Shown: piece after piece, positions 1 through 64,000 of the stretch | Layout of the letters: every line of letters begins with the position of its first letter | Position numbering within the stretch: position 1 is the first letter of the stretch | From: Limisphaerales bacterium | GTDB taxonomy: Bacteria; Verrucomicrobiota; Verrucomicrobiia; Limisphaerales; SIBE01 | DNA: 64,000 bases | Assembly (NCBI GenBank): GCA_044225505.1 | Contig: JBGAIN010000002.1 | Location: 1 to 64,000 of the forward strand | Direction: 5' to 3' | Translations under genes and position numbers: made by a program | Notes under the pieces: generated by a model | What the model was told of the DNA's origin: nothing | Seen by the model: only the letters and a program-made list of their open reading frames with translations | Databases searched by the model: none

Positions 1-1
1 C

Positions 2-3000
2 TCCCACCTGGTTTAGCGTCAGATTCAGGACCGTCGCAGGTTGCGCCAAGGTCAAAAACGGATTGAGAGGATCCCCGACCACGCCACTGCTCAAGGTGAC
101 GGTCAGATTGCTCACGACAATTCGGCCTTCCCGTAGGACGAGACTGTCAACCGCTCCTTGCCATTGCGGAAAATTGGGAAAAGTGACGGTCACTCCCCGG
201 AATTCGACCCCGTTCTGGGCCAGGACGGACGTGGTGCTGGTGATAATGACGACCGGAGAAAGGTCGATCCGCAGATTGCTTAAGGTGATGGAATCCAATT
301 GGACCGTCGTCTCGAGCGAAAAGCCAGGCGCCGCACTGATCCGGCGACCCGTGACGATCAAACTGAAATCGAAGCGGGCACTGCTTCCATTCGCGCCGAG
401 CTCGACAGAATTGCGCAGCGTCAGCACGCTGCGGCCGTCCGCAGCCGTTTCGAAGTCCCCGGTGCTGCTAAAAGTCCCGCCTGCGCCGTTGCCGCTGGTG
501 ACCGTAAACGTTCCATCAATCTCATGATCGGCGCCGACGATATTCTGCAATTCTCCGTTCGCAATCGCACCCAGGCGCACTTGCCCGCTCAAGGTTCGCC
601 CCGCCGCTTGCAACCCGGTGAGAGTCAGTTCCACTTGGCCGAGCGAATCAACGGCGAATTGCCCCTGACGCAACGAGGCCACGCGCAAACCGAAGCTCAC
701 CGTTCCGCCAGTGGCGACATTGGCTCCGCCGATTTTAAGCGTGGTGGTAAAGGTCCGATTCCAAAGCGACAGATCGACCACCGCGTCCGTCACCAGCACA
801 AAACTGTCAAAATTCTTCGGGTCCGGAAATCGCACGCGCATGCGGGTGATTTCTGCGGGAATGATTCCCGCCAGTCCCAGCTTCTTGTTGTAGCCTGCCG
901 GGAAAACGACGTCCGCTTCGGAGAGTTCGACCGAACCGTCGTGGTTTAAGGCCAGGCGAGTCAAGGTGACGGAAGGGCTACCGGCCGGATCGGCGATGAC
1001 GTTCAACCGGCCCGCGAGGTTCGTGAAAGCGAGGAGATCGTCCCCCGGGGCGGCTTTGGGATTGAACGTGAGGCGGGGATTGGCCGCGGTTACGTCGAGC
1101 ACTCCAGCCACGCTGCCCTGGAAATTGGGAGCGTTAACCGTCAGTCGACCGGTGCCGAAATCCCATGTGCCCGTGGCTCCCCCATCCAGAGTGAAGCTGG
1201 TCTGCGCGGGGGCGTCGGGAAGCACTTGAAGATTCGGGCTTGAAAATTGAACGCTGCCCGAGAGGGCCAAGGTCGGTCGAAGAATGGCATCGAGCGCCAG
1301 GCTGAACGTGCCGCTCGCCACATGGAGAACTCGAGGCGATGTCCCGGCGGAGAACGCCCCTGTGGTGGCCGCTTTGGTGAGCGAAAAGCCGTTCTTACGC
1401 ACGATTGCCTGATCCAGCGTGCGCAGTTGAGGATCAAGGTCCGGCAGCACGGCCAACGACATTTCCAAATTCCGCAACCGCGCCATCTCGTTGGAATTGG
1501 GATCGATGATCACGCGCAATGCCGGGCCCAGCGCGTCACCGCTCGCCGTCAGGGTTACAACATCCGGTAAAACCAAGGAGGCCGCGTTTGCTTCGAAGAC
1601 GAAACGGCCGACGGAACTGCTGGTGGTGTCGAGATCCAGCCGTCCAAGAATCGATTGTGCGGTGATCACGCCGTCAACTGCGACGGTCTCCAAGTTCGGG
1701 AATATGGCTGCGGAATCGGCCGTAATCGTCAAGTCACCGCTAACTTGGACGCTACTCGGAGAAATGGTGATCCGAAGATTGGCAGTCAGCACCGGATTCT
1801 TGATCTCGAACAAGTCCGGCAATCCAGGAATGAGGGGCGCCTCTTTAATGACAAAAGTGCCGTTGAGTCGAGTGCCAGCAGTGGCTGTCTGCCGCAAACT
1901 AACGCCGCCGGTCAGCGCTTTATTGCCACTCTCCACGTGGACGAGAGCAGCCCCCCCGCCCACCGCGCGAAAATCATACGAGTAAGTGCCTTTAAGGGCT
2001 TCGGGAAGGTAGGCCGTCCCCGTGCTTCCGCCGGTATATTGACTCCCTGGAATCTCCGCCAACGCGCCAGTTTGAGTCGTGAAGCCAACGCGCCGCCCTA
2101 GCGGGTCGGTGATGAACCCCTCAACGCCCGCCAAGGTCACGTTGAGCAACCGCTGCGGTGCAGCGGCCGCGAATGCCGCAAAATTAGCTGAAGTCGCGGC
2201 GTAGCCGAACTGCTGGAAAGCGGTGGTGAGGAAATCCACGTTGCCCAAGATCGAATCATGTCCGAGCTGGCCCAAACTGGCGATGACCCGACTTGTATTT
2301 TGGAAGGCGCCATCCAGGAAATGGAGCAATTGCGAGCCGCCCAGGAAGAAGGGCTCGAGCATCCCTCGCAAACCGGAAACTCCGTCGCCTCCCGCGGGAG
2401 TGACGACTGGGCGGACGGCAATTCCCGAGGCCGTCGTGGTGGCATCAAAATCGAACAAACCTCGAGTCCGAGTCCCGCCGTTATTGCCGGCCACGAAGGT
2501 GCTAAACCCAGCCCCTCCGCTGGTGAAGATCACCGCTGAAGCGCTCGTGGGTCTGACGGTTGAACTCGCCACCAGCGTCGGGGCGGGCGCTTGCGCTGGC
2601 GTTGTCGCAGTCAGGCGAAGCGCCTCGGCCGCTCGCGTCGAACGGGTTTCGGCGAGGATCGGAAAAGTCGCCGTGGTGGGAGCGGTGGGGAAATTGACGT
2701 AGATACTCGGGATCGTTTTCGTGAAAGAGATTTTGCCTCTGTAGAGCAGTTTGTTGTGGTCCAGGGCTCTCTTCCAATAGTCGTAGATGAACGCCTCCAA
2801 CTGCGGCCTGGTAGAGAACTGCGGCAGAGTCGGATTATTGAGGGAGAGGCGGAGCGACTCCAACTGATTTTCGGAGAGGTTCGACTGGCCGCCCACGGTC
2901 ATCAGGTTCGGTCCAAACAAGCCATTGATGGCTGAATTCCTTCGCTCGTCTGTCGTGCGCACCCGCCTGGTCTGCGGATCGATCGTGAGCGTGTCATACT

Positions 3001-6000
3001 CGTCCAACAGTCCCAGGTTGTGGCCGAATTCGTGAGCGAGCGTGCTGCCAAACCGCTTCCCAAGCGCACGAATCTTTTCCTCGCGCGCCGCGGCGGTGTC
3101 GCTACTCGGGACGAACTCGGGCCGGTCCGCCAGGTCACTGAGATTGTCGACCCAAAGGGTGATGCTGCTCTCGCGAAACGGATTGATGACCAGGTCCATC
3201 CGATAGGCCAGAGAGGCCGCAGAAAGGAATTCGCGCGGGGCAAAGTTTTGGCGACCGAAGAACGGTGTGTCGTAGGGAATCGTCTGAACCAGGAGCGACT
3301 CGAAAGTGCCTGAGGCAAAGTTCAGCCTCGCGTGGGCCAGCGTGCTCGTATCGGGATTGGCATCGAGTCGATTAAACAGGAACGAGACGTCGCCGCCCGC
3401 GGTGTCGATCGTCTTGATCTGCATTTCCGGAAACGCCCCGGTATTAGCCACGACGCGGAACGTGGCATTCAACTCTTGCAGCAGTGACTCGAACAACAAA
3501 GTCACATTGGCGTCAAGGACTGGAGACGCCGTTCCGCTCGGAAAGAGCAGGCGGCGAAATGCTTGCAGGCCGGCATCGGTGAAGCTGGCTTGGCTCAAGG
3601 CGATCTTAAGCAGTAAATCGGCGATCTGGGCTTTAAATGATTCACGCGAAACCGTGAGCACGTGAGCCGATGTCGCCGTCCCGAATATCTTCGTCTCTTC
3701 TCGCCCCGTGCCAGGTCCAAAGTCGTTGAGCGCGCGCCCAGTCGCTTCATTCTTAAACACCAAAAACGCACCCGATGACTCGATCCGCTTGGCGGGATCG
3801 ACCGTGGGAGCGATATAGCTGAGCTCCTGGGTTCGGTCGTCGAACTTGAATGTTTCCGGCGGTCCCACACTATCACGGACGCTGACGCTGACTCCCCGGG
3901 GTACGCTCAGGCGGATCGATCGGTCTTGATTCTCCAGCGTCGCACCGAAGCGGATGGTGTTGTCTTGGAAGCTGTCATCGCCCGCGTCCACGAGGAAGAA
4001 CAAGCGGAAGTTCTTTGTCAGCAGCGCCGGCTTGGGTCCGGTCGACGTTTCGTAAGAAGTGATCACGGCATCCAGCAATTGCACCGGAGGCTCGTTTGGC
4101 GCGATGTTCTTCATGTAGGTCGGGAACAGGACCGACTCAAATTCCATTTCCAGTTTCCCAGGCGAGCCGTTGCTCGCGGCAGGAACGATCAGTGTTTTGG
4201 ACTGATTATTCTCAAGAAACGTCCCATAAATGGCCTGTTCATTCTGATTGAAGAACCCGCTGCCATCCACCGTCTTGCTAACTCCGTTAACCTTGATTCC
4301 CGTTAACCGCAGGAAGTGATTGGCAGCGATGCGGAACCCAACGGTCCGATCCACGTTGGACGTGTTGGTGACGATCAGCGTGTTTTTGTCAATTCCTACA
4401 ACTGCGGGAACGAAACTCAGCGGCGGCAAAGGCTGAATCGGCGTGGGATCGAACTCGGTGACAAAGTTTTCCGTGACCGAATTGGGGAGTTCATCCGGCG
4501 TCGACTGATTGGTCGGCAACTGCTCTGGATCCGACTCAAAAAAGAAGACCGAGCCGTCTCCCGCGTCGCCGCTCGAGTCCGTGAACTGCAAGGCGGACGG
4601 ATCGGTTTTGTCCAATTGGACGTTGTCGAGGAGGACAGAGAACACACGAGCCCGCTGGCTGCGGCTCAGCTCCTGGCCGGAAACGCGGGTAAATGTAATC
4701 GTGACGACTTTGCCCTGGGCTGCCTCGGGAATGGCAATAACGCGTTTGGAGAAAGCAGTGTCGAGCGACGATGGCGGAACGATGTCGACCTCGTCCAGCA
4801 CGCGAGGATTGGCCTCACCTTCTATCTGCAAGGTGATTCGCAAGGCGGCATCGTCGTCCACCGCCGGGTTGGAGGAGTCGGACGGAGGAACGACAAAGGA
4901 ATCGTAGGAAAGGAATCGCGCATCGGGCGGCAGATACATCCGATTGTGCGTGATCGAGTCCTCATAGCCCAAGTTGTAGGCCATGTTGACTAACCCCTCG
5001 TCGAGGGCCTTGGCGAACCGCGCCGCCGCGCCTGTCGCGGCATCGCCCAAGCTCAGCCCGATTTCAGCCAGGACTTGGTTGGTCCAGCCCAGGAACGCGG
5101 TATAACGACCCGCCAAAGTCACTTCGGAAAAGATCCGGTTGACGTCATCGGTAAAATCGAGTTTCCCACCCGGACCAAAGATGCCGAATTGTTTGCCCAG
5201 GTCCAGAATCTCGGCGGCGAACGCATTCTCCTTCCCGGGGTTCAGGAAAAACGCGAGGTTTTCCCCTTGAAATCGACCGCCCGAGCCACCGTGGAATGAC
5301 CAGCCCGGAACCTCGCGCCAGGACGGATTTAAAAACTCGAAGAGCGGCTGGAGCAAATCGGATTGGCCGGCCTCGCGCCCCATCTGGTCCAGGAAATCGA
5401 AAAACCGATCGGCGTCTCCGCTCCCTGATTGCAGGGCCCCGGAACTACGGGTGAGCCAGTCGACCAGGAACGCGGCTTTCTCTGTCTTGGAGCTGAGCTT
5501 CAGCTCGCCCAGGAGAGTGCTCAAGATGGGAGTTTTGGTCAGCAATGTCTCGACCAGGTCACCTAAGCGCCCATCCGCTATCGCCGGGTTCAAGATCAAA
5601 AGTGGATAAGGAAACCGACCGAAGGTGGGGACGAGGCTTTGATCGAAATCGCCATTGAAGATGCTAGCGAGCTGACTGGCTGCCGCCGAAGGACGGCGGG
5701 CCGCGGCAGCCGCGTCTTCGGGCCGGTCATCGAGTCCTCCACCCAGTTTAGAGTAAGCCCATCCCGAGAGGATGCCTTCCTGGGTTTGAGTCAGATCCAC
5801 CGTGTCTCCGGTCGCACCTGCTGAATACCAGAGCTGATCGTTCGTCACCGGCACGAGCTTGGCGTTGCGCGTGACAGTTCCGTCCGGGGCCACTGTTTCC
5901 TCGAAATAAACCTGGCGCAATCCGGCCTCGTCATATCGCCAGATCGGGCTGGTGCCGCCCGGGTAATTGGCGAAAAAGTCCGTAGCGTTCAGCTGAACGG

Positions 6001-9000
6001 TGCCGGCATACCATGATTTGACGCGAAGGTGCGGTCCTCCAATGCCTAGGGCTGCCGGCCCCAGTTCAAAAATCGGCGTGTCGGCCATGAACCCGGGTCG
6101 GCCATTCAACTCAATATCAATGTCCGCGACGGGAGGTGACGCGGGATTCTTCGGGTCTGTCCCAATCGGGCGGCCGTCCGGCGTAAAACTCTGGAAAAGA
6201 TTACCATGATTGCCAGGGTCCGTCCCCCCGGCGGACTCCCAGTAAGTATCGGCAAAGGTGACGTTGTCCCAGACGGTCACTGCCGGCTCGTGAAAGTTGC
6301 CATAGGGAACTACCACCGCCCCGGCCAGAGTATTGAGCAGCGATGCCCCTGCCACCGCCCCTTGGATTGTGGTCCCTAACGGCCCGAGCGGCAGCGTCGC
6401 CAACGACGAGGCCAAGCTTAAGGCATTGAGAATATCCTGCAGCGGAACATTCAAATTTGGCTGCTCGAAATCGTGTGTATCCAAGAGTGTGACCTGGAGG
6501 TCAGACCCGTTGACCGCCTTGGAACCGACTCGATCCGGAAAATAGACGCCTAAGCGCCGAGCGATCTCACTAGTCACGACGGTGCCACGGCTAAAACCGA
6601 TTAAATGCAGATCGGATCCGAACAACTTTCCGGAAAGGTCCTGGTCCAACTGCACCAGTCCCGCAAAGATGGCATCCGCGGCGGCGCCCGAGAAACCCCG
6701 ATCGCCGATGCTTGAATCCGTCACCCAATCGGAGAGGAGCACGAGTGGACGGCCGAGGAAGCCCAGAATACGGCTGAGCGAAGCGGGGGCAGTGGCAAAA
6801 ACGAATTCACCCGACCGCTTCCCGCGGCTCAACTCATGCCAGGAACCGGTGTCCGGTTCATATTGCAGCACGAGCCCGTTGTTGCTACCCGCAATCATGT
6901 GCGCCAACTCCTGGAAATCTGTCGGCACGGCCGTGTCCACGTAAGGCAGTTGGAAGCCATGCGTGATCAAGGTCACAGCGCTGAATTCGCTCCCCGTGGC
7001 CACGACATCGGGCGTTTGGAAGGTACCAAAATCGCCGATGGCCGGTAGCCCTAGCAGATCCGCAAGGTCCGAGCTCAGGACCGCTTGCACTCCCCAATGA
7101 TAGGTTTGGCTTGCGGTCAGGCGCAGGTCGAGCAACCGCTGGTCACCAGGCTCGAGCACGAAACGAGTCGGAGCTGTTCCGGAGGAATCGGGCGTGAGAG
7201 TCAGCGTCAGAATACGATGGGGATTTGGGTCTCTCAGATCCGCGCTCAACTGGTCCTCGCTGAATAACCGCGCCGGGTCCGGAAAGAGCCCGTCCGTAGG
7301 GCCGCCCACACTCACAAACAAATGGACCGCCGAGATCTTCCCAGGCCCCAAGCTGCTCCCTTGGTAACGCCACTCAAACGCGGGCAATGTCAGCCCGGAA
7401 ACAACTTGTCCTTGCGCTGGAGTCACGAGGTCCAGTTCAGGATAGACGCCGTTCGGATCGTTCAGGATCGCTTCAATGCCGCCCAGCGCGCGAAAGCCCT
7501 CCATGTAACTTCGGCCGAAAACGTCCGGGTCAGCCGCGCCTTGCCGGAGAAACTTGTCTCGACCGAGATCCTTGCCTGAGCGCGTCACTTTCGCTTGGGG
7601 ATCGGAGCCAAACGCATTGAAGGCCAAGCGCAAGATCGTTCGCACTTCCTGGTAAGCAGTGGAAGCCAGATCCCACGCCCCACGGGCCACATCGATGGCT
7701 CCAGCCACCGCTGCCGCCGCGTTCACGGCAAAGGCCGTTCCCACCGCGGGCAAGGAAGCTAGAGCCGCCGCGCCGGCGCCGAGGAGGACCGCGCCTAATC
7801 CCGCGCCCAGCCGGGCAGCATTCTCCAAAGTCAAAGAATCCTGGACTGCCTTCAACAATGAAGCTCCCGCCCCATGCGCGATGACGTCGATGCTCCGGAC
7901 AATGCGACCCGGTTGACGCCGGATTGCCGCCTCCATGTCCAGAAGCGTCCGAACGACATAATCGGTGCCGAACTCGAACTTCGAGTTGTCGACGGGTCGA
8001 ATGACCTTCTTGAGATCAGGCTGATCGCCCAGGCCAGGGAAGAGCGGCAAGCGCCAATCGTAATTCGCCACGAATAGGTCCTTGCCCAATTCGTAACCCG
8101 CCGACACCAGCGAGGCGATTAGCGCGTTATACGGCCCCGCCACCGCCGCGGCCTTGGAAAGCGAAAGTTTCGCCGCTTCCAATCCGATTTTAAGCAGGTT
8201 CTGCGGAGTGGTGATATCGAAGGTGGACACTCCGATATCGGGGATGATGAGGATCGGACGCCGGGTCGGCTTCACATAGAGCAGAGCCTGATCGGTTCGA
8301 ACTTCACTTTGTCTGGAAGCCTGATTCTCGACTAATCGTTCCGTCTCTACCCAAATCGCCAACTCGCCCTTCGCGTTCAAGCCTTGGGACAGCACCAGGT
8401 TCGAAATGCCACCGATCAATCCGGGAAGTTGATCCCCCGTGCGAACGACCAACTGCGGCTCGCGCCCATTCGTCACGGAGTCACCGCTCGCATTGATCGA
8501 CTCCGAAATCGTGAACACGGCCTTCCCGCCATCTCGACTCTTGATTACCAGGGCGACGGTCAACGTGCGCACCCCATTCTTGGTGGCAGTCATCGCGATA
8601 ACCGGCCTTGTCTCGGTATCGATCGCGAGAGTTTCATCGCCTGCAAAACCTGCCACCGGACTCAGCTCAAGGAGCTTGCGTCCCGGCCCCGAAGCCACAC
8701 TCGCAAACAGCGTTAAAGGCCCAGGTCCTGTCGCCGTTATTCGCTGCCCAAAGAAGGTAATGACGCTGCCATCCGGGATGGCGCCGATCGTCGAGAGAAG
8801 CCGGTTGAAACCATCCGGGCCGGCAATGAGGTCCGCGAGTGCGGGCTGGATGCTTCCCCCCGGGACAATGGCGATCGCCCGCCCTGAAACCCCACTAAAC
8901 TGGTTCGAAAGCACAACGACCCGCCCCCCGTTCAACGCTACCGGCTGCAGCAGGTCGGTTGCGCTGCCGAGAAGCGAACCATCATCATCCAGGAGTGAGT

Positions 9001-12000
9001 TGGACCGGATTACAAATCGGCCCGAAGTTCCCTGGCCCGTCCCCACATAGAATACCGAGCCGTCCGCGCTCGTGGAAAAGACATCGAGAATCGAGGTGAG
9101 CTTAACATCAGGGTTGATCACGCCTGAATTGGACGGAGTAAACTCGTCCACGCCGACCTTGGCCAGGGTTTCAAACGTCCCTGGCTGGCCCACTGGATAT
9201 CGACGAAGTTCCGCAACACCGCCCACCATCGCGACGACGATGACTCTTCCAGTATTGTCGATCGAGACGGACTCTCCAAACGTCGCGTTGCTGCCCAACT
9301 GAACCAAGCTTCCCGCGGTGTTAAGCGCGAAAAGCGCGCCCCCCGTGGAAAAAGCGACCACTCCAGCATCGTTAATAGCGGAGCCCGGTAAAATCCGGGC
9401 GATATTTCCAGTCTGGGTCGAGCCAGCCAAAGTGACCGTGTAGCTGCTGTTGGTGCCTCCCGCCACGAACGTGTCCAATGCGTCCGGCTTGGGAGTCCCG
9501 GGATTGCTGAGCTGATTTTGGAGCCTAGCGGCGACCTGGCTTACAGTTGCGGGTTCGGCAGCTCCCGAAACAGTCAGATCATTGATCAAGATCGTGAACG
9601 TCTGAGCCGCTTTTTCAAATTGAACTTTCAGCAACTCCGTCTCGACCGGCGGAAACTGTTCCAAGTCTGGGAACGATACCTGGACTTTCCGCATTTCGGC
9701 GACGGTCTGAACAGCCGCCCCATTCGGATCGAATTGGAACATGACTTCGTTCGCCGAACTCGACAAGGCCGAGCCAACGCCCATATCGACATGGATCGCG
9801 TTAAAACTGAATGCCCCGTTGAACGCCAGCGTCCCAGTCAGAAACAGGGTTGTCCCACTGAACAATGGACTGGCGGACCTGGGAAACAGCGCCGCTTGGA
9901 TCGCCTGCACATCCAGGTGGCCGCTGACCGTAAACGACGGCACGAAGCTGACATCCAAGTTTAGTCCGAGAACAACGCCGCGCGCTCCGAGGATCACGGG
10001 GTTTCCAAAGTCGAAATTGAAATCAGGCCCTCCGAAACGGAGTCCTTCCAACGCAAAGCCGTTTCTCCGAAGCGCGATAGATTCCACTGACAACGTCGGC
10101 AAGCTCGGCATCCGCGGCACCTTCGCGATCACGCTGTCAAAACGAGCGAGTTCCGCAAAGGCGGAAGTCTCAGTCGGATCAAGCACAATTCTCCCGCCAC
10201 TCGAGTCCAGCGTCAGCAAGTCGGTCACCGACAAGTGAGCCGTCGCAAAACTCAGTTCCGTTCGGCCAGATCCGATGTCCAAACGTCCTTCCAACGTTTG
10301 TGCGCGCGCTTCAAAAACCCCGGCGAGAGTAGCCGCTGGGAACAGGACCAAGTCCGACGCCGTGACCATTGCGGTGCCGCCGACGACCGGGTAATCCAGC
10401 ACGAACAAGAGCGATAAATTCAGCTCCACTCGCACATCGTGCACCTGGGCTGCGGTCAGCGACTCGGTTCTAAAGTCTAAATTTGTGCCAGGCCCACCCG
10501 TTACCAGGCCGCGCAACGAAAAACCACCGGCGGTAATCTTAAGTTCCTCCACCGTCGCGGTCGGAAGTTCCGGAAAGACGGTGATCTTAGCGCTGACATT
10601 TCGGATCGTCCCCAGAGTCGTGTCGAACGCGATCTCCTTCGCGCGCGGAACCGTTAAGGTCACAGCCGGAGAGGTGACAGCCCCGACCGAATCCCGAGTG
10701 GCGGTGGCGTTGAGACTAATCGCTGGTCCGAAATCCATGGCCGCACTGTCAGCCCGAACCGTGGTTGCGCCCGTGATAAAATCGACACTTCCAGAGACGC
10801 CAGTAAGGATGGCGCCGCCATCCAACGCGGCCGTGCGCAGGTTAGGGAAAAGGGCGGCAGAAGCAGCTGTGAAGCCGGTCTGCAAATGGGCTTCGGCAGC
10901 GCCGGCGCCGAGCTGGAGGCTAGCCAACAACTGGGCGGTGCCATCCCGAAATTCCACCAATGCCGGGCTCCCCCCGAGGGCGACATTCAATGCCCCTGGC
11001 AACGGGACCGTCACGGAAAAGCCAGTGCGCCCGAGCGCCAGCGTGTTGACAGTGACGGCGGGCAGATTGGCAATGGAATCTTGCGTCAAGGCCAGGCCGC
11101 GCGCCTCGCCCGAGAAGGGAGCATTTCCTGCTGGGCTGGATCCCAAAGTCAGAGTGACCGCATTGCTCGCGGAGGCACGCAGCGTGACCCCCTCTGCAAA
11201 ACTTAGCGTTAACCCACTGGCAGAGAGCGTCAACGTCCCATCCACCAGATTGAAGCTTCCCGAGGGTGCCGCCACGGTTGCCGAAAACCCTGAAAGATTC
11301 GCAGTCGGAAACAGAGTTGCCGAAGACGCAGACAACTGCACCGTGCCTCCCGTCAACGCTACATTGGTGGGCACGCCAGAAACCAAAGTTTGGCGGAACG
11401 TGAGATTGAAGATGAGGTTGGCCCCGGCCAGATCAAGCACATCGATCGTTTCCGTCACCGGCACCGTTCCCGTGATCGTCAAGCTGGTCTGGGTCAGGAA
11501 TACCTGTGGCAATGCGGTGAGGTGCAGGTCGGGGAAGCCAAAGAACTCGAAGATTGGATTTCGGACCTCAGCAATGCTCCCGTTGGCCAGTGGCTGGCTC
11601 AGCACTCCAATCTCGGTCGCGGCCAATCGGAAGAGATTGGGCACCTCCAGATGGACTTCGGTCGGCGCCTCCCGCGAGAGCACCTCGGCAAACAACCGCC
11701 CATTCCCTGTGCTCACGCGCAATACGCCCTGAGCCAGGCTTGGAATGATCAGGTCGGCAAAGGTGCCGGTGAAACTACTCGCCGTTCCGAACTGAAACGA
11801 GCTGGCTAGCCCTAAGATCTCCGGGACATTCAGCCGAAACTCCAGCGCCCCCGCGAGCACACCGGCCCGGCTCACCTTCAACTGGCCCACCAGCGAGAGG
11901 TTATCTCCCACTTCCACAACTAGTTTTCCAGTGGCTCGCTGCGAATAGTCTCCGGTCACCGCAAGGGTGCTGCCCGGGCCGATTTGAATCGTCCCGTCGT

Positions 12001-14818
12001 TGGCTAGAGCTCCCGTCAGCGTCAGCAAACCTGTCCCGTTCACTTTGAGATTCCCACCTGTACTCACGCTCCGCAGTTCCACCAACTTCGCGAACTGGCC
12101 GGTCGCGGAGATGGATAATTTCGCGGCGAGATCAGTCACGGATTGGCGAACCAACGTGAACGTCCCGCCCGAGATCTCAATGCTGCCGCCTTCCAACCGC
12201 GTGGTATTGGCCGCGATGTTCGTTAACTGCGCTACGCTCAGCTCCCCGCCTGCCACAACCAAATTCCCGTCGTTTCTCACGGAAAACCGGTCATTGAATG
12301 CAGTTACCGTTCCGCCGGATTTACGCAGGGTCCCAGTCGACGTATTGGATAACTGGCCGGAACCAGAAGCCGTGAAGTCGATGCCTCCCGTAATATCTAT
12401 GAGGCCACTGTTTACAATACGGAGAGTCGCCCCTAAGGGGACATCCACGACACCTTCAGTGGCTGTGATGGCCCCCCGATTATCGAGGCTGAGGCTACCT
12501 TGAAAACGGCTGCGCCCGAGAGCCAAAAGCCCGCCTTCGGAAACGGCGACGATCCCGGCGCCGTCAAAAGTCATGTCCCGCCACTGGGCAGTTTTCAACT
12601 CCAACCTCGCTCCCGAACCCAACGTCATGCTGCCCCCGGACGCATCCAGGCTATCGGTCGTGAGCGTGCCCAGAATCTCCCCGAACCCAGCGGACAGAAT
12701 CAGCTGCCCCATCGCGCCGCCTGAGATGGACCACCGTCCCGCAGATGTACCAAGCTCAAAGCGCGATACGTTCAAGCCACCTCGGAACGTCACCACTGCC
12801 GCACCGACAATGATCTGCCCCGCCACGTTTACGGTTGTGGTAGCTGCAAATGAGTGATTCCCAGCCGCGAATCGGATCGTCGTTCCCGCCGCCGCTTTAA
12901 GAGATCCAGAGTGCTTGGAGCCGCCTCGGCTTGTCTGTCCGGTGACGCTGGAACGAAGAAGCAGTTCGCCGGCCGCCACGTCGATGGTGCCGTCATTTGT
13001 CACCTCCAACCCAGCGTCCAGCCGCAACACCCCTGCCCCGGCACTTTTGCGAAGCGTTCCTCCCGCTCGAATGACCAAGGTCCCAGTGGGCAAGTCCGAG
13101 CCGAGCGTGAGGTCCGCCTGGATGTCCATCAGTCCCAAGACGTCAATTCGCCCAGTCGCGCCGTCGGCAAACAGAATCGCCCCGGCTCCCGAAACCACCA
13201 TCGTGCCGCGATTCTCCAAGATAAATGCGTCGCGGATCTCTTTCTGATTGGTCCCGTCAAAGGAGAGTTTGCCAGCCGCGTTCACGACGAGCTTACCAAG
13301 CCCGAACAGCCCTCCTCCTTTGATCGTGCCCTCCGTGACCGTTATCGTTCCAGCTCCGCCGAGGAAGCCGGCGGCTACCGTCAACTTGGCAATACTGGTC
13401 GTCCCCGAAAAGGTGGCACGCCCTGCTTGCAAGGTTAGAGCGCCGATCGTGGCTGTGGCAGTCAACACCTCCCCGCCCGTGCCATCCACGGTCACGTTGC
13501 TCACGTTGAGCGAGGTCGCCGTGACGCGCGCGTTCGTGACGGCTAAAGTCCCGGCGCCAGTCGCCAGCGCGCCAAATTCGTGTCCACCCGCGAACAACCG
13601 GAGAATCGCGCCGGCAGCTAGCTGAATGCTCCCGGTATAGCGATTGGCATTCGCGGTGGTCAGGGCATCCCGACCTCCTCCTCGGACCTCCAGTTCACCG
13701 CTAACTACGTCCAAACGCCCCTCATTCGTTAAACGGACGTTTGAGGCCAGGAGCGACTTGGCGCCCGCTGAGGTGACCTGCACGGTGCCGCCCGCGCGGT
13801 TACGAAAAAAGCTTCCTGTTTGTCCCTGGTCCAGGCCAATGGCAGCGGCACCGTTAAGTTCCCACTTGCCAATGTTGTCAATCGAAGCGGCGTCGCGCAG
13901 CGCAACGGCGGTGCTATTGACGGTCGTCGTACCACGATTCTCAAAGACGCGCGTACCTCGCAGTGTAAAGTCCGAGCCATCGAAAAGGGCCACCCCGCCC
14001 TGATTGACGATGAACCGACCGGCGCCGTCAAAAGTCCCGCCTGTCAGAGTCGCGCGGGTTGCGGCCAGGTCGCCTGTGCCTGTCACGGTGGCTGCCCCGG
14101 CCATAACCAGGTTCTCCACGCTCGAATTCCCCACGAGCTCCAGCACAGCCCCATCCAACTTGAGCGTCCCCGTCGCCGTGAGCGCCGCAACCCGGGCGCT
14201 GAAACCTTTTGGCAGCGTCACAGTCGCATTCTTAATGACGACCGTCTGCGTCACCTCGGGCAAGACCTTGGCATCCCAGTTGAGAGGGTCATTCCAGAAG
14301 AAATGATCTCCAGCGCCGGTCCATGTGATCGACGTTGGAGTGACCGATGCCAGACTCAGCTTGCCGAAGCGCGCAGCTTCGACAGCACCGGGCAAGGTGG
14401 AAGTGTCGCTCAAGTCGGCAGGATTAGACTCCGTCTGCTCCCTCTCCAGAGCCGATTCCTGAGGGTCAGCGGTTGGATCCGTCTGCTTTGCTTCGAGCTG
14501 CGGAGTTGCGTTGGAATCGGCCGTTCTTTCGACATTCGCAGCTCTTTGGGAAAGCTCCGCCGCCGCCGCTTCGCCTCCGGGGTCCGTAAGGGCAATACTT
14601 TCCTCCACCATTCCGGCGAAGGCGTCGGACTCCATCGTGCCCGAGTATTGAATCGCCTCCGAGGGGCTACTTGGTACCGCTTTTGCAAATTCAGGAACCG
14701 TGTCCACGAAACCAGCCATTGAGGCGAAAGGAGTCTGAAGTACCAAACCCTCAGCGGAAAGCAGGATTCGCTGTTCGAGTTGCTCAAGCCGAAAACGTTG
14801 TCCGGACTTGCTTTGCAT
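2..14818 (-). CDS. Giant secreted/surface multidomain protein (>=4,939 aa, 3' end beyond window): LEPR-xLL-type N-terminus, G/T-rich beta-helix-like repeats, NxxGxxAF propeller-like region, two alpha/beta-hydrolase-like domains, metzincin motif
   Basis: Manual translation from ATG 14818 gives MQSKSGQRFRLEQLEQRILLSAEG...TWTGAGDHFFWNDPLNWD.... The same frame is open wherever I checked, down to position 2 (...LNLTLNQVG). The ORF track has no minus-strand ORF in this frame, as expected if there is no stop. Motifs: SAINDAGVVAF (~9350-9380), GYELGKDLFVANYDWRL (8048-8098), HLIGFSRG (6584-6607), HEFGHNLGLLDEY (2996-3034). Confidence 0.88.
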   Translation of the reverse strand, partial: MQSKSGQRFRLEQLEQRILLSAEGLVLQTPFASMAGFVDTVPEFAKAVPSSPSEAIQYSGTMESDAFAGMVEESIALTDPGGEAAAAELSQRAANVERTADSNATPQLEAKQTDPTADPQESALEREQTESNPADLSDTSTLPGAVEAARFGKLSLASVTPTSITWTGAGDHFFWNDPLNWDAKVLPEVTQTVVIKNATVTLPKGFSARVAALTATGTLKLDGAVLELVGNSSVENLVMAGAATVTGTGDLAATRATLTGGTFDGAGRFIVNQGGVALFDGSDFTLRGTRVFENRGTTTVNSTAVALRDAASIDNIGKWELNGAAAIGLDQGQTGSFFRNRAGGTVQVTSAGAKSLLASNVRLTNEGRLDVVSGELEVRGGGRDALTTANANRYTGSIQLAAGAILRLFAGGHEFGALATGAGTLAVTNARVTATSLNVSNVTVDGTGGEVLTATATIGALTLQAGRATFSGTTSIAKLTVAAGFLGGAGTITVTEGTIKGGGLFGLGKLVVNAAGKLSFDGTNQKEIRDAFILENRGTMVVSGAGAILFADGATGRIDVLGLMDIQADLTLGSDLPTGTLVIRAGGTLRKSAGAGVLRLDAGLEVTNDGTIDVAAGELLLRSSVTGQTSRGGSKHSGSLKAAAGTTIRFAAGNHSFAATTTVNVAGQIIVGAAVVTFRGGLNVSRFELGTSAGRWSISGGAMGQLILSAGFGEILGTLTTDSLDASGGSMTLGSGARLELKTAQWRDMTFDGAGIVAVSEGGLLALGRSRFQGSLSLDNRGAITATEGVVDVPLGATLRIVNSGLIDITGGIDFTASGSGQLSNTSTGTLRKSGGTVTAFNDRFSVRNDGNLVVAGGELSVAQLTNIAANTTRLEGGSIEISGGTFTLVRQSVTDLAAKLSISATGQFAKLVELRSVSTGGNLKVNGTGLLTLTGALANDGTIQIGPGSTLAVTGDYSQRATGKLVVEVGDNLSLVGQLKVSRAGVLAGALEFRLNVPEILGLASSFQFGTASSFTGTFADLIIPSLAQGVLRVSTGNGRLFAEVLSREAPTEVHLEVPNLFRLAATEIGVLSQPLANGSIAEVRNPIFEFFGFPDLHLTALPQVFLTQTSLTITGTVPVTETIDVLDLAGANLIFNLTFRQTLVSGVPTNVALTGGTVQLSASSATLFPTANLSGFSATVAAPSGSFNLVDGTLTLSASGLTLSFAEGVTLRASASNAVTLTLGSSPAGNAPFSGEARGLALTQDSIANLPAVTVNTLALGRTGFSVTVPLPGALNVALGGSPALVEFRDGTAQLLASLQLGAGAAEAHLQTGFTAASAALFPNLRTAALDGGAILTGVSGSVDFITGATTVRADSAAMDFGPAISLNATATRDSVGAVTSPAVTLTVPRAKEIAFDTTLGTIRNVSAKITVFPELPTATVEELKITAGGFSLRGLVTGGPGTNLDFRTESLTAAQVHDVRVELNLSLLFVLDYPVVGGTAMVTASDLVLFPAATLAGVFEARAQTLEGRLDIGSGRTELSFATAHLSVTDLLTLDSSGGRIVLDPTETSAFAELARFDSVIAKVPRMPSLPTLSVESIALRRNGFALEGLRFGGPDFNFDFGNPVILGARGVVLGLNLDVSFVPSFTVSGHLDVQAIQAALFPRSASPLFSGTTLFLTGTLAFNGAFSFNAIHVDMGVGSALSSSANEVMFQFDPNGAAVQTVAEMRKVQVSFPDLEQFPPVETELLKVQFEKAAQTFTILINDLTVSGAAEPATVSQVAARLQNQLSNPGTPKPDALDTFVAGGTNSSYTVTLAGSTQTGNIARILPGSAINDAGVVAFSTGGALFALNTAGSLVQLGSNATFGESVSIDNTGRVIVVAMVGGVAELRRYPVGQPGTFETLAKVGVDEFTPSNSGVINPDVKLTSILDVFSTSADGSVFYVGTGQGTSGRFVIRSNSLLDDDGSLLGSATDLLQPVALNGGRVVVLSNQFSGVSGRAIAIVPGGSIQPALADLIAGPDGFNRLLSTIGAIPDGSVITFFGQRITATGPGPLTLFASVASGPGRKLLELSPVAGFAGDETLAIDTETRPVIAMTATKNGVRTLTVALVIKSRDGGKAVFTISESINASGDSVTNGREPQLVVRTGDQLPGLIGGISNLVLSQGLNAKGELAIWVETERLVENQASRQSEVRTDQALLYVKPTRRPILIIPDIGVSTFDITTPQNLLKIGLEAAKLSLSKAAAVAGPYNALIASLVSAGYELGKDLFVANYDWRLPLFPGLGDQPDLKKVIRPVDNSKFEFGTDYVVRTLLDMEAAIRRQPGRIVRSIDVIAHGAGASLLKAVQDSLTLENAARLGAGLGAVLLGAGAAALASLPAVGTAFAVNAAAAVAGAIDVARGAWDLASTAYQEVRTILRLAFNAFGSDPQAKVTRSGKDLGRDKFLRQGAADPDVFGRSYMEGFRALGGIEAILNDPNGVYPELDLVTPAQGQVVSGLTLPAFEWRYQGSSLGPGKISAVHLFVSVGGPTDGLFPDPARLFSEDQLSADLRDPNPHRILTLTLTPDSSGTAPTRFVLEPGDQRLLDLRLTASQTYHWGVQAVLSSDLADLLGLPAIGDFGTFQTPDVVATGSEFSAVTLITHGFQLPYVDTAVPTDFQELAHMIAGSNNGLVLQYEPDTGSWHELSRGKRSGEFVFATAPASLSRILGFLGRPLVLLSDWVTDSSIGDRGFSGAAADAIFAGLVQLDQDLSGKLFGSDLHLIGFSRGTVVTSEIARRLGVYFPDRVGSKAVNGSDLQVTLLDTHDFEQPNLNVPLQDILNALSLASSLATLPLGPLGTTIQGAVAGASLLNTLAGAVVVPYGNFHEPAVTVWDNVTFADTYWESAGGTDPGNHGNLFQSFTPDGRPIGTDPKNPASPPVADIDIELNGRPGFMADTPIFELGPAALGIGGPHLRVKSWYAGTVQLNATDFFANYPGGTSPIWRYDEAGLRQVYFEETVAPDGTVTRNAKLVPVTNDQLWYSAGATGDTVDLTQTQEGILSGWAYSKLGGGLDDRPEDAAAAARRPSAAASQLASIFNGDFDQSLVPTFGRFPYPLLILNPAIADGRLGDLVETLLTKTPILSTLLGELKLSSKTEKAAFLVDWLTRSSGALQSGSGDADRFFDFLDQMGREAGQSDLLQPLFEFLNPSWREVPGWSFHGGSGGRFQGENLAFFLNPGKENAFAAEILDLGKQFGIFGPGGKLDFTDDVNRIFSEVTLAGRYTAFLGWTNQVLAEIGLSLGDAATGAAARFAKALDEGLVNMAYNLGYEDSITHNRMYLPPDARFLSYDSFVVPPSDSSNPAVDDDAALRITLQIEGEANPRVLDEVDIVPPSSLDTAFSKRVIAIPEAAQGKVVTITFTRVSGQELSRSQRARVFSVLLDNVQLDKTDPSALQFTDSSGDAGDGSVFFFESDPEQLPTNQSTPDELPNSVTENFVTEFDPTPIQPLPPLSFVPAVVGIDKNTLIVTNTSNVDRTVGFRIAANHFLRLTGIKVNGVSKTVDGSGFFNQNEQAIYGTFLENNQSKTLIVPAASNGSPGKLEMEFESVLFPTYMKNIAPNEPPVQLLDAVITSYETSTGPKPALLTKNFRLFFLVDAGDDSFQDNTIRFGATLENQDRSIRLSVPRGVSVSVRDSVGPPETFKFDDRTQELSYIAPTVDPAKRIESSGAFLVFKNEATGRALNDFGPGTGREETKIFGTATSAHVLTVSRESFKAQIADLLLKIALSQASFTDAGLQAFRRLLFPSGTASPVLDANVTLLFESLLQELNATFRVVANTGAFPEMQIKTIDTAGGDVSFLFNRLDANPDTSTLAHARLNFASGTFESLLVQTIPYDTPFFGRQNFAPREFLSAASLAYRMDLVINPFRESSITLWVDNLSDLADRPEFVPSSDTAAAREEKIRALGKRFGSTLAHEFGHNLGLLDEYDTLTIDPQTRRVRTTDERRNSAINGLFGPNLMTVGGQSNLSENQLESLRLSLNNPTLPQFSTRPQLEAFIYDYWKRALDHNKLLYRGKISFTKTIPSIYVNFPTAPTTATFPILAETRSTRAAEALRLTATTPAQAPAPTLVASSTVRPTSASAVIFTSGGAGFSTFVAGNNGGTRTRGLFDFDATTTASGIAVRPVVTPAGGDGVSGLRGMLEPFFLGGSQLLHFLDGAFQNTSRVIASLGQLGHDSILGNVDFLTTAFQQFGYAATSANFAAFAAAAPQRLLNVTLAGVEGFITDPLGRRVGFTTQTGALAEIPGSQYTGGSTGTAYLPEALKGTYSYDFRAVGGGAALVHVESGNKALTGGVSLRQTATAGTRLNGTFVIKEAPLIPGLPDLFEIKNPVLTANLRITISPSSVQVSGDLTITADSAAIFPNLETVAVDGVITAQSILGRLDLDTTSSSVGRFVFEANAASLVLPDVVTLTASGDALGPALRVIIDPNSNEMARLRNLEMSLAVLPDLDPQLRTLDQAIVRKNGFSLTKAATTGAFSAGTSPRVLHVASGTFSLALDAILRPTLALSGSVQFSSPNLQVLPDAPAQTSFTLDGGATGTWDFGTGRLTVNAPNFQGSVAGVLDVTAANPRLTFNPKAAPGDDLLAFTNLAGRLNVIADPAGSPSVTLTRLALNHDGSVELSEADVVFPAGYNKKLGLAGIIPAEITRMRVRFPDPKNFDSFVLVTDAVVDLSLWNRTFTTTLKIGGANVATGGTVSFGLRVASLRQGQFAVDSLGQVELTLTGLQAAGRTLSGQVRLGAIANGELQNIVGADHEIDGTFTVTSGNGAGGTFSSTGDFETAADGRSVLTLRNSVELGANGSSARFDFSLIVTGRRISAAPGFSLETTVQLDSITLSNLRIDLSPVVIITSTTSVLAQNGVEFRGVTVTFPNFPQWQGAVDSLVLREGRIVVSNLTVTLSSGVVGDPLNPFLTLAQPATVLNLTLNQVG

Positions 14819-15164
14819 TCAGGCCTTAGGGAACGACCGTCCGGAAACTGGCACACGCTCAAGCGGCTTGTCAACGGAATTGCAGGTTCTTGTCCGAACG
14901 CTTCTGGTTGCAGGCGGTGAAGTCTGATTCCGGTCTCTCCTTCAGCGATCGTCGACGTCATACGGCCGCTGAATACCAAGGCTCAGCGGGCATTCGAGTC
15001 TTGGCGCCAAAGAGCCGGGCGGACCCAAACTCCCTCTACCCGAATCAAGATTCTCGTCCACCTCATTCCGCACGAGGAGGCAGAGATTCTAGCCAAAACA
15101 AGCTGGACTTGAATCACTTGGATTGCCTTGCGGGTCCCAGAGAAGCAGCTTCGAGCAGTCTTAC

Positions 15165-18110
15165 TTAGCGAGCACTCAAGATCCTTAACTGCTCAGGCCG
15201 AACCGCGACGGTCGGACGGAAGCGGTCGCTCTTCATATACTGAAGGAGACTATGACGAAATTGGCGCACCACCAGCTCGTTTGGAGAATCACTCATGAGA
15301 TCGATACTACAGACGAACAAGCGTCCCGAGCCGACTTTCGCTTCGAACGCCAAGGCCAATTTGCGCGCCGTTACCCAGTCATCGATGACTTGCACGGTCG
15401 GCTGCAGTTTTGCAGAAAACCCATCCAGAATCATAGGATTCGCTCGGTGGATGAGGTACCACCACTGCCAATTGGTATGAGAGTCCGTCGGAAACTCCGC
15501 GAAGAGCGGGTGTTTTGGGTTGCAGAGAATGCCGAGGGTGTGCGGCGGCTGGCGCCGAGTCCAGGCCGTATTCCAAAAGATACTGGAGAACCCGAGCTCG
15601 ACTTTGCCAAGTTTGGGGTCCGGTGCCACGTTCCCGGGTGGGAGCAGCCAAAGCACCTTGCCGCCGCTGGCCAATTGCGCATTGGCTTCTGGAGTAAGCT
15701 CACGAACGACGGTGATGTCACTGGCAGGGACGACCGGTAAATGCGAGGGATAGATCCATATATCCCAATCGTTTTCGGCTATGGCCGAGTCTGGTTTCCC
15801 TTCGCCTGGGCGCGCAGGGTGGTAACCGAGGAGGCCGCGTGACGATAGTTTGACCTTGAATTTATAGCGCGCGGGCGCAGGCAATCGGCTTAGGTCCGGT
15901 CGCCACTCTTGGAGAGGTCCGCTTTGCCCAAGCGGCAGATTCAAAGCAGTACTCTGCCCTTCCAAATACGTGGTCCCATCATCCGCAACGAGCTTGTAGC
16001 CTAAAGAGATGTTCCGCAACGGCTCTGGCCCGTAGTGAGCCACTTCAACCCGGAACGACGGAGTTTCCTCGGGAGTAAAAACTCGCTTGGACAGCCGGGC
16101 TAACGGCACGGTCGGACCGGAGAACCGATGAAACTCCTCGGCGGTCACGTAGCCTTTCTCCTCCCAAAACGGATCGAGTACTCCGACCAAAGCGGTCCCC
16201 TGGCCAGGGAAATCGTGGAGATCCAGCAACTGAAACCCGCCCATCCCCGGGGTGCGCAACGCCGACTCGATCTCTTCCTTGTAACAGAGCGCTTGCAGCT
16301 TGCCCGATGCGTGGAGAAAGGGCCGGGCAAGAGCAGCCATTCCGTGCGCTTCCAAAGTGTCACGAAAGATCTCGAAATTCTTGGGCTTTAAATAGCCGGT
16401 GTATTTCTTCATTTCGTCGAAGTTGGGATAAACGCACCACTCGCCAATCTCATGGCTAATGACGGGGACAGTCCGTGCTGTCACGTAATCGCGATAATCC
16501 GTCAGGGTCTCCGGCGCCGCTGCGTTAATGCGGGACTTCAATCCCCCACCCCACGATTGGATGCGCGGATCTGGCGTGACGTGGAATTCGTTCTCCGGCA
16601 ATTGCGGCCACCCGGCACCCGCACTGTAGAGTCGTCGCGGATCGGCGTTCCGGAAATGCGTTACCCACCGGCTCAAATAGTCCTTGTGATGATCGCCTCC
16701 TGGCTCGTTGCCATAGAGCAGCATGACGAACGATGGATGGTTGCCGTAAGCACGCAGGATGCGCTCTGTTTCGTCGTAGATCCAACGATCGACTGGTTTG
16801 CCGTCGCCCAGGGTGGTGGAGGCGTTGGCCCACGACGCGCACTCCACATGGTAGTAAAACCCAATCTCATCCGCCGCGGCAAACGCTGCCTCGGGCGGGC
16901 ACCAGGAATGAAACCGGAGATTGTTTAGTCCATGGGCTTTCGCAATCCGCACAATGCGACGCCAGGATTCTATCTCGGTCGGCGGATGCCCTGTCTTGGG
17001 AAAGATGCAGCACTCCAGCGTCCCACGAATAAACGTCAACTGACTGTTGATGGTGAATTGAGTGCCGCGCGCGCGGAAATCGCGAAAACCGAATCGCAGC
17101 GCGCGCGCGTGTTTGCCGCCGTGTGGCGATTCAAGGGTTACTGCAAGCAGGTAGAGCTGAGGACGGAACTCATCCCAGAGTCGCGGGTCGCGGAGCGTAA
17201 GATCGCACGCAAAGGAAGTGAGGATGTTGGTTGTGATCGTGACTGGGCATAGGCTTTCGCCTTGGCTCGAAGACCGAGTCGCACTCTGGCCGTGATCTTG
17301 AGCGGGATCGGACGTTGTCGGGGTCGCCACCAAGCTTAAAGTCGCTTCACTCGCTCGCCCTGTAAGATTCCGAATCTGTCCACGGACGGTTACCTGGCCG
17401 CTCGCGGCGTTCGGGTAAATCTGCAGATCCTCGATGGCGACGAGAGGTCGCGATTCCAGTTCGACCCGCCCAACGATTCCGTTCCAATTTCCTTGGGTAT
17501 GGTCTGAGACACTGTGGGAATCGCGTCCCACATCCAGGACCAGGCGATTATCCACACGAACGGTCAGAGAATGACGGCCCGGAGTAACCAAGCCGAGATG
17601 ATACTCATGCGCCGTCGACAAGCTTAGGTTGGTCCCGACACTTTGCCCATCCAGCCAAACGCGCGTTTCCCAGTGCGGACGCTCTAGAATCAGCCGGACC
17701 GACTCGTTCGACCAACTCTTGGGAACTTCAATCTCGCGTTGATACCAGGCAGGGCCAGCGTAGTAAGTCTGCGGTTGCAGCCAGAATGGGACTTTAATGT
17801 GGCCAGCCTTCCGATAGAGAGCGAACTCAGGCGCGGTGAAAAAGGAACGGTCAACGACTGTGCCGATCCAGGGCGTGTTCGTAGTGATAGACTCTCCCAC
17901 TCCTTGACCCGGAAGCGAGCCAGGCAACTTGATATGGCCGCTCAGACGGTTTTGAAACCAAGCCTCCTGAAGACCCGCGTCCTGCGGATCCAGAGCGAAG
18001 CGCCAAGTTCCGGAAAGTGAGATCGTCGATCCGCTCGTTGGGAGAGCGACAATGGCGAGGAGGATAAGCCGAGCCAACAACACAGATCCTCTAGCCGATG
18101 TGGAAAACAT
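15165..18110 (-). CDS. Glycoside hydrolase family 2 (beta-galactosidase/beta-glucuronidase-like), secreted
   Basis: Signal-like N-terminus from ATG 18110, ISLSGTWRF sugar-binding domain, RFGFRDF, LRFHSWCP, GNEP (acid/base) and SHEIG (nucleophile region). Confidence 0.85.
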   Translation of the reverse strand: MFSTSARGSVLLARLILLAIVALPTSGSTISLSGTWRFALDPQDAGLQEAWFQNRLSGHIKLPGSLPGQGVGESITTNTPWIGTVVDRSFFTAPEFALYRKAGHIKVPFWLQPQTYYAGPAWYQREIEVPKSWSNESVRLILERPHWETRVWLDGQSVGTNLSLSTAHEYHLGLVTPGRHSLTVRVDNRLVLDVGRDSHSVSDHTQGNWNGIVGRVELESRPLVAIEDLQIYPNAASGQVTVRGQIRNLTGRASEATLSLVATPTTSDPAQDHGQSATRSSSQGESLCPVTITTNILTSFACDLTLRDPRLWDEFRPQLYLLAVTLESPHGGKHARALRFGFRDFRARGTQFTINSQLTFIRGTLECCIFPKTGHPPTEIESWRRIVRIAKAHGLNNLRFHSWCPPEAAFAAADEIGFYYHVECASWANASTTLGDGKPVDRWIYDETERILRAYGNHPSFVMLLYGNEPGGDHHKDYLSRWVTHFRNADPRRLYSAGAGWPQLPENEFHVTPDPRIQSWGGGLKSRINAAAPETLTDYRDYVTARTVPVISHEIGEWCVYPNFDEMKKYTGYLKPKNFEIFRDTLEAHGMAALARPFLHASGKLQALCYKEEIESALRTPGMGGFQLLDLHDFPGQGTALVGVLDPFWEEKGYVTAEEFHRFSGPTVPLARLSKRVFTPEETPSFRVEVAHYGPEPLRNISLGYKLVADDGTTYLEGQSTALNLPLGQSGPLQEWRPDLSRLPAPARYKFKVKLSSRGLLGYHPARPGEGKPDSAIAENDWDIWIYPSHLPVVPASDITVVRELTPEANAQLASGGKVLWLLPPGNVAPDPKLGKVELGFSSIFWNTAWTRRQPPHTLGILCNPKHPLFAEFPTDSHTNWQWWYLIHRANPMILDGFSAKLQPTVQVIDDWVTARKLALAFEAKVGSGRLFVCSIDLMSDSPNELVVRQFRHSLLQYMKSDRFRPTVAVRPEQLRILSAR

Positions 18111-18420
18111 GATCTGATAGTAATGGGATATCACCAAAAGAAAATGGAATAGTTCAATCAACGTGCAGACTGCAGATTGGATAGGAGGGCGGATCGGCCG
18201 TTCGAGGAATAAATGCTCAGGTCTTCGTGAGCCCAACGTCGCGGCTTTGCCACACGAGTGCCGCAGCACCCGGACGAACTCCCGCAAGAAACTTGAAAGA
18301 TTCGCTGGTAAACGACCGTAACCCCTATAGGAGCTAGTCGTGAGGGCTTCTCTGGCGTCAGCGAAACATCACCCCTGAACCGAGAAGCAGACTGGCCGTA
18401 GCTGCTGAGTGAACCGTCAA

Positions 18421-18426
18421 AAGGAG
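18421..18426 (+). promoter_or_regulatory. Ribosome-binding site for the S8 peptidase gene
   Basis: AAGGAG 6 nt upstream of ATG 18433. Confidence 0.7.
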
Positions 18427-18432
18427 TCTAAC

Positions 18433-20205
18433 ATGAGCGCAAAAAAAGCCGCGAATGTCATCGTCAAGAAGAAGGTCACACCAACGCTTCCCAAGATTGT
18501 CTATGCGAATGCGTCCCCGAAGTCTGTGGGAGGTGTCTCGCTGTTCGAGGGGCAAGGACAAATCAACGCCCAGACCGTGGCGAATTTCACATCGGAACGC
18601 GACGTCATCGCCCGCGCAGTCAGCCGCTTGCGCGAGGCGGGATTCGAGATTTTGCAGGTCTCTCCATTAACGATCAATATTGCCGCTCCGGCGTCCACTT
18701 ACGAACGGGCTTTTAATACTAAGATTGTGGCCGAGGAACGTCCGGCGATTAAAGAAGAAGCCAAATCGGATACCGCGACATTTCTCGATTGCCCCGATAC
18801 CGATCTTCCTGGGTTGATCTCTACCGCTGGGACGTCGCTGAGCGACGTCATCGAAGGGGTGGCGATCGAAGAGCCTCGCTATTTCATGGCACCATCGATG
18901 TTCCCACCGCTGAAGAGTTATTGGCACTTCGATGTACCTGCGGGCATCTCATTGGGTTGCAATGCGGATCGAGCGCATCGAGGCGGAATCACCGGCAAGG
19001 GCATCAAGGTTGCCATGGTGGACAGCGGATGGTTCAAACACCCGTTCTTTGTCAACCGAGGTTACCGCGCGGCACCTGTCGTGCTCGGACCTGCGGCAGC
19101 CAATCCGCTCGCTGACGAAAGCGGTCACGGCACCGGAGAATCCGCCAATATCTTCTCCGTCGCCCCCGATGTCGAATTGCTGCCGGTCAAAATCAACTTC
19201 GTCAACTCGGCGGGTGCGTTCAATGCCGCGGTTGGCCTGGGGCCTCATATCATTACCTGTAGTTGGGGAAGCGATACCGGTACCAGCACCGTCTTGAGTG
19301 CCGCAGATCAGGTTCTCTCCGCAGCGATCGCCGCAGCTGTCGCCGCGGGCATCACCGTCATTTTCTCCGCAGGAAACGGCCATGTCGGATTTCCTGGGCA
19401 ACACCCTGACGTGATCTCCGCAGGCGGAGTTTACATGGACAAAGACGAATCGCTGCGCGCTTCCAACTATGCGAGCGGATTTATGAGTGTCATCTTTCCG
19501 AATCGGCGCGTTCCAGATGTCTCGGGGCTGGTGGGTCTGAAGCCGAGGGCCATGTCGATCATGCTCCCATTGCAGCCTTCGGACGATATCGACACAGGTA
19601 ATGCCAGCGGGACGCATCCGAATGGCGACGAAACCGCCAATAACGACGGTTGGGCCGCGTTCAGCGGCACATCGGCTGCGGCTCCACAACTCGCCGGAGC
19701 AGCCGCTCTTGTCAAGCAGGCGTGTCCAAAGCTCACGCCCGCGCAGATCAAATCGATCCTGATCAAAAGCGCTCGCGATGTGACGGCCGGCACATGCAAT
19801 GGAACGGCACTGAATCCCGGGGGCAATGCCGCGGGAGTTGGGCCCGACCTCGCTACCGGAGCTGGGCTCGTCGATGCACATAAAGCGGTGCTGATGGCCA
19901 AGGTGCAATGTCTTGGCCCGATCACGCCGATTACGATCCAACCTGTCCAACCCGTGCAGCCAATTACGCCCATCCAACCGATTCAGCCGGTGCAACCGAT
20001 CGTGCCGATTCAACCGGTGCAGCCCATCCAACCAATCCGACCGATCTCGCCTGTCATTTTGCCGCCTCCAGGCGGAGGTGTAGAGATGGAGACCGCGAAG
20101 GCGATGGAAACCACCAGCGTTCCCCAGTCTACCGGCACGCTCTCGCAGGAAGACGTCTCCGCACTGCAAGAGTTAATCGGGAAATCGGAATTTGAGATCG
20201 AATAA
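18433..20205 (+). CDS. S8 (subtilisin-family) serine peptidase with N-terminal propeptide and C-terminal Pro-[Ile/Val]-X repeat tail
   Basis: Triad motifs VAMVDSG (D 19021), GHGT (H 19126) and FSGTSAAAP (S 19672), plus oxyanion FSAGN. No hydrophobic signal peptide. Confidence 0.92.
   Translation: MSAKKAANVIVKKKVTPTLPKIVYANASPKSVGGVSLFEGQGQINAQTVANFTSERDVIARAVSRLREAGFEILQVSPLTINIAAPASTYERAFNTKIVAEERPAIKEEAKSDTATFLDCPDTDLPGLISTAGTSLSDVIEGVAIEEPRYFMAPSMFPPLKSYWHFDVPAGISLGCNADRAHRGGITGKGIKVAMVDSGWFKHPFFVNRGYRAAPVVLGPAAANPLADESGHGTGESANIFSVAPDVELLPVKINFVNSAGAFNAAVGLGPHIITCSWGSDTGTSTVLSAADQVLSAAIAAAVAAGITVIFSAGNGHVGFPGQHPDVISAGGVYMDKDESLRASNYASGFMSVIFPNRRVPDVSGLVGLKPRAMSIMLPLQPSDDIDTGNASGTHPNGDETANNDGWAAFSGTSAAAPQLAGAAALVKQACPKLTPAQIKSILIKSARDVTAGTCNGTALNPGGNAAGVGPDLATGAGLVDAHKAVLMAKVQCLGPITPITIQPVQPVQPITPIQPIQPVQPIVPIQPVQPIQPIRPISPVILPPPGGGVEMETAKAMETTSVPQSTGTLSQEDVSALQELIGKSEFEIE
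19918..20058 (+). repeat. Coding tripeptide repeat, 15 x P-[I/V]-X (X mostly Q/T)
   Basis: PIT PIT IQ PVQ PVQ PIT PIQ PIQ PVQ PIV PIQ PVQ PIQ PIR PIS PVI. Synonymous codons vary between units. Confidence 0.95.
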
Positions 20206-20209
20206 CTTC

Positions 20210-20279
20210 AAGGGGGACCCAAATGGGCCGTCGGCGTTCTGGACCCACAACGCAAAGACGCCGACGGCCTTATCCCCTT
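20210..20279 (+). terminator. Strong intergenic stem-loop (attenuator or mRNA stabiliser) between the S8 and rSAM genes
   Basis: Perfect 12-bp inverted repeat GGCCGTCGGCGT (20226-20237) / ACGCCGACGGCC (20258-20269), with outer AAGGGG/CCCCTT pairing. No U-tract. Confidence 0.6.
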
Positions 20280-20293
20280 CCCCAGTCGACGCC

Positions 20294-22228
20294 ATGAAAC
20301 GAGTCCTCCTCCTCAGCATGCCATTCGGAGCGCTGGAACGGCCAGCACTGGGCCTTAGCCTCCTCAAGCCGAGCATTGAAGACCTCGGCGCGCGATGTGA
20401 CGTGCGATATCTCTCATTCGCCTTCGCTGACCTAATCGGCGCCGAAGAGTATCTTTGGATCGGCTCGACCTTGCCGTACATCGCATTTGCAGGGGACTGG
20501 ACCTTTGCGGAAGCTCTCTACGGACCTCGGCCGGAAGAAGACGAGCGGTATGTCGACGAGGTGCTCCGGACCTTATGGCGCTTAAATCAGCCCGGCATCG
20601 ACCGCATTTTACGGGCACGGGCGCTGGTTCCTCAGTTCTTGGAATATTGCCTTGCGACCATTCGATGGCAGGACTACGCCATTGTTGGGTTCAGTTCGAC
20701 ATTCGAACAAAACCTGGCGTCACTCGCGCTCGCTCGTGAAATCAAAAGGGCTCACCCGCGGATCCAGATCGTCTTCGGCGGTGCGAATTGGGAAGGTGAA
20801 ATGGGACTGGAACTCCATCGCCAATTCGAGTTCGTCGATTTCGTCTGCTCGGGCGAGGCGGATCAGAGTTTTCCGAAACTGGTCGACGGCCTGCTGAATT
20901 CCCCAGAGGGACAAATGGCTCCAAAGCTGCCGCCGGGCGTTATCTATCGCGAATCTGGCGTGACCCAGTCTACAGGGCAAAGCTTGCCGATTCGAAACCT
21001 GGATGCGCTCCCGATTCCAGACTTCAGTGAGTACTTTCAAGCGTGGACGGAAAGCAGCGCGGCTTTGATCATGCCGCCGACGGTGCTCGTCGAGACCTCG
21101 CGTGGCTGCTGGTGGGGTGACAAATCTCATTGCACATTTTGCGGGTTAAACGGCGCGTCCATGACCTATCGCAGCAAGACCACTCCCCGTGCTTTGCGAG
21201 AGTTTCGTTGGCTCGCGGACCGGTGGCAAACCGACCGCATCGAGGTCGTCGACAACATTTTGGACATGCGCTATTTCAAAGACTTTTTCCCCGCTCTGGC
21301 TGAGGAGGAGAGAAGTTGGGAAATCTTTTATGAAGTCAAAGCCAACCTGACAAAGGGACAACTCGCACAATTGCGTGCCGCCGGGGTCACGCGTATTCAA
21401 CCGGGGATTGAGAGCCTCAGTGATCATATTCTCAAGTTGATGCGCAAGGGGACGACGGCGTTGCGGAATGTGCAGCTCTTAAAATGGTGCAAAGAGTATG
21501 GAATCGGCGTCGACTGGAATGTTCTCTATGGTTTTCCGGGCGAAACTGAGGAGGACTATTCGACCATGTTGGAACTGCTGAAAGCCATCGATTTTCTCCA
21601 ACCGCCCGTGGCCTGCGGTCCGATCCGTCTGGACCGATTTTCCCCATACTTCTCCTCGCCAGGCACATTTCAACTTTCGAACCTGCGCCCCATGGCGCCT
21701 TACCGCTATCTCTACCCATTCGAGCCAGCCAGCTTGATGAAGATCGCGTATCACTTTGATTTCGATTACCCTTCCGGTGTGAACCCCCGCCAATACGCCG
21801 CGAATGTCATTGAATGCGTGGAAAACTGGCGGAACCATCCCGAACCCGGATTGCTTTCCTCTGTGCCGCGATCCGACGGTGGGTTGCTGCTGCGCGATAC
21901 CCGTAATCGATCAATCCAAGAAGTGGTCCTCTCCGGGGCCGAACAGGCCGCTTACCTCTATTGCGATGAGACTCGCTCGTTGGAAAGTGTCCGCCAACAA
22001 CTTCAGCACGATTTCCCTGACCGGTCCACGGACGGTTTGGAAGCGTTCCTGAATTCGCTCGTAGCCAATCGCTTCATGGTGACAGATGGCCGCAATTACC
22101 TCAGTCTGGCCATACGCACTCGCCCTGTGGATCCAGGTTGGAACCCGCTCTTGGAGAGCAATCGCCTGCTTGGAGTCGGGGATTGGACCTTGGCTCCGGC
22201 AGCCGCCGCCCAGGGCTGCAGCGCGTAG
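20294..22228 (+). CDS. B12-dependent (class B) radical SAM C-methyltransferase, RiPP-maturation type (TIGR03975-like)
   Basis: MKRVLLLSMPFGALERPALGLSLLK start, B12-binding region (VGFSSTFEQN, GGANWEGEMG, SGEAD), ETSRGCWWGDKSHCTFCGLNG (Cx7Cx2C, 21107-21142), IQPGIESLS, WNVLYGFPGE, RLDRFSPYF, and a winged-helix/RRE-like C-terminus. Confidence 0.9.
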   Translation: MKRVLLLSMPFGALERPALGLSLLKPSIEDLGARCDVRYLSFAFADLIGAEEYLWIGSTLPYIAFAGDWTFAEALYGPRPEEDERYVDEVLRTLWRLNQPGIDRILRARALVPQFLEYCLATIRWQDYAIVGFSSTFEQNLASLALAREIKRAHPRIQIVFGGANWEGEMGLELHRQFEFVDFVCSGEADQSFPKLVDGLLNSPEGQMAPKLPPGVIYRESGVTQSTGQSLPIRNLDALPIPDFSEYFQAWTESSAALIMPPTVLVETSRGCWWGDKSHCTFCGLNGASMTYRSKTTPRALREFRWLADRWQTDRIEVVDNILDMRYFKDFFPALAEEERSWEIFYEVKANLTKGQLAQLRAAGVTRIQPGIESLSDHILKLMRKGTTALRNVQLLKWCKEYGIGVDWNVLYGFPGETEEDYSTMLELLKAIDFLQPPVACGPIRLDRFSPYFSSPGTFQLSNLRPMAPYRYLYPFEPASLMKIAYHFDFDYPSGVNPRQYAANVIECVENWRNHPEPGLLSSVPRSDGGLLLRDTRNRSIQEVVLSGAEQAAYLYCDETRSLESVRQQLQHDFPDRSTDGLEAFLNSLVANRFMVTDGRNYLSLAIRTRPVDPGWNPLLESNRLLGVGDWTLAPAAAAQGCSA

Positions 22229-22247
22229 AGGCCTGCAAATCGATACC

Positions 22248-22646
22248 ATGAATTCTGAACAAATCATTTCCAGCCAAATACTCCTCCGCTCAAAGACCGG
22301 CGCCGCCCCTGATTCACAAACGCGCATCACCGCTGCGAATCTCGAAGAGTGGACGCCGTCAGCAGAGGCCCAGGAGACAATCCGCGCTCGACTCCGAGCA
22401 TACGGCTTTGACGTTGGCCCAATCGTCGGCAACGGTTTGGCCATCACGGGATCCGCGCGGCTATTTGAGACAGTTTTTAAAGTGACATTGGAGCAAACTC
22501 CGACTCACGGTATTCAATTCAAAGAAGGTGCCCGCTCTGTTTACGAGCTGCCCACCAACAATATCCCCGGTGAACTTCGGAAGTTTGTCGCGGCTGTTAC
22601 GTTTACCCCGCCGCCAAACTTCGGACCCGGCAAGTTCTCCGGCTGA
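22248..22646 (+). CDS. Stand-alone peptidase propeptide/inhibitor-like protein (paralog of the S8 N-terminal domain)
   Basis: 132 aa. Aligns by eye with the S8 propeptide: RLRAYGFDV/RLREAGFEI, LAITGSARLFETVF/INIAAPASTYERAF, ITAANLEEWT/INAQTVANFT. Confidence 0.75.
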   Translation: MNSEQIISSQILLRSKTGAAPDSQTRITAANLEEWTPSAEAQETIRARLRAYGFDVGPIVGNGLAITGSARLFETVFKVTLEQTPTHGIQFKEGARSVYELPTNNIPGELRKFVAAVTFTPPPNFGPGKFSG

Positions 22647-22673
22647 AATTAGCGGCAACAAGACCCGTTCCTT

Positions 22674-23336
22674 ATGGTCACGGTCCAAGCCAGTCGTCCA
22701 CCGCTCGAGGCCGTCCCGATCACGCTGCGCGACTCACTACTCATGAGAAAGGGCGGGTATGAACTGCTTCGAAACCTCCCTGGTGCCGAGACACGATCCA
22801 GGCTCCTTGATGAAGCCTCGCGCCAACTCCCCGCAGCCAAAGCAAGCGAGGTCACCGCTCCGGATCACGAGGAATTTCGCGGTGGTCGTCCCGCGCGCCG
22901 CTTTTTGAGCGCAGGGGGTGGATTGGTTCAGACAGCGTTCTATCACGACCCGACGTTTATTGGTTTCCTGGAGAAGCTGTGCAACGGACCGGTCCGGCCG
23001 ACGGGCAATGCCGGAACGTATACCTACTACGCGCGACCGGATGACCACCTCGATCTTCACCGAGACATTCTCACTTGTGACCTCGCTGTGGTGACCTGCC
23101 TCCTGGACAAGCACAATCCGGCCAGCCGCGGAGGGCTGAGCGTTCTTTATCCAACCCGACAAGCGGAACGGCTCTCGGCCATCAGGACGAATCCTGGCTT
23201 CGGAGCGATCGAGATTCGGATGGGCGCAGGGCAAACGCTCGTGATGCTTGGAGGCCTCGTGCCACACGCGATCACACCGATTGAAGCGGGAGAACTTCGC
23301 ATCGTTTCGTTACTTTGTTACCGCGTCTTAAGCTGA
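22674..23336 (+). CDS. 2OG-Fe(II) oxygenase (prolyl-hydroxylase-like fold)
   Basis: YTYY...HLDLHRD (HxD 23058-23066), GG motif, distal His in LVPHAIT (23265) and Arg in ELRIVS (23298). Confidence 0.75.
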   Translation: MVTVQASRPPLEAVPITLRDSLLMRKGGYELLRNLPGAETRSRLLDEASRQLPAAKASEVTAPDHEEFRGGRPARRFLSAGGGLVQTAFYHDPTFIGFLEKLCNGPVRPTGNAGTYTYYARPDDHLDLHRDILTCDLAVVTCLLDKHNPASRGGLSVLYPTRQAERLSAIRTNPGFGAIEIRMGAGQTLVMLGGLVPHAITPIEAGELRIVSLLCYRVLS

Positions 23337-23846
23337 GTCGCCTCAAGGCATCGCGCGGGGCGGCCGCGCGTCTCGCGAGGGAAACCAGGAACGGATGCTG
23401 TGGTCAGCAACAGCTGGCCTTGTCCAAAACCGCAGTTCTGACCCGATGCACTCGGAAAACGCGCCGACGGGTCAGAGTCTACCAGAGGAAACTCTTGGCG
23501 TCTCTGCGTCCTTAGCGTGCGCCACCGATCCAAGTCCGATCTGGAGCTGGTACCGTCAAAAGAGCGATCTCCCGCCAAGCCGTGGAGTTGACGAAGAGTG
23601 CCGCTGGGCAGGAGCTCGCGCACGCTGCTTGCACCATCCTAAAAGCACAGCGTTTACCGCTTCAGTTCTCCTCGGCCAATCCGCTCAGCCAGTGCTGCTT
23701 CAAAATTGGACCGCACTTCCTCAAGGTCGGCCGTCCCTAACCTCCAACACCGGATTCCTTACACTCAAAAAGCAACTGCGAAAATCGTGTCCCGAAGAAC
23801 CGCCGCACAATCGCGGACGCCTCACTCATTTTAATCGCATTCGTTT

Positions 23847-26360
23847 TCACTGGGACTTCTCAAGACGATAAAACCGGGACTTCTTTGCTATTTCGATGAC
23901 GGCGTGAAATTGATTGTTGAGTAAGTTTACCACATTCGTCGAAGCGATCCACAAAGGCGAAGAGAGCGTATCAGCCTCCTTTAAACTAAACCCTTTGAAT
24001 ATGCCGGGCCAGGTGAGTTCGATCTTCCCCGCCACGCGTAGGAGGTTGAAAGAAGGACCTGCATCCGCAAGTGGATTTCGATACACCGCCACGAAGCCGT
24101 TGCCCAGGGCAGAGACCATGTCCGGCAGACCATCGTGATCCACATCGGCGGCTAGCATTTGCTCGCCACGCTTGCCACCCTTAACCGCGGATAGAGCGAG
24201 CTCAAAAGTCCCGTCCCCTTTTCCCCGAAAGCCAAGCATGCGGCTCGAGCCTTCCGAGACAGCGAGGTCAGGTTTGCCGTCCAGGTCAACGTCCGCCACG
24301 ACGACCCCGCTTATGAGATTCTCGGTCAAGCCGAGTGCCTCGGGCACAGCGAATGTTCCGTCTCCGTTCCCAAGGAAAATCTCAACGTCCCAACCGAATT
24401 GTTGAAGTGCAATCGCGAAGTCCAGCTTGCCGTCGCCGTTGAAGTCCGCCCTCGCAATGGAATTTGGAGCGACATTGGTACGCAAAGTCTGCGGCGGTCG
24501 AAACGTTCCATCTCCGTTGCCCAAGGCGACCTTCACTCCGCCGTCTAACGCACCGAATTTGCCTTGATAAATGACTACGATGTCTAGTTTGCCGTCACCG
24601 TTCATATCGCCTGACACAATTCCATTGGGCGTAAGGCCGATAGGCACCGACGGCTGTGCGCTCAAACCACCCTTGCCATCGCCCAGCAAAACAGCCACCT
24701 CGCCCGTAGCGGGGTTTGCCACCAGGAGATCGGGCGCTTTGTCGGCATTCACGAACGCCGGCGTGCAAAAGAAAGTGAAGAGGGCTTGATCCCCTGGCAG
24801 ATTGATTTGGGTTGAGGACGTAAAAGTGCCATCGCCGTTACCGAGCGCGACGACGACGTGCGGCTTTTGCGCGACACCGTCCCCGTCCAGTGTGAAAACG
24901 AGGTCCTGCTTGTTGTCACCGTTCCAGTCCCCCGTAGCCACGCGCGACCCGGCGTGCCCCGGTATCGCCACTGGCGGGCCGAACCTGCCACCGCCGAGTC
25001 CTTTCAAGAGCACTGCTCCTCCATCGATATAACCGGAGCTGTTCGCGACGACGAGGTCAGGGACGCCGTCGCCAGTAAAGTCAGCGACCGCTGTGTCGGC
25101 GGCGCCGCCGGCCGCGTAGAGCTCCGGCGCCTGGAAAGTGCCATCGCCATTGCCAATCAACCGGGCGCCACCACCTTCGCCATTTGAAACCTCGACATCT
25201 AAGAACCGGTCGTGGTTGAGATCCGTTATCTCTATCTGGTCGGCCGGGCCATCGATTGGATAATGATGGGGCGGACGTAGCGCGCCATCCCCATTGCCTA
25301 AAAAAACGCTTACGACCTGACTTTGGGAACTGGCCACGACAATATCCGGTTTCGAGTCGCCGTTTAGATCGCCGACTCTTGCGACGTCCAGCTTCATGTC
25401 GGCACCGATTGGGAGCTTGACCGCTGGCGCGAAAGTGCCATCCCCTCGACCGAACAGGATCGAACCATTTGTAACGATATCATCATGGTCATCGACGTCC
25501 GGGTTGAGATCGACAACGTCCAGGGAATCCGCGGTTTGCGTCTGAATCACCGCGGGCGGTTGGAAAGTGCCATCGCCATTCCCAAGACGAAGCAGGAGTT
25601 GGTGCCCAGAAGTATAGGGTGTGTCCGCGATGACTAGGTCAAGTTTTCCGTCCTCATTGAAATCGCCGCTCCCAAGATCACGAGGCACTTTGCCCGCCGC
25701 GATCGAGATAGGCGCCTGGAAGGTGCCGTCGCCGTTCCCAAGCAAAAGTGAAACATCACCGCCCACGTAATCATTTCCGGTTAGCTTGCCGAGATTCACG
25801 GTGAGCAGGTCCACTTTCCCGTCCCCGTTCATGTCAGCCGTCCGAATCATCACAGGATTGATCCCGGCCGCAAACGTGACCGGCGCTAAGAAATTAATGC
25901 CGACCGCTCGTACGACTGTCACAGCGTTCTCTCCGTCCAACACGAGAACGAGATCCTTCTGACCGTCGCCATCAAGATCCCGAAACAGTACGTGGTTCAC
26001 GGCATGATCGAAGGCAACAGTTGACGAAAGGATGGACTCTTGCAAAGCATCGTGCTCTGACGACACTCCGAGGCCGCGCAACTCGATTGACCTTTTCTGC
26101 GGAACAGCTTCGTTGGCCTTTTGACAAATGATCGAGAGGTCCTCGTCCGTTGTAATGATAAAGGTTTTTGGTTTCGGACTCTCTCTTGTGAGCGTCCAAG
26201 TGCTCACCACTCTGCCGTTGACGAAGCCTCCCGATCCAAAATCAACTCCGATCTTCCATCCATCACACTCGGGACCGTGAGTCTCGTCACTATCTTGGCG
26301 GTCGCAGCCGACGAATGTCCAGGCGATGACAAGAGAGCAGACGAACCATCGCAGTCGCAT
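23847..26360 (-). CDS. FG-GAP/VCBS repeat protein, probable lipoprotein, with C-terminal '...FYRL' domain
   Basis: More than 10 DxNGDGKxD / LGNGDGTF repeats. N-terminus MRLRWFVCSLVIAWTFVGC is lipobox-like. C-terminus IELTWP...FSLKEADTL...W...RFYRLEK. Start uncertain (26360 or 26423). Confidence 0.85.
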   Translation of the reverse strand: MRLRWFVCSLVIAWTFVGCDRQDSDETHGPECDGWKIGVDFGSGGFVNGRVVSTWTLTRESPKPKTFIITTDEDLSIICQKANEAVPQKRSIELRGLGVSSEHDALQESILSSTVAFDHAVNHVLFRDLDGDGQKDLVLVLDGENAVTVVRAVGINFLAPVTFAAGINPVMIRTADMNGDGKVDLLTVNLGKLTGNDYVGGDVSLLLGNGDGTFQAPISIAAGKVPRDLGSGDFNEDGKLDLVIADTPYTSGHQLLLRLGNGDGTFQPPAVIQTQTADSLDVVDLNPDVDDHDDIVTNGSILFGRGDGTFAPAVKLPIGADMKLDVARVGDLNGDSKPDIVVASSQSQVVSVFLGNGDGALRPPHHYPIDGPADQIEITDLNHDRFLDVEVSNGEGGGARLIGNGDGTFQAPELYAAGGAADTAVADFTGDGVPDLVVANSSGYIDGGAVLLKGLGGGRFGPPVAIPGHAGSRVATGDWNGDNKQDLVFTLDGDGVAQKPHVVVALGNGDGTFTSSTQINLPGDQALFTFFCTPAFVNADKAPDLLVANPATGEVAVLLGDGKGGLSAQPSVPIGLTPNGIVSGDMNGDGKLDIVVIYQGKFGALDGGVKVALGNGDGTFRPPQTLRTNVAPNSIARADFNGDGKLDFAIALQQFGWDVEIFLGNGDGTFAVPEALGLTENLISGVVVADVDLDGKPDLAVSEGSSRMLGFRGKGDGTFELALSAVKGGKRGEQMLAADVDHDGLPDMVSALGNGFVAVYRNPLADAGPSFNLLRVAGKIELTWPGIFKGFSLKEADTLSSPLWIASTNVVNLLNNQFHAVIEIAKKSRFYRLEKSQ

Positions 26361-26583
26361 GCACCGCGTCTTGGTCCATTCCTGAATTCTTAAGTCGCAG
26401 CAAGATGGAAAGGTGCTTCTCATGGCGCGAAAGGATGGTCCGTTAGGGGATTTGTTCAAATGCGAAATCGATCGCTCACAACAATACAATGAATCGAGTG
26501 CGCGGTGCTTACCAGACGAGATAGCTGAGAGAGCCATCTTTTTGTGTCCTAACATCTCGAACTGACCCGTCAAAAGAGCAGCG

Positions 26584-26889
26584 TCAGCTTTCGGTCCGAC
26601 ACGACGGATAGCAATCTCGGGAAGACTTGAGTCGTACCATCTCGAACTGCCGAAGTCCTCGAGCTCCTGGGTCGCCGAAACAAGTCGTTTTGGTGATGAT
26701 CTCGTGATAGTCCACCCATTCCCAGTCTCGCGGGCCCTCCTTCACCAGCGACGCATGAAGGTTATCGCTCCAAAACGTGTTCATCCACCCATTGCGCCGG
26801 TTGTAGGCCCGAGCGAACTCGTCGGCCGCGTTCCGCATCAAGCCGCTAATCCGGGGCCGTCCTCTCGACTCCGCTAGAGCTCGATTCAA
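26584..26889 (-). pseudogene. Remnant of a REP-associated/IS200-like tyrosine (HUH) transposase
   Basis: ISGLMRNAADEFARAYNRRNG...FWSDNLHASLV...PRDWEWVDYHEI resembles the RAYT C-terminal half. The HUH motif and catalytic-Tyr segment are missing. Confidence 0.6.
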
Positions 26890-27056
26890 CAGCGGGGCTT
26901 ACCAGCAACGTCTCTTGTGGAAGCCGACCGCTCGCGCCTTTTCGCCGAGCGAGTGGATCCCCTCCAGTTAAAGCGCTCGCTGCCTGAGAGAATTGTTACT
27001 GCCCGCAGCAGGGACGTGCGGCCATTGGACCTGCAAAACGTTCCGGTCGACAAAAA

Positions 27057-28334
27057 TCAAGCTCTCCGACTTAAGAACTTTTGCCGCCACTCGTTGCGGG
27101 CGATCTTCCCTCGCGTGTTCGTCGGTAGCTGCGGGACAAACCACCAGGCTTTCGGCACCTGCCAAGCCGGCAGGAGATTGAGGAGATACTGGCGAAGCGA
27201 CTCAGCCGCAATCGGAGATTCTGTCACTACGCAAGCAACGATCATTTCGTGCCGGTCGGTACTCGAACTGGGAGCTCCAAAGACCAGACATTCCCGCACG
27301 GAGGGATGGCCTCCAATCACCCGCTCGATGTTCTCCGGCACAACCTTGCGGCCGGCAACGTTGATTTGATCGGACTGCCGACCATCCAGATGAAGCCAAC
27401 CGGACTCAAAGTGCGCCAAATCGGTTGTAGTAAAACAGCCAGCGCTTAAATTGGGCTCCGCCTCGGGCCAATAAGTGAGCCCGACCGCGGGACTGCGGAC
27501 ACAAAGGCATCCTTCGGAGTTGATGGAGGCAGACACGTTTTGCATAGGCTTGCCCACCCCAGTGGCATCGGTGCGAGGGACTGTTGAACTGTCGTAAGCA
27601 ATCCCACCGCATTCCGTAGCGCCATAGAAGTTATGGATTTTAAGTCCAGCCTCGGCAAAAACCTCCCGCTCAAGCGCAATTGGTAATGGCGCACCCGCGG
27701 AGATGGCGAGGGAGACATTGGCAGGGATGGCTCTCGCTTCAAACCACGTTCTCCAGAGCGCGGGCACGGCGGGCAACGTCGCACGGGAAACAACCGCAGC
27801 TGCACGGCGGATACTTTCAGGCAGCGGCGATTCGGCCAGGACCAACGGAATGCCTTCCAGAAGCAGGGGCAAGATCAAATTGGAAAAACCGTAGGAATGA
27901 GTCAGTGAAATCACCCCCAGATTCGGCCAGTCTCGACGCAATCCCATCGTCGAGACGATCTGCCGCACGTCTGCCACCAGTTGACCCGCGGTGAAGACGA
28001 CCATGCGCGGAAGACCGGTGCTGGCCGACGTCATTTTCACGTGGACACTACCAAGCGGTAGATCCCTGAACGCTGGCGTGTCATGGCCCGGCTCCGCGGC
28101 GAAGACCGGAGCTCCAGACCGCCACGCACGAAGCACCGAGAGCACAAAATCCGTGCCAGTCGCTCGGTTTAAAGGTTCGTCATGGCGGGAGGAAGAACGT
28201 TCCGCAACGGCTTGGAGTTTTTCAAAGGTCCAACGCTGCGACGTTGTGCAATCGATGACCGCCACCTCGTGGCGGCACTCCTGCACAACCTGCGTCCAAC
28301 GGTCATAAAGCATGAGATCGACTTTCGTAGGCAC
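27057..28334 (-). CDS. AMP-binding (class I adenylate-forming) acyl-CoA synthetase family protein
   Basis: MTSASTGLPR, HSYG, NFYGATECG, FTTTDLA, GRQSDQINVAGRKV, LPTNTRGKI. Confidence 0.88.
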   Translation of the reverse strand: MPTKVDLMLYDRWTQVVQECRHEVAVIDCTTSQRWTFEKLQAVAERSSSRHDEPLNRATGTDFVLSVLRAWRSGAPVFAAEPGHDTPAFRDLPLGSVHVKMTSASTGLPRMVVFTAGQLVADVRQIVSTMGLRRDWPNLGVISLTHSYGFSNLILPLLLEGIPLVLAESPLPESIRRAAAVVSRATLPAVPALWRTWFEARAIPANVSLAISAGAPLPIALEREVFAEAGLKIHNFYGATECGGIAYDSSTVPRTDATGVGKPMQNVSASINSEGCLCVRSPAVGLTYWPEAEPNLSAGCFTTTDLAHFESGWLHLDGRQSDQINVAGRKVVPENIERVIGGHPSVRECLVFGAPSSSTDRHEMIVACVVTESPIAAESLRQYLLNLLPAWQVPKAWWFVPQLPTNTRGKIARNEWRQKFLSRRA

Positions 28335-28436
28335 ACCTTCGCGTCGATGGTCTGTTGTGGATCCTGGTGCCGAATACGTTCAATGGCTCGGAAACACGGG
28401 AGAATTGGCTCGAAAGTTAAGCTTCAACCGTGAAAC

Positions 28437-29369
28437 TTGACTTGGATGCACATAGCTCCAGCGCACAACGACTTTAGTCAGCGGCCCTCCGGCCGCGCAA
28501 GCCCGATGTCATGTTGGATCCGAGAAATCTCCCAGCGCTCGTGGCACTTCGCAAACCCTAGGTTGCGCCCTCGAGCTTGGAGCTGCTGGAGCGTCTGGAT
28601 CGGGCGGAGCTTGGTCCTCGCCTGGACAGTCTCGCTGCTCCAAGCGGCAGAAGCTTTACCGCGACGCTTTATCTTCCCAGATGATACTTTCGCCTTCAAC
28701 AACGAGCTGGAATGGGAATATCGACCCAATCCAACCAACGGCGAACTGGAGCCGACGCCGCGCGTTCCTCCACCCACATTTAGTCTTCGGTGTTTTACCA
28801 TCGCCCGTTCTGCTCGCCAGTTCTACGAGAACGCCCGTTTCGCCCCAGAGGAACCGAAAGCAACTCCTGCCAGTTACCGATTCTGGATAAGGCGGGTTTT
28901 CCATAGCGATCCTCGCAAGAAGGGCGCCTTGGGAAACAAGGTCGTGATCCCAGGATACGCCAATCTGCGGGACTTCAGCGCCGATAACGCCGAGCTTCTG
29001 AAATCGGAAAGCGGAGGTGCTTGGCGCAGTTTTGTGCAGCGTGGCAACTGGCGCATGGTCTTTCCTTTCAGCCGATGCAATCAAGAGCGGACGGCCCAGC
29101 GGTTGGCGAGGAAGGTTCAGGAAGATCGGTTAGCCGTCCTTCATCTCGTTCGCCTTCCATCTTGGAAGTTGAACCACGCCATGCTCTTGACAGAGGTCGA
29201 GGTCAAGGCGAATCAGTTCGAGTTCACGGCCTACGATCCCAACCAATCCGATGCGCCAATCCGAGTGACCTATGACCGAGCGGCACGCCAATTCTATCTG
29301 CCGCGAACGATCTACTTTGCAGGGGGACGCGTAAACGTCTATGAGGTCTATTGGAGCTGTCTTTTTTAG
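28437..29369 (+). CDS. Hypothetical exported protein, possible papain-like Cys-His-Asp fold
   Basis: Signal-like segment ...LVLAWTVSLLQAAEA; LRCF (28791), LNHAML (29175), AYDPN (29235). Start uncertain. Confidence 0.55.
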   Translation: MTWMHIAPAHNDFSQRPSGRASPMSCWIREISQRSWHFANPRLRPRAWSCWSVWIGRSLVLAWTVSLLQAAEALPRRFIFPDDTFAFNNELEWEYRPNPTNGELEPTPRVPPPTFSLRCFTIARSARQFYENARFAPEEPKATPASYRFWIRRVFHSDPRKKGALGNKVVIPGYANLRDFSADNAELLKSESGGAWRSFVQRGNWRMVFPFSRCNQERTAQRLARKVQEDRLAVLHLVRLPSWKLNHAMLLTEVEVKANQFEFTAYDPNQSDAPIRVTYDRAARQFYLPRTIYFAGGRVNVYEVYWSCLF

Positions 29370-29436
29370 ACCTCCCCGCCTCGGTGAACCACGCTTTACG
29401 CTGCGGGGTAACCCGAGACAGCGAAGCTCGGTCGAG

Positions 29437-29823
29437 TCACTCGAGCCGTTCGCGCCCGGTATAGCCAGCGTTTAGGTCGTGCCAATACTCGATATCGTCT
29501 TCGTCTTTCTCCCAGCAAAGGAAAACTTCCTTGCCACCGATAAACGCTGGAAAATCGATAAGACCGCGATCCAAGTCTTTGATTTCGATTTGGCGTGATT
29601 GAAACTCGCCAACGAGGTCCTTGACCTCTGCCAGCAGCATCAACCAAGCACTGACGAGCTTCCCGCCGAGATCGCAACCTTTCTCGAGCGGATCGGCCAT
29701 CTGACGGTCGTAAACCTTGAGTTGCTCCCGATTCTCAGAGAGTTGAGCGAGCCAAATGCGGATTTGCGGCAGAAGCGCCCGAGCTTCCTCGCGGGTGTAA
29801 TGCTTGCTGTATTGCCAGGGCAT
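29437..29823 (-). CDS. DUF2203 family protein
   Basis: YTREEARALLP...IKDLDRGLIDFP...EVFLCWEKDEDDIEYWHDLNAGYTGRERL. Confidence 0.85.
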   Translation of the reverse strand: MPWQYSKHYTREEARALLPQIRIWLAQLSENREQLKVYDRQMADPLEKGCDLGGKLVSAWLMLLAEVKDLVGEFQSRQIEIKDLDRGLIDFPAFIGGKEVFLCWEKDEDDIEYWHDLNAGYTGRERLE

Positions 29824-29824
29824 G

Positions 29825-31483
29825 CTACGGCGTAGGGGCAGCCTGGAGTTTCTTCTGTATCTCTTCGTTAGGCTCGATCTTCAAAGCTTTGCCCCACGCG
29901 TCGCGGGCGCGATCAAGCTGTTGGAGAGCGGAGTAGATATCTCCCAGATGATCATAAAGGGTAGCGTCCGGCTCGTCAGAATGTTCAATCGCCTTGAGCA
30001 AGGGCGCGAGAGCCTCCGACGGCTTCTTAAGTTTAAAGAGGACCCAGGCCAAGCTATCGAGGAAGGCCGCATTATCAGGCTGAAGCGCAACGGCTTTTTG
30101 AATAAAAGTTCGGGCTTCATCCAATTTGATTCCGCGATCGGCCCACATATATCCCAGGTAATTCAACGCCTCAGCGTCGTCCGGCGCCAGCTTCAGACTC
30201 TCGCGAAAATACTTTTCCGCTTCATCCAGATGTCCGGCTCTTTCATGAACTGCCCCTAACTGGAAATAAAACAAGTGGTTAAGCCGGCTCGGCTCGGTCG
30301 CGCGCGCGATGGCTTCGGCGGAGGTCAGATACTTCAGCGCTTCCGCGTAGTTCTTCGCCGCGTTATACGCAACTCCCGTGTAAAACTCCATGGCAAAGCT
30401 GCGCTTAAACCGAGCGCGGGCCTTCTCCAGCAGAGCCAGGGCTTCTTGCGGTTGTTTCAAGGGACCCAACTTCAGTCCGGCCGCATCGTAGTAAACCTGT
30501 TCAAGATCCGGGTCGAGACGGAGCGCACGTTCGAAATTCTCCGATGCTTCCTTCCACTTCTTTTCGTCGGCAGCGATGGCGCCGAGTAAAACGTAGGCTT
30601 GAGGATTGGTCGGTTCACTCCGCGTGAGCGCTTCGAGCTGTTCGGAAGCTTTTCCCTTATCGCCGCTGCGCAGGTAAATCTCCGTTAACTTGCTGCGCAA
30701 GCTGGGAAGGTCCGGGTGTTCTTCTGCCAGACTCCGATAGAGCGGTTCCGCTTTCTTGAGTTCGCCCAAGCCGAAGTAAGTATCTGCCAGGCGCAAGATA
30801 TGAATTGGATTGGTCGGATTGAGGTCGACGGCACGATCAAGAACCCCCTTCACACGCACTTTTATAGCCTCTTCCTGGCTCGTTTGGACATGTCCATAGC
30901 GCAGGTAAAGATCCGCCAGGTCGACCAAGAACCCTGGATCGTCAGTGGGCTGTTGGGCCGCGGAGTCGAGCACTTGCAACGCCTCGTTGGTCCGACTGCT
31001 CTGCAAATAGATTTGAGCCAGGTTCTGGTAAGCCCCGAGCGACAGTGGTAGTTTTTGAATAGCCGTTTTGTTCGAGGCGATCGCCAGATCGGGCTTTCCG
31101 ACCTGAGCATACGCCAGCCCGAGCCAAGCGTAGATCGATCCAGACGCGTCTGGGACGGCTGTGGCCTTGCGCAAAAGATCAATCGCCAATTCCGGCTTTT
31201 GCGCGCGAATGCAGCGTCGCGCCGCTTCAATGACAACCGGTTCATAGCTTGGGTCGCTCTGCGCAGCGCGAACCATTTCTTCCAAAGCCAAGTCCGACTT
31301 GTCGTTGAGATCGTAACTCAGGCCCGTGGCGTAGTGGGCCATGGTCTGGATCAATTGTTCCGAATCGTCTTCTTTGGCGAGCTGCTGCGCGCGGGTCGAG
31401 TGCGACCGGGTCATGCACGCGCTTAGCAGAGCAACTCCCGCCGCGGCGACAAGGATGCCGAATCGGGAGCAGGGACGGGTCAT
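29825..31483 (-). CDS. Tetratricopeptide-repeat lipoprotein
   Basis: Lipobox LLSAC; many TPRs; ALNYLGYMWAD...FLDSLAWVLFK...YDHLGDIY C-terminus. Confidence 0.85.
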   Translation of the reverse strand: MTRPCSRFGILVAAAGVALLSACMTRSHSTRAQQLAKEDDSEQLIQTMAHYATGLSYDLNDKSDLALEEMVRAAQSDPSYEPVVIEAARRCIRAQKPELAIDLLRKATAVPDASGSIYAWLGLAYAQVGKPDLAIASNKTAIQKLPLSLGAYQNLAQIYLQSSRTNEALQVLDSAAQQPTDDPGFLVDLADLYLRYGHVQTSQEEAIKVRVKGVLDRAVDLNPTNPIHILRLADTYFGLGELKKAEPLYRSLAEEHPDLPSLRSKLTEIYLRSGDKGKASEQLEALTRSEPTNPQAYVLLGAIAADEKKWKEASENFERALRLDPDLEQVYYDAAGLKLGPLKQPQEALALLEKARARFKRSFAMEFYTGVAYNAAKNYAEALKYLTSAEAIARATEPSRLNHLFYFQLGAVHERAGHLDEAEKYFRESLKLAPDDAEALNYLGYMWADRGIKLDEARTFIQKAVALQPDNAAFLDSLAWVLFKLKKPSEALAPLLKAIEHSDEPDATLYDHLGDIYSALQQLDRARDAWGKALKIEPNEEIQKKLQAAPTP

Positions 31484-31566
31484 AGCTCGAAAGCAATGAG
31501 AAAAGCGCAGCTGGAGAACCAAGCTGCGCTTCGAAGAAATTGACCTTGGGACGCGCGGAGCGACGC

Positions 31567-31668
31567 TTACTTCTGCCAGGTGCGTTTTTTGTGGCGATTC
31601 GCCCGGAGCTGCTTGCGTCGTTTGTGCTTATTAATCTTAGCTTTGCGTCGTTTTTTCAGTGATCCCAT
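31567..31668 (-). CDS. Small basic AURKAIP1/COX24-domain protein (ribosomal bS22/mS38-like), 33 aa
   Basis: Manual translation [33 protein letters not shown]. Not in the ORF track; 20 nt downstream of hisG. Confidence 0.85.
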
Positions 31669-31688
31669 ATAGTAAATGTCTGCGCGGC

Positions 31689-32576
31689 TTAGTATACCAC
31701 TTTATTGAGCGGATACTCAATGATTCCTTCGGCTCCAGCGGCTTTCAACTGCGGAATCAGCTCTCGAACGACGTGTTCGTCGATGATCGTCTCTACCGCT
31801 ACCCAACCCGCCAGACTCAAATTTGACACCGTTGGATTACGCAAGGCGGGCAAACTTTGCAATAACTTTGCCAAATTCTTTTGCTCAATGTTCATCTTGA
31901 GCCCCACTTTGGCTTCCGCTTCGAGCGCGCCTTTCAACAGCAAAGCCAGGGTTTCGATCTTCTCGCGCTTCCACGCGTCTTTCCAAGAGTCGTGGTTTGC
32001 GATCAACCGCGGGGTCGAGACAAGAAGGGTGTCGACAATGCGCAATTTATTGGCGCGCAACGAGGAACCAGTTTCGGTGAGCTCCACAATCGCATCCACC
32101 AACTCGTGCGCCTTGAACTCCGTCGCGCCCCAGGAGAACTCGACATCTGCTTTAACCCCATGCTGCTTTAAATAACGACTGGTCAGGTGCACCACTTCCG
32201 TGGCGATCCTCTTCCCTTCCAAGTCTTTGACCGATTTTACCGGAGAATCCTCCGGCACAGCCAGGACCCAACGCGCCGGTTGGCGCGTCGCTTTGCTAAA
32301 TAAGAACTCGCCCACCTCGTGGACCTTCGAGCTATTCTCCTTGATCCAGTCATACCCCGTAATCCCACAATCCATATGGCCGTTCTCAACGTAACGGCTG
32401 ATCTCCTGGGCTCGGATCAAACGGATTTCCAATTCCGGATCATCCACATACGGGATGTACGATCGGCTGCTAATCTGAATATTGTAGCCAGCTTTGGCCA
32501 TTTTTTCCACGGTGGCTTCCTGCAGACTGCCTTTAGGCAGCGCAAACCGGACCGTGCGCTTTCGTTCGGATTTCAT
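31689..32576 (-). CDS. hisG: ATP phosphoribosyltransferase (long form)
   Basis: [45 protein letters not shown], and a C-terminal regulatory domain. Confidence 0.95.
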
Positions 32577-32844
32577 AGACATCAATTCCTAAGGTTGCCC
32601 GCTCGGAGCCGCAACCGTAGCAAAATAGAGAGCGCGTTTAGAAAGACAATGCAGAATACAAGGGTCCCTGGACTCAACGTCCTATCGAAAACCGTGAGGC
32701 TTGGCCGAACTCGGACGGTCGCGATCCTTGATCTTACTCATTTCGATCACAGTCCCCTGACGGGTCTATCGGCACTTCCGGTTCTCGACGACGCACCGAG
32801 TGGCCTTAGGTTCGCGATCAACCCCATGGGGGATCGTCCCGAAG

Positions 32845-33471
32845 TTACATGGCGTGGATCACGCAACGTCGACCTTGCACACGGACATGGCCGCTGGCCA
32901 ACGCCCTGATGGCACGCGGATAAAGGACGTGTTCGGCCGTCTGAATGCGCGCGTGCAATGTCACGGGTGTGTCCTGGTCTTCCACTGGCACGGTCATCTG
33001 GGCAACGATTGGCCCCGTATCCACTCCTTGGTCCACGAGATGCACGGTGCATCCCGTGACCTTTACGCCATAATCCAAGGCTTGTTTCCAAGATTCCAGA
33101 CCGGGAAAGGCCGGCAACAAGGCGGGATGAATGTTGACGACGCGGTGTTGAAAGCAGCGCAGAAACTCTCCCTTCAAGATCCGCATGAAACCAGCCAGGA
33201 CGACCAAGTCCACCCCTGCTTCCTGCAAGGCGGAGATGTAGGCAATCTCTGCTGCCTCATCCAGTTTCGTCCGGAACTTGCCTGGCGGGATGTAGCGTGC
33301 GGGGATCGATCGATCTCGGGCATGCGCGAGAATGCCCGCGTTTTCCACGTCGCTAACGACAAGCGCGATCTTGATCCTGGACTCGGCCGCAAAGGCGTCC
33401 GCGATCGCGACAAAATTCGATCCTTTACCCGAGCCAAGAATTCCCAGGCGGAACTGTTTTGGTTGGTCCAC
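32845..33471 (-). CDS. purN: Phosphoribosylglycinamide formyltransferase
   Basis: LGSGKGSNF, LAGFMRIL, NIHPALLPAFPG, GCTVHLVDQGVDTGPI. Confidence 0.95.
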   Translation of the reverse strand: MDQPKQFRLGILGSGKGSNFVAIADAFAAESRIKIALVVSDVENAGILAHARDRSIPARYIPPGKFRTKLDEAAEIAYISALQEAGVDLVVLAGFMRILKGEFLRCFQHRVVNIHPALLPAFPGLESWKQALDYGVKVTGCTVHLVDQGVDTGPIVAQMTVPVEDQDTPVTLHARIQTAEHVLYPRAIRALASGHVRVQGRRCVIHAM

Positions 33472-33701
33472 GCGAGTTGTTTAGGACTGTGCCCAGGTGG
33501 AGACAAGCAGAAACACGGAGACATCGGTCGGCTGAAAAGGACAGATTTAGCAGCTCAACTGGATTCTCGCTGCTCAGAACGCGGACTGGGGCGTGATCCA
33601 GTCCAGTCTGTCACCTGATTCATCTTCGATCCCACCCATTCTTTTTCACGCCTCGAATTCGCAGTTGAATCTTATCGTTTTGACCTGCAACATTCATCCA
33701 C

Positions 33702-35423
33702 ATGGGTTCTCCTGCAGCTCCAGTTCCGGCCCGGCCACGCTTTACGTTGGTGGAGTGGTTGGTCATTCTTGTGGCCGTCATTGGTTTCGCGTTCGATACC
33801 TACGAACTGCTCATGCTGCCTCTCATCGCGGGGCCAGCTCTAGCGGAGATTCTCCAAGTCCCTCCTAATAATCCGATCGTAACGCAATGGGTCGGGAACA
33901 TGCTCTGGATTACCGCGCTTTGCGGGGGTGTTTTTGGGTTGCTAGGGGGATGGCTCACCGACCGGTTTGGACGCAAGCGAATCCTGGCAGCGAGCATCTT
34001 GCTGTACTCGTTGTCGCCCGTGTTTGCCGCGTTCAGCACCACGCTCGGTTGGTTCCTGTTCTTCCGGTGCACCACTTTCGTCGGCGTATGCGTGGAGTTT
34101 GTGGCAGCGATTACGTGGCTGGCCGAACTTTTCCCGGATAAACGCACTAAAGAACTGGCCCTCGGGTTCACCCAAGCATTCGCTTCGGTGGGCGGACTGC
34201 TCGTCACCGGCGCGAACTATTTCAGCGTGCAATACGCCAAGATGCTGCCGGCCTTCCCTTTGCCGGAACCGTTTGATCCGCATGCATCGTGGCGATACAC
34301 TCTGATGACAGGGTTAATCCCTGCCATCCCGATTGCCCTGATGTTGCCGTTCGTTCCGGAATCGCCCGTTTGGGTGCAACGGCGCAAAGCCGGATCCCTG
34401 CGCCGTCCCAGTATTCTTGAGCTTTTCTCTCCGCAACTCCGGCGTGTGACACTGGTTACGGCCGGGCTCTCCGCATGCGCCTACGGAGCAGCGTTTGGCG
34501 CGTTACAGATGACCCCAACCCGAATCGTTCCCGGCCTGGCCGAGTTATCCGATCAACGACGGGCTCTCAAACCGTTGCGCGACGAAGCGACGGAACTTAA
34601 CAAACAGTTGGATGCCATCCTGACCGAATTCAATACGGCTTGCCAACAGGTGCCAGGCTTGCGAGAGGTTTCCGGAAAACGGGCTAAAGTGCGGGTTGGC
34701 ATGCGAAGCACCCGGCGCGCGCTCGAAGGTCGCTCCGCTAATGTCAACACGAACGGACTTCAACTCCAACTCACCACCCTGACCAACCAACTGACCCAGT
34801 TGGATCAGGAACTCAATACGTTGACGGAGGGGAAACCCGACGCCAAACGTGTCCTCATGCAACGCGAAAGGATCTTGGGTCAATTAGGGGCGAACCGAGA
34901 AAAACAAGATCCCTTCGATACAGCCATTAAAGCCAGGGGAAACACCGTCCAGTTCTATCAAGAGACGGGCGGATTGGCCGGACGAATTGCCCTCGCACTC
35001 CTGGTGGCCGCGGCCATCCCGCGCCGGCTGTTGCTACGCCTCTTCCAGGTCCCCGGATTATTGGTTGTTCCTGTCACTTACCTCTATTTGTTTCGTGACC
35101 AGCCCGACTTATTCAAATGGGGAATTGCCGCTGCCGGATTCCTGACCGTGGCGCAATTCAGCTATTTTGGAGAGTACCTGCCGAAAGTCTTCCCGGTCCA
35201 TTTGCGCGGGACAGGAGGCGGGTTCGCGACCAATGTGGGAGGTCGGATGCTCGGCACCTCTGCTGCCTTCCTGACCGCCAACGTCGTGGCGCCGATGTTT
35301 GGAGGAACAACCTTTGAACAAGTGGCGAGCGCCGCCGCCGTCGTCGGCACCGCTGTCTTTGTCTTGGGCTTCGCCTTGAGCTTCCTTCTGCCTGAGCCAA
35401 AAGCAGATGCCTTGTCCGAATAA
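33702..35423 (+). CDS. MFS transporter with large soluble insertion
   Basis: FDTYE, GWLTDRFGRKR (motif A), AELFP, PESP, PKVFPVHLRGTG. Confidence 0.9.
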   Translation: MGSPAAPVPARPRFTLVEWLVILVAVIGFAFDTYELLMLPLIAGPALAEILQVPPNNPIVTQWVGNMLWITALCGGVFGLLGGWLTDRFGRKRILAASILLYSLSPVFAAFSTTLGWFLFFRCTTFVGVCVEFVAAITWLAELFPDKRTKELALGFTQAFASVGGLLVTGANYFSVQYAKMLPAFPLPEPFDPHASWRYTLMTGLIPAIPIALMLPFVPESPVWVQRRKAGSLRRPSILELFSPQLRRVTLVTAGLSACAYGAAFGALQMTPTRIVPGLAELSDQRRALKPLRDEATELNKQLDAILTEFNTACQQVPGLREVSGKRAKVRVGMRSTRRALEGRSANVNTNGLQLQLTTLTNQLTQLDQELNTLTEGKPDAKRVLMQRERILGQLGANREKQDPFDTAIKARGNTVQFYQETGGLAGRIALALLVAAAIPRRLLLRLFQVPGLLVVPVTYLYLFRDQPDLFKWGIAAAGFLTVAQFSYFGEYLPKVFPVHLRGTGGGFATNVGGRMLGTSAAFLTANVVAPMFGGTTFEQVASAAAVVGTAVFVLGFALSFLLPEPKADALSE

Positions 35424-35454
35424 AGGGCGAATGAGCCTCGGTCCGGTAAACGGA

Positions 35455-36540
35455 TTACCCCCGGGTGAGGCGGACCAGGACGTAGGCAATCGTTCCAGCC
35501 ACGGGAATGGTCAACACCCAAGCCCAGACCATTCGCTCGACGACTGACCATTTCACCGCTTGCAGTCGCTTGGCAGCTCCCACGCCCATGATGGCAGCAG
35601 AAATGTTGTGCGTCGTTGACACGGGAATTCCCAGATGAGTCGCGGTCAAAATCACGGCCGCGGAGGTCGTCTCCGCCGCAAAGCCATTGATAGGTTGAAG
35701 CTTGACCATCCGATGACCCAAAGTCCGGATAATCCGCCACCCCCCTGCCGCCGTGCCAGCCGCCATGGTCAAGGCGCACGTCACTTTGATCCAAACCGCA
35801 ATTTCCAATTCCTTACCCTTGACTGGTTCGGGCGTGTGCAAGAAAGAAAGCCAAGCCGGGAGCTGGTCGAGATTGCCCGCTTTGGTCGCCGCCACAAGGG
35901 CCAAGGCGATAATGCCCATGGTTTTCTGTGCGTCGTTCGTCCCGTGCATAAAACCCATTCCAGCCGCGCTCACCATCTGAAGTTTGCCGAACACGGAGTT
36001 GATCAATTGCGGGCGCAACCGGTGCAGGAGCAGGTAAAGCCCAGCCATCACGAGAAAACCTATAATCAAACCGCAAAGCGGCGACGTGACCATCGGGACC
36101 ACCACCTTCCATAACAGTCCTTTGCCATTATACCAATGATCCGCCGCGGGCTGAGCCCAAATGATCACTTTCCAGTTGTCCTCCGCCGCAGCCAGTGCAG
36201 CGCCACAGAGCCCGCCGATCAAAGCGTGACTGGAGCTCGACGGAATCCCGAAATACCAAGTGATCAGATTCCAGACAATTCCGCCACACAACGCACAGAT
36301 GACGATGCCGTTCGTCAAAGTAAAGATTTTGGTATCGACCAGACCGGAGGCAATGGTTTTGGCCACGGCAGTTCCCCAGAGTGCGCCAACAAGATTGGTG
36401 ACGGCCGCCAGGAAAACCGCCTGGCGAGGCGTTAGCACCTTGGTCGACACTACCGTCGCAATGGAGTTGGCGGTATCGTGGAAGCCATTGATGTATTCAA
36501 AGGCCAACGCAATCAGGATGACACATAAGATAAGGGTCAT
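35455..36540 (-). CDS. pit: Inorganic phosphate transporter, PiT family
   Basis: NGFHDTANSIAT, GIPSSSSH, HGTNDAQK, GIPVSTTH. Confidence 0.93.
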   Translation of the reverse strand: MTLILCVILIALAFEYINGFHDTANSIATVVSTKVLTPRQAVFLAAVTNLVGALWGTAVAKTIASGLVDTKIFTLTNGIVICALCGGIVWNLITWYFGIPSSSSHALIGGLCGAALAAAEDNWKVIIWAQPAADHWYNGKGLLWKVVVPMVTSPLCGLIIGFLVMAGLYLLLHRLRPQLINSVFGKLQMVSAAGMGFMHGTNDAQKTMGIIALALVAATKAGNLDQLPAWLSFLHTPEPVKGKELEIAVWIKVTCALTMAAGTAAGGWRIIRTLGHRMVKLQPINGFAAETTSAAVILTATHLGIPVSTTHNISAAIMGVGAAKRLQAVKWSVVERMVWAWVLTIPVAGTIAYVLVRLTRG

Positions 36541-36576
36541 AAACTTACCGCACCGCGGGCAGAATCCGGGTTCTCA

Positions 36577-36616
36577 ATGACGGTTTGGTGACGCTATTGT
36601 TACAAATGCGTGACAA
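36577..36616 (-). promoter_or_regulatory. Tandem Pho-box-like array (four 7-bp units, 11-bp period) upstream of pit
   Basis: Minus strand TTGTCAC-gcat-TTGTAAC-aata-GCGTCAC-caaa-CCGTCAT, compared with the PhoB consensus CTGTCAT-N4-CTGT(C/A)A(C/T). Confidence 0.65.
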
Positions 36617-36715
36617 CCCCCCGGGCAGCCCCCGTCCGCCGCCCCTGAACTCCGCCTCGCGAAATGGCGTCCAGAAGGCGCGCGCCGCGCCGTTTTTGAA
36701 AAGGGCTTGACGATC

Positions 36716-36756
36716 TGTGACACTTGTCACATAAAGGATGTGTTACACACGTCACA
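36716..36756. promoter_or_regulatory. BlaI/CopY-type operator palindromes overlapping the blaI promoter
   Basis: TGTGACA-CT-TGTCACA (36716-36731, perfect) and TGTTACA-CA-CGTCACA (36741-36756). TTGACG -35-like at 36707-36712. Confidence 0.7.
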
Positions 36757-36767
36757 CACTTGTCAAA

Positions 36768-37148
36768 ATGACCCCTTCATTTCGTATTACCGAGGCTGAG
36801 TGGGAGGTGATGAATGTCGTCTGGGAGCGCGCGCCCGTGGCCGCTGCGACCATTGTTGAGGTCCTGGTTGGACAGAAAGGATGGACCTTAGCCACCGTCC
36901 GGACGCTTCTGCGGCGCTTGGTGAATAAAGGCGCGCTCGAACAGCAACTAGACGGCAAGCGCTACCTCTACACGGCACGAGTCTCGATGGAAGCATGCGT
37001 TCGGAAAGAGAGCGATACGTTTTGGGATCGCGTCTTGGGAAGAGCGCCGTCGGAAACCATCGTGCACCTCGTCCGGAAAGCGAATCTCACCGCGAAGGAT
37101 ATCCAGGAACTCCGCCGCATCTTAAAGGAGAAAGAGAGGAACCCATGA
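36768..37148 (+). CDS. BlaI/MecI/CopY family transcriptional repressor
   Basis: ITEAEWEVMNVVW...WTLATVRTLLRRLVNKG...YLY...DIQELRRIL. Confidence 0.93.
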   Translation: MTPSFRITEAEWEVMNVVWERAPVAAATIVEVLVGQKGWTLATVRTLLRRLVNKGALEQQLDGKRYLYTARVSMEACVRKESDTFWDRVLGRAPSETIVHLVRKANLTAKDIQELRRILKEKERNP

Positions 37149-40100
37149 ACTTCGGATCAAACTCTTTCCCGGAGTGGTTGACGGGATTATTGCTGACTTC
37201 CGGGCATGCGTCCGTGTTGATTGGCTTGGTCCTTCTGGTCCAGACGGTATTTGGAAAATGGCTCACGCCCGCCTGGCGATTTAATCTTTGGCTGCTCGTC
37301 GTAGCGCGGCTGCTCATGCCAGTCGTGCCGAGCAGCCGGTGGAGCGTCTTCAATGTTCTTTCGCCATCGGATGCTGTTTCTTACGGAACCCGCACCGGCT
37401 CTACTGCCCCGGCATTTCTGCCCCGTAACAGCGTCGCCCCGCCCGCCGCGAAGGCGCTGGGCAACGAAAGTCGGGCTGCAACAGCGGCGCTGCCAAGCAC
37501 GGTTCCCTCAGCGCCCGTGAATCTTCCGGCAAAACCGATTGGGATGGCGTCCCCATTGTCGGAGACTCCCGTTCAGCGTCAGGGACGATCTTGGAGTTGG
37601 CGCGACGGGATCACTTTTATCTGGGGGGCAGGTGCGTTGATTTTGGTTACTCGCCTGCTTTGGACCAACCTGCGGTTCACACGGCGCCTTGCACAGGAAT
37701 TGCCCATGGTGTCGGGTTCTGCCATCGACCTCTTGCGCGAGTGCCAGAAAACGCTGGGGATAGCTCGCGATGTTTGCTTGATCGAAACGGCAGAGATCGA
37801 CGCTCCAGCGGTCTGTGGTTTCTGGCGGAAACGCCTCCTCTTGCCTGCAGGCATTCTAGCTCGATTGACTCGAGACGAGCTGCGTTGCGTTTTTCTCCAT
37901 GAATTGGCGCACATTCGTCGACGAGATATCGAACTCAGCTGGCTCGTTTCGGCGCTGCAGGCGCTGCATTGGTTTAATCCGGCCCTTTGGTGGGGATTTG
38001 CCCGGATGCGCGCGGACCGGGAGAGCGCCTGCGACACCCTGGCGTTGGGGCACCTGGAACCGAAAGACCGTGTGACCTATGGAGAAGCGATCATCAAAGT
38101 CATTGAGGAACTGGCTCGTCCGGTGATCGCGCCTGGCTTGCTGGGATTATCCGAAGATCGAATGCAGATCCAGCGACGACTGGAAAAGATCCTGAGTTAT
38201 CGAAAACCGAGTTCGTGGTCAGCGCTGGCATCTTTGTTGATAGTTGCCCTGGCGTTGCTCGGCTTGACCGATGCCAAACCGACGATCCTTGGGGCGCCTC
38301 CAGGACCTCTTGCAGGTCCGCAGGCGCTTCGGCAAAAGGCCGTTAATCTGCGCATCGTTGATACCAATGGCATCGGGATTGCCGGAGCGACAGTAAGCTG
38401 CCAAGGCTTTGACTGGAGCGGGACGAGTGATTTAGAAGGGCGAGTCACCTGGCTCGACGCCGGCCGGAGTTATTCCTATCGCGTCGACAAAGAAGGCTAT
38501 CGCATGATGCTGCTTCCGCCCATCTCTCCGAATCGATTCGAACGCCTCGTAACACTCGAACGCGCGCTCGTGATTCGCGGCCAAGTGTTGGATGCTGCCA
38601 CGGGGCGGCCAATTCCCAGTTTCAAAGTCTATCCTGGCCACCTGGTCATGGCGGCCGTTCCGCCCGGCTTGGAGGACGCCTCGGCGATACGCGGGACCGA
38701 CGGAGCGTTCCGCTATTCCTTCTCCATGCCGTTTGAACCATCGGCGGATAGCGTTCTTTACGTCGAAGCCGCAGGCTACGCCCCTGCTATCTCCAAGCCC
38801 TTAGCATCGGGCGACAATGGCCAAGAACTGCGTTTTCTATTGCGCAAAAGTGAGCCTGTCCCCGGGAGAGTGGAAGCGCCAGATGGCCTGCCTGCCAGAG
38901 AAGCTACCGTCGAACTTTGGAGCGGCCAGCTCAATCTCACGGAAATCCCCGTGCGGCACCGGACTCAGACGGCGGCGGATGGGACGTTTGCCATTATTCC
39001 AGCGGTGTCTGGTGGGCTATTTGTGCATCACGCGTCGGGCTACGCTGAATTGACCTGGGCACAATTCAAATCTCAGCCGGTCATCCGGCTGCAGCGGTGG
39101 GGACGCGTGCAAGGGCTATGGTCCAAACCGGTTCCTGCGGTCAGCGGCCTCTTGCTCGAGGGGATCAATTGGACCGATGCCATCTACACATTCCGTCCGC
39201 ATTGGATCAACGATCTTGCGAAAGTCGATCGATCGGGAGAGTTCACGTTTAGAGATCTCGTTCCCCCGGGCGAATATCGACTGGGCGAGGTGATGGATCT
39301 CAATATCCGTCAGCCAGGTGGCGGCACAAGTCGGATGCTTTTACAGAACGTCCGTGCCACGTTGCGCGTAGAGCCAGGCCAAACTTCCGTTGTGGAAATC
39401 GCGGCCGGCCGGCCGGTGGTTGGGCGCCTCGACTTGGGCGACGAGACCAATGAACTCCACCAGCCTGTCATCACCTTGCATTCCGAAATGCAAACTCCCA
39501 AGCTTTCTGACCCTCCGCCCAACCCGGGATTGTCTCCTGAAGAAAAGCTTCGCCTCCTGCAAGATCAACGGAGCCGCCTCGAGACGTTCTGGCTGTCCGA
39601 CGCCGGGAAAGCACTGCGTCGGTCCGAACGAATCTATCGAGTGATTGTCCCGGAGGATAACGCTTTCCGCTTTGATCATGTCGAACCGGGAACTTACCGC
39701 CTGTTCTTGAACCCAGGAAAGTCTGGCGAAGGAGAGCGGGACGTCGGCCGGGATGTTGTGATTCCTCAAGGGGACCCAGACAAGCCCGTGGATCTGGGGA
39801 CGTTGCGAGCCAACGGCGTTACGCCAGCGCAAACCGCTCCCGACGCAAGCGACCAGGAACCTGAAAAAGCCGTGGCGATCGTCCACCGCCCCGAACCAAT
39901 GGCCGTGCTCCCTAATACCAATCAATTCCTGAGGATCGTCGGGACGGTCGTGGATGCCCAGTCGGGTAAGCCGATTCGAACCTTCAGATTTATCCCAGGA
40001 AGAGCGTGGGGGCAGCTGCCTGGCGGTGCAGTCCAATGGGATTGGACGAAGGGAAAAGCCTCGGACGACGGCGTCTTTGATTTGCGTTGGGATAGTGCGC

Positions 40101-41170
40101 CGGAGGGGATGCCCGCGAACGCCGTGCCTTGGACTTTCATCGTGGAAGCGAATGGTTATTTGCCCGGGGAGACTCCGCGGCTCGTGGCGGGCCGCCATGA
40201 ATTACAAATTCGGCTGCAAAAGGGAGACTCGGTCACGGGCGTCGCGGTGACGCCGTCAGGCGAGCCAGTGTCTGGCGCGGAGGTCATTATCGATGGTCTT
40301 GGCTACGCGGAGCTGGACCGACGCAAACTGGAGAAAGTAGATCTAGGCAAATTCGATAGGGCGTATACTCGAACGGACGCGCAAGGCCGGTTCACGTTGC
40401 CAGCAATCTTCCCCAACCCACAAATTCTGGGAGTGCACACGCTCGGATGCGGTCGAGTGACGGGTCAGGAGCTAGCCACGTTGAAAAAGCTTGTGCTCCA
40501 GCCGTGGGGACGTGTCGAAGGCACTTTAAGAATCGGAAATCGCTTAGGCACGAACATGCCTGTCTCGATCGGCGCCGCCTTCTCTCCTTTTGCGGGCGTC
40601 AACTACTATTCGGACACATTCAATGTCACGACAGACGAACAGGGGCGATTTGTGTTCACGGATGTCCCCGCCGGTAAAATGCGTCTCATGCGCTGGGCGC
40701 CGTCGCGCGGAACCCGGTCTGGCACTCACCAAACTGAGGTCGATGTCCTCCCAGGGGAGATCACGCCAGTTGTCTACGGCGGTAACGGGGCATCCATTGT
40801 CGGCAAGGTCGTTTTGCAGAGTACTGGCCAACCCTTCGATTGGACCCGGACAACACAGGTGCTAGAAACCGCGCGACCAGGTCCGTCGATTATCGGTGTC
40901 AATTCTGGAACACAACCGCATCGGCTTTACGTCCCCGATTGGCTCGACGATGGTCACTTTCGGATCGACGACGTTGCGCCAGACCAATACGTCCTGCGCC
41001 TGAAATACGTAGTCGAGTCTGTCACCGACTCGTCAGGTCAACCGTTGGGAAAGGGGCTCGCGTCGAAACAGATTGACGTCTCAGTTCCTCAAGCCGGGTC
41101 GAAGACGCAGCCGTTAGACTTAGGAACTATCATTTTACCTGACGCCCCGGTCAGCGGCTCGCGTCCATAG
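37145..41170 (+). CDS. BlaR1-like M56 metallopeptidase sensor with carboxypeptidase-regulatory-like C-terminal repeats
   Basis: ATGA overlap with blaI; TM segments; HELAHIRRRD, HWFNP, RESACD; repeated GRVxxPxGxP...TDxxGxF modules. Confidence 0.9.
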   Translation: MNFGSNSFPEWLTGLLLTSGHASVLIGLVLLVQTVFGKWLTPAWRFNLWLLVVARLLMPVVPSSRWSVFNVLSPSDAVSYGTRTGSTAPAFLPRNSVAPPAAKALGNESRAATAALPSTVPSAPVNLPAKPIGMASPLSETPVQRQGRSWSWRDGITFIWGAGALILVTRLLWTNLRFTRRLAQELPMVSGSAIDLLRECQKTLGIARDVCLIETAEIDAPAVCGFWRKRLLLPAGILARLTRDELRCVFLHELAHIRRRDIELSWLVSALQALHWFNPALWWGFARMRADRESACDTLALGHLEPKDRVTYGEAIIKVIEELARPVIAPGLLGLSEDRMQIQRRLEKILSYRKPSSWSALASLLIVALALLGLTDAKPTILGAPPGPLAGPQALRQKAVNLRIVDTNGIGIAGATVSCQGFDWSGTSDLEGRVTWLDAGRSYSYRVDKEGYRMMLLPPISPNRFERLVTLERALVIRGQVLDAATGRPIPSFKVYPGHLVMAAVPPGLEDASAIRGTDGAFRYSFSMPFEPSADSVLYVEAAGYAPAISKPLASGDNGQELRFLLRKSEPVPGRVEAPDGLPAREATVELWSGQLNLTEIPVRHRTQTAADGTFAIIPAVSGGLFVHHASGYAELTWAQFKSQPVIRLQRWGRVQGLWSKPVPAVSGLLLEGINWTDAIYTFRPHWINDLAKVDRSGEFTFRDLVPPGEYRLGEVMDLNIRQPGGGTSRMLLQNVRATLRVEPGQTSVVEIAAGRPVVGRLDLGDETNELHQPVITLHSEMQTPKLSDPPPNPGLSPEEKLRLLQDQRSRLETFWLSDAGKALRRSERIYRVIVPEDNAFRFDHVEPGTYRLFLNPGKSGEGERDVGRDVVIPQGDPDKPVDLGTLRANGVTPAQTAPDASDQEPEKAVAIVHRPEPMAVLPNTNQFLRIVGTVVDAQSGKPIRTFRFIPGRAWGQLPGGAVQWDWTKGKASDDGVFDLRWDSAPEGMPANAVPWTFIVEANGYLPGETPRLVAGRHELQIRLQKGDSVTGVAVTPSGEPVSGAEVIIDGLGYAELDRRKLEKVDLGKFDRAYTRTDAQGRFTLPAIFPNPQILGVHTLGCGRVTGQELATLKKLVLQPWGRVEGTLRIGNRLGTNMPVSIGAAFSPFAGVNYYSDTFNVTTDEQGRFVFTDVPAGKMRLMRWAPSRGTRSGTHQTEVDVLPGEITPVVYGGNGASIVGKVVLQSTGQPFDWTRTTQVLETARPGPSIIGVNSGTQPHRLYVPDWLDDGHFRIDDVAPDQYVLRLKYVVESVTDSSGQPLGKGLASKQIDVSVPQAGSKTQPLDLGTIILPDAPVSGSRP

Positions 41171-41335
41171 TCGTTTGAACGGGTTGATTGCGGATTCGTG
41201 CGCACTGCAGTGCGAAGAGGGGAGATCCTGTAGAATCCTTCGAGACGGCCTCAAGCCCTGCACTTCAAAACCAGGGTTTCCCTCAATTGACATTTTGAGG
41301 AGTCCACCGGAGCGTTAGACGGAGGTTTATTCCAT

Positions 41336-42124
41336 ATGCAAGCTCTTCTCGTGACGATCTTTTTGGCCGCTGCTGGAGCGGGTCTAATCGCGCAAAACGT
41401 GCCTTCGCAACCGGCCAGCGGCAGCCCAGCAACGTCCGGTGGCGGCGCGACGATCAGCGCGTTGACCGGTCAGGTGATTCCATCCCCGGCGAACTCCAGC
41501 CAGACTGCGACGAACTCACCCACGCGAGTCTTGCCAAACCCAGCGGCGGCCGCGGCGCAGGCCAATACGCACGCCTTCGTCACTAACCGTTCCAGGATTA
41601 CGCCGGCGCAAATGCAGAATATCAACCGCCTTGTGGTGGACCTCAATGCACTGAGTTTGCCTTCAAAAGACACGGTCGAACAGATGCGCGGCCTCCGTCA
41701 GACCCTTACGGCCGCGGCTAGCTCGAACGCGCGACCGACCGACGCATCATTGTCGCAACTGGGCTCGGCCCTGGCCGCTGTGGTGCCGTCGTTAAATCTG
41801 ACCGCCCCGCAACGGCGCCAACTCGCGATTGATATCAATCTGGCGCTCAATAGCGGCAGCCTGACCGCTGAAGAAGCCCGCCGCGTGGTCGCGGATGCTC
41901 AAGGGCTCCTGCACGGGAGTGCAGTTAAGAATCCAGACGGGGTCGGGCATCTGATGGATAGCATGGCTGCCATCGTTGCGGAACTGCGCAACAATTCCGG
42001 TTCTCAAACCGGCGCCATCCCAGCGGAAACGCCAGCCTCCATCGGCCAGCCTGCGGAATCCCAAACTGGGCAAGGGGCTGGTGCATCCACCCCCACAACG
42101 GGGAACGCCCCAATCAGCCGGTAA
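41336..42124 (+). CDS. Hypothetical secreted protein
   Basis: GGAGG RBS, signal-peptide-like N-terminus, low-complexity S/T/P/A ends around a helical core. Confidence 0.65.
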   Translation: MQALLVTIFLAAAGAGLIAQNVPSQPASGSPATSGGGATISALTGQVIPSPANSSQTATNSPTRVLPNPAAAAAQANTHAFVTNRSRITPAQMQNINRLVVDLNALSLPSKDTVEQMRGLRQTLTAAASSNARPTDASLSQLGSALAAVVPSLNLTAPQRRQLAIDINLALNSGSLTAEEARRVVADAQGLLHGSAVKNPDGVGHLMDSMAAIVAELRNNSGSQTGAIPAETPASIGQPAESQTGQGAGASTPTTGNAPISR

Positions 42125-42129
42125 ACCTG

Positions 42130-42789
42130 TCAGGTCCCCGGGCGCGGAGTGAGGCTCGCGATGGCAGCCTGCTGTATCTGTTGCGGATCGTCCGAAGCCG
42201 TGACAGTGACGTTCAGATCGCGGAGCAAACCATCATGGAGCCCGTAAATCCAGCCGTGCACCGAAAGCAGTTGTCCTCGCTCCCACGCGTCACGCGCGAT
42301 GGTGGTTTGGCAGACATTGATCACCTGCTCGATCACGTTCAATTCGCAGAGGCGATCCGACGCTTGCGGGTCAGGTCCGAGCGAGCCGAGCACTTTCTCG
42401 TATTTCAAACGGACATCCTGGACGTGCCGCAGCCAGTTATCGCTCAACCCCAGGCGATCCCGCCGTAGAGCCGCTTGCACGCCGCTGCATCCGTAATGGC
42501 CGCATACAATAATGTGACTGACCCGCAGGATGTCGACCGCGAACTGCATGACGGAAAGACAGTTTAAGTCTGTGTGTACCACAAGGTTAGCCACATTTCG
42601 ATGCACAAACAGCTCCCCAGGCAAGAGGCCCACAATTTGATTGGCCGGGACGCGGCTATCGGAACATCCAATCCACAGGTATTGAGGAAACTGCTGTTTT
42701 GAGAGCTTGACGAAAAAGTCCGGGTCATTCTGGCGGATGCCCGCAGACCAAGCTCGGTTACTATCGAAGAGGTGCGCGAGGTTATTCAT
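42130..42789 (-). CDS. can: Beta-class carbonic anhydrase
   Basis: WIGCSDSRVP, HRNVAN, CGHYGC. Confidence 0.95.
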   Translation of the reverse strand: MNNLAHLFDSNRAWSAGIRQNDPDFFVKLSKQQFPQYLWIGCSDSRVPANQIVGLLPGELFVHRNVANLVVHTDLNCLSVMQFAVDILRVSHIIVCGHYGCSGVQAALRRDRLGLSDNWLRHVQDVRLKYEKVLGSLGPDPQASDRLCELNVIEQVINVCQTTIARDAWERGQLLSVHGWIYGLHDGLLRDLNVTVTASDDPQQIQQAAIASLTPRPGT

Positions 42790-42919
42790 AGCGTTGGGAG
42801 GACAAGCCGAGCGCTGATAATCGTTTCAATATCCGGTTCATGGTTTCAGGGATCCGAATTGACCTAAAGGCCGCTCGGAGCCTGGTTGCCCCGTCGTCGC
42901 CGAGGTGATCGTTGTCGGA

Positions 42920-43018
42920 AAAGCGGTGTAGGGCCACCGCACTCCAAAACCTGGCGGCGTTCTGTTGCTTAGTCATTGCGCAACAGCGTCTTGGAGTGCT
43001 CCAGCCTCCGGGCGCTTT
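42920..43018. repeat. Inverted pair of REP-like elements (REPIN-like)
   Basis: AAAGCGGTGTAGGGCCACCGCACTCCAAA (42920-42948) and inverted AAAGCGCCCGGAGGCTGGAGCACTCCAA (43018-42991). Central CTGTTGC/GCAACAG hairpin. Confidence 0.6.
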
Positions 43019-43688
43019 GCGCGGCCAACGCCGGTCCGAAAGGCTCTTAACTTGGCCGGAGAGATCAGGCTGCATCTTGATGACCCTTTTTAATTGTAAC
43101 TTCCTTGTTCCGCAGGAAACCACGCTTGGTATTACGCCTCGAATAATCCATCGCGTCCTCTCGATTCCTCCCCTCCTGCGGGTTAAAACCCGCGCTCCCA
43201 TAAGATCCGACGAAGTTGGACGATAGTCGTCTTTGCTTCGAGCTCCTCAATACTACCGAATGACAATTCGGAGGTCATGACGGTTAACTGGCGGCCGAGA
43301 ATGCCTGACAGAGCGGCGCCAGCGCAAGCTCGCAGTCCCGGTTAATAAAAATCCGGGTCTCCGTGGCGGAGTTGATGCCCAGGGGGAACGTTGGTGACAA
43401 TCTGTCACCAGGATCTATATAAGATTGGTCATGAATATCTTACATACCCCACGCGACTCTCACCTCAGCCAATTGGGCGGGATTTGTCGCACATCTTATC
43501 CGCAAATTGCGGACATTGCTGCGCGCGCGGGAGTGAATCTGGACCGACGCAAAGGTTTTGACGCGAGAAAACGTACGAAGGCCGCGACGAGCGACTGGCG
43601 TGGTGAACGAAAGGACCGTGGTTGTGGGCGGAACGCTGGCGGACGTGGGCCGGGCTCGAAAACGGTCGCTACGGTAATCATTCGCTTA

Positions 43689-43777
43689 TAACAGGGAAAT
43701 AACTCGGAGATAACAGGGATATAACACGGGTTTGATCCCTGTTATTTCCCTGTTTGTTCCATGTAAAACCCCTGTTA
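43689..43777. repeat. Palindromic array of 11-bp phased repeats (4 direct + 4 inverted, consensus TAACAGGGA)
   Basis: TAACAGGGAAA TAACTCGGAGA TAACAGGGATA TAACACGGGTT, then TCCCTGTTA, TCCCTGTTT, TCCATGTAA, CCCCTGTTA at 11-bp spacing. Confidence 0.85.
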
Positions 43778-43940
43778 AAAAGCTATAGAGACCGCCGCGG
43801 CTGCTTCGCAGCCGCCTGCCTCATGTCCTCCCTTCGTTCGTCAGCTGCTCCGAACGCGCTCGCAACGGTCGATTCGCACGTTCGAGTCGCAAGCACTTTT
43901 CCGCTTTGCACGGTTTGCCTTCCGTCGTTAACGTTATGCG

Positions 43941-44882
<942 letters not shown>

Positions 44883-44886
44883 TTTT

Positions 44887-47800
44887 ATGTCGGAATCTAA
44901 TTCTACAGACGGATCCGGTCCTCGATCGGGTCTTATACGCAAGCTTGGGATTGTCGGGGTCGTGCTCCTGGTTTTGGTGGGAGTGCTCTACTTCGTCGTG
45001 ACGAGCGGTGCCTTCTTTAAGAGCTTCATTTTGCCGCGTGTTGGGAAGGCAGCCAATGCGGAGATCACGGTGGCGGATGCCTCGATCAGCCCCTTCTCCC
45101 AGGTGGTGTTGGACAAGGTCAAAGTGCAGACGGCGGGCCAGGAACCGCTCCTCACCGCGGATCAGGTTCGGGTCCGCTACAACTTGATGTCGATCCTGCG
45201 CGGGAATTATGTCGTGGAGGAGTTAACCGTCGCGGCGCCCGTGCTCCAGGTCATCCAAGAGGCCAACGGAACGAGCAATCTCGATCCGATTACCAAAGGG
45301 GAGTCGAAGACAGCTGGAGCCAAAAAGACGGATGAACCGCTTCGGCTCTCGATCCGCAACGTCTCGATCAAGAACGGGTTGGTCCGTCTCACCGAGAAGC
45401 TCCAAGACGGCACGGTGCAATCCACGGAAGTAAGTCCCTTAAACCTGGCTCTGGACCGCCTCGAGAACGGCGGGCAAGGCAAGGTCAATTTATCGTCCAA
45501 TGTGAAGACGGAGCGACGGCCGCCCGCTGGGCCCGGACGCACGAATGACGTGATGGAGAGCAAGGTCAACGGCGAATTCACTTTCCAGCTCGATAAGAAT
45601 CTGGTTCCTCAAGCCCTCACGGGAAACGGGTCGCTCGGATTTGGGACGGTGCAGGGGGTTTATGCGGACTTTGCAGGTTTGGCGGCGAATTTACAGGCCG
45701 ATGTGACGCCGACCGAGGTGCGGATGTTAGCCATGAAGTTCCAACGTAACGGCCAGGAACTTGGCCGAGTGGAAGCGAGCGGTCCACTCGACATGGCCAA
45801 GGCGGAAGGCCGGCTCAAGCTTCAAGTGCAATCGGTTGACCGGCAAGTGCTCAATCTCATTGGAGCGAGTCATGGCTGGGATTTTGGAAACTCGACTTTG
45901 AACGCCACGAACTTCGTCGATATCTCCCACCAAGGCGACATGGTCGGAGCGAAAGGCGTGATTGCCGGCCGGCAGATGAGTGTTCGCCAGGGCAAGAACA
46001 CCACGCCACCGGTGGACTTGGATGTGGATTACGAAGTCACGGTCAATCGCAAGGAACAGGTGGCGGTCATTCGCAGACTATCGATTTTAGGTCAACAACA
46101 GGGCAAAGATCTGCTCCGGGCTTCCTTGGATCGACCGATGAATCTGACGTGGGCGCCGACCGCGCGCGGCTTTGCCGAATCGACACTGCAACTGGCGGTT
46201 AACCAGCTAAAACTCGATGATTGGCGTTCCGTCCTGGGAACAAACAGCCCGTCGGGCCGGCTTGACCTTCAGATGACTCTCCTCGCGAAGGAAGACGGGA
46301 AAAAACTCGAAGCCAAAGGAACCCTTGGGATTCAAGACTTGACCACGCAAGTGGGGACCAACCGCATCGAAAAGGCGGGGCTGACGGTGAGTATTGACGG
46401 AGATGTGTCGGACTTTCGCACTTTGACGCTCAAGAACTACACGATGGAAATGCAGCGCGACAAGGTCTCGATGATCAAATCGAGTGGCTCGGCGCATTAC
46501 GATCGTGCGGTCGAAGACCTCACCCTACAAGCCTCGACGGAAGTGGTCCTGGCACCGTTGTTGAAGCAATTTCCACAACCCGACATTCAAGCGGCCAACG
46601 GCACCGTGCGGCTGAACTCCGCCCTGACGCAAAAGAAAGCGAAATACTCGGTGACGGGGAACCTGACATTGCTCGATTTCACCGGCCGCTATGGCAAATA
46701 CGCTTTTCAGGACTATCAAACAGCCATGGACTACAACCTGGATTACGACCCGAGCCAGGTGCAGATTCACAATGCTTCCTTGGCGTTTCGCAAAGGCTAC
46801 AGCTCCGGCGGAACTTTGGCGTTGCAGGGTGACTACAACATGGAGAAGAAATCCGCGCATCTCAGCTTCCGCGCCGTTGACCTCAACGAAAACGCCCTGG
46901 GACCTATTTTGGCGCCGGCGGGAGACGCCAAACAGTTGATTTCAGTCTCGCTCAATGGCAATGGTACCGCAGCCTATGACCCCAGCGGCGACGCGTCAGT
47001 CAAAGCCGATGTCAGCCTGACCAACTGGGTGGTGGCGACGGCCGCCAACCGAACTTCACCAAAACTAGGGGCGCGAGTGGTCATGGACGGATCCATGCGT
47101 CAGAGTGTGGTGGACGTCCGCCAATTTGACCTGCGCTTGGCCCCCACTGCCCGGGCGATCAATGAATTGCAGGTCAAAGCCCACTTGGACATGGGCAAGA
47201 CCAATCCCAGCCCGAGCCAATTGACAGTCCAGGCCGATTCGTTGGACATCACCCCTTACTACGAGATCTTCGCAGGATCATCCGCAGAAAAGCCAACGAC
47301 CTCCAACAAGCCAAGCCCCGCGCCGCAGCCTGCGCCCCCTACCGGACAGACGGCCGGTTCCACGCCCGCCAAGCTGCCGGTCGATCCATTGACCGCGGAG
47401 ATCAAAGTGGGTCGTTTGTATTTTCGAGATCTGGCCATCACAAATTTTCAAACGTCCGCGCAGGTCAGCCGCGGGGAAGTCACCGTGAAGCCCGTCGCCA
47501 TGTCGTTAAACGGAGCCCCATTCAGCGCCAGCGCCGTCGTGAACATGAACGTGCCTGGCTATAGCTATGATATCGCGTTTAAAGGGGATCGATTACCGGT
47601 GGGGCCGTTGGTCAGCAGCTTCACCACCAATGCCCCTGGGCAGTACAAGGGTGATTTGACCACGGCCGCAGACCTCAAAGGCGTTGGATTCACCGGCTCC
47701 AGTTTGCAGAAAAGCTTGAGCGGAAACTTCTCCTTGAACTGGACCAACCTCAACTACGAGATCGTTGGCCGCAAAGTGAAACGGTTGCTCGACCCTATCG

Positions 47801-48441
47801 CCCTGGTGCTCCGCGTTCCGGAGTTGACCTTGACTCCGTTGAACGCGATCGATGCCAAAGTCGGGATGGGCAAAGGGCAAGTGAACGTCGAGCAGTTCAT
47901 TGTCCAGAGCCAGGCTTTCTATGCGGACAGTCGCGGATCCGTTCCCATTGCGGAGATTCTGACGAATTCACCGCTCAACTTGCCGGTCAACCTCGCTTTG
48001 CGACGCTCGCTCGCAGAAAAGGCTAACTTGCTCCCGGCCAACACGCCCACCAATGCGTTGTACGCACAGCTTCCTAGCTTCGTCACGCTCGCAGGAACTT
48101 TGGGCGACCCCAAGACCGAGATCAACAAACTGGTGATTGGCGGGTTGCTCGCCCGCTCGATTGGCGGGATCGCGCCCGTGGGAGATAAGGCAGGATCGTT
48201 GCTCCAAGGCGTGGGCGGGTTGCTCACCGGTCAGACATCGGCAGCCCGAACAAATGCACCCACGGCAACGAATGCCAGCCCTGCTGCCAATATCGTCCAG
48301 GACATCAGCTCGCTATTAAACCAACCAAAGAAAGGCCGCACCGCCACCAACGCTCCGGCCGCAAGCGCCCCAACCAGCGGCGGTCAACCGGCCAAGGTAA
48401 ACGCCAACGACTTGCTCAAAGTGCTTCCTGAAAAGAAGTAA
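44887..48441 (+). CDS. AsmA-family protein
   Basis: N-terminal TM anchor, ...NGTSNLDPI, long beta-rich body, C-terminal LAGTLGDPK. Confidence 0.8.
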   Translation: MSESNSTDGSGPRSGLIRKLGIVGVVLLVLVGVLYFVVTSGAFFKSFILPRVGKAANAEITVADASISPFSQVVLDKVKVQTAGQEPLLTADQVRVRYNLMSILRGNYVVEELTVAAPVLQVIQEANGTSNLDPITKGESKTAGAKKTDEPLRLSIRNVSIKNGLVRLTEKLQDGTVQSTEVSPLNLALDRLENGGQGKVNLSSNVKTERRPPAGPGRTNDVMESKVNGEFTFQLDKNLVPQALTGNGSLGFGTVQGVYADFAGLAANLQADVTPTEVRMLAMKFQRNGQELGRVEASGPLDMAKAEGRLKLQVQSVDRQVLNLIGASHGWDFGNSTLNATNFVDISHQGDMVGAKGVIAGRQMSVRQGKNTTPPVDLDVDYEVTVNRKEQVAVIRRLSILGQQQGKDLLRASLDRPMNLTWAPTARGFAESTLQLAVNQLKLDDWRSVLGTNSPSGRLDLQMTLLAKEDGKKLEAKGTLGIQDLTTQVGTNRIEKAGLTVSIDGDVSDFRTLTLKNYTMEMQRDKVSMIKSSGSAHYDRAVEDLTLQASTEVVLAPLLKQFPQPDIQAANGTVRLNSALTQKKAKYSVTGNLTLLDFTGRYGKYAFQDYQTAMDYNLDYDPSQVQIHNASLAFRKGYSSGGTLALQGDYNMEKKSAHLSFRAVDLNENALGPILAPAGDAKQLISVSLNGNGTAAYDPSGDASVKADVSLTNWVVATAANRTSPKLGARVVMDGSMRQSVVDVRQFDLRLAPTARAINELQVKAHLDMGKTNPSPSQLTVQADSLDITPYYEIFAGSSAEKPTTSNKPSPAPQPAPPTGQTAGSTPAKLPVDPLTAEIKVGRLYFRDLAITNFQTSAQVSRGEVTVKPVAMSLNGAPFSASAVVNMNVPGYSYDIAFKGDRLPVGPLVSSFTTNAPGQYKGDLTTAADLKGVGFTGSSLQKSLSGNFSLNWTNLNYEIVGRKVKRLLDPIALVLRVPELTLTPLNAIDAKVGMGKGQVNVEQFIVQSQAFYADSRGSVPIAEILTNSPLNLPVNLALRRSLAEKANLLPANTPTNALYAQLPSFVTLAGTLGDPKTEINKLVIGGLLARSIGGIAPVGDKAGSLLQGVGGLLTGQTSAARTNAPTATNASPAANIVQDISSLLNQPKKGRTATNAPAASAPTSGGQPAKVNANDLLKVLPEKK

Positions 48442-48494
48442 CGGATCCGTGGCATGTGAGGCCGTTCGAGACGCCAAGCGCGTGCCAGTGTGAT

Positions 48495-49862
48495 TTAGCG
48501 CGCGCGGCTTGGGGGTTCGGGCGCCAGTGGGACGTCGACTCCATAGGCGGCCGGCAGATAACGCCGGGTTTCTGCCACGATGACTTTGTTCAGCACGAGC
48601 AACGAGATCAGGTTGGGGATCGCCATGAGCCCATTCGTGATATCCGCAAAGTTCCACACCGCTTTGAGCGAGGTTACCGAACCAACCAGGACGGCCAGCA
48701 CCCAGAGACATCGATACGGCAGCACCGCGCGCGTGCCGAACAAATATTCCACCGCCTTTTCGCCGTAGTAAGACCATCCTAGGATCGTGCTGAACACAAA
48801 GGTCAAGAGCCCCACCGTTAGGATCAACGGGCCAATCACCGGAAAGTCCCCAAAGGCGGCTTTCGTCAACGACGCGCCGTTCAATCCCTGGGTCCATTCG
48901 CCGGAGTTAACCACCACCAGTCCAGTCATGGCACAAACCACCACCGTGTCCCAAAATGTTCCACTGCTCGACACCAACGCCTGGCGAACGGGATCACGGC
49001 TTTGGGCGGCGGCGGCAACGATCGGAGCGCTCCCCAGGCCACTCTCGTTAGAAAACAGTCCGCGGGCCACTCCGTAGCGGATGGAGTCACGGATACCCGC
49101 CCCCAAGAACCCGCCGACCGCCGCCTGCCCGTGAAAGGCGCTCTGCAAGATCAGTTGCAGTGTGTCGCCTAGCGTCGAAATCTTCATCCATAAGATCACA
49201 ACGCAGCCAAACACATAGAAAAGCGCCATGAACGGCACAAGAAACTCGCACCACCGCGCAATGGACTTGATCCCTCCCAGGATGACCGCGGCCGTAAGCG
49301 CTGCCATAAGGACGCCCGTGATCCAGAGCGGGACGTGGAACGATTCGTAAACCAAAGCCGCCACGGAATTGGCCTGGACGGCATTGCCAATGCCGAACGC
49401 CGAGATCGCGGTGAGGGCGGCAAAAACGGTGCCGAGCCAACGGCACTTCATGCCCCGCTCCAGCACGTACATCGGGCCACCGGCCATCTGACCGTTGGCA
49501 TTCGTCACCCGGTATTTCACGGACAAGAGCGCTTCGGCAAACTTGGTCGCGATCCCGAAAACGCCGGTGAGCCACATCCAAAACACCGCCCCTGGCCCAC
49601 CTGCCGCCACGGCGGTCGCGACGCCGACAATGTTCCCAGTGCCGATCGTCGCCGCCAACGCCGTCATTAACGCGCCAAAATGGCTGATGTCCCCTGCCCC
49701 TTCGCTGCGGCGTTGAAATGAGATCCGGATCGCCTGGAGGAGGTGGCGCTGAATCCCAAGGCGGAACGTCAAAAACAAGTGCGTTCCCACCAGCAGGATG
49801 AGAAGTGGCGGCCCCCAAATGAAATCACTGATCTGTCCCTAGGCCTTGTCAATGCTATCCAT
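48495..49862 (-). CDS. Alanine/glycine:cation symporter (AGCS); in-frame TAG at codon 8 (49839-49841)
   Basis: ALAATIGTGNI, GGPGAVFWMW, GGPMY, RGLFSNESGLGS. Upstream MDSIDKA*GQISDFIWGPPLLILLVG is in frame with the ORF-track product. Confidence 0.85.
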
Positions 49863-50287
49863 GGCGTGATAGCGTTAAAGATTTCGGGTCGCGACGGTGC
49901 GAACGGCAGTGGCATGGGAATGGCCTTGGTCGCCTGGATCCCCCAGGCATGAAGGCGCCGTCAGAAGGACTGGGAACGTCGTTAGCTCGACCACCAAAGC
50001 GCGGGTAGCTTGCGGACCGGTCGGCAGGGTGTCAAGACTGGCCACAGACCGTGTCGCGACTTTGGGTGTGATTAAGGACCGCGGCTGTGTTGTCAGACCA
50101 GCCGCAGACGTTTTGCCTTTTCAAGAGTTCTTCGAACAGCACGAGGTGTTTCCTCGGATGGGTGGCCGCTGCGGCTAGTCTCGTCGGACTCGCCATAGCC
50201 GCGCCCCGTGGAAGATGCTGAAGCTGACCTCAACCACTTCTAATCAAGCCTGCCTGCTTTATCGTAATACCCGGTCGATCTAGTTTC

Positions 50288-51517
50288 TTAGCGGTTGACC
50301 GCATCCAACATCGCCACGACGTTGGCGGGCGGAACGTCCGACATGATATTGTGGACCTGCTGAAAAACGTAGCCTCCCCCCGGACGCCAGATATCCATGA
50401 GAGTCCGCACGTGGTCTTGTACTTGCCCAGGGCTCCCGTGGATCAGCACGTCGCGCGTGTCGCACCCACCTCCCCAAAAAGTCAGCTTTTCGCCGAAGTC
50501 CTTTTTTAACCCGAGCGGGTCCATGCCGCGGCATGTGATCTGAACCGGATTGATGGCGTCGAGTCCCGCTGCCATTAGACCAGGCAGGAGCTCGCGGACG
50601 CCTCCACAGCAATGCAGCATAATTTTAAGGTGCGGCCCAAGCTCTCGAGTCCGTTTCCAGAGCATCGCTTCTCGAGGCTGGAAATACTCCTGGTACATCT
50701 TCGGCGAAATCTGCGGACCGGTCTGCATCCCCAAATCGTCGCCGAAAAGAATGACATCCACGTACGGTCCAACCGCAGTAATAAACCGTTCGAGGTTTTG
50801 CAGGTGCAGTTCCAGGACCCGATCCAGGAACTGGTGCGCTCGCTTTGGCTCTCCGGCCAAGAGCATGAAGAAATTGTCGTTTCGATAAAGAAATTGCCCC
50901 ATCTCCAGCAGATTCCCGCCAAAGAGCGCCAAGATGGCTTTGTCTGTCTCCTGACGAAGGCGTTTGGCACCGGCAGCGAGCGTGTTGAGTCCATTGGGCC
51001 CGCCCGTGATCGGACCGGGAACGGCCGCGACCGCGGTCCACATCGACTCTTCCTGCGCTTCGGAAAGCCGCGCGAGATCGTCCTGGTCGGCAAATGGCCA
51101 GTGGGTCTGCTCGAAATAAATGACGTCCTCAGGCATCTGCGCAAGGACCCGTTTCGACTGTTTGGATCGCAACACCCAGCGGCCTTGATTACGCTCGGGC
51201 TTGGCCCAAACTGGCATCAAGCAAGGCGTGCCATCGGGGAGTTCCCAGTCGGTCCACCACTGTTCTTCCTGAGCGAACGCCCGCCCCAGCTCAATGGTAT
51301 CCACCTTAAATCTAGCCAAAAGATCATCATCCACGACGGCCAACTGCTGAATCGGGTCGTAAATGCGGATAGGCTTTTCGGGCAGATCCAAGAATTTGCG
51401 CAATCGAGCATAGGCCATTCCCATGATTCCAGAGGATCTGTGTCCCGAGAGATCGATCGGAATGCGATCGGGTTCGACGTGGTTGAGGGCAGATCGGACG
51501 CGTTCGCGGCTGGTCAT
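50288..51517 (-). CDS. Uroporphyrinogen decarboxylase/MtaA-CmuA family protein
   Basis: MTSRERVRSALNHVEPDRIPID, GDDLGMQTGPQISP, HCCG, INPVQ, FWGGGCDT, QQVHNI. Confidence 0.85.
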   Translation of the reverse strand: MTSRERVRSALNHVEPDRIPIDLSGHRSSGIMGMAYARLRKFLDLPEKPIRIYDPIQQLAVVDDDLLARFKVDTIELGRAFAQEEQWWTDWELPDGTPCLMPVWAKPERNQGRWVLRSKQSKRVLAQMPEDVIYFEQTHWPFADQDDLARLSEAQEESMWTAVAAVPGPITGGPNGLNTLAAGAKRLRQETDKAILALFGGNLLEMGQFLYRNDNFFMLLAGEPKRAHQFLDRVLELHLQNLERFITAVGPYVDVILFGDDLGMQTGPQISPKMYQEYFQPREAMLWKRTRELGPHLKIMLHCCGGVRELLPGLMAAGLDAINPVQITCRGMDPLGLKKDFGEKLTFWGGGCDTRDVLIHGSPGQVQDHVRTLMDIWRPGGGYVFQQVHNIMSDVPPANVVAMLDAVNR

Positions 51518-52063
51518 AGAGTCTGTGTTGCGCTGTCCCGAGATCCGGGTCAATAGCAAAGCGATCATCGGTCCGCTTTGACACGGATCAACATCCCGCC
51601 AATCTGCCCGCGTCACACTCGCCAGTGGCACGGACCGGATGACCGCCCTGTGAAGCCATCCGGGCCTTCTTTAACGATTCCAAAGTTCGTTGACCTCGAT
51701 CAATCGTTTTCCCCTGGACCGCGTTACGTTAGAACGGAGGCAAGTTCGGCCGGACGCGACCCTCGCTAGGGCCGCAAAGGGCCTTGCTTGCCCGACTGCT
51801 CATGGACGAACTTGGCTTGATGCGTTGGTTTTCCGAGCTAACCGGTGAAACGGATAGTGCCGCACGCTGCACGATAATGTATCTGGATTTGCTCGAACAC
51901 GATTATTTCCCTCGATGCGACGGGACCGCCCCAACGGAAGCTGGAGATAGTCCGGCCGACGTCGGTGAACTCATCGCGCGCGAGCCGTCCATCTACCCCA
52001 TGGTGCACGTCCGGTCGACCGTTTAAGCAACGCCAGGCGTGGCCACGGGTCGGAGATAATTGT

Positions 52064-53113
52064 TCAACAGATCCGCGGTAATTGCTCACCACTCAGCAAG
52101 TGGAGAATCCGCTCCGCACCGACCGCGTTCTTGACCGAAACCAAGCCCGGGTGACCGCTCGACACCTTGCCAATGAAGCAGGCACCCTGGCTGACGGCAA
52201 AGTTTTGCAGTACGGAAAGGGCACACGCTCGTTGCTCCGCCGGAACGAACGCGATGAATCGCCCCTCATTGGCGACGTAGAGGGGGTCCAATCCCAGAAT
52301 CTCGCAAGCTCCTTGCACCTGTTCTTGAACAGGAACCTCAGATTCCTCGATCTCCATTTGGAGGCCCGCGGCGCTAGCCAGTTCGTTCAGTGCACTCGCT
52401 AACCCGCCGCGCGTCAGATCCCGTAAACAGTGGATGTCGACCCCAGCCTCTAGCATAGCCAAGACCGGGGCCGCTAGCGGAGCACAATCGCTCTCTATCG
52501 TTGTCTCAAACTCAAGCCCTTCGCGGAGGGACAGAATCGCCACACCGTGCCGGCCGACATCTCCGCTCACCAGGATCGAGTCGCCGGGTTTCACACGGCT
52601 AGGCGCGATCGGCGCGACCGACTCGATTTGCCCGATCCCTGCGGTTGAAATGAAGATGCCGTCCCCTTTCCCTTTATCGACCACCTTGGTGTCACCCGTG
52701 ACCAGCATGACGCCGGCGATCGCCGCTGCGGATTTCATCGAACGCACGACGCGCGCCAGCGTCTCTATGGCCAACCCTTCCTCCAGAATGAATCCAACGC
52801 TCAGCCAAAGCGGGCGCGCACCGCACATCGCCAGGTCGTTAATCGTGCCATTGACCGCCAATGTGCCAATATCTCCGCCCGGAAAAAACAACGGCCGTAC
52901 TACGTAGGAATCGGCCGTAAACGCCAGCTTGCCTCCCGCCCAATCGAGAATCGCACCATCATGCCGCTGGCGCAGCGCGGGGTTGTCAAATTCAGGGTAA
53001 ATGATTGTCTCCAGAAGTTGTTGCATCAACCGGCCCCCGCCACCGTGTGCGAGCAGGATCTTCGGATAATCCGAGATGGGCACGGGGCACTGCAATGAAG
53101 GTGTCGTATCCAC
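52064..53113 (-). CDS. hypE: Hydrogenase maturation protein HypE
   Basis: [42 protein letters not shown]-terminal LPRIC. Confidence 0.95.
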
Positions 53114-53118
53114 AAATT

Positions 53119-54240
53119 TCAAAGGTTGGATGACGGTTGGCCACGGAGGGTCCGGGACTGTCCGCGGTAACGATAATAAGCGGCGCAGGCCCCCTCCGAT
53201 GAAACCATGGTCGCGCCCAAGGGGTGTTCGGGCGTGCACGGGCCGCCAAATGCCGGGCATTCCCCAGGCCTTTTTAGCCCCTGCAGAATGAGTCCGCTGA
53301 TACACTCGGGCGATTCTTCCGCGTGCACATCAACGACGTTGAAGCGAGTTTCGGCGTCGTAGGCCCGAAAAGTGTCCTGCAACATCAATCCACTGTCCCT
53401 AATCTCGCCGAGGCCACGCCACTTTCGCGTGGTAACTCGGAATACCTGCTGCATCAATTTTTGAGCGGCGACATTCCCTTCCTGGCGCACCGACCGGGAG
53501 TATTGGTTCTCAACAACGAACCGGCCTGCTTCGAGTTGTCGAAGGCACATCCAGACTCCCTGCAGCAGATCGACTGGCTCAAACCCCGTCACGACAATGG
53601 GAACGCGGTATTGTTCCGCCACTGGTAAATACTCGTGATACCCCATGACGGCACACACATGTCCGGCTGCCAGAAACCCTTGCACGCGGCACTGGGGCGA
53701 CGACAATAACGCCTTCATTGCCGGCGGCACCAGGACTTGCGAGACCAAGACGGAAAAGTTCTTCAAACCTTCCTGAAACGCTTGGACGATGGCCAAGGCG
53801 TTGGCCGGAGCGGTAGTTTCAAACCCGACGGCAAAGAAGACGACTTCTTTGCCAGGCTCATCGCGGGCGATCTTGACGGCATCCAACGGCGAATACACGA
53901 CCCGGACATCACCGCCATTGGCTTTCACGGTCAAAAGATCGTGAGTACTGCCTGGGACGCGGAGCATGTCCCCAAAAGAACAGAACACAACGCCTGGTTT
54001 CGACGCGATCCGGATCGCCTTATCGATCGTTTCCAGGGGAGTCACACACACGGGGCATCCTGGACCATGGACCAACGTAATCCCGGACGGCAGAAGCGTA
54101 TCGATGCCATAGCGGACAATCGAATGGGTTTGTCCTCCGCAAACCTCCATGATCGTCCAAGGGCGAGTTATCCCGTTCGCTATCGCCTGCGCGAGGCGCT
54201 TGACGGCTTCGCCGTCGCGGAATTCATGAAGATACCTCAT
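53119..54240 (-). CDS. hypD: Hydrogenase maturation protein HypD
   Basis: [36 protein letters not shown]. Confidence 0.96.
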
Positions 54241-54523
54241 GGTTGCCTGGAGGTGCGGCGGACGTCCGACTCAACGCGGACCGTTCGATCTCGGCCAACT
54301 CGTCGATTTCCCGGAGATACTCGAAAACCTTTTTTGCCTCTGCTTCATCGACGGTCGAAATGGCCAGCCCGACATGCACCAAGACGAAATCGCCGACTTT
54401 GGCTTCGGGCACGCAAGCGAGATTTACCTCTTTGACAACGCCGCCAAAGCTGACGCGACCCGCGCGCCGCAACGGATCTTCCCCTTGCACGCTCAGAATT
54501 TGCCCTGGAATTGCAAGACACAT
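54224..54523 (-). CDS. hypC: Hydrogenase maturation chaperone HypC
   Basis: MCLAIPG...[13 protein letters not shown]. Confidence 0.96.
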
Positions 54524-54525
54524 AC

Positions 54526-56961
54526 TTATTTTTTTCGCTGCGAGTTCAACTGCGCCCGCAAACCCGGTTCAGGAGAATGAGGCGCCTCCGAGAGCGAGTT
54601 GCACAAGCGTAATCCGGCCATGATTTGACCCAAGGCAATGCCACCGTCGTTTGGCGGCACCAAACGATGCCAAAAAGGTTGGAAGCCTTCCCGCTCCAGA
54701 CAAACAATAGCACGTTCTGTAAGGCATCTATTCTGGAAGCAACCGCCGGTCAAAACGACCTGAGGCCGGCCCGCAAGTTTTGCGACCTGGACGATTCCAT
54801 GAGCCAAGCTGTTGTGAATTTTGATCGATATGACGCTAGGTGGCAATTTGTTTTACATGTCAGCCAACACGCCCTGGAGGAGAGGTTCCCAATCAAGGAT
54901 GAGCGGTGGATTCAATGCATTTGAGCCCTCGACCGGCGACGACGCCAGGGCCGCGCGCGGACGGGGAGACGGCATTGGATACGCTTCCTCGCTCGTGGCC
55001 CGCTCCGCTAAGAACTCGAGTTCCATAGCCGCTTGGCCTTCAAACTCGCAACGCTGCCTGACGTTTAGAAGGCTGGCCAAGGCGTCGAAAAGACGACCGA
55101 CACTTGACGTTGGCGGCGCATTCACTCCTTTCCGGAGCATCTCGCGCAAGACCTTTGCTTCCGGCGCGGAGAAACTTCGCAGCGACGCTTGGCCTTGTCT
55201 TTCGGGTAACGCATCCCCGAACACTTCGTAAAGCAGCCCTAACGCGGAACGCCTTGGTTCGCGGGCCGCTCGATCCCCGCCAGGCAAACGAAACGGACGC
55301 CAATGCGCAAACCGAACGCACCCGGTTAAGGTCGGAACCAAAAACTCGCCTCCCCAAATGGTCGCGTCCCGACCGTAGCCCGTGCCATCCCAGGACACGC
55401 CCAGAACATCATCGTTCAGACTGTGTTCCGCCATACAAGCAAACAGGTGTGCCTCATGGTGCTGGACGTGCATGATGGGAAGACCGCTCGATTCGGCGTA
55501 TTGCGTGGCAACGTAGTCCGGGTGCAAATCAGCGGCAATCGCACCGGGTTTAGATTGGTAGAACGCTTTAAAATCCTCAATGACACGGGTAAACGCCACG
55601 TATGCCTGGGGCGTTTCGAGGTCTCCAATATGCTGACTCAAGAAAACGTTCCGACCTCGCCTTAGGGCGACACAGCTCTTGAGGTGCGCCCCGACCGCGA
55701 GTAAGTCCGGCGCCGACGGCGACGCCACCGATGTCGGCAACGAGACAGGCAAAGGCGCAAATCCTCTCGCCCGGCGGAGCACCATCTCCCGGCCTCCCAT
55801 CACGCGAACAACCGAATCGTCGACATGCCGAAGGATGGGCCGATTGTGGACGAGAAAAGCATCCGCGATCCCTGCCAACCTACCCACCGCCTCGTTCTCG
55901 TCGGTGCAGATCGGTTCGTCTGACAGGTTTCCGCTCGTTGCCACGATGGGTTGTCCGAGGGCGCGCAAAAGCAAATGCTGCAACGGCATCGCAGGGAGCA
56001 TAACGCCGAGATAGGGATTATTGGGTGCGACCTCGGGCGAGATCCAGTCCGTTGCTTCGCTTGGCTCCCCGAGGCGCCGTAACAGGACAATAGGCGCTTG
56101 GGGTGATCGCAGCAGTTGTTCTTCCAATGCGCTTATTCGGCATACGCGCCGAGCGTCCGCGATCGAAGCTAACATGAGCGCAAAGGGCTTCGCTTGGCGT
56201 CGCTTGGCCTGACGGAGGCGCGTGACCGTATCGCTCTGAGAAGCGATCGCCATCAGGTGAAATCCGCCTAACCCCTTCGCTGCGACGATGCCCCCGCGGC
56301 GCAAACGATCGACCGCACCGCGCCACGCCTCCGCGCCGGACTGCAACACCTCACCATTCGCTCCCCACAACGCGACTTGCGGACCGCACACCGGACATGC
56401 ATTGGGCTGTGCGTGAAATCGCCGATCCGCTGGGTTTTCATACTCCTCACGACACGCCGGACACAACGTAAAGGTGTCCATCGAGGTGTTTGGCCGGTCA
56501 TAAGGAAGGCGCCGCAGGATGGTAAAGCGCGGACCGCAATGAGTGCAATTGGTGAACGGATACTCAAACCTGCGATTGTTCGGGTCAAAGACTTCACGAA
56601 GACACTCTTCGCAGGTCGCAATATCCGGAAGAACCAGCGTCTCGGGTGGCGCATCGAAAACACTCGTCCGAATCTCAAAGCCTTTGAGTCCTGCGGGCGC
56701 CAGCCAGTCCGTTTGAACACTTTGAAGGCAACTGAGCGGTGGTGCGTTGTGCACGAGGGAATCGATGAACACCTCCACCTGTGCGCGCGGGCCCTCGGCC
56801 TCAATGAGCACCCCGGTGGGGGCGTTTGCCACCCAGCCCTGCACGCCAAGCCGCTTCGCCAATCGGTAGACAAATGGACGAAAACCAACCCCCTGCACCA
56901 TTCCACCAACGGTGATGTGCGCTCGGCCGGTAAGTTCGTTCGGCGTCACGGCTTCGTCCAT
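54526..56961 (-). pseudogene. hypF: Carbamoyltransferase HypF with in-frame TAA at 54853-54855
   Basis: VQGVGFRPF, CxxC zinc fingers, KGLGGFHL, ATSGN, QHHEAH, DGTGYG. The frame continues past the stop: ADM*NKLPP...HNSL...LTGGCFQN...VPPNDGGIALGQ. Confidence 0.88.
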
Positions 56962-58382
56962 TGGACCAAGGCCACCCCGGGCGCTTCCAATGTGAAATCG
57001 AAATCCTCCGAAAGACTCGAACGCCTCTCACGAATCACCGGCGTGAGCGAATGCTTTGCGTCGACCAACGACACTTGGAACTGGCAAGGTCCAGTCCACG
57101 GACATGGCTTCAATTGCAGACGAAATCGCGCGGTGCTCCCCGCAAAGTGACTCACCAATAAAGCAGCGCGGTTTCCCGAAGCATTGACCCCGGCAAGGAC
57201 TGCGACCTCATCTGGAATCGATCCCGCCACGGGGACGCGAATAGGTGTCTCCAACATCCCCCGAAACGCTTTGAACGCATAGAAGCTTGCCTTGGGTACT
57301 CCTGCAAATGAGAACAAGCCAAATCCCTGCACATCGCCTGTGTAGAAATTGGCAGCGTCAATCGAACCGTCTTGCAGGAGGATAAGGCCACAAGCAGCGA
57401 AGGCCGCACCTTTGGGTCCGGCCATGGCTTCATACCATGCTTCGCGACGAACTCCTTGCCCTTCGCGTGTCAGCGGGCCCCAGTCGTCATTGGGAAGGTA
57501 GTTCCACTCGTTCAAATGACTCTCCGTTCCCTGAAAACCGCTAGCATCGAGCAAGTGCCGCACCGCCAGCGCACGCTTGGGCAAATCCCACGGACGACTC
57601 GTGTAGCGGTGCCAGGAGAAGAAATCCAAAGGAACCTGATGTTCTCTACAATAGGTCAAGAACCGCTCGACAAACGGCGAGGGTTGAAACGAGTCGCCAA
57701 CAAATTCGCCACTTCCACCGACCGCTGGACCTCCAACTTTGAGCTCTGGGAAAGTTTTCTTAATGGCTTTAGCTGCCGCCTCGTAAAGCTGGAAGTACTC
57801 CTCATCGCTGCCCGTCCACATCGCGGGCCGCACATCCGGCTCGTTCCAGATCTCCCAATACCGAATATTGTGTTTAAACCCCTGAGCCCACCCATGATTG
57901 TAATGTCGGATAATTCCTAAGCAAACGGCCGCCCATTGCTTCGGATCGGAGGGGGGATGGACGAAGTATTTCCGGGCGGTGTGTTCGATACTCTCGCCCA
58001 AACGGTAGACAATCTGCGAGGGCACGTTGGTGATGGCTCCGATATAATCGTCCGTTGGACCAAACCGATAGTTTTCCGGTCGTTCAGGGTCGTCGCGAAA
58101 GTCTGGGAAGACTGTATGAATATCCACGGCTTCGGCGTTTACCCAAGGCACATCGTGCAGACGGGTCAAGGGAATGGCCAACTGTTGGTGATACGCCGAC
58201 ATATCCACTGTCCCACGGTAGCAGAGCGGACCAAAATTCACTCCGTGCAAAGCCCGGATCGTTCCGTTGGTCTGCTGGAAATCCACGGTAAGCTCATGCG
58301 GCAACGGTGCAGGTTGAGGTTGGACAGTTTGGGGATACGTCCAGAGCATTAGGGCAACCCACCCGTGGTAACGACGGAGCAT
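56946..58382 (-). CDS. Glycoside hydrolase family 39-like (beta-xylosidase/iduronidase)
   Basis: RLHD, YWEIWNEPD, VGGPA, LDFFSWHRY, HLNEWN. Start uncertain. Confidence 0.8.
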   Translation of the reverse strand: MLRRYHGWVALMLWTYPQTVQPQPAPLPHELTVDFQQTNGTIRALHGVNFGPLCYRGTVDMSAYHQQLAIPLTRLHDVPWVNAEAVDIHTVFPDFRDDPERPENYRFGPTDDYIGAITNVPSQIVYRLGESIEHTARKYFVHPPSDPKQWAAVCLGIIRHYNHGWAQGFKHNIRYWEIWNEPDVRPAMWTGSDEEYFQLYEAAAKAIKKTFPELKVGGPAVGGSGEFVGDSFQPSPFVERFLTYCREHQVPLDFFSWHRYTSRPWDLPKRALAVRHLLDASGFQGTESHLNEWNYLPNDDWGPLTREGQGVRREAWYEAMAGPKGAAFAACGLILLQDGSIDAANFYTGDVQGFGLFSFAGVPKASFYAFKAFRGMLETPIRVPVAGSIPDEVAVLAGVNASGNRAALLVSHFAGSTARFRLQLKPCPWTGPCQFQVSLVDAKHSLTPVIRERRSSLSEDFDFTLEAPGVALVQWTKP

Positions 58383-58489
58383 AAGCTCAATTGGGATCTC
58401 TCCGCGGGGCTTTGTCCAGTGGATTGTCAGATTTGGGCCCCGGCGCTTCATCCATCACCTGCGACGCCACGCGACCTTCCTGCAAACAG

Positions 58490-58519
58490 TTGACAGCAAG
58501 GCACGCTTATACCTAAGGT
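58490..58519 (+). promoter_or_regulatory. Possible sigma70 promoter for the substrate-binding protein gene
   Basis: TTGACA (58490-58495), 18-bp spacer, TAAGGT (58514-58519). Confidence 0.35.
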
Positions 58520-58546
58520 TCGCCCAATTTCCACGGATGTGAATCT

Positions 58547-59584
58547 ATGAAAACGCGCCTTTTCCTCGCGTGCATTGTTTCGGTCGTCACTGGGCTTCTG
58601 ACAGGTTGCAGCGATCGTCAAGAGCCCACGCCGGCAGCTTCCACGGCTCCCAAAGGCCCTCCAGCTGGCAACGTTACCATCGGCATGATGCCGAAACTGA
58701 TCAACATCGATTATTTCGACGCCTGCAAACGCGGAGCCGCCAAGGCAGCGCAAGAGCTCTCGGTCACCCTGATCTATGATGGTCCAACCGAACCAAGCGG
58801 CTCGGAGCAGAACAAATTCTTTGATACTTGGATTCGCCAGGGGGTCCAGGCCATTTGCGTAGCGCCAAACCAGCCTAAGACCATTCGACGATTCGTCGAA
58901 AAAGCCCAAGCTCAGGGAATCAAGGTTCTGACTTGGGACAGCGATGCTCCCGAAAGCGGACGTGACCTTTTTGTGAACCAGGTTGACGAACAGGTTCTCG
59001 GCGAGACGCTCATCGACGATTTAGCGAAACAGATGGGCGAAGAAGGAGATTGGGCAATCGCTATCGCCAGTCTGGACGCCGCTAACCTGAACATTTGGCG
59101 ACGGTTCGCCGAAGCCCGGGCGAAGGAAAAGTACCCGCGACTGAAGTTGGTCGCGACTGAAGTCACCAAAGAAGACGAGAATTTCGCGCGAGAGAAAGTT
59201 GAGACGCTTCTCAACGCCTACCCAACTCTGAAAGGAATTGTCGCGTTCGACTCAAACTCCGTCCCAGGCGCTTCTGAGGCCGTCAAACGCGCCGGAAAGA
59301 TCGGAAAAGTGGCCATTGTCGGCAATTCGACTCCGGGAAAAATGCGCCCATACATTAAGGATGGGGTATTGCAATCGTTCTATTTGTGGGACCCGCGCGC
59401 TTTGGGAGCTCTTACGGTTCGATTGGCTAAAATCTTGGTCGATGGCAAGCCGTTAACCGACGGCATGGACGTTCCGGGTTTCGGCAAAATCACCGTGCGG
59501 CAAACGGATCCGAAAGTGGTGATCATGGCTCAACCCATTCGTTTCACGAAAGAAAACATTGATCAGTTCGATTTCGGCATTTAG
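58547..59584 (+). CDS. Sugar/AI-2 ABC substrate-binding lipoprotein (LsrB/RhaS-like)
   Basis: Lipobox LTGC; MPKLINIDYF...GA, LTWDSD, LWDPRALG, FTKENIDQFDF. Confidence 0.85.
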   Translation: MKTRLFLACIVSVVTGLLTGCSDRQEPTPAASTAPKGPPAGNVTIGMMPKLINIDYFDACKRGAAKAAQELSVTLIYDGPTEPSGSEQNKFFDTWIRQGVQAICVAPNQPKTIRRFVEKAQAQGIKVLTWDSDAPESGRDLFVNQVDEQVLGETLIDDLAKQMGEEGDWAIAIASLDAANLNIWRRFAEARAKEKYPRLKLVATEVTKEDENFAREKVETLLNAYPTLKGIVAFDSNSVPGASEAVKRAGKIGKVAIVGNSTPGKMRPYIKDGVLQSFYLWDPRALGALTVRLAKILVDGKPLTDGMDVPGFGKITVRQTDPKVVIMAQPIRFTKENIDQFDFGI

Positions 59585-59677
59585 ACAAGATCACGAGGGT
59601 GAGGATAGGCTCCACATCCTCCGCCAGATGCAAAAGAATCTCCGCCTTTCCTGGCGGATACAATACGCCGCAGCCTA

Positions 59678-60934
59678 TCAAGGGAACAATCCGCGCATGC
59701 GTTTGGCTTCCTGAACGCGACGGATTCCAAGCGTCAGTGCGGCTTGTCGCATCGTCAGCGACTGCTTGCGGCTTAAGTTCAAGGTCTGCATGTAAGAGGT
59801 CTCCAGGATTCGAAAGAGCTTGTCGACCACCTCGGTCTCCGTCCAAAAGAAGCTCTGGAGATCTTGAACCCACTCGAAATACGAAACGATAACGCCCCCT
59901 GCATTGCACAAGATGTCCGGCACCACGAAGATACTCTCTCGCTGCGCTATGATAGCGTCCGCCTCAGGGGTCGTTGGACCATTCGCCGCCTCAGCGAGGA
60001 TTCGACATTGAATACTCGCAGCATTCTTCTCGGTGATCTGCCTTTCTAGAGCGGCCGGGACCAAAACGTCGCACGGGAGCAGCAGCAACTGATCATTTGA
60101 AACCGGATCGGCTTCGGTAAATCCGGTAACCTTTCCGTGCTCCGCAACGTACTTCTCGACCTTTCTAAGGTCCAAACCTTTGGCGTTATAGATCCCTCCC
60201 GTAACATCGCTCACGGCCAGTATCTTCGCGCCATATTTCGCCAAGGAATAGGCTGTGACGGAACCGACGTTTCCGAACCCTTGCACCACCACCGTCGCGC
60301 GCCCCATATCCAGCCCAATCGTGTCCATAGCGCGGTTAATCAAATATCCCACTCCGCGCCCGGTCGCTTCGCGGCGTCCCAATGAGCCACCCAGAACCAC
60401 GGGTTTTCCGGTAACGATACTGGGGACGCTATGCCCCGCATGGACCGAATAGGTGTCCATCATCCAAGCCATGATCTGTTCGTTCGTTCCGAGGTCGGGA
60501 GCCATGACGTCAACTTGGGGCCCGATGAACGGGATCATCTCTTGGGTATAGCGGCGCGTAAGCCGCTCCAATTCGCCGACGGTCAGAGTCCTTGGGTCAC
60601 ACGCAATGCCACCTTTGGCACCGCCGTACGGGAGACCAGCCAGAGCGCACTTCCAACTCATCCACATCGCTAAGGCAGCCACTTCGCCGAGTGTGACGTC
60701 AGGATGATAACGCAGTCCGCCTTTACTGGGGCCCAAGGTCAAGTGATGCTGAACTCGATAGCCAGCAAAGACCTGCGCCGTCCCGTCTTCGCGAAGTACC
60801 GGCAATGCGACCGTCAAAGATCGTTTCGGATACTTCAGACGTCCCCTTTCCAGCTCGGGGATTTGCAGTTGATCAGCCACGGCATCGAACTGCTGGCATG
60901 CCATGCGGAAGGTCGGATGGTCGTAGATGTCCAC
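59678..60934 (-). CDS. gdhA: Glu/Leu/Phe/Val dehydrogenase (glutamate dehydrogenase)
   Basis: GPSKGGLRY, GGAKGG, APDLGT, TGKP, QGFGNVG, EAANGP, NAGGVIVSYFEW. Confidence 0.92.
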   Translation of the reverse strand: MDIYDHPTFRMACQQFDAVADQLQIPELERGRLKYPKRSLTVALPVLREDGTAQVFAGYRVQHHLTLGPSKGGLRYHPDVTLGEVAALAMWMSWKCALAGLPYGGAKGGIACDPRTLTVGELERLTRRYTQEMIPFIGPQVDVMAPDLGTNEQIMAWMMDTYSVHAGHSVPSIVTGKPVVLGGSLGRREATGRGVGYLINRAMDTIGLDMGRATVVVQGFGNVGSVTAYSLAKYGAKILAVSDVTGGIYNAKGLDLRKVEKYVAEHGKVTGFTEADPVSNDQLLLLPCDVLVPAALERQITEKNAASIQCRILAEAANGPTTPEADAIIAQRESIFVVPDILCNAGGVIVSYFEWVQDLQSFFWTETEVVDKLFRILETSYMQTLNLSRKQSLTMRQAALTLGIRRVQEAKRMRGLFP

Positions 60935-61033
60935 GGCGAAAACCTAGCCCAAGCTAGCTTTTCAGGGAATCCTTTTGCGAGTCCCGGGCTTCTCTCTTTC
61001 CACTTACGGGGTCGATCGGTAGATTCACCAGGG

Positions 61034-61771
61034 ATGACAGAGAGCCTCGTAATCAACGAAATTTACTTGAGCCTCCAAGGCGAGAGCACTTTCGCCGGAC
61101 TGCCATGTATCTTTGTTCGCCTTACCGGTTGCGATTTGCGCTGCTCCTACTGCGATACCGCTTACGCATTCAAGGAAGGCCACCGGCAGACTCTGGAGTT
61201 CATCGAAAACGAGGTGAATCGACTCGCGATCCCCTATTCCACCGGCGCCACCCTCAGTCCGAGACTGCCACTCGTGGAACTAACTGGTGGCGAGCCACTC
61301 CTACAACATAACGCTCCCGCCTTAATGGCACGCCTCTGCGAGCGCGGATGGACGGTCCTGCTCGAAACGAGCGGCGCCCATGATATCGGTCGTGTGGACG
61401 CTCGCGTCCATCGAATCGTCGACCTGAAATGCCCAAGCTCCGGTGAAACCTCCCGGATTGTCTGGGCGAACCTCCCTCAGTTACGGCCTTCGGACGAGAT
61501 CAAGTTCGTCATCGCCACCGAGGAGGATTATCAATGGGCAAAAGGCGTCGTTGAAACTCATGGGTTGGCGAAGACTTGCCCCATACTCTTCTCCTGGGCC
61601 GCCCCATTAACGGCCGATCAACGAGATCCGTCTCTGAAAGCCTTTCCGCGCGGAATGCTCCCCTTATCCAGACGTGAATTGGTCGAACGGATCGTCGCCG
61701 ATGCGCTACCCGTTCGCTTTCAAGTCCAAATGCACAAGGTCATTTGGGCGCCTGACGAAAGAAGCGTCTAG
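61034..61771 (+). CDS. queE: 7-carboxy-7-deazaguanine synthase (radical SAM)
   Basis: INEIYLSLQGES, RLTGCDLRCSYCDT, TGGEP, LETSG, QVQMHK. Confidence 0.9.
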   Translation: MTESLVINEIYLSLQGESTFAGLPCIFVRLTGCDLRCSYCDTAYAFKEGHRQTLEFIENEVNRLAIPYSTGATLSPRLPLVELTGGEPLLQHNAPALMARLCERGWTVLLETSGAHDIGRVDARVHRIVDLKCPSSGETSRIVWANLPQLRPSDEIKFVIATEEDYQWAKGVVETHGLAKTCPILFSWAAPLTADQRDPSLKAFPRGMLPLSRRELVERIVADALPVRFQVQMHKVIWAPDERSV

Positions 61772-61823
61772 AACTCGTCCGAAAGATCCTGACAATCGCA
61801 GGGTCGAAGCTTACTGATTAGCC

Positions 61824-63173
61824 GTGCGTTGCACGTCTCAGCATGTTCTGAAACTGCTTCAACGTTTTGAATCGCGAAACGTTACGTTCATCGAGCCTGA
61901 CGGTTCCTGGCCAATTGTTTGGCATCGTGCCAAGGGTTGCCGAGTCTGGGATGGCAACGGCAAGAGTTACCTGGACCTGACAGCAGCTTTTGGTGTGGCG
62001 GCTGCAGGTCATGCCAATCCCAGCGTCGTCCGCGCGGCCCAGCGGCAGCTCACGCAACTAGTCCACGCCATGGGCGACGTTCATCCCCACGCCCTCAAAG
62101 CTGAATTGGCTCGAGAATTAAGCCGCATAACCTTCGAACGCTGGGCTCGCATCGCCCGGGACGCCGCAACCGCCCCGTCAACGGGCACGGCTCGTAACGC
62201 ACCCGACACACATGGCAAACTAATCTTCTGCAACTCCGGCTTTGAAGCTGTCGAAGCAGCTCTCAAGACGGCACTGCTCTACACAGGACGGGCAGGAGTA
62301 ATCGCTTTCCAAGGAGCCTATCACGGTCTGGGTTACGGAACTCTAAATGTGACTCATCGTGAGCATTTCCGGCACCCTTTCACGTCGCAACTCCGCGAAA
62401 TTACTGACTTCGTCGAATTTCCGGAGTCCACCAACGCCGTCGAAAAAGTCGAGAAAACCATCCGAAACCTGCTACACCGTAAGAAAATCGGCGCGATTCT
62501 GGTTGAACCCATTCAGGCTCGCGGTGGAATCCGCGTGCCTCCCAACGAGTTCCTTCCGATGTTGCGTGCGGTCTCCGAAACGACGGGAGCACTCCTGATC
62601 CTCGATGAGATCTACACAGGTTTCGGACGGACGGGAGCTTGGTTTGCCTGCGAACATTCCCGGGTCATTCCCGATCTGATTTGTCTGGGCAAGGCCATGA
62701 CCGGGGGTTTTCCATTGTCCGCTTGTATTGGACGAGCGGAGTTAATGGATGTCGCTTGGCCTTCATCGAGTGGCGAAGCTATCCACACCAGCACCTTCCT
62801 GGGCCATCCAGTGGGCTGTGCCATGGCGCTGGCCCAGATTAAGGAAATCCATCGGTTGCGACTCCCGGAACGTGCTGCCACGCTGGGTCGTAAGTTGGTA
62901 ACCGAGCTCCTGGGGATAAGAAAACGCTCCGATCTTCAATGGACAGTCCGAGGGCTTGGCCTCCTGGTGGGCATCGAATTCCGCGAACGGAACGAGAGGC
63001 CAGCGTCGACGCGAGTCTCGTGCTGGATGAAAGAGCTCCTTGCTCGTGGTTATATCGTTTTACCGGAGGGAGAAGCGGGCAATGTCCTGTCTTTTACTCC
63101 GCCGTTGACGATCACAGAAAAGCAACTGAACCGCGTCGTCACCGTCCTCGAGAATCTCCTTGAACTGTCCTGA
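61824..63173 (+). CDS. Class III PLP-dependent aminotransferase
   Basis: DGNGKSYLD, NSGFEAVE, GAYHG, VEPIQARGG, DEIYTGFGRTG, GKAMTGG, HTSTF. Confidence 0.9.
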   Translation: MRCTSQHVLKLLQRFESRNVTFIEPDGSWPIVWHRAKGCRVWDGNGKSYLDLTAAFGVAAAGHANPSVVRAAQRQLTQLVHAMGDVHPHALKAELARELSRITFERWARIARDAATAPSTGTARNAPDTHGKLIFCNSGFEAVEAALKTALLYTGRAGVIAFQGAYHGLGYGTLNVTHREHFRHPFTSQLREITDFVEFPESTNAVEKVEKTIRNLLHRKKIGAILVEPIQARGGIRVPPNEFLPMLRAVSETTGALLILDEIYTGFGRTGAWFACEHSRVIPDLICLGKAMTGGFPLSACIGRAELMDVAWPSSSGEAIHTSTFLGHPVGCAMALAQIKEIHRLRLPERAATLGRKLVTELLGIRKRSDLQWTVRGLGLLVGIEFRERNERPASTRVSCWMKELLARGYIVLPEGEAGNVLSFTPPLTITEKQLNRVVTVLENLLELS

Positions 63174-63608
63174 AGTCAGACGAAGGGCTACCATAGCCCG
63201 TGCATCCCTTGACTTTACTCTGTTAATGCAGGCTTCTCACGAAGGGACCGATGCCGAAGCTCATTTCGCAACAAAATGAGATAATAACCCGGCTTCTTTT
63301 GGCTGATATGCGATGAAATATGGCGAAAATCCAAGCGCGAAAGAAACTGCGCCGTCTCCCGATGGACGGTATCGTCCCTCCGATGCTGCCAAGGCGATGC
63401 AGCCTCGGCGCTGGGCTGCGGGCGATCATTAATCATTTGCATAACGGGTCCTGAATGAGCAAATTCCAGTCCAGAGCAGCGAGTGTCGAGGAAATTCTTA
63501 ACAAATCCCTGTCGCACGCCGCTGTCAGGGTTGATAAAAACCTCCCGAAAATAGACGGCCATCTCTTCTCCTGCCGGGCTCATCGTCTTGCAGGCGCCCT
63601 TGGATCAA

Positions 63609-64000
63609 ATGAATCTGACTGAAATCAGGCGAACACTCGCCGCCGAGAAGATCCAGCTGACAAAGTCGCTCGGTCAGAACTTTCTACATGACGGGCATCA
63701 ACTGGAAAAGATCGTTCGCGCCGGTGAGATTTCCCGGAGCGACAAGATTCTAGAAATTGGGCCCGGCTTGGGGGCCTTGACCCAATTGCTGGTGCGTGCA
63801 TCGCGGCAAGTCGTTTGCCTGGAAAAGGACAAACGTCTCGTGGACTATTTAAGCAGTCGCTTTGCCAACGAGCCCGGCTTGACCTTGATCCACGTAGATG
63901 CGCTTCGCTACCTGCAGGACAAACCCCAAGACTGGGCCGATTGGAAGGTGATTTCGAACCTTCCCTATTCCGTCGGTTCCCCCATCTTGGTGGAGCTTGC
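63609..64000 (+). CDS. rsmA: 16S rRNA adenine dimethyltransferase (partial, runs off window)
   Basis: Manual translation MNLTEIRRTLAAEKIQLTKSLGQNFLHD...LEIGPGLGALT...EKD...DAL...ISNLPYS. Confidence 0.92.
   Translation, partial: MNLTEIRRTLAAEKIQLTKSLGQNFLHDGHQLEKIVRAGEISRSDKILEIGPGLGALTQLLVRASRQVVCLEKDKRLVDYLSSRFANEPGLTLIHVDALRYLQDKPQDWADWKVISNLPYSVGSPILVEL

Follow-up and report, generated by a model that had tools for sequence, protein, structure and literature searches.

PoyC-type cobalamin-dependent radical SAM (rSAM) methyltransferases have been described for only a few peptide natural products. A close comparison is the proteusin polytheonamide, whose maturation involves the B12-rSAM enzymes PoyB and PoyC as well as the Fe/2OG hydroxylase PoyI. 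In borosins of the OphMA type the core is found at the C-terminus of an enzyme, and the fused enzyme is the modifying N-methyltransferase itself. The Cx7Cx2C motif of PoyC and its methylation of the β-carbon of Ile and Val are described in a review (PMC11285071), and peptide fusions in borosin clusters in a further study (bioRxiv 10.1101/2024.01.09.574750). As reported for methyl-coenzyme M reductase, B12-rSAM methyltransferases can also modify side chains in a large protein instead of a small peptide (PMC13469106).

The window analysed here, the whole stretch of 64,000 nucleotides from contig JBGAIN010000002.1 of a Limisphaerales bacterium, encodes four consecutive genes on the forward strand: an S8 serine protease (18409..20205), a B12-type rSAM C-methyltransferase (20294..22228), orfA, encoding a paralogue of the S8 pro-domain as a protein of its own (22239..22646), and orfB, a 2OG/Fe(II) oxygenase (22674..23336). 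The protease carries a tract of Pro-Ile/Val-X units (P-[I/V]-X), which is probably the substrate of the rSAM enzyme and the oxygenase. This role, inferred from sequence, would probably represent an undescribed kind of protein decoration; no description of the cassette was found in the literature outside subscription journals. As in the polytheonamide system, a B12-rSAM enzyme with the Cx7Cx2C motif of PoyC is encoded together with a 2OG oxygenase, and the target residues of PoyC, Ile and Val, are those kept after Pro in the tract. In contrast to a proteusin cluster, the S8 locus has no nitrile-hydratase-like or Nif11 leader, no epimerase rSAM and no exporter, and the putative substrate is a period-3 Pro repeat fused to a 500-residue enzyme. 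With the borosins the locus shares a putatively modified segment attached to the C-terminus of a complete enzyme; here, however, the fused domain is a protease or, in a second version, a BNR-like propeller, and methyltransferase and oxygenase are separate genes. The glutamine C-methyltransferase QCMT and Mmp10 of the methyl-coenzyme M reductase system set a precedent for this enzyme class, although their targets are individual residues within a folded active site, whereas here the target would be an extended tail with tens of recurring sites. Finally, prolyl hydroxylation in collagen and extensin and by bacterial P4H/PHD enzymes resembles the present case, where the gene for a 2OG/Fe oxygenase accompanies that for a protein with regularly spaced prolines, but the tract has neither a Gly-X-Y nor a Ser-Pro4 motif, the proteins look cytoplasmic and hydroxylation is only predicted.

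The S8 reading frame gives 598 amino acids from GTG 18409; a 100% identical database copy (P0004) has a length of 590 amino acids, which places its start at ATG 18433. Residues 196–459 matched Pfam Peptidase_S8 (E 9.3e-25, 87.9 bits against a cut-off of 21.8), and D205, H240, N323 and S422 were invariant in 24 homologues, with D205/H240/S422 as the Asp-His-Ser triad. The N-terminus is not signal-like, as hydropathy peaks at 0.43 over the first 25 windows. It is followed by a pro-domain-like region (18500..18880, about residues 30–155) that weakly matches the Pfam family Pro-kuma_activ (E 0.017) and has similarity to orfA (BLASTP E 1e-5) and beta-alpha-beta elements in the AlphaFold model. This model was weak for the protein as a whole, with a mean pLDDT of 63.8 and values under 50 in the tail. 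Among the Pfam and NCBIfam matches of the protease and its tail no nitrile-hydratase-like or Nif11-type leader was present. PADLOC returned a generic subtilase match for the protease and none for rSAM, orfA or orfB. Viral contigs gave a single distant, generic S8 protein and nothing closer, and the 25 plasmid records found were all tail-less relatives whose annotation reads 'S8 family serine peptidase' and nothing more.

The repeat is located C-terminal to the catalytic domain. In the frame of the S8 ORF, positions 19918..20058 on the forward strand comprise 15 full P-[I/V]-X units and one Pro-less unit, arranged as two units, a two-residue IQ unit and a further 13 units; a leucine, three prolines and three glycines follow as an LPPPGGG cap (20059..20079). 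The three-residue periodicity ending in LPPPGGG, reported as strict in an earlier note on this DNA, is thus broken once, at IQ. The tract is not the C-terminus of the protein, since 41 residues come after it (20080..20202), consisting of a polar/acidic linker and a conserved C-terminal amphipathic helix (residues 580–592 in the model, 20146–20184). Codon use within the tract is mixed, with CCG, CCT, CCC and CCA for Pro, ATC and ATT for Ile and CAA and CAG for Gln, and Tandem Repeats Finder detected periods of 18 and 27 only, with 69–71% matches. The repeat is therefore one maintained in the protein sequence and no recent product of DNA slippage, in agreement with the earlier proposal. A six-frame scan of the 9.04-Mb genome (ORFs of at least 60 amino acids) yielded 18 period-3 Pro chains at least seven long, among which P-[IV]-X occurred only in the S8 tract, the others being Gly/Pro-rich or poly-Pro-rich. 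The tract exceeds chance expectation.

The number of units differs among relatives, and in the close ones the repeat shows extreme length variation while its flanks are fairly conserved. The N-flank is conserved in 101 of 120 close homologues and the C-flank motif is found in 72 of the 120, yet in only 10 of the 40 rSAM loci of a broad set. The L/N-P-P/G-P part of the cap recurs in close relatives, but GGG does not (6 of 119 homologues), and its suggested function as a boundary or cleavage site is not supported. The motif of the C-terminal helix was detected in 114 of 120 homologues, and several relatives with neither repeat nor enzymes have the helix as well. AlphaFold predicted no secondary structure for the tract, with pLDDT under 50; the shape of a polyproline-II rod is plausible. 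Loci with enzymes contain between 12 and 45 period-3 prolines. Such freely varying numbers, together with a regular spacing that amounts to repeated identical binding sites, are what would be seen if overlapping PxxP sites served as a docking scaffold that recruits enzymes or partners to the protease, the tail itself remaining unmodified. We regard this as very improbable: no PxxP-reading domain was found in the proteins of the cassette, and the strict Ile/Val rule in the presence of rSAM (see below) points to a chemically important side chain.

The assignment of the rSAM enzyme is strong. It matched the NCBIfam model TIGR03975 (RiPP maturation radical SAM C-methyltransferase) over its full length (positions 1–606 of 606) with 675.5 bits against a cut-off of 281.85, and C272, C280 and C283 of the Cx7Cx2C cluster motif were invariant in 18 sequences. 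TIGR04014 was a weak match. In Pfam, Radical_SAM was matched and the B12-binding domain reached 27.1 bits, below its cut-off of 32.1; in a profile search of the PDB the best solved relatives were the B12-rSAM enzymes TokK, OxsB and CysS. The RRE/PqqD family was absent from the C-terminal 192 residues in a Pfam search, and no recognition element for the rSAM enzyme was found. The C-terminal helix of the protease was considered as such an element and rejected, as it is present in enzyme-less relatives and absent from the tails of the BNR proteins described below.

For orfB, H129, D131, H198 and R209, corresponding to the HxD...H iron triad and the 2OG-binding Arg, were invariant in 29 sequences. 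The AlphaFold model (pLDDT 94.1), which has the double-stranded beta-helix fold of this family, gave at least 500 Foldseek matches at E ≤0.001, and all 33 among the matches listed were Fe/2OG oxygenases. By fold, the amino-acid hydroxylase-halogenases BesD, HalB and HalD came closest (TMq 0.67–0.71), with Pseudomonas putida P4H and PHD2 lower (TMq 0.57–0.61); the sequence profile reached an E value of only 1.3 against P4H (4iw3). BesD and the Hal enzymes act on free amino acids, in contrast to the prolyl hydroxylases among the matches, which act on protein prolines. The small orfA protein has a conserved C-terminal ..PPDFGP motif; its gene is found in the majority of loci, whether or not the enzymes are encoded there, and grouped with S8 in neighbour clustering of 81 loci.

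The intergenic gaps of 88 nt (S8–rSAM), 10 nt (rSAM–orfA) and 27 nt (orfA–orfB) leave no room for a hidden small precursor gene. All four genes are single-copy in this genome, which contains no second P-[IV]-X tract and elsewhere merely distant rSAM matches of 23–25% identity. A scan for promoters and terminators gave results no better than shuffled sequences. Metatranscriptome contigs from three studies (at least 99% identity) matched pieces of the S8 gene including the repeat (19829–20162), and contigs from the same studies matched the 5' part of rSAM (20290–20495 and 20980–21238) and none of orfA or orfB, although contigs of this kind cannot prove transcription.

The association between repeat and enzymes was evaluated in 79 complete S8 loci (the window plus 80 loci, minus two truncated ones), enzymes being scored within 7-kb flanks, so that any encoded farther away would be missed. 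The order S8, rSAM, orfA, orfB occurs in rSAM-bearing loci from nine phyla, and the cassette is also present in the cultured strains Kribbella caucasensis, Roseovarius sp. D22-M7, Deinococcus sp. SM5_A1 and Solirubrobacter deserti. In the alignment of homologous S8 tails that had been suggested as a check, all 49 loci with rSAM and/or orfB had a long period-3 Pro tail, compared to one of the 30 loci with neither; no locus had an enzyme without the repeat, and 29 had neither enzyme nor repeat. Any threshold from 10 to 12 period-3 prolines resulted in the identical table. The sole exception, L053, contains a 60-amino-acid ORF that fuses the N- and C-terminal ends of orfB and looks, from its sequence, like the remnant of a recent internal deletion. 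The expected dependence of the repeat on rSAM specifically was not borne out, since nine loci without rSAM retain it with orfB alone; conversely, rSAM without orfB was found in five loci, one of them too short to judge.

Part of this association reflects shared descent because the genes travel as a cassette, and only eight independent contrasts are available. Mapped onto a tree built from only the catalytic part, the enzyme trait shows 12 changes and the repeat 11. Among the eight independent pairs on supported branches seven were concordant, none was opposite and one showed no difference (p = 0.016). The regular repeat is lost or decayed in enzyme-less sisters (L039 versus L046, L028 versus L018, L043 versus L050/L054 and L063 versus L062). 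The reverse comparison started from a tree of 118 rSAM relatives, in which one clade (support 98) holds 60 rows, 59 of them with upstream DNA; a repeat-bearing ORF lies directly upstream in 58 of these 59, and 45 of 58 rows outside the clade have no repeat upstream. The presence of the repeat with the enzymes and its absence or irregularity without them support a segment that is maintained for rSAM and the hydroxylase.

In relatives that lack the enzymes the tail is either missing or consists of a short and irregular Pro-rich linker followed by the helix. The linkers of L042, L052 and L059 indicate that a Pro-rich linker as such requires no enzyme. Pro-rich rigid spacers are common in bacterial proteins, and those of the TonB type likewise join a domain to a distal functional element by an extended Pro segment of variable length. 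The tail could accordingly be a generic spacer that simply co-travels with enzymes acting on orfA, on the catalytic domain or on an unlinked peptide, and the lack of predicted structure in the tract would fit this. We consider it improbable. TonB-type spacers are not tied to modifying enzymes, whereas the long, regular form of the tail vanishes or decays in sister loci that have lost them. As to orfA, its occurrence with and without the enzymes means that it does not track them. Furthermore, where rSAM is present Leu after Pro is almost absent, and the repeat recurs with the same enzymes on an unrelated BNR protein without orfA.

The residue following Pro differed between the types of loci. 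With both rSAM and orfB it was Ile in 66% and Val in 30% of 624 units, and across all rSAM-bearing loci Leu occupied this position in one of 677 units. The loci with orfB only showed 39% Leu, 28% Ile and 20% Val in 209 units; three of these nine loci contain no Leu after Pro. As the orfB-only loci form one clade, the contrast between Leu and Ile/Val is effectively one evolutionary event.

The second carrier was seen in seven metagenome loci, in which a related rSAM gene comes after the gene for a BNR-like propeller protein of about 530 amino acids, unrelated to S8, with a C-terminal P-[IV]-X repeat; these loci were found by seeding with rSAM. Four of the seven contain orfB, none has orfA or a protease in the cassette, and one includes an additional gene of the O-fucosyltransferase family. 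In 484 units from 36 BNR-family tails among the best 120 homologues, the residue after Pro was Ile in 55% and Val in 37%. In the tail of L097, which has rSAM and no orfB, Pro-Ile/Val is kept at a period of about five, as judged by eye. Among 401 genomes of the phylum to which the genome of L008 (G001) belongs, a propeller protein was present in two, and neither is of the tailed kind by length.

The earlier note had put the repeat forward as a putative core peptide. The part of this proposal that stands is a segment maintained for the rSAM enzyme and the hydroxylase; its release is unsupported. If the locus encoded a RiPP in the true sense, the S8 or BNR body in its entirety would be a giant leader and the repeat the core, possibly multi-copy, which would be methylated and hydroxylated, then excised, in the S8 version by the attached protease, and act as a free peptide. 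The rSAM enzyme is a strong member of a family named as RiPP maturase by NCBI, a protease is fused to the tract, the tract varies in length between flanks that are fairly conserved in close relatives, and the association data fit this reading as well as that of a retained tail. Nevertheless, the recurrent neighbour families in the 81 loci were those of the cassette alone, the best further real cluster comprising six loci, and no exporter, immunity gene or second protease recurred; nor was a radical SAM epimerase found, a single rSAM family being recurrent. The BNR version has no protease in its cassette, the C-flank motif is not general among rSAM loci, and X-Pro bonds at every third residue would make poor subtilisin sites. 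The helix behind the repeat is older than the repeat and would be removed by excision. A RiPP is hence possible but doubtful. Somewhat less likely still is the more specific case of a new class of ribosomal natural product, with a complete enzyme as leader and a multi-copy Pro-Ile/Val-X core that is C-methylated, hydroxylated and excised by the fused S8 domain to give a free modified peptide of the polyproline-II type, or a set of small ones.

We therefore favour, with slightly better than even confidence, a tract that forms the variable-length middle of a tail of about 100 residues on a cytoplasmic S8 protease, serves as substrate of the rSAM enzyme and the 2OG/Fe(II) hydroxylase encoded directly downstream on the same strand, and is retained as a decorated tether. 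The data directly show the pattern in the sequence, the order of the genes, the families of the enzymes and the statistics of co-occurrence; the role of the tract as substrate, the modified atoms and the retention, rather than release, of the segment are what we infer. The PoyC-like cobalamin rSAM would methylate unactivated carbons of the Ile or Val following each Pro, by analogy with PoyC at the β-carbon, and the orfB oxygenase would hydroxylate the evenly spaced prolines or a side chain next to them. This would probably yield a stiff, bulky and protease-resistant extended rod, which most likely stays in the protein and tethers the protease domain to the older C-terminal helix. Release as a core peptide is less likely in view of the lack of a recurrent exporter and of a downstream helix that predates the repeat.

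If this is true, PoyC-type enzymes act tens of times on a repeat that is fused to a full-size protein, in a cassette spread over at least nine phyla including cultured strains. The system bears on whether such enzymes find their target by a short local Pro-Ile/Val motif and not by a leader peptide, and it would provide a simple, repetitive and genetically defined substrate for studies of iterative C-methylation and hydroxylation. Should the segment be released, it would define a new RiPP class; retained, it would represent a novel form of protein decoration in bacteria.

The S8 protease gene (18409..20205, + strand) encodes a product of 598 residues, of which 196-459 match Pfam Peptidase_S8 (9.3e-25), with D205, H240, N323 and S422 invariant across 24 homologues. 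Its N-terminus showed no signal-like sequence, and the predicted structure of the whole protein was of low confidence. Translation bore out the Pro-[Ile/Val]-X repeat described in the earlier note, apart from two corrections. After the end of the catalytic domain (..KVQCLG), 15 P-[I/V]-X units span 19918-20058 (+), directly followed by L-PPP-GGG (20059-20079, +). The three-residue period is present but not strict, since a two-residue 'IQ' unit without proline breaks it once, after unit 2; nor is the tract the C-terminus of the protein, as 41 further residues, with an amphipathic helix at their end, lie beyond L-PPP-GGG. Re-examination gave the same mixed codon use for Pro, Ile and Gln (four, two and two codons), and periodicity at the DNA level was seen for periods 18 and 27 only, with 69-71% matches. 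When all six frames of the 9.04 Mb genome were scanned, no second P-[IV]-X chain came up, and the 17 other period-3 proline runs are Gly/Pro- or poly-Pro-rich. The repeat is real and non-random. With 27 prolines, a chain on contig C260 (134891-135136, - strand) is the longest of period 3 in the genome; Gly/Pro/Cys-rich and collagen-like, it has no relation to the P-[IV]-X type. Metatranscriptome contigs from three studies contain pieces of the S8 and rSAM genes, and in two runs of one study T replaced C at position 20028 within the repeat, a synonymous ATC to ATT (Ile) change.

The three genes downstream of S8 are also on the + strand. The first (rSAM, 20294..22228, +) matches TIGR03975, 'RiPP maturation radical SAM C-methyltransferase', with 675.5 bits (cut-off 281.85); its Cx7Cx2C motif is invariant, and among solved structures its best relatives are TokK, OxsB and CysS, all B12-rSAM enzymes. 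The second (orfA, 22239..22646, +) is a free-standing paralogue of the S8 N-terminal pro-domain, both showing a weak Pro-kuma_activ match and a pairwise BLASTP E of 1e-5. The third (orfB, 22674..23336, +) carries an HxD...H...R signature invariant in 29 sequences. The nearest solved folds to its predicted model (pLDDT 94.1) are all Fe/2OG oxygenases, namely BesD/HalB/HalD (TM 0.67-0.71) and P. putida P4H and PHD2 (TM 0.57-0.61). The intergenic gaps of 88, 10 and 27 nt leave no space for a hidden small precursor gene. The cassette is flanked by a GH2 enzyme of 1040 aa (15165-18287, -), which reaches 1076 bits on an exo-beta-1,4-galactosidase model whose cut-off is 1500 bits, and by an FG-GAP/VCBS repeat protein of 908 aa (23847-26573, -), neither of which recurred at the other loci. 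At a high-GC actinobacterial locus (L040:8700-11678) rSAM and orfB share one open frame of 992 aa with orfA between them in another frame, which may reflect fusion, a lost stop codon or chance.

Among 8000 scored candidates, 2970 S8 homologues were found at E <=0.001, the relatives being annotated by NCBI as 'S8 family serine peptidase' only. The best 120 of these share 60-78% identity; 113 have at least 12 period-3 prolines within their last 200 residues and 114 the C-terminal helix motif. In these homologues the tail after the catalytic domain measures 19-152 residues (median 107), and GGG occurs in 6 of 119. Tail-less relatives with 58% identity over residues 24-494 occur on Bacillus cereus-group megaplasmids, where one plasmid locus (L168, NZ_CP133558.1, 247951-253784) holds three S8 genes close together.

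The alignment of homologous S8 tails that the earlier note had proposed drew on at least 411 relatives, one genome per species, of which the best 80 loci were retained; with the window added and two truncated genes (L036, L045) removed, 79 loci were scored. All residues beyond the Cys501 column were taken as the tail, and prolines with another proline three residues off were counted. With enzyme presence scored within the fetched flanks, all 49 loci with rSAM and/or orfB (35 with both, 5 with rSAM only, 9 with orfB only) had 12-45 period-3 prolines, as against one of the 30 loci without either enzyme. The other 29 had 0-9; they either lack a tail or have the helix preceded by a short, irregular Pro-rich linker. 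In the sole exception (L053, 23 period-3 prolines), a very close relative of L076, a 60-residue ORF at 9242-9424 joins the beginning of orfB to its end and so looks like the remnant of a recent internal deletion. On a tree built only from the catalytic part, 12 changes are counted for the enzyme trait and 11 for the repeat. Eight independent pairs lie on supported branches; 7 agree, 0 oppose and 1 shows no difference (sign test p = 0.016). In sister pairs, among them L046/L039, L018/L028, L050-L054/L043 and L062/L063, the tail of the enzyme-less partner is shortened or scrambled.

The reverse comparison, seeded with the rSAM profile, yielded 588 relatives in metagenomes, from which 79 loci were retained. 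The tree of 118 rSAMs contained one clade of 60 rows (support 98), in which an S8-type repeat tail lies directly upstream of rSAM in 56; two rows (L096, L097) have the repeat upstream on another protein, one on a long branch (L154) has none and one lacks upstream DNA. Of the remaining 58 rows, 45 are without an upstream repeat, 8 were not judgeable and 5 have one, these five (L115, L116, L121, L122, L134) forming a second supported clade. A more distant TIGR03975 relative (L126:1528-3312, 42% identity) is preceded by an ORF in which a unit of ~31 residues occurs in at least three nearly identical copies, so that it resembles a multi-core precursor of a different type.

In the seven loci with the repeat on a non-S8 protein, all enzyme-bearing by selection because they were found by rSAM seeding, the carrier is ~530 residues long and shows BNR/Asp-box signatures, with a weak match to Pfam BNR. 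Its C-terminus consists of P-[IV]-X units, without acidic linker or helix and usually with a Lys-rich tip, and an orfB homologue follows rSAM in four of the seven. At L115:2827-8192 the order is BNR-repeat, rSAM, orfB and a GDP-fucose protein O-fucosyltransferase family gene (PF10250, 1.2e-23). The propeller family is modular: P-[IV]-X-type tails are found in 36 of its top 120 homologues, and other members carry choice-of-anchor D/ASH, CARDB or FG-GAP modules, or nothing. Three members (P0221, P0235, P0242) have a Leu-Thr-X tail of three-residue period in place of the proline repeat. Repeat, rSAM and oxygenase are so a portable set joined to two unrelated proteins, which is hard to reconcile with a plain spacer; we regard such a spacer as improbable, and a docking scaffold as very improbable indeed.

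The residues of the repeat differ with the enzymes present. Where both occur, Pro is followed by Ile (66%) or Val (30%; 624 units), and across all rSAM-bearing loci Leu follows it in 1 of 677 units. The nine loci with orfB alone have Leu 39%, Ile 28%, Val 20% and Phe 7% at this position (209 units), and BNR tails Ile 55% and Val 37% (484 units). The third position is variable, in the main class mostly Gln (34%), Arg (23%) or Thr (12%). With orfB, a median of 0.85-0.90 of prolines keep the period-3 spacing, whereas some tails of rSAM-only loci are less regular (L016, L051; L097 by eye). A passage of the review PMC11285071 ascribes to PoyC this unusual Cx7Cx2C motif as well as methylation of Ile and Val at C-beta. 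Together, residue statistics, spacing and this precedent hint that rSAM might act on the beta-branched residue following each Pro, and that the oxygenase might read or modify the regularly spaced prolines. Both assignments are tentative, since the orfB-only loci form a single clade, Leu after Pro is missing from three of the nine, and the best fold matches of orfB act on free amino acids.

Our literature search found no description of an S8/rSAM/orfA/orfB cassette. Polytheonamide maturation is closest in working, but the cassette is not a proteusin, as it has neither an NHLP/Nif11 leader nor an epimerase. Borosins likewise fuse the substrate to an enzyme; there the fused enzyme is the modifier, whereas here it is not. 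That the tract is a RiPP core cut free from S8 could be argued from the NCBI name of the rSAM family, RiPP maturase, from the protease fused to the tract and from the repeat flanks, fairly conserved in close relatives (101/120 and 72/120). Yet only 10 of the 40 rSAM loci in the broad set have the C-flank motif, a protease is absent from the BNR version, and the propeller-family tail occupies the site of alternative appendage domains. Moreover, neither an exporter nor an immunity gene nor a second protease recurred among 81 loci, and the helix downstream of the repeat is shared by relatives that have neither repeat nor enzymes, so that the repeat looks like the expansion of an existing linker. 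Release thus appears doubtful, and of the 'core peptide' of the earlier note it is the link to modifying enzymes that holds: judged from sequence comparison, the tract is very probably kept for the radical SAM methyltransferase and 2OG oxygenase encoded next to it. Large proteins can be substrates of B12-rSAM methyltransferases, as the abstract of PMC13469106 relates for methyl-coenzyme M reductase. We lean towards a retained, decorated tether, which would connect the protease domain with the C-terminal helix.
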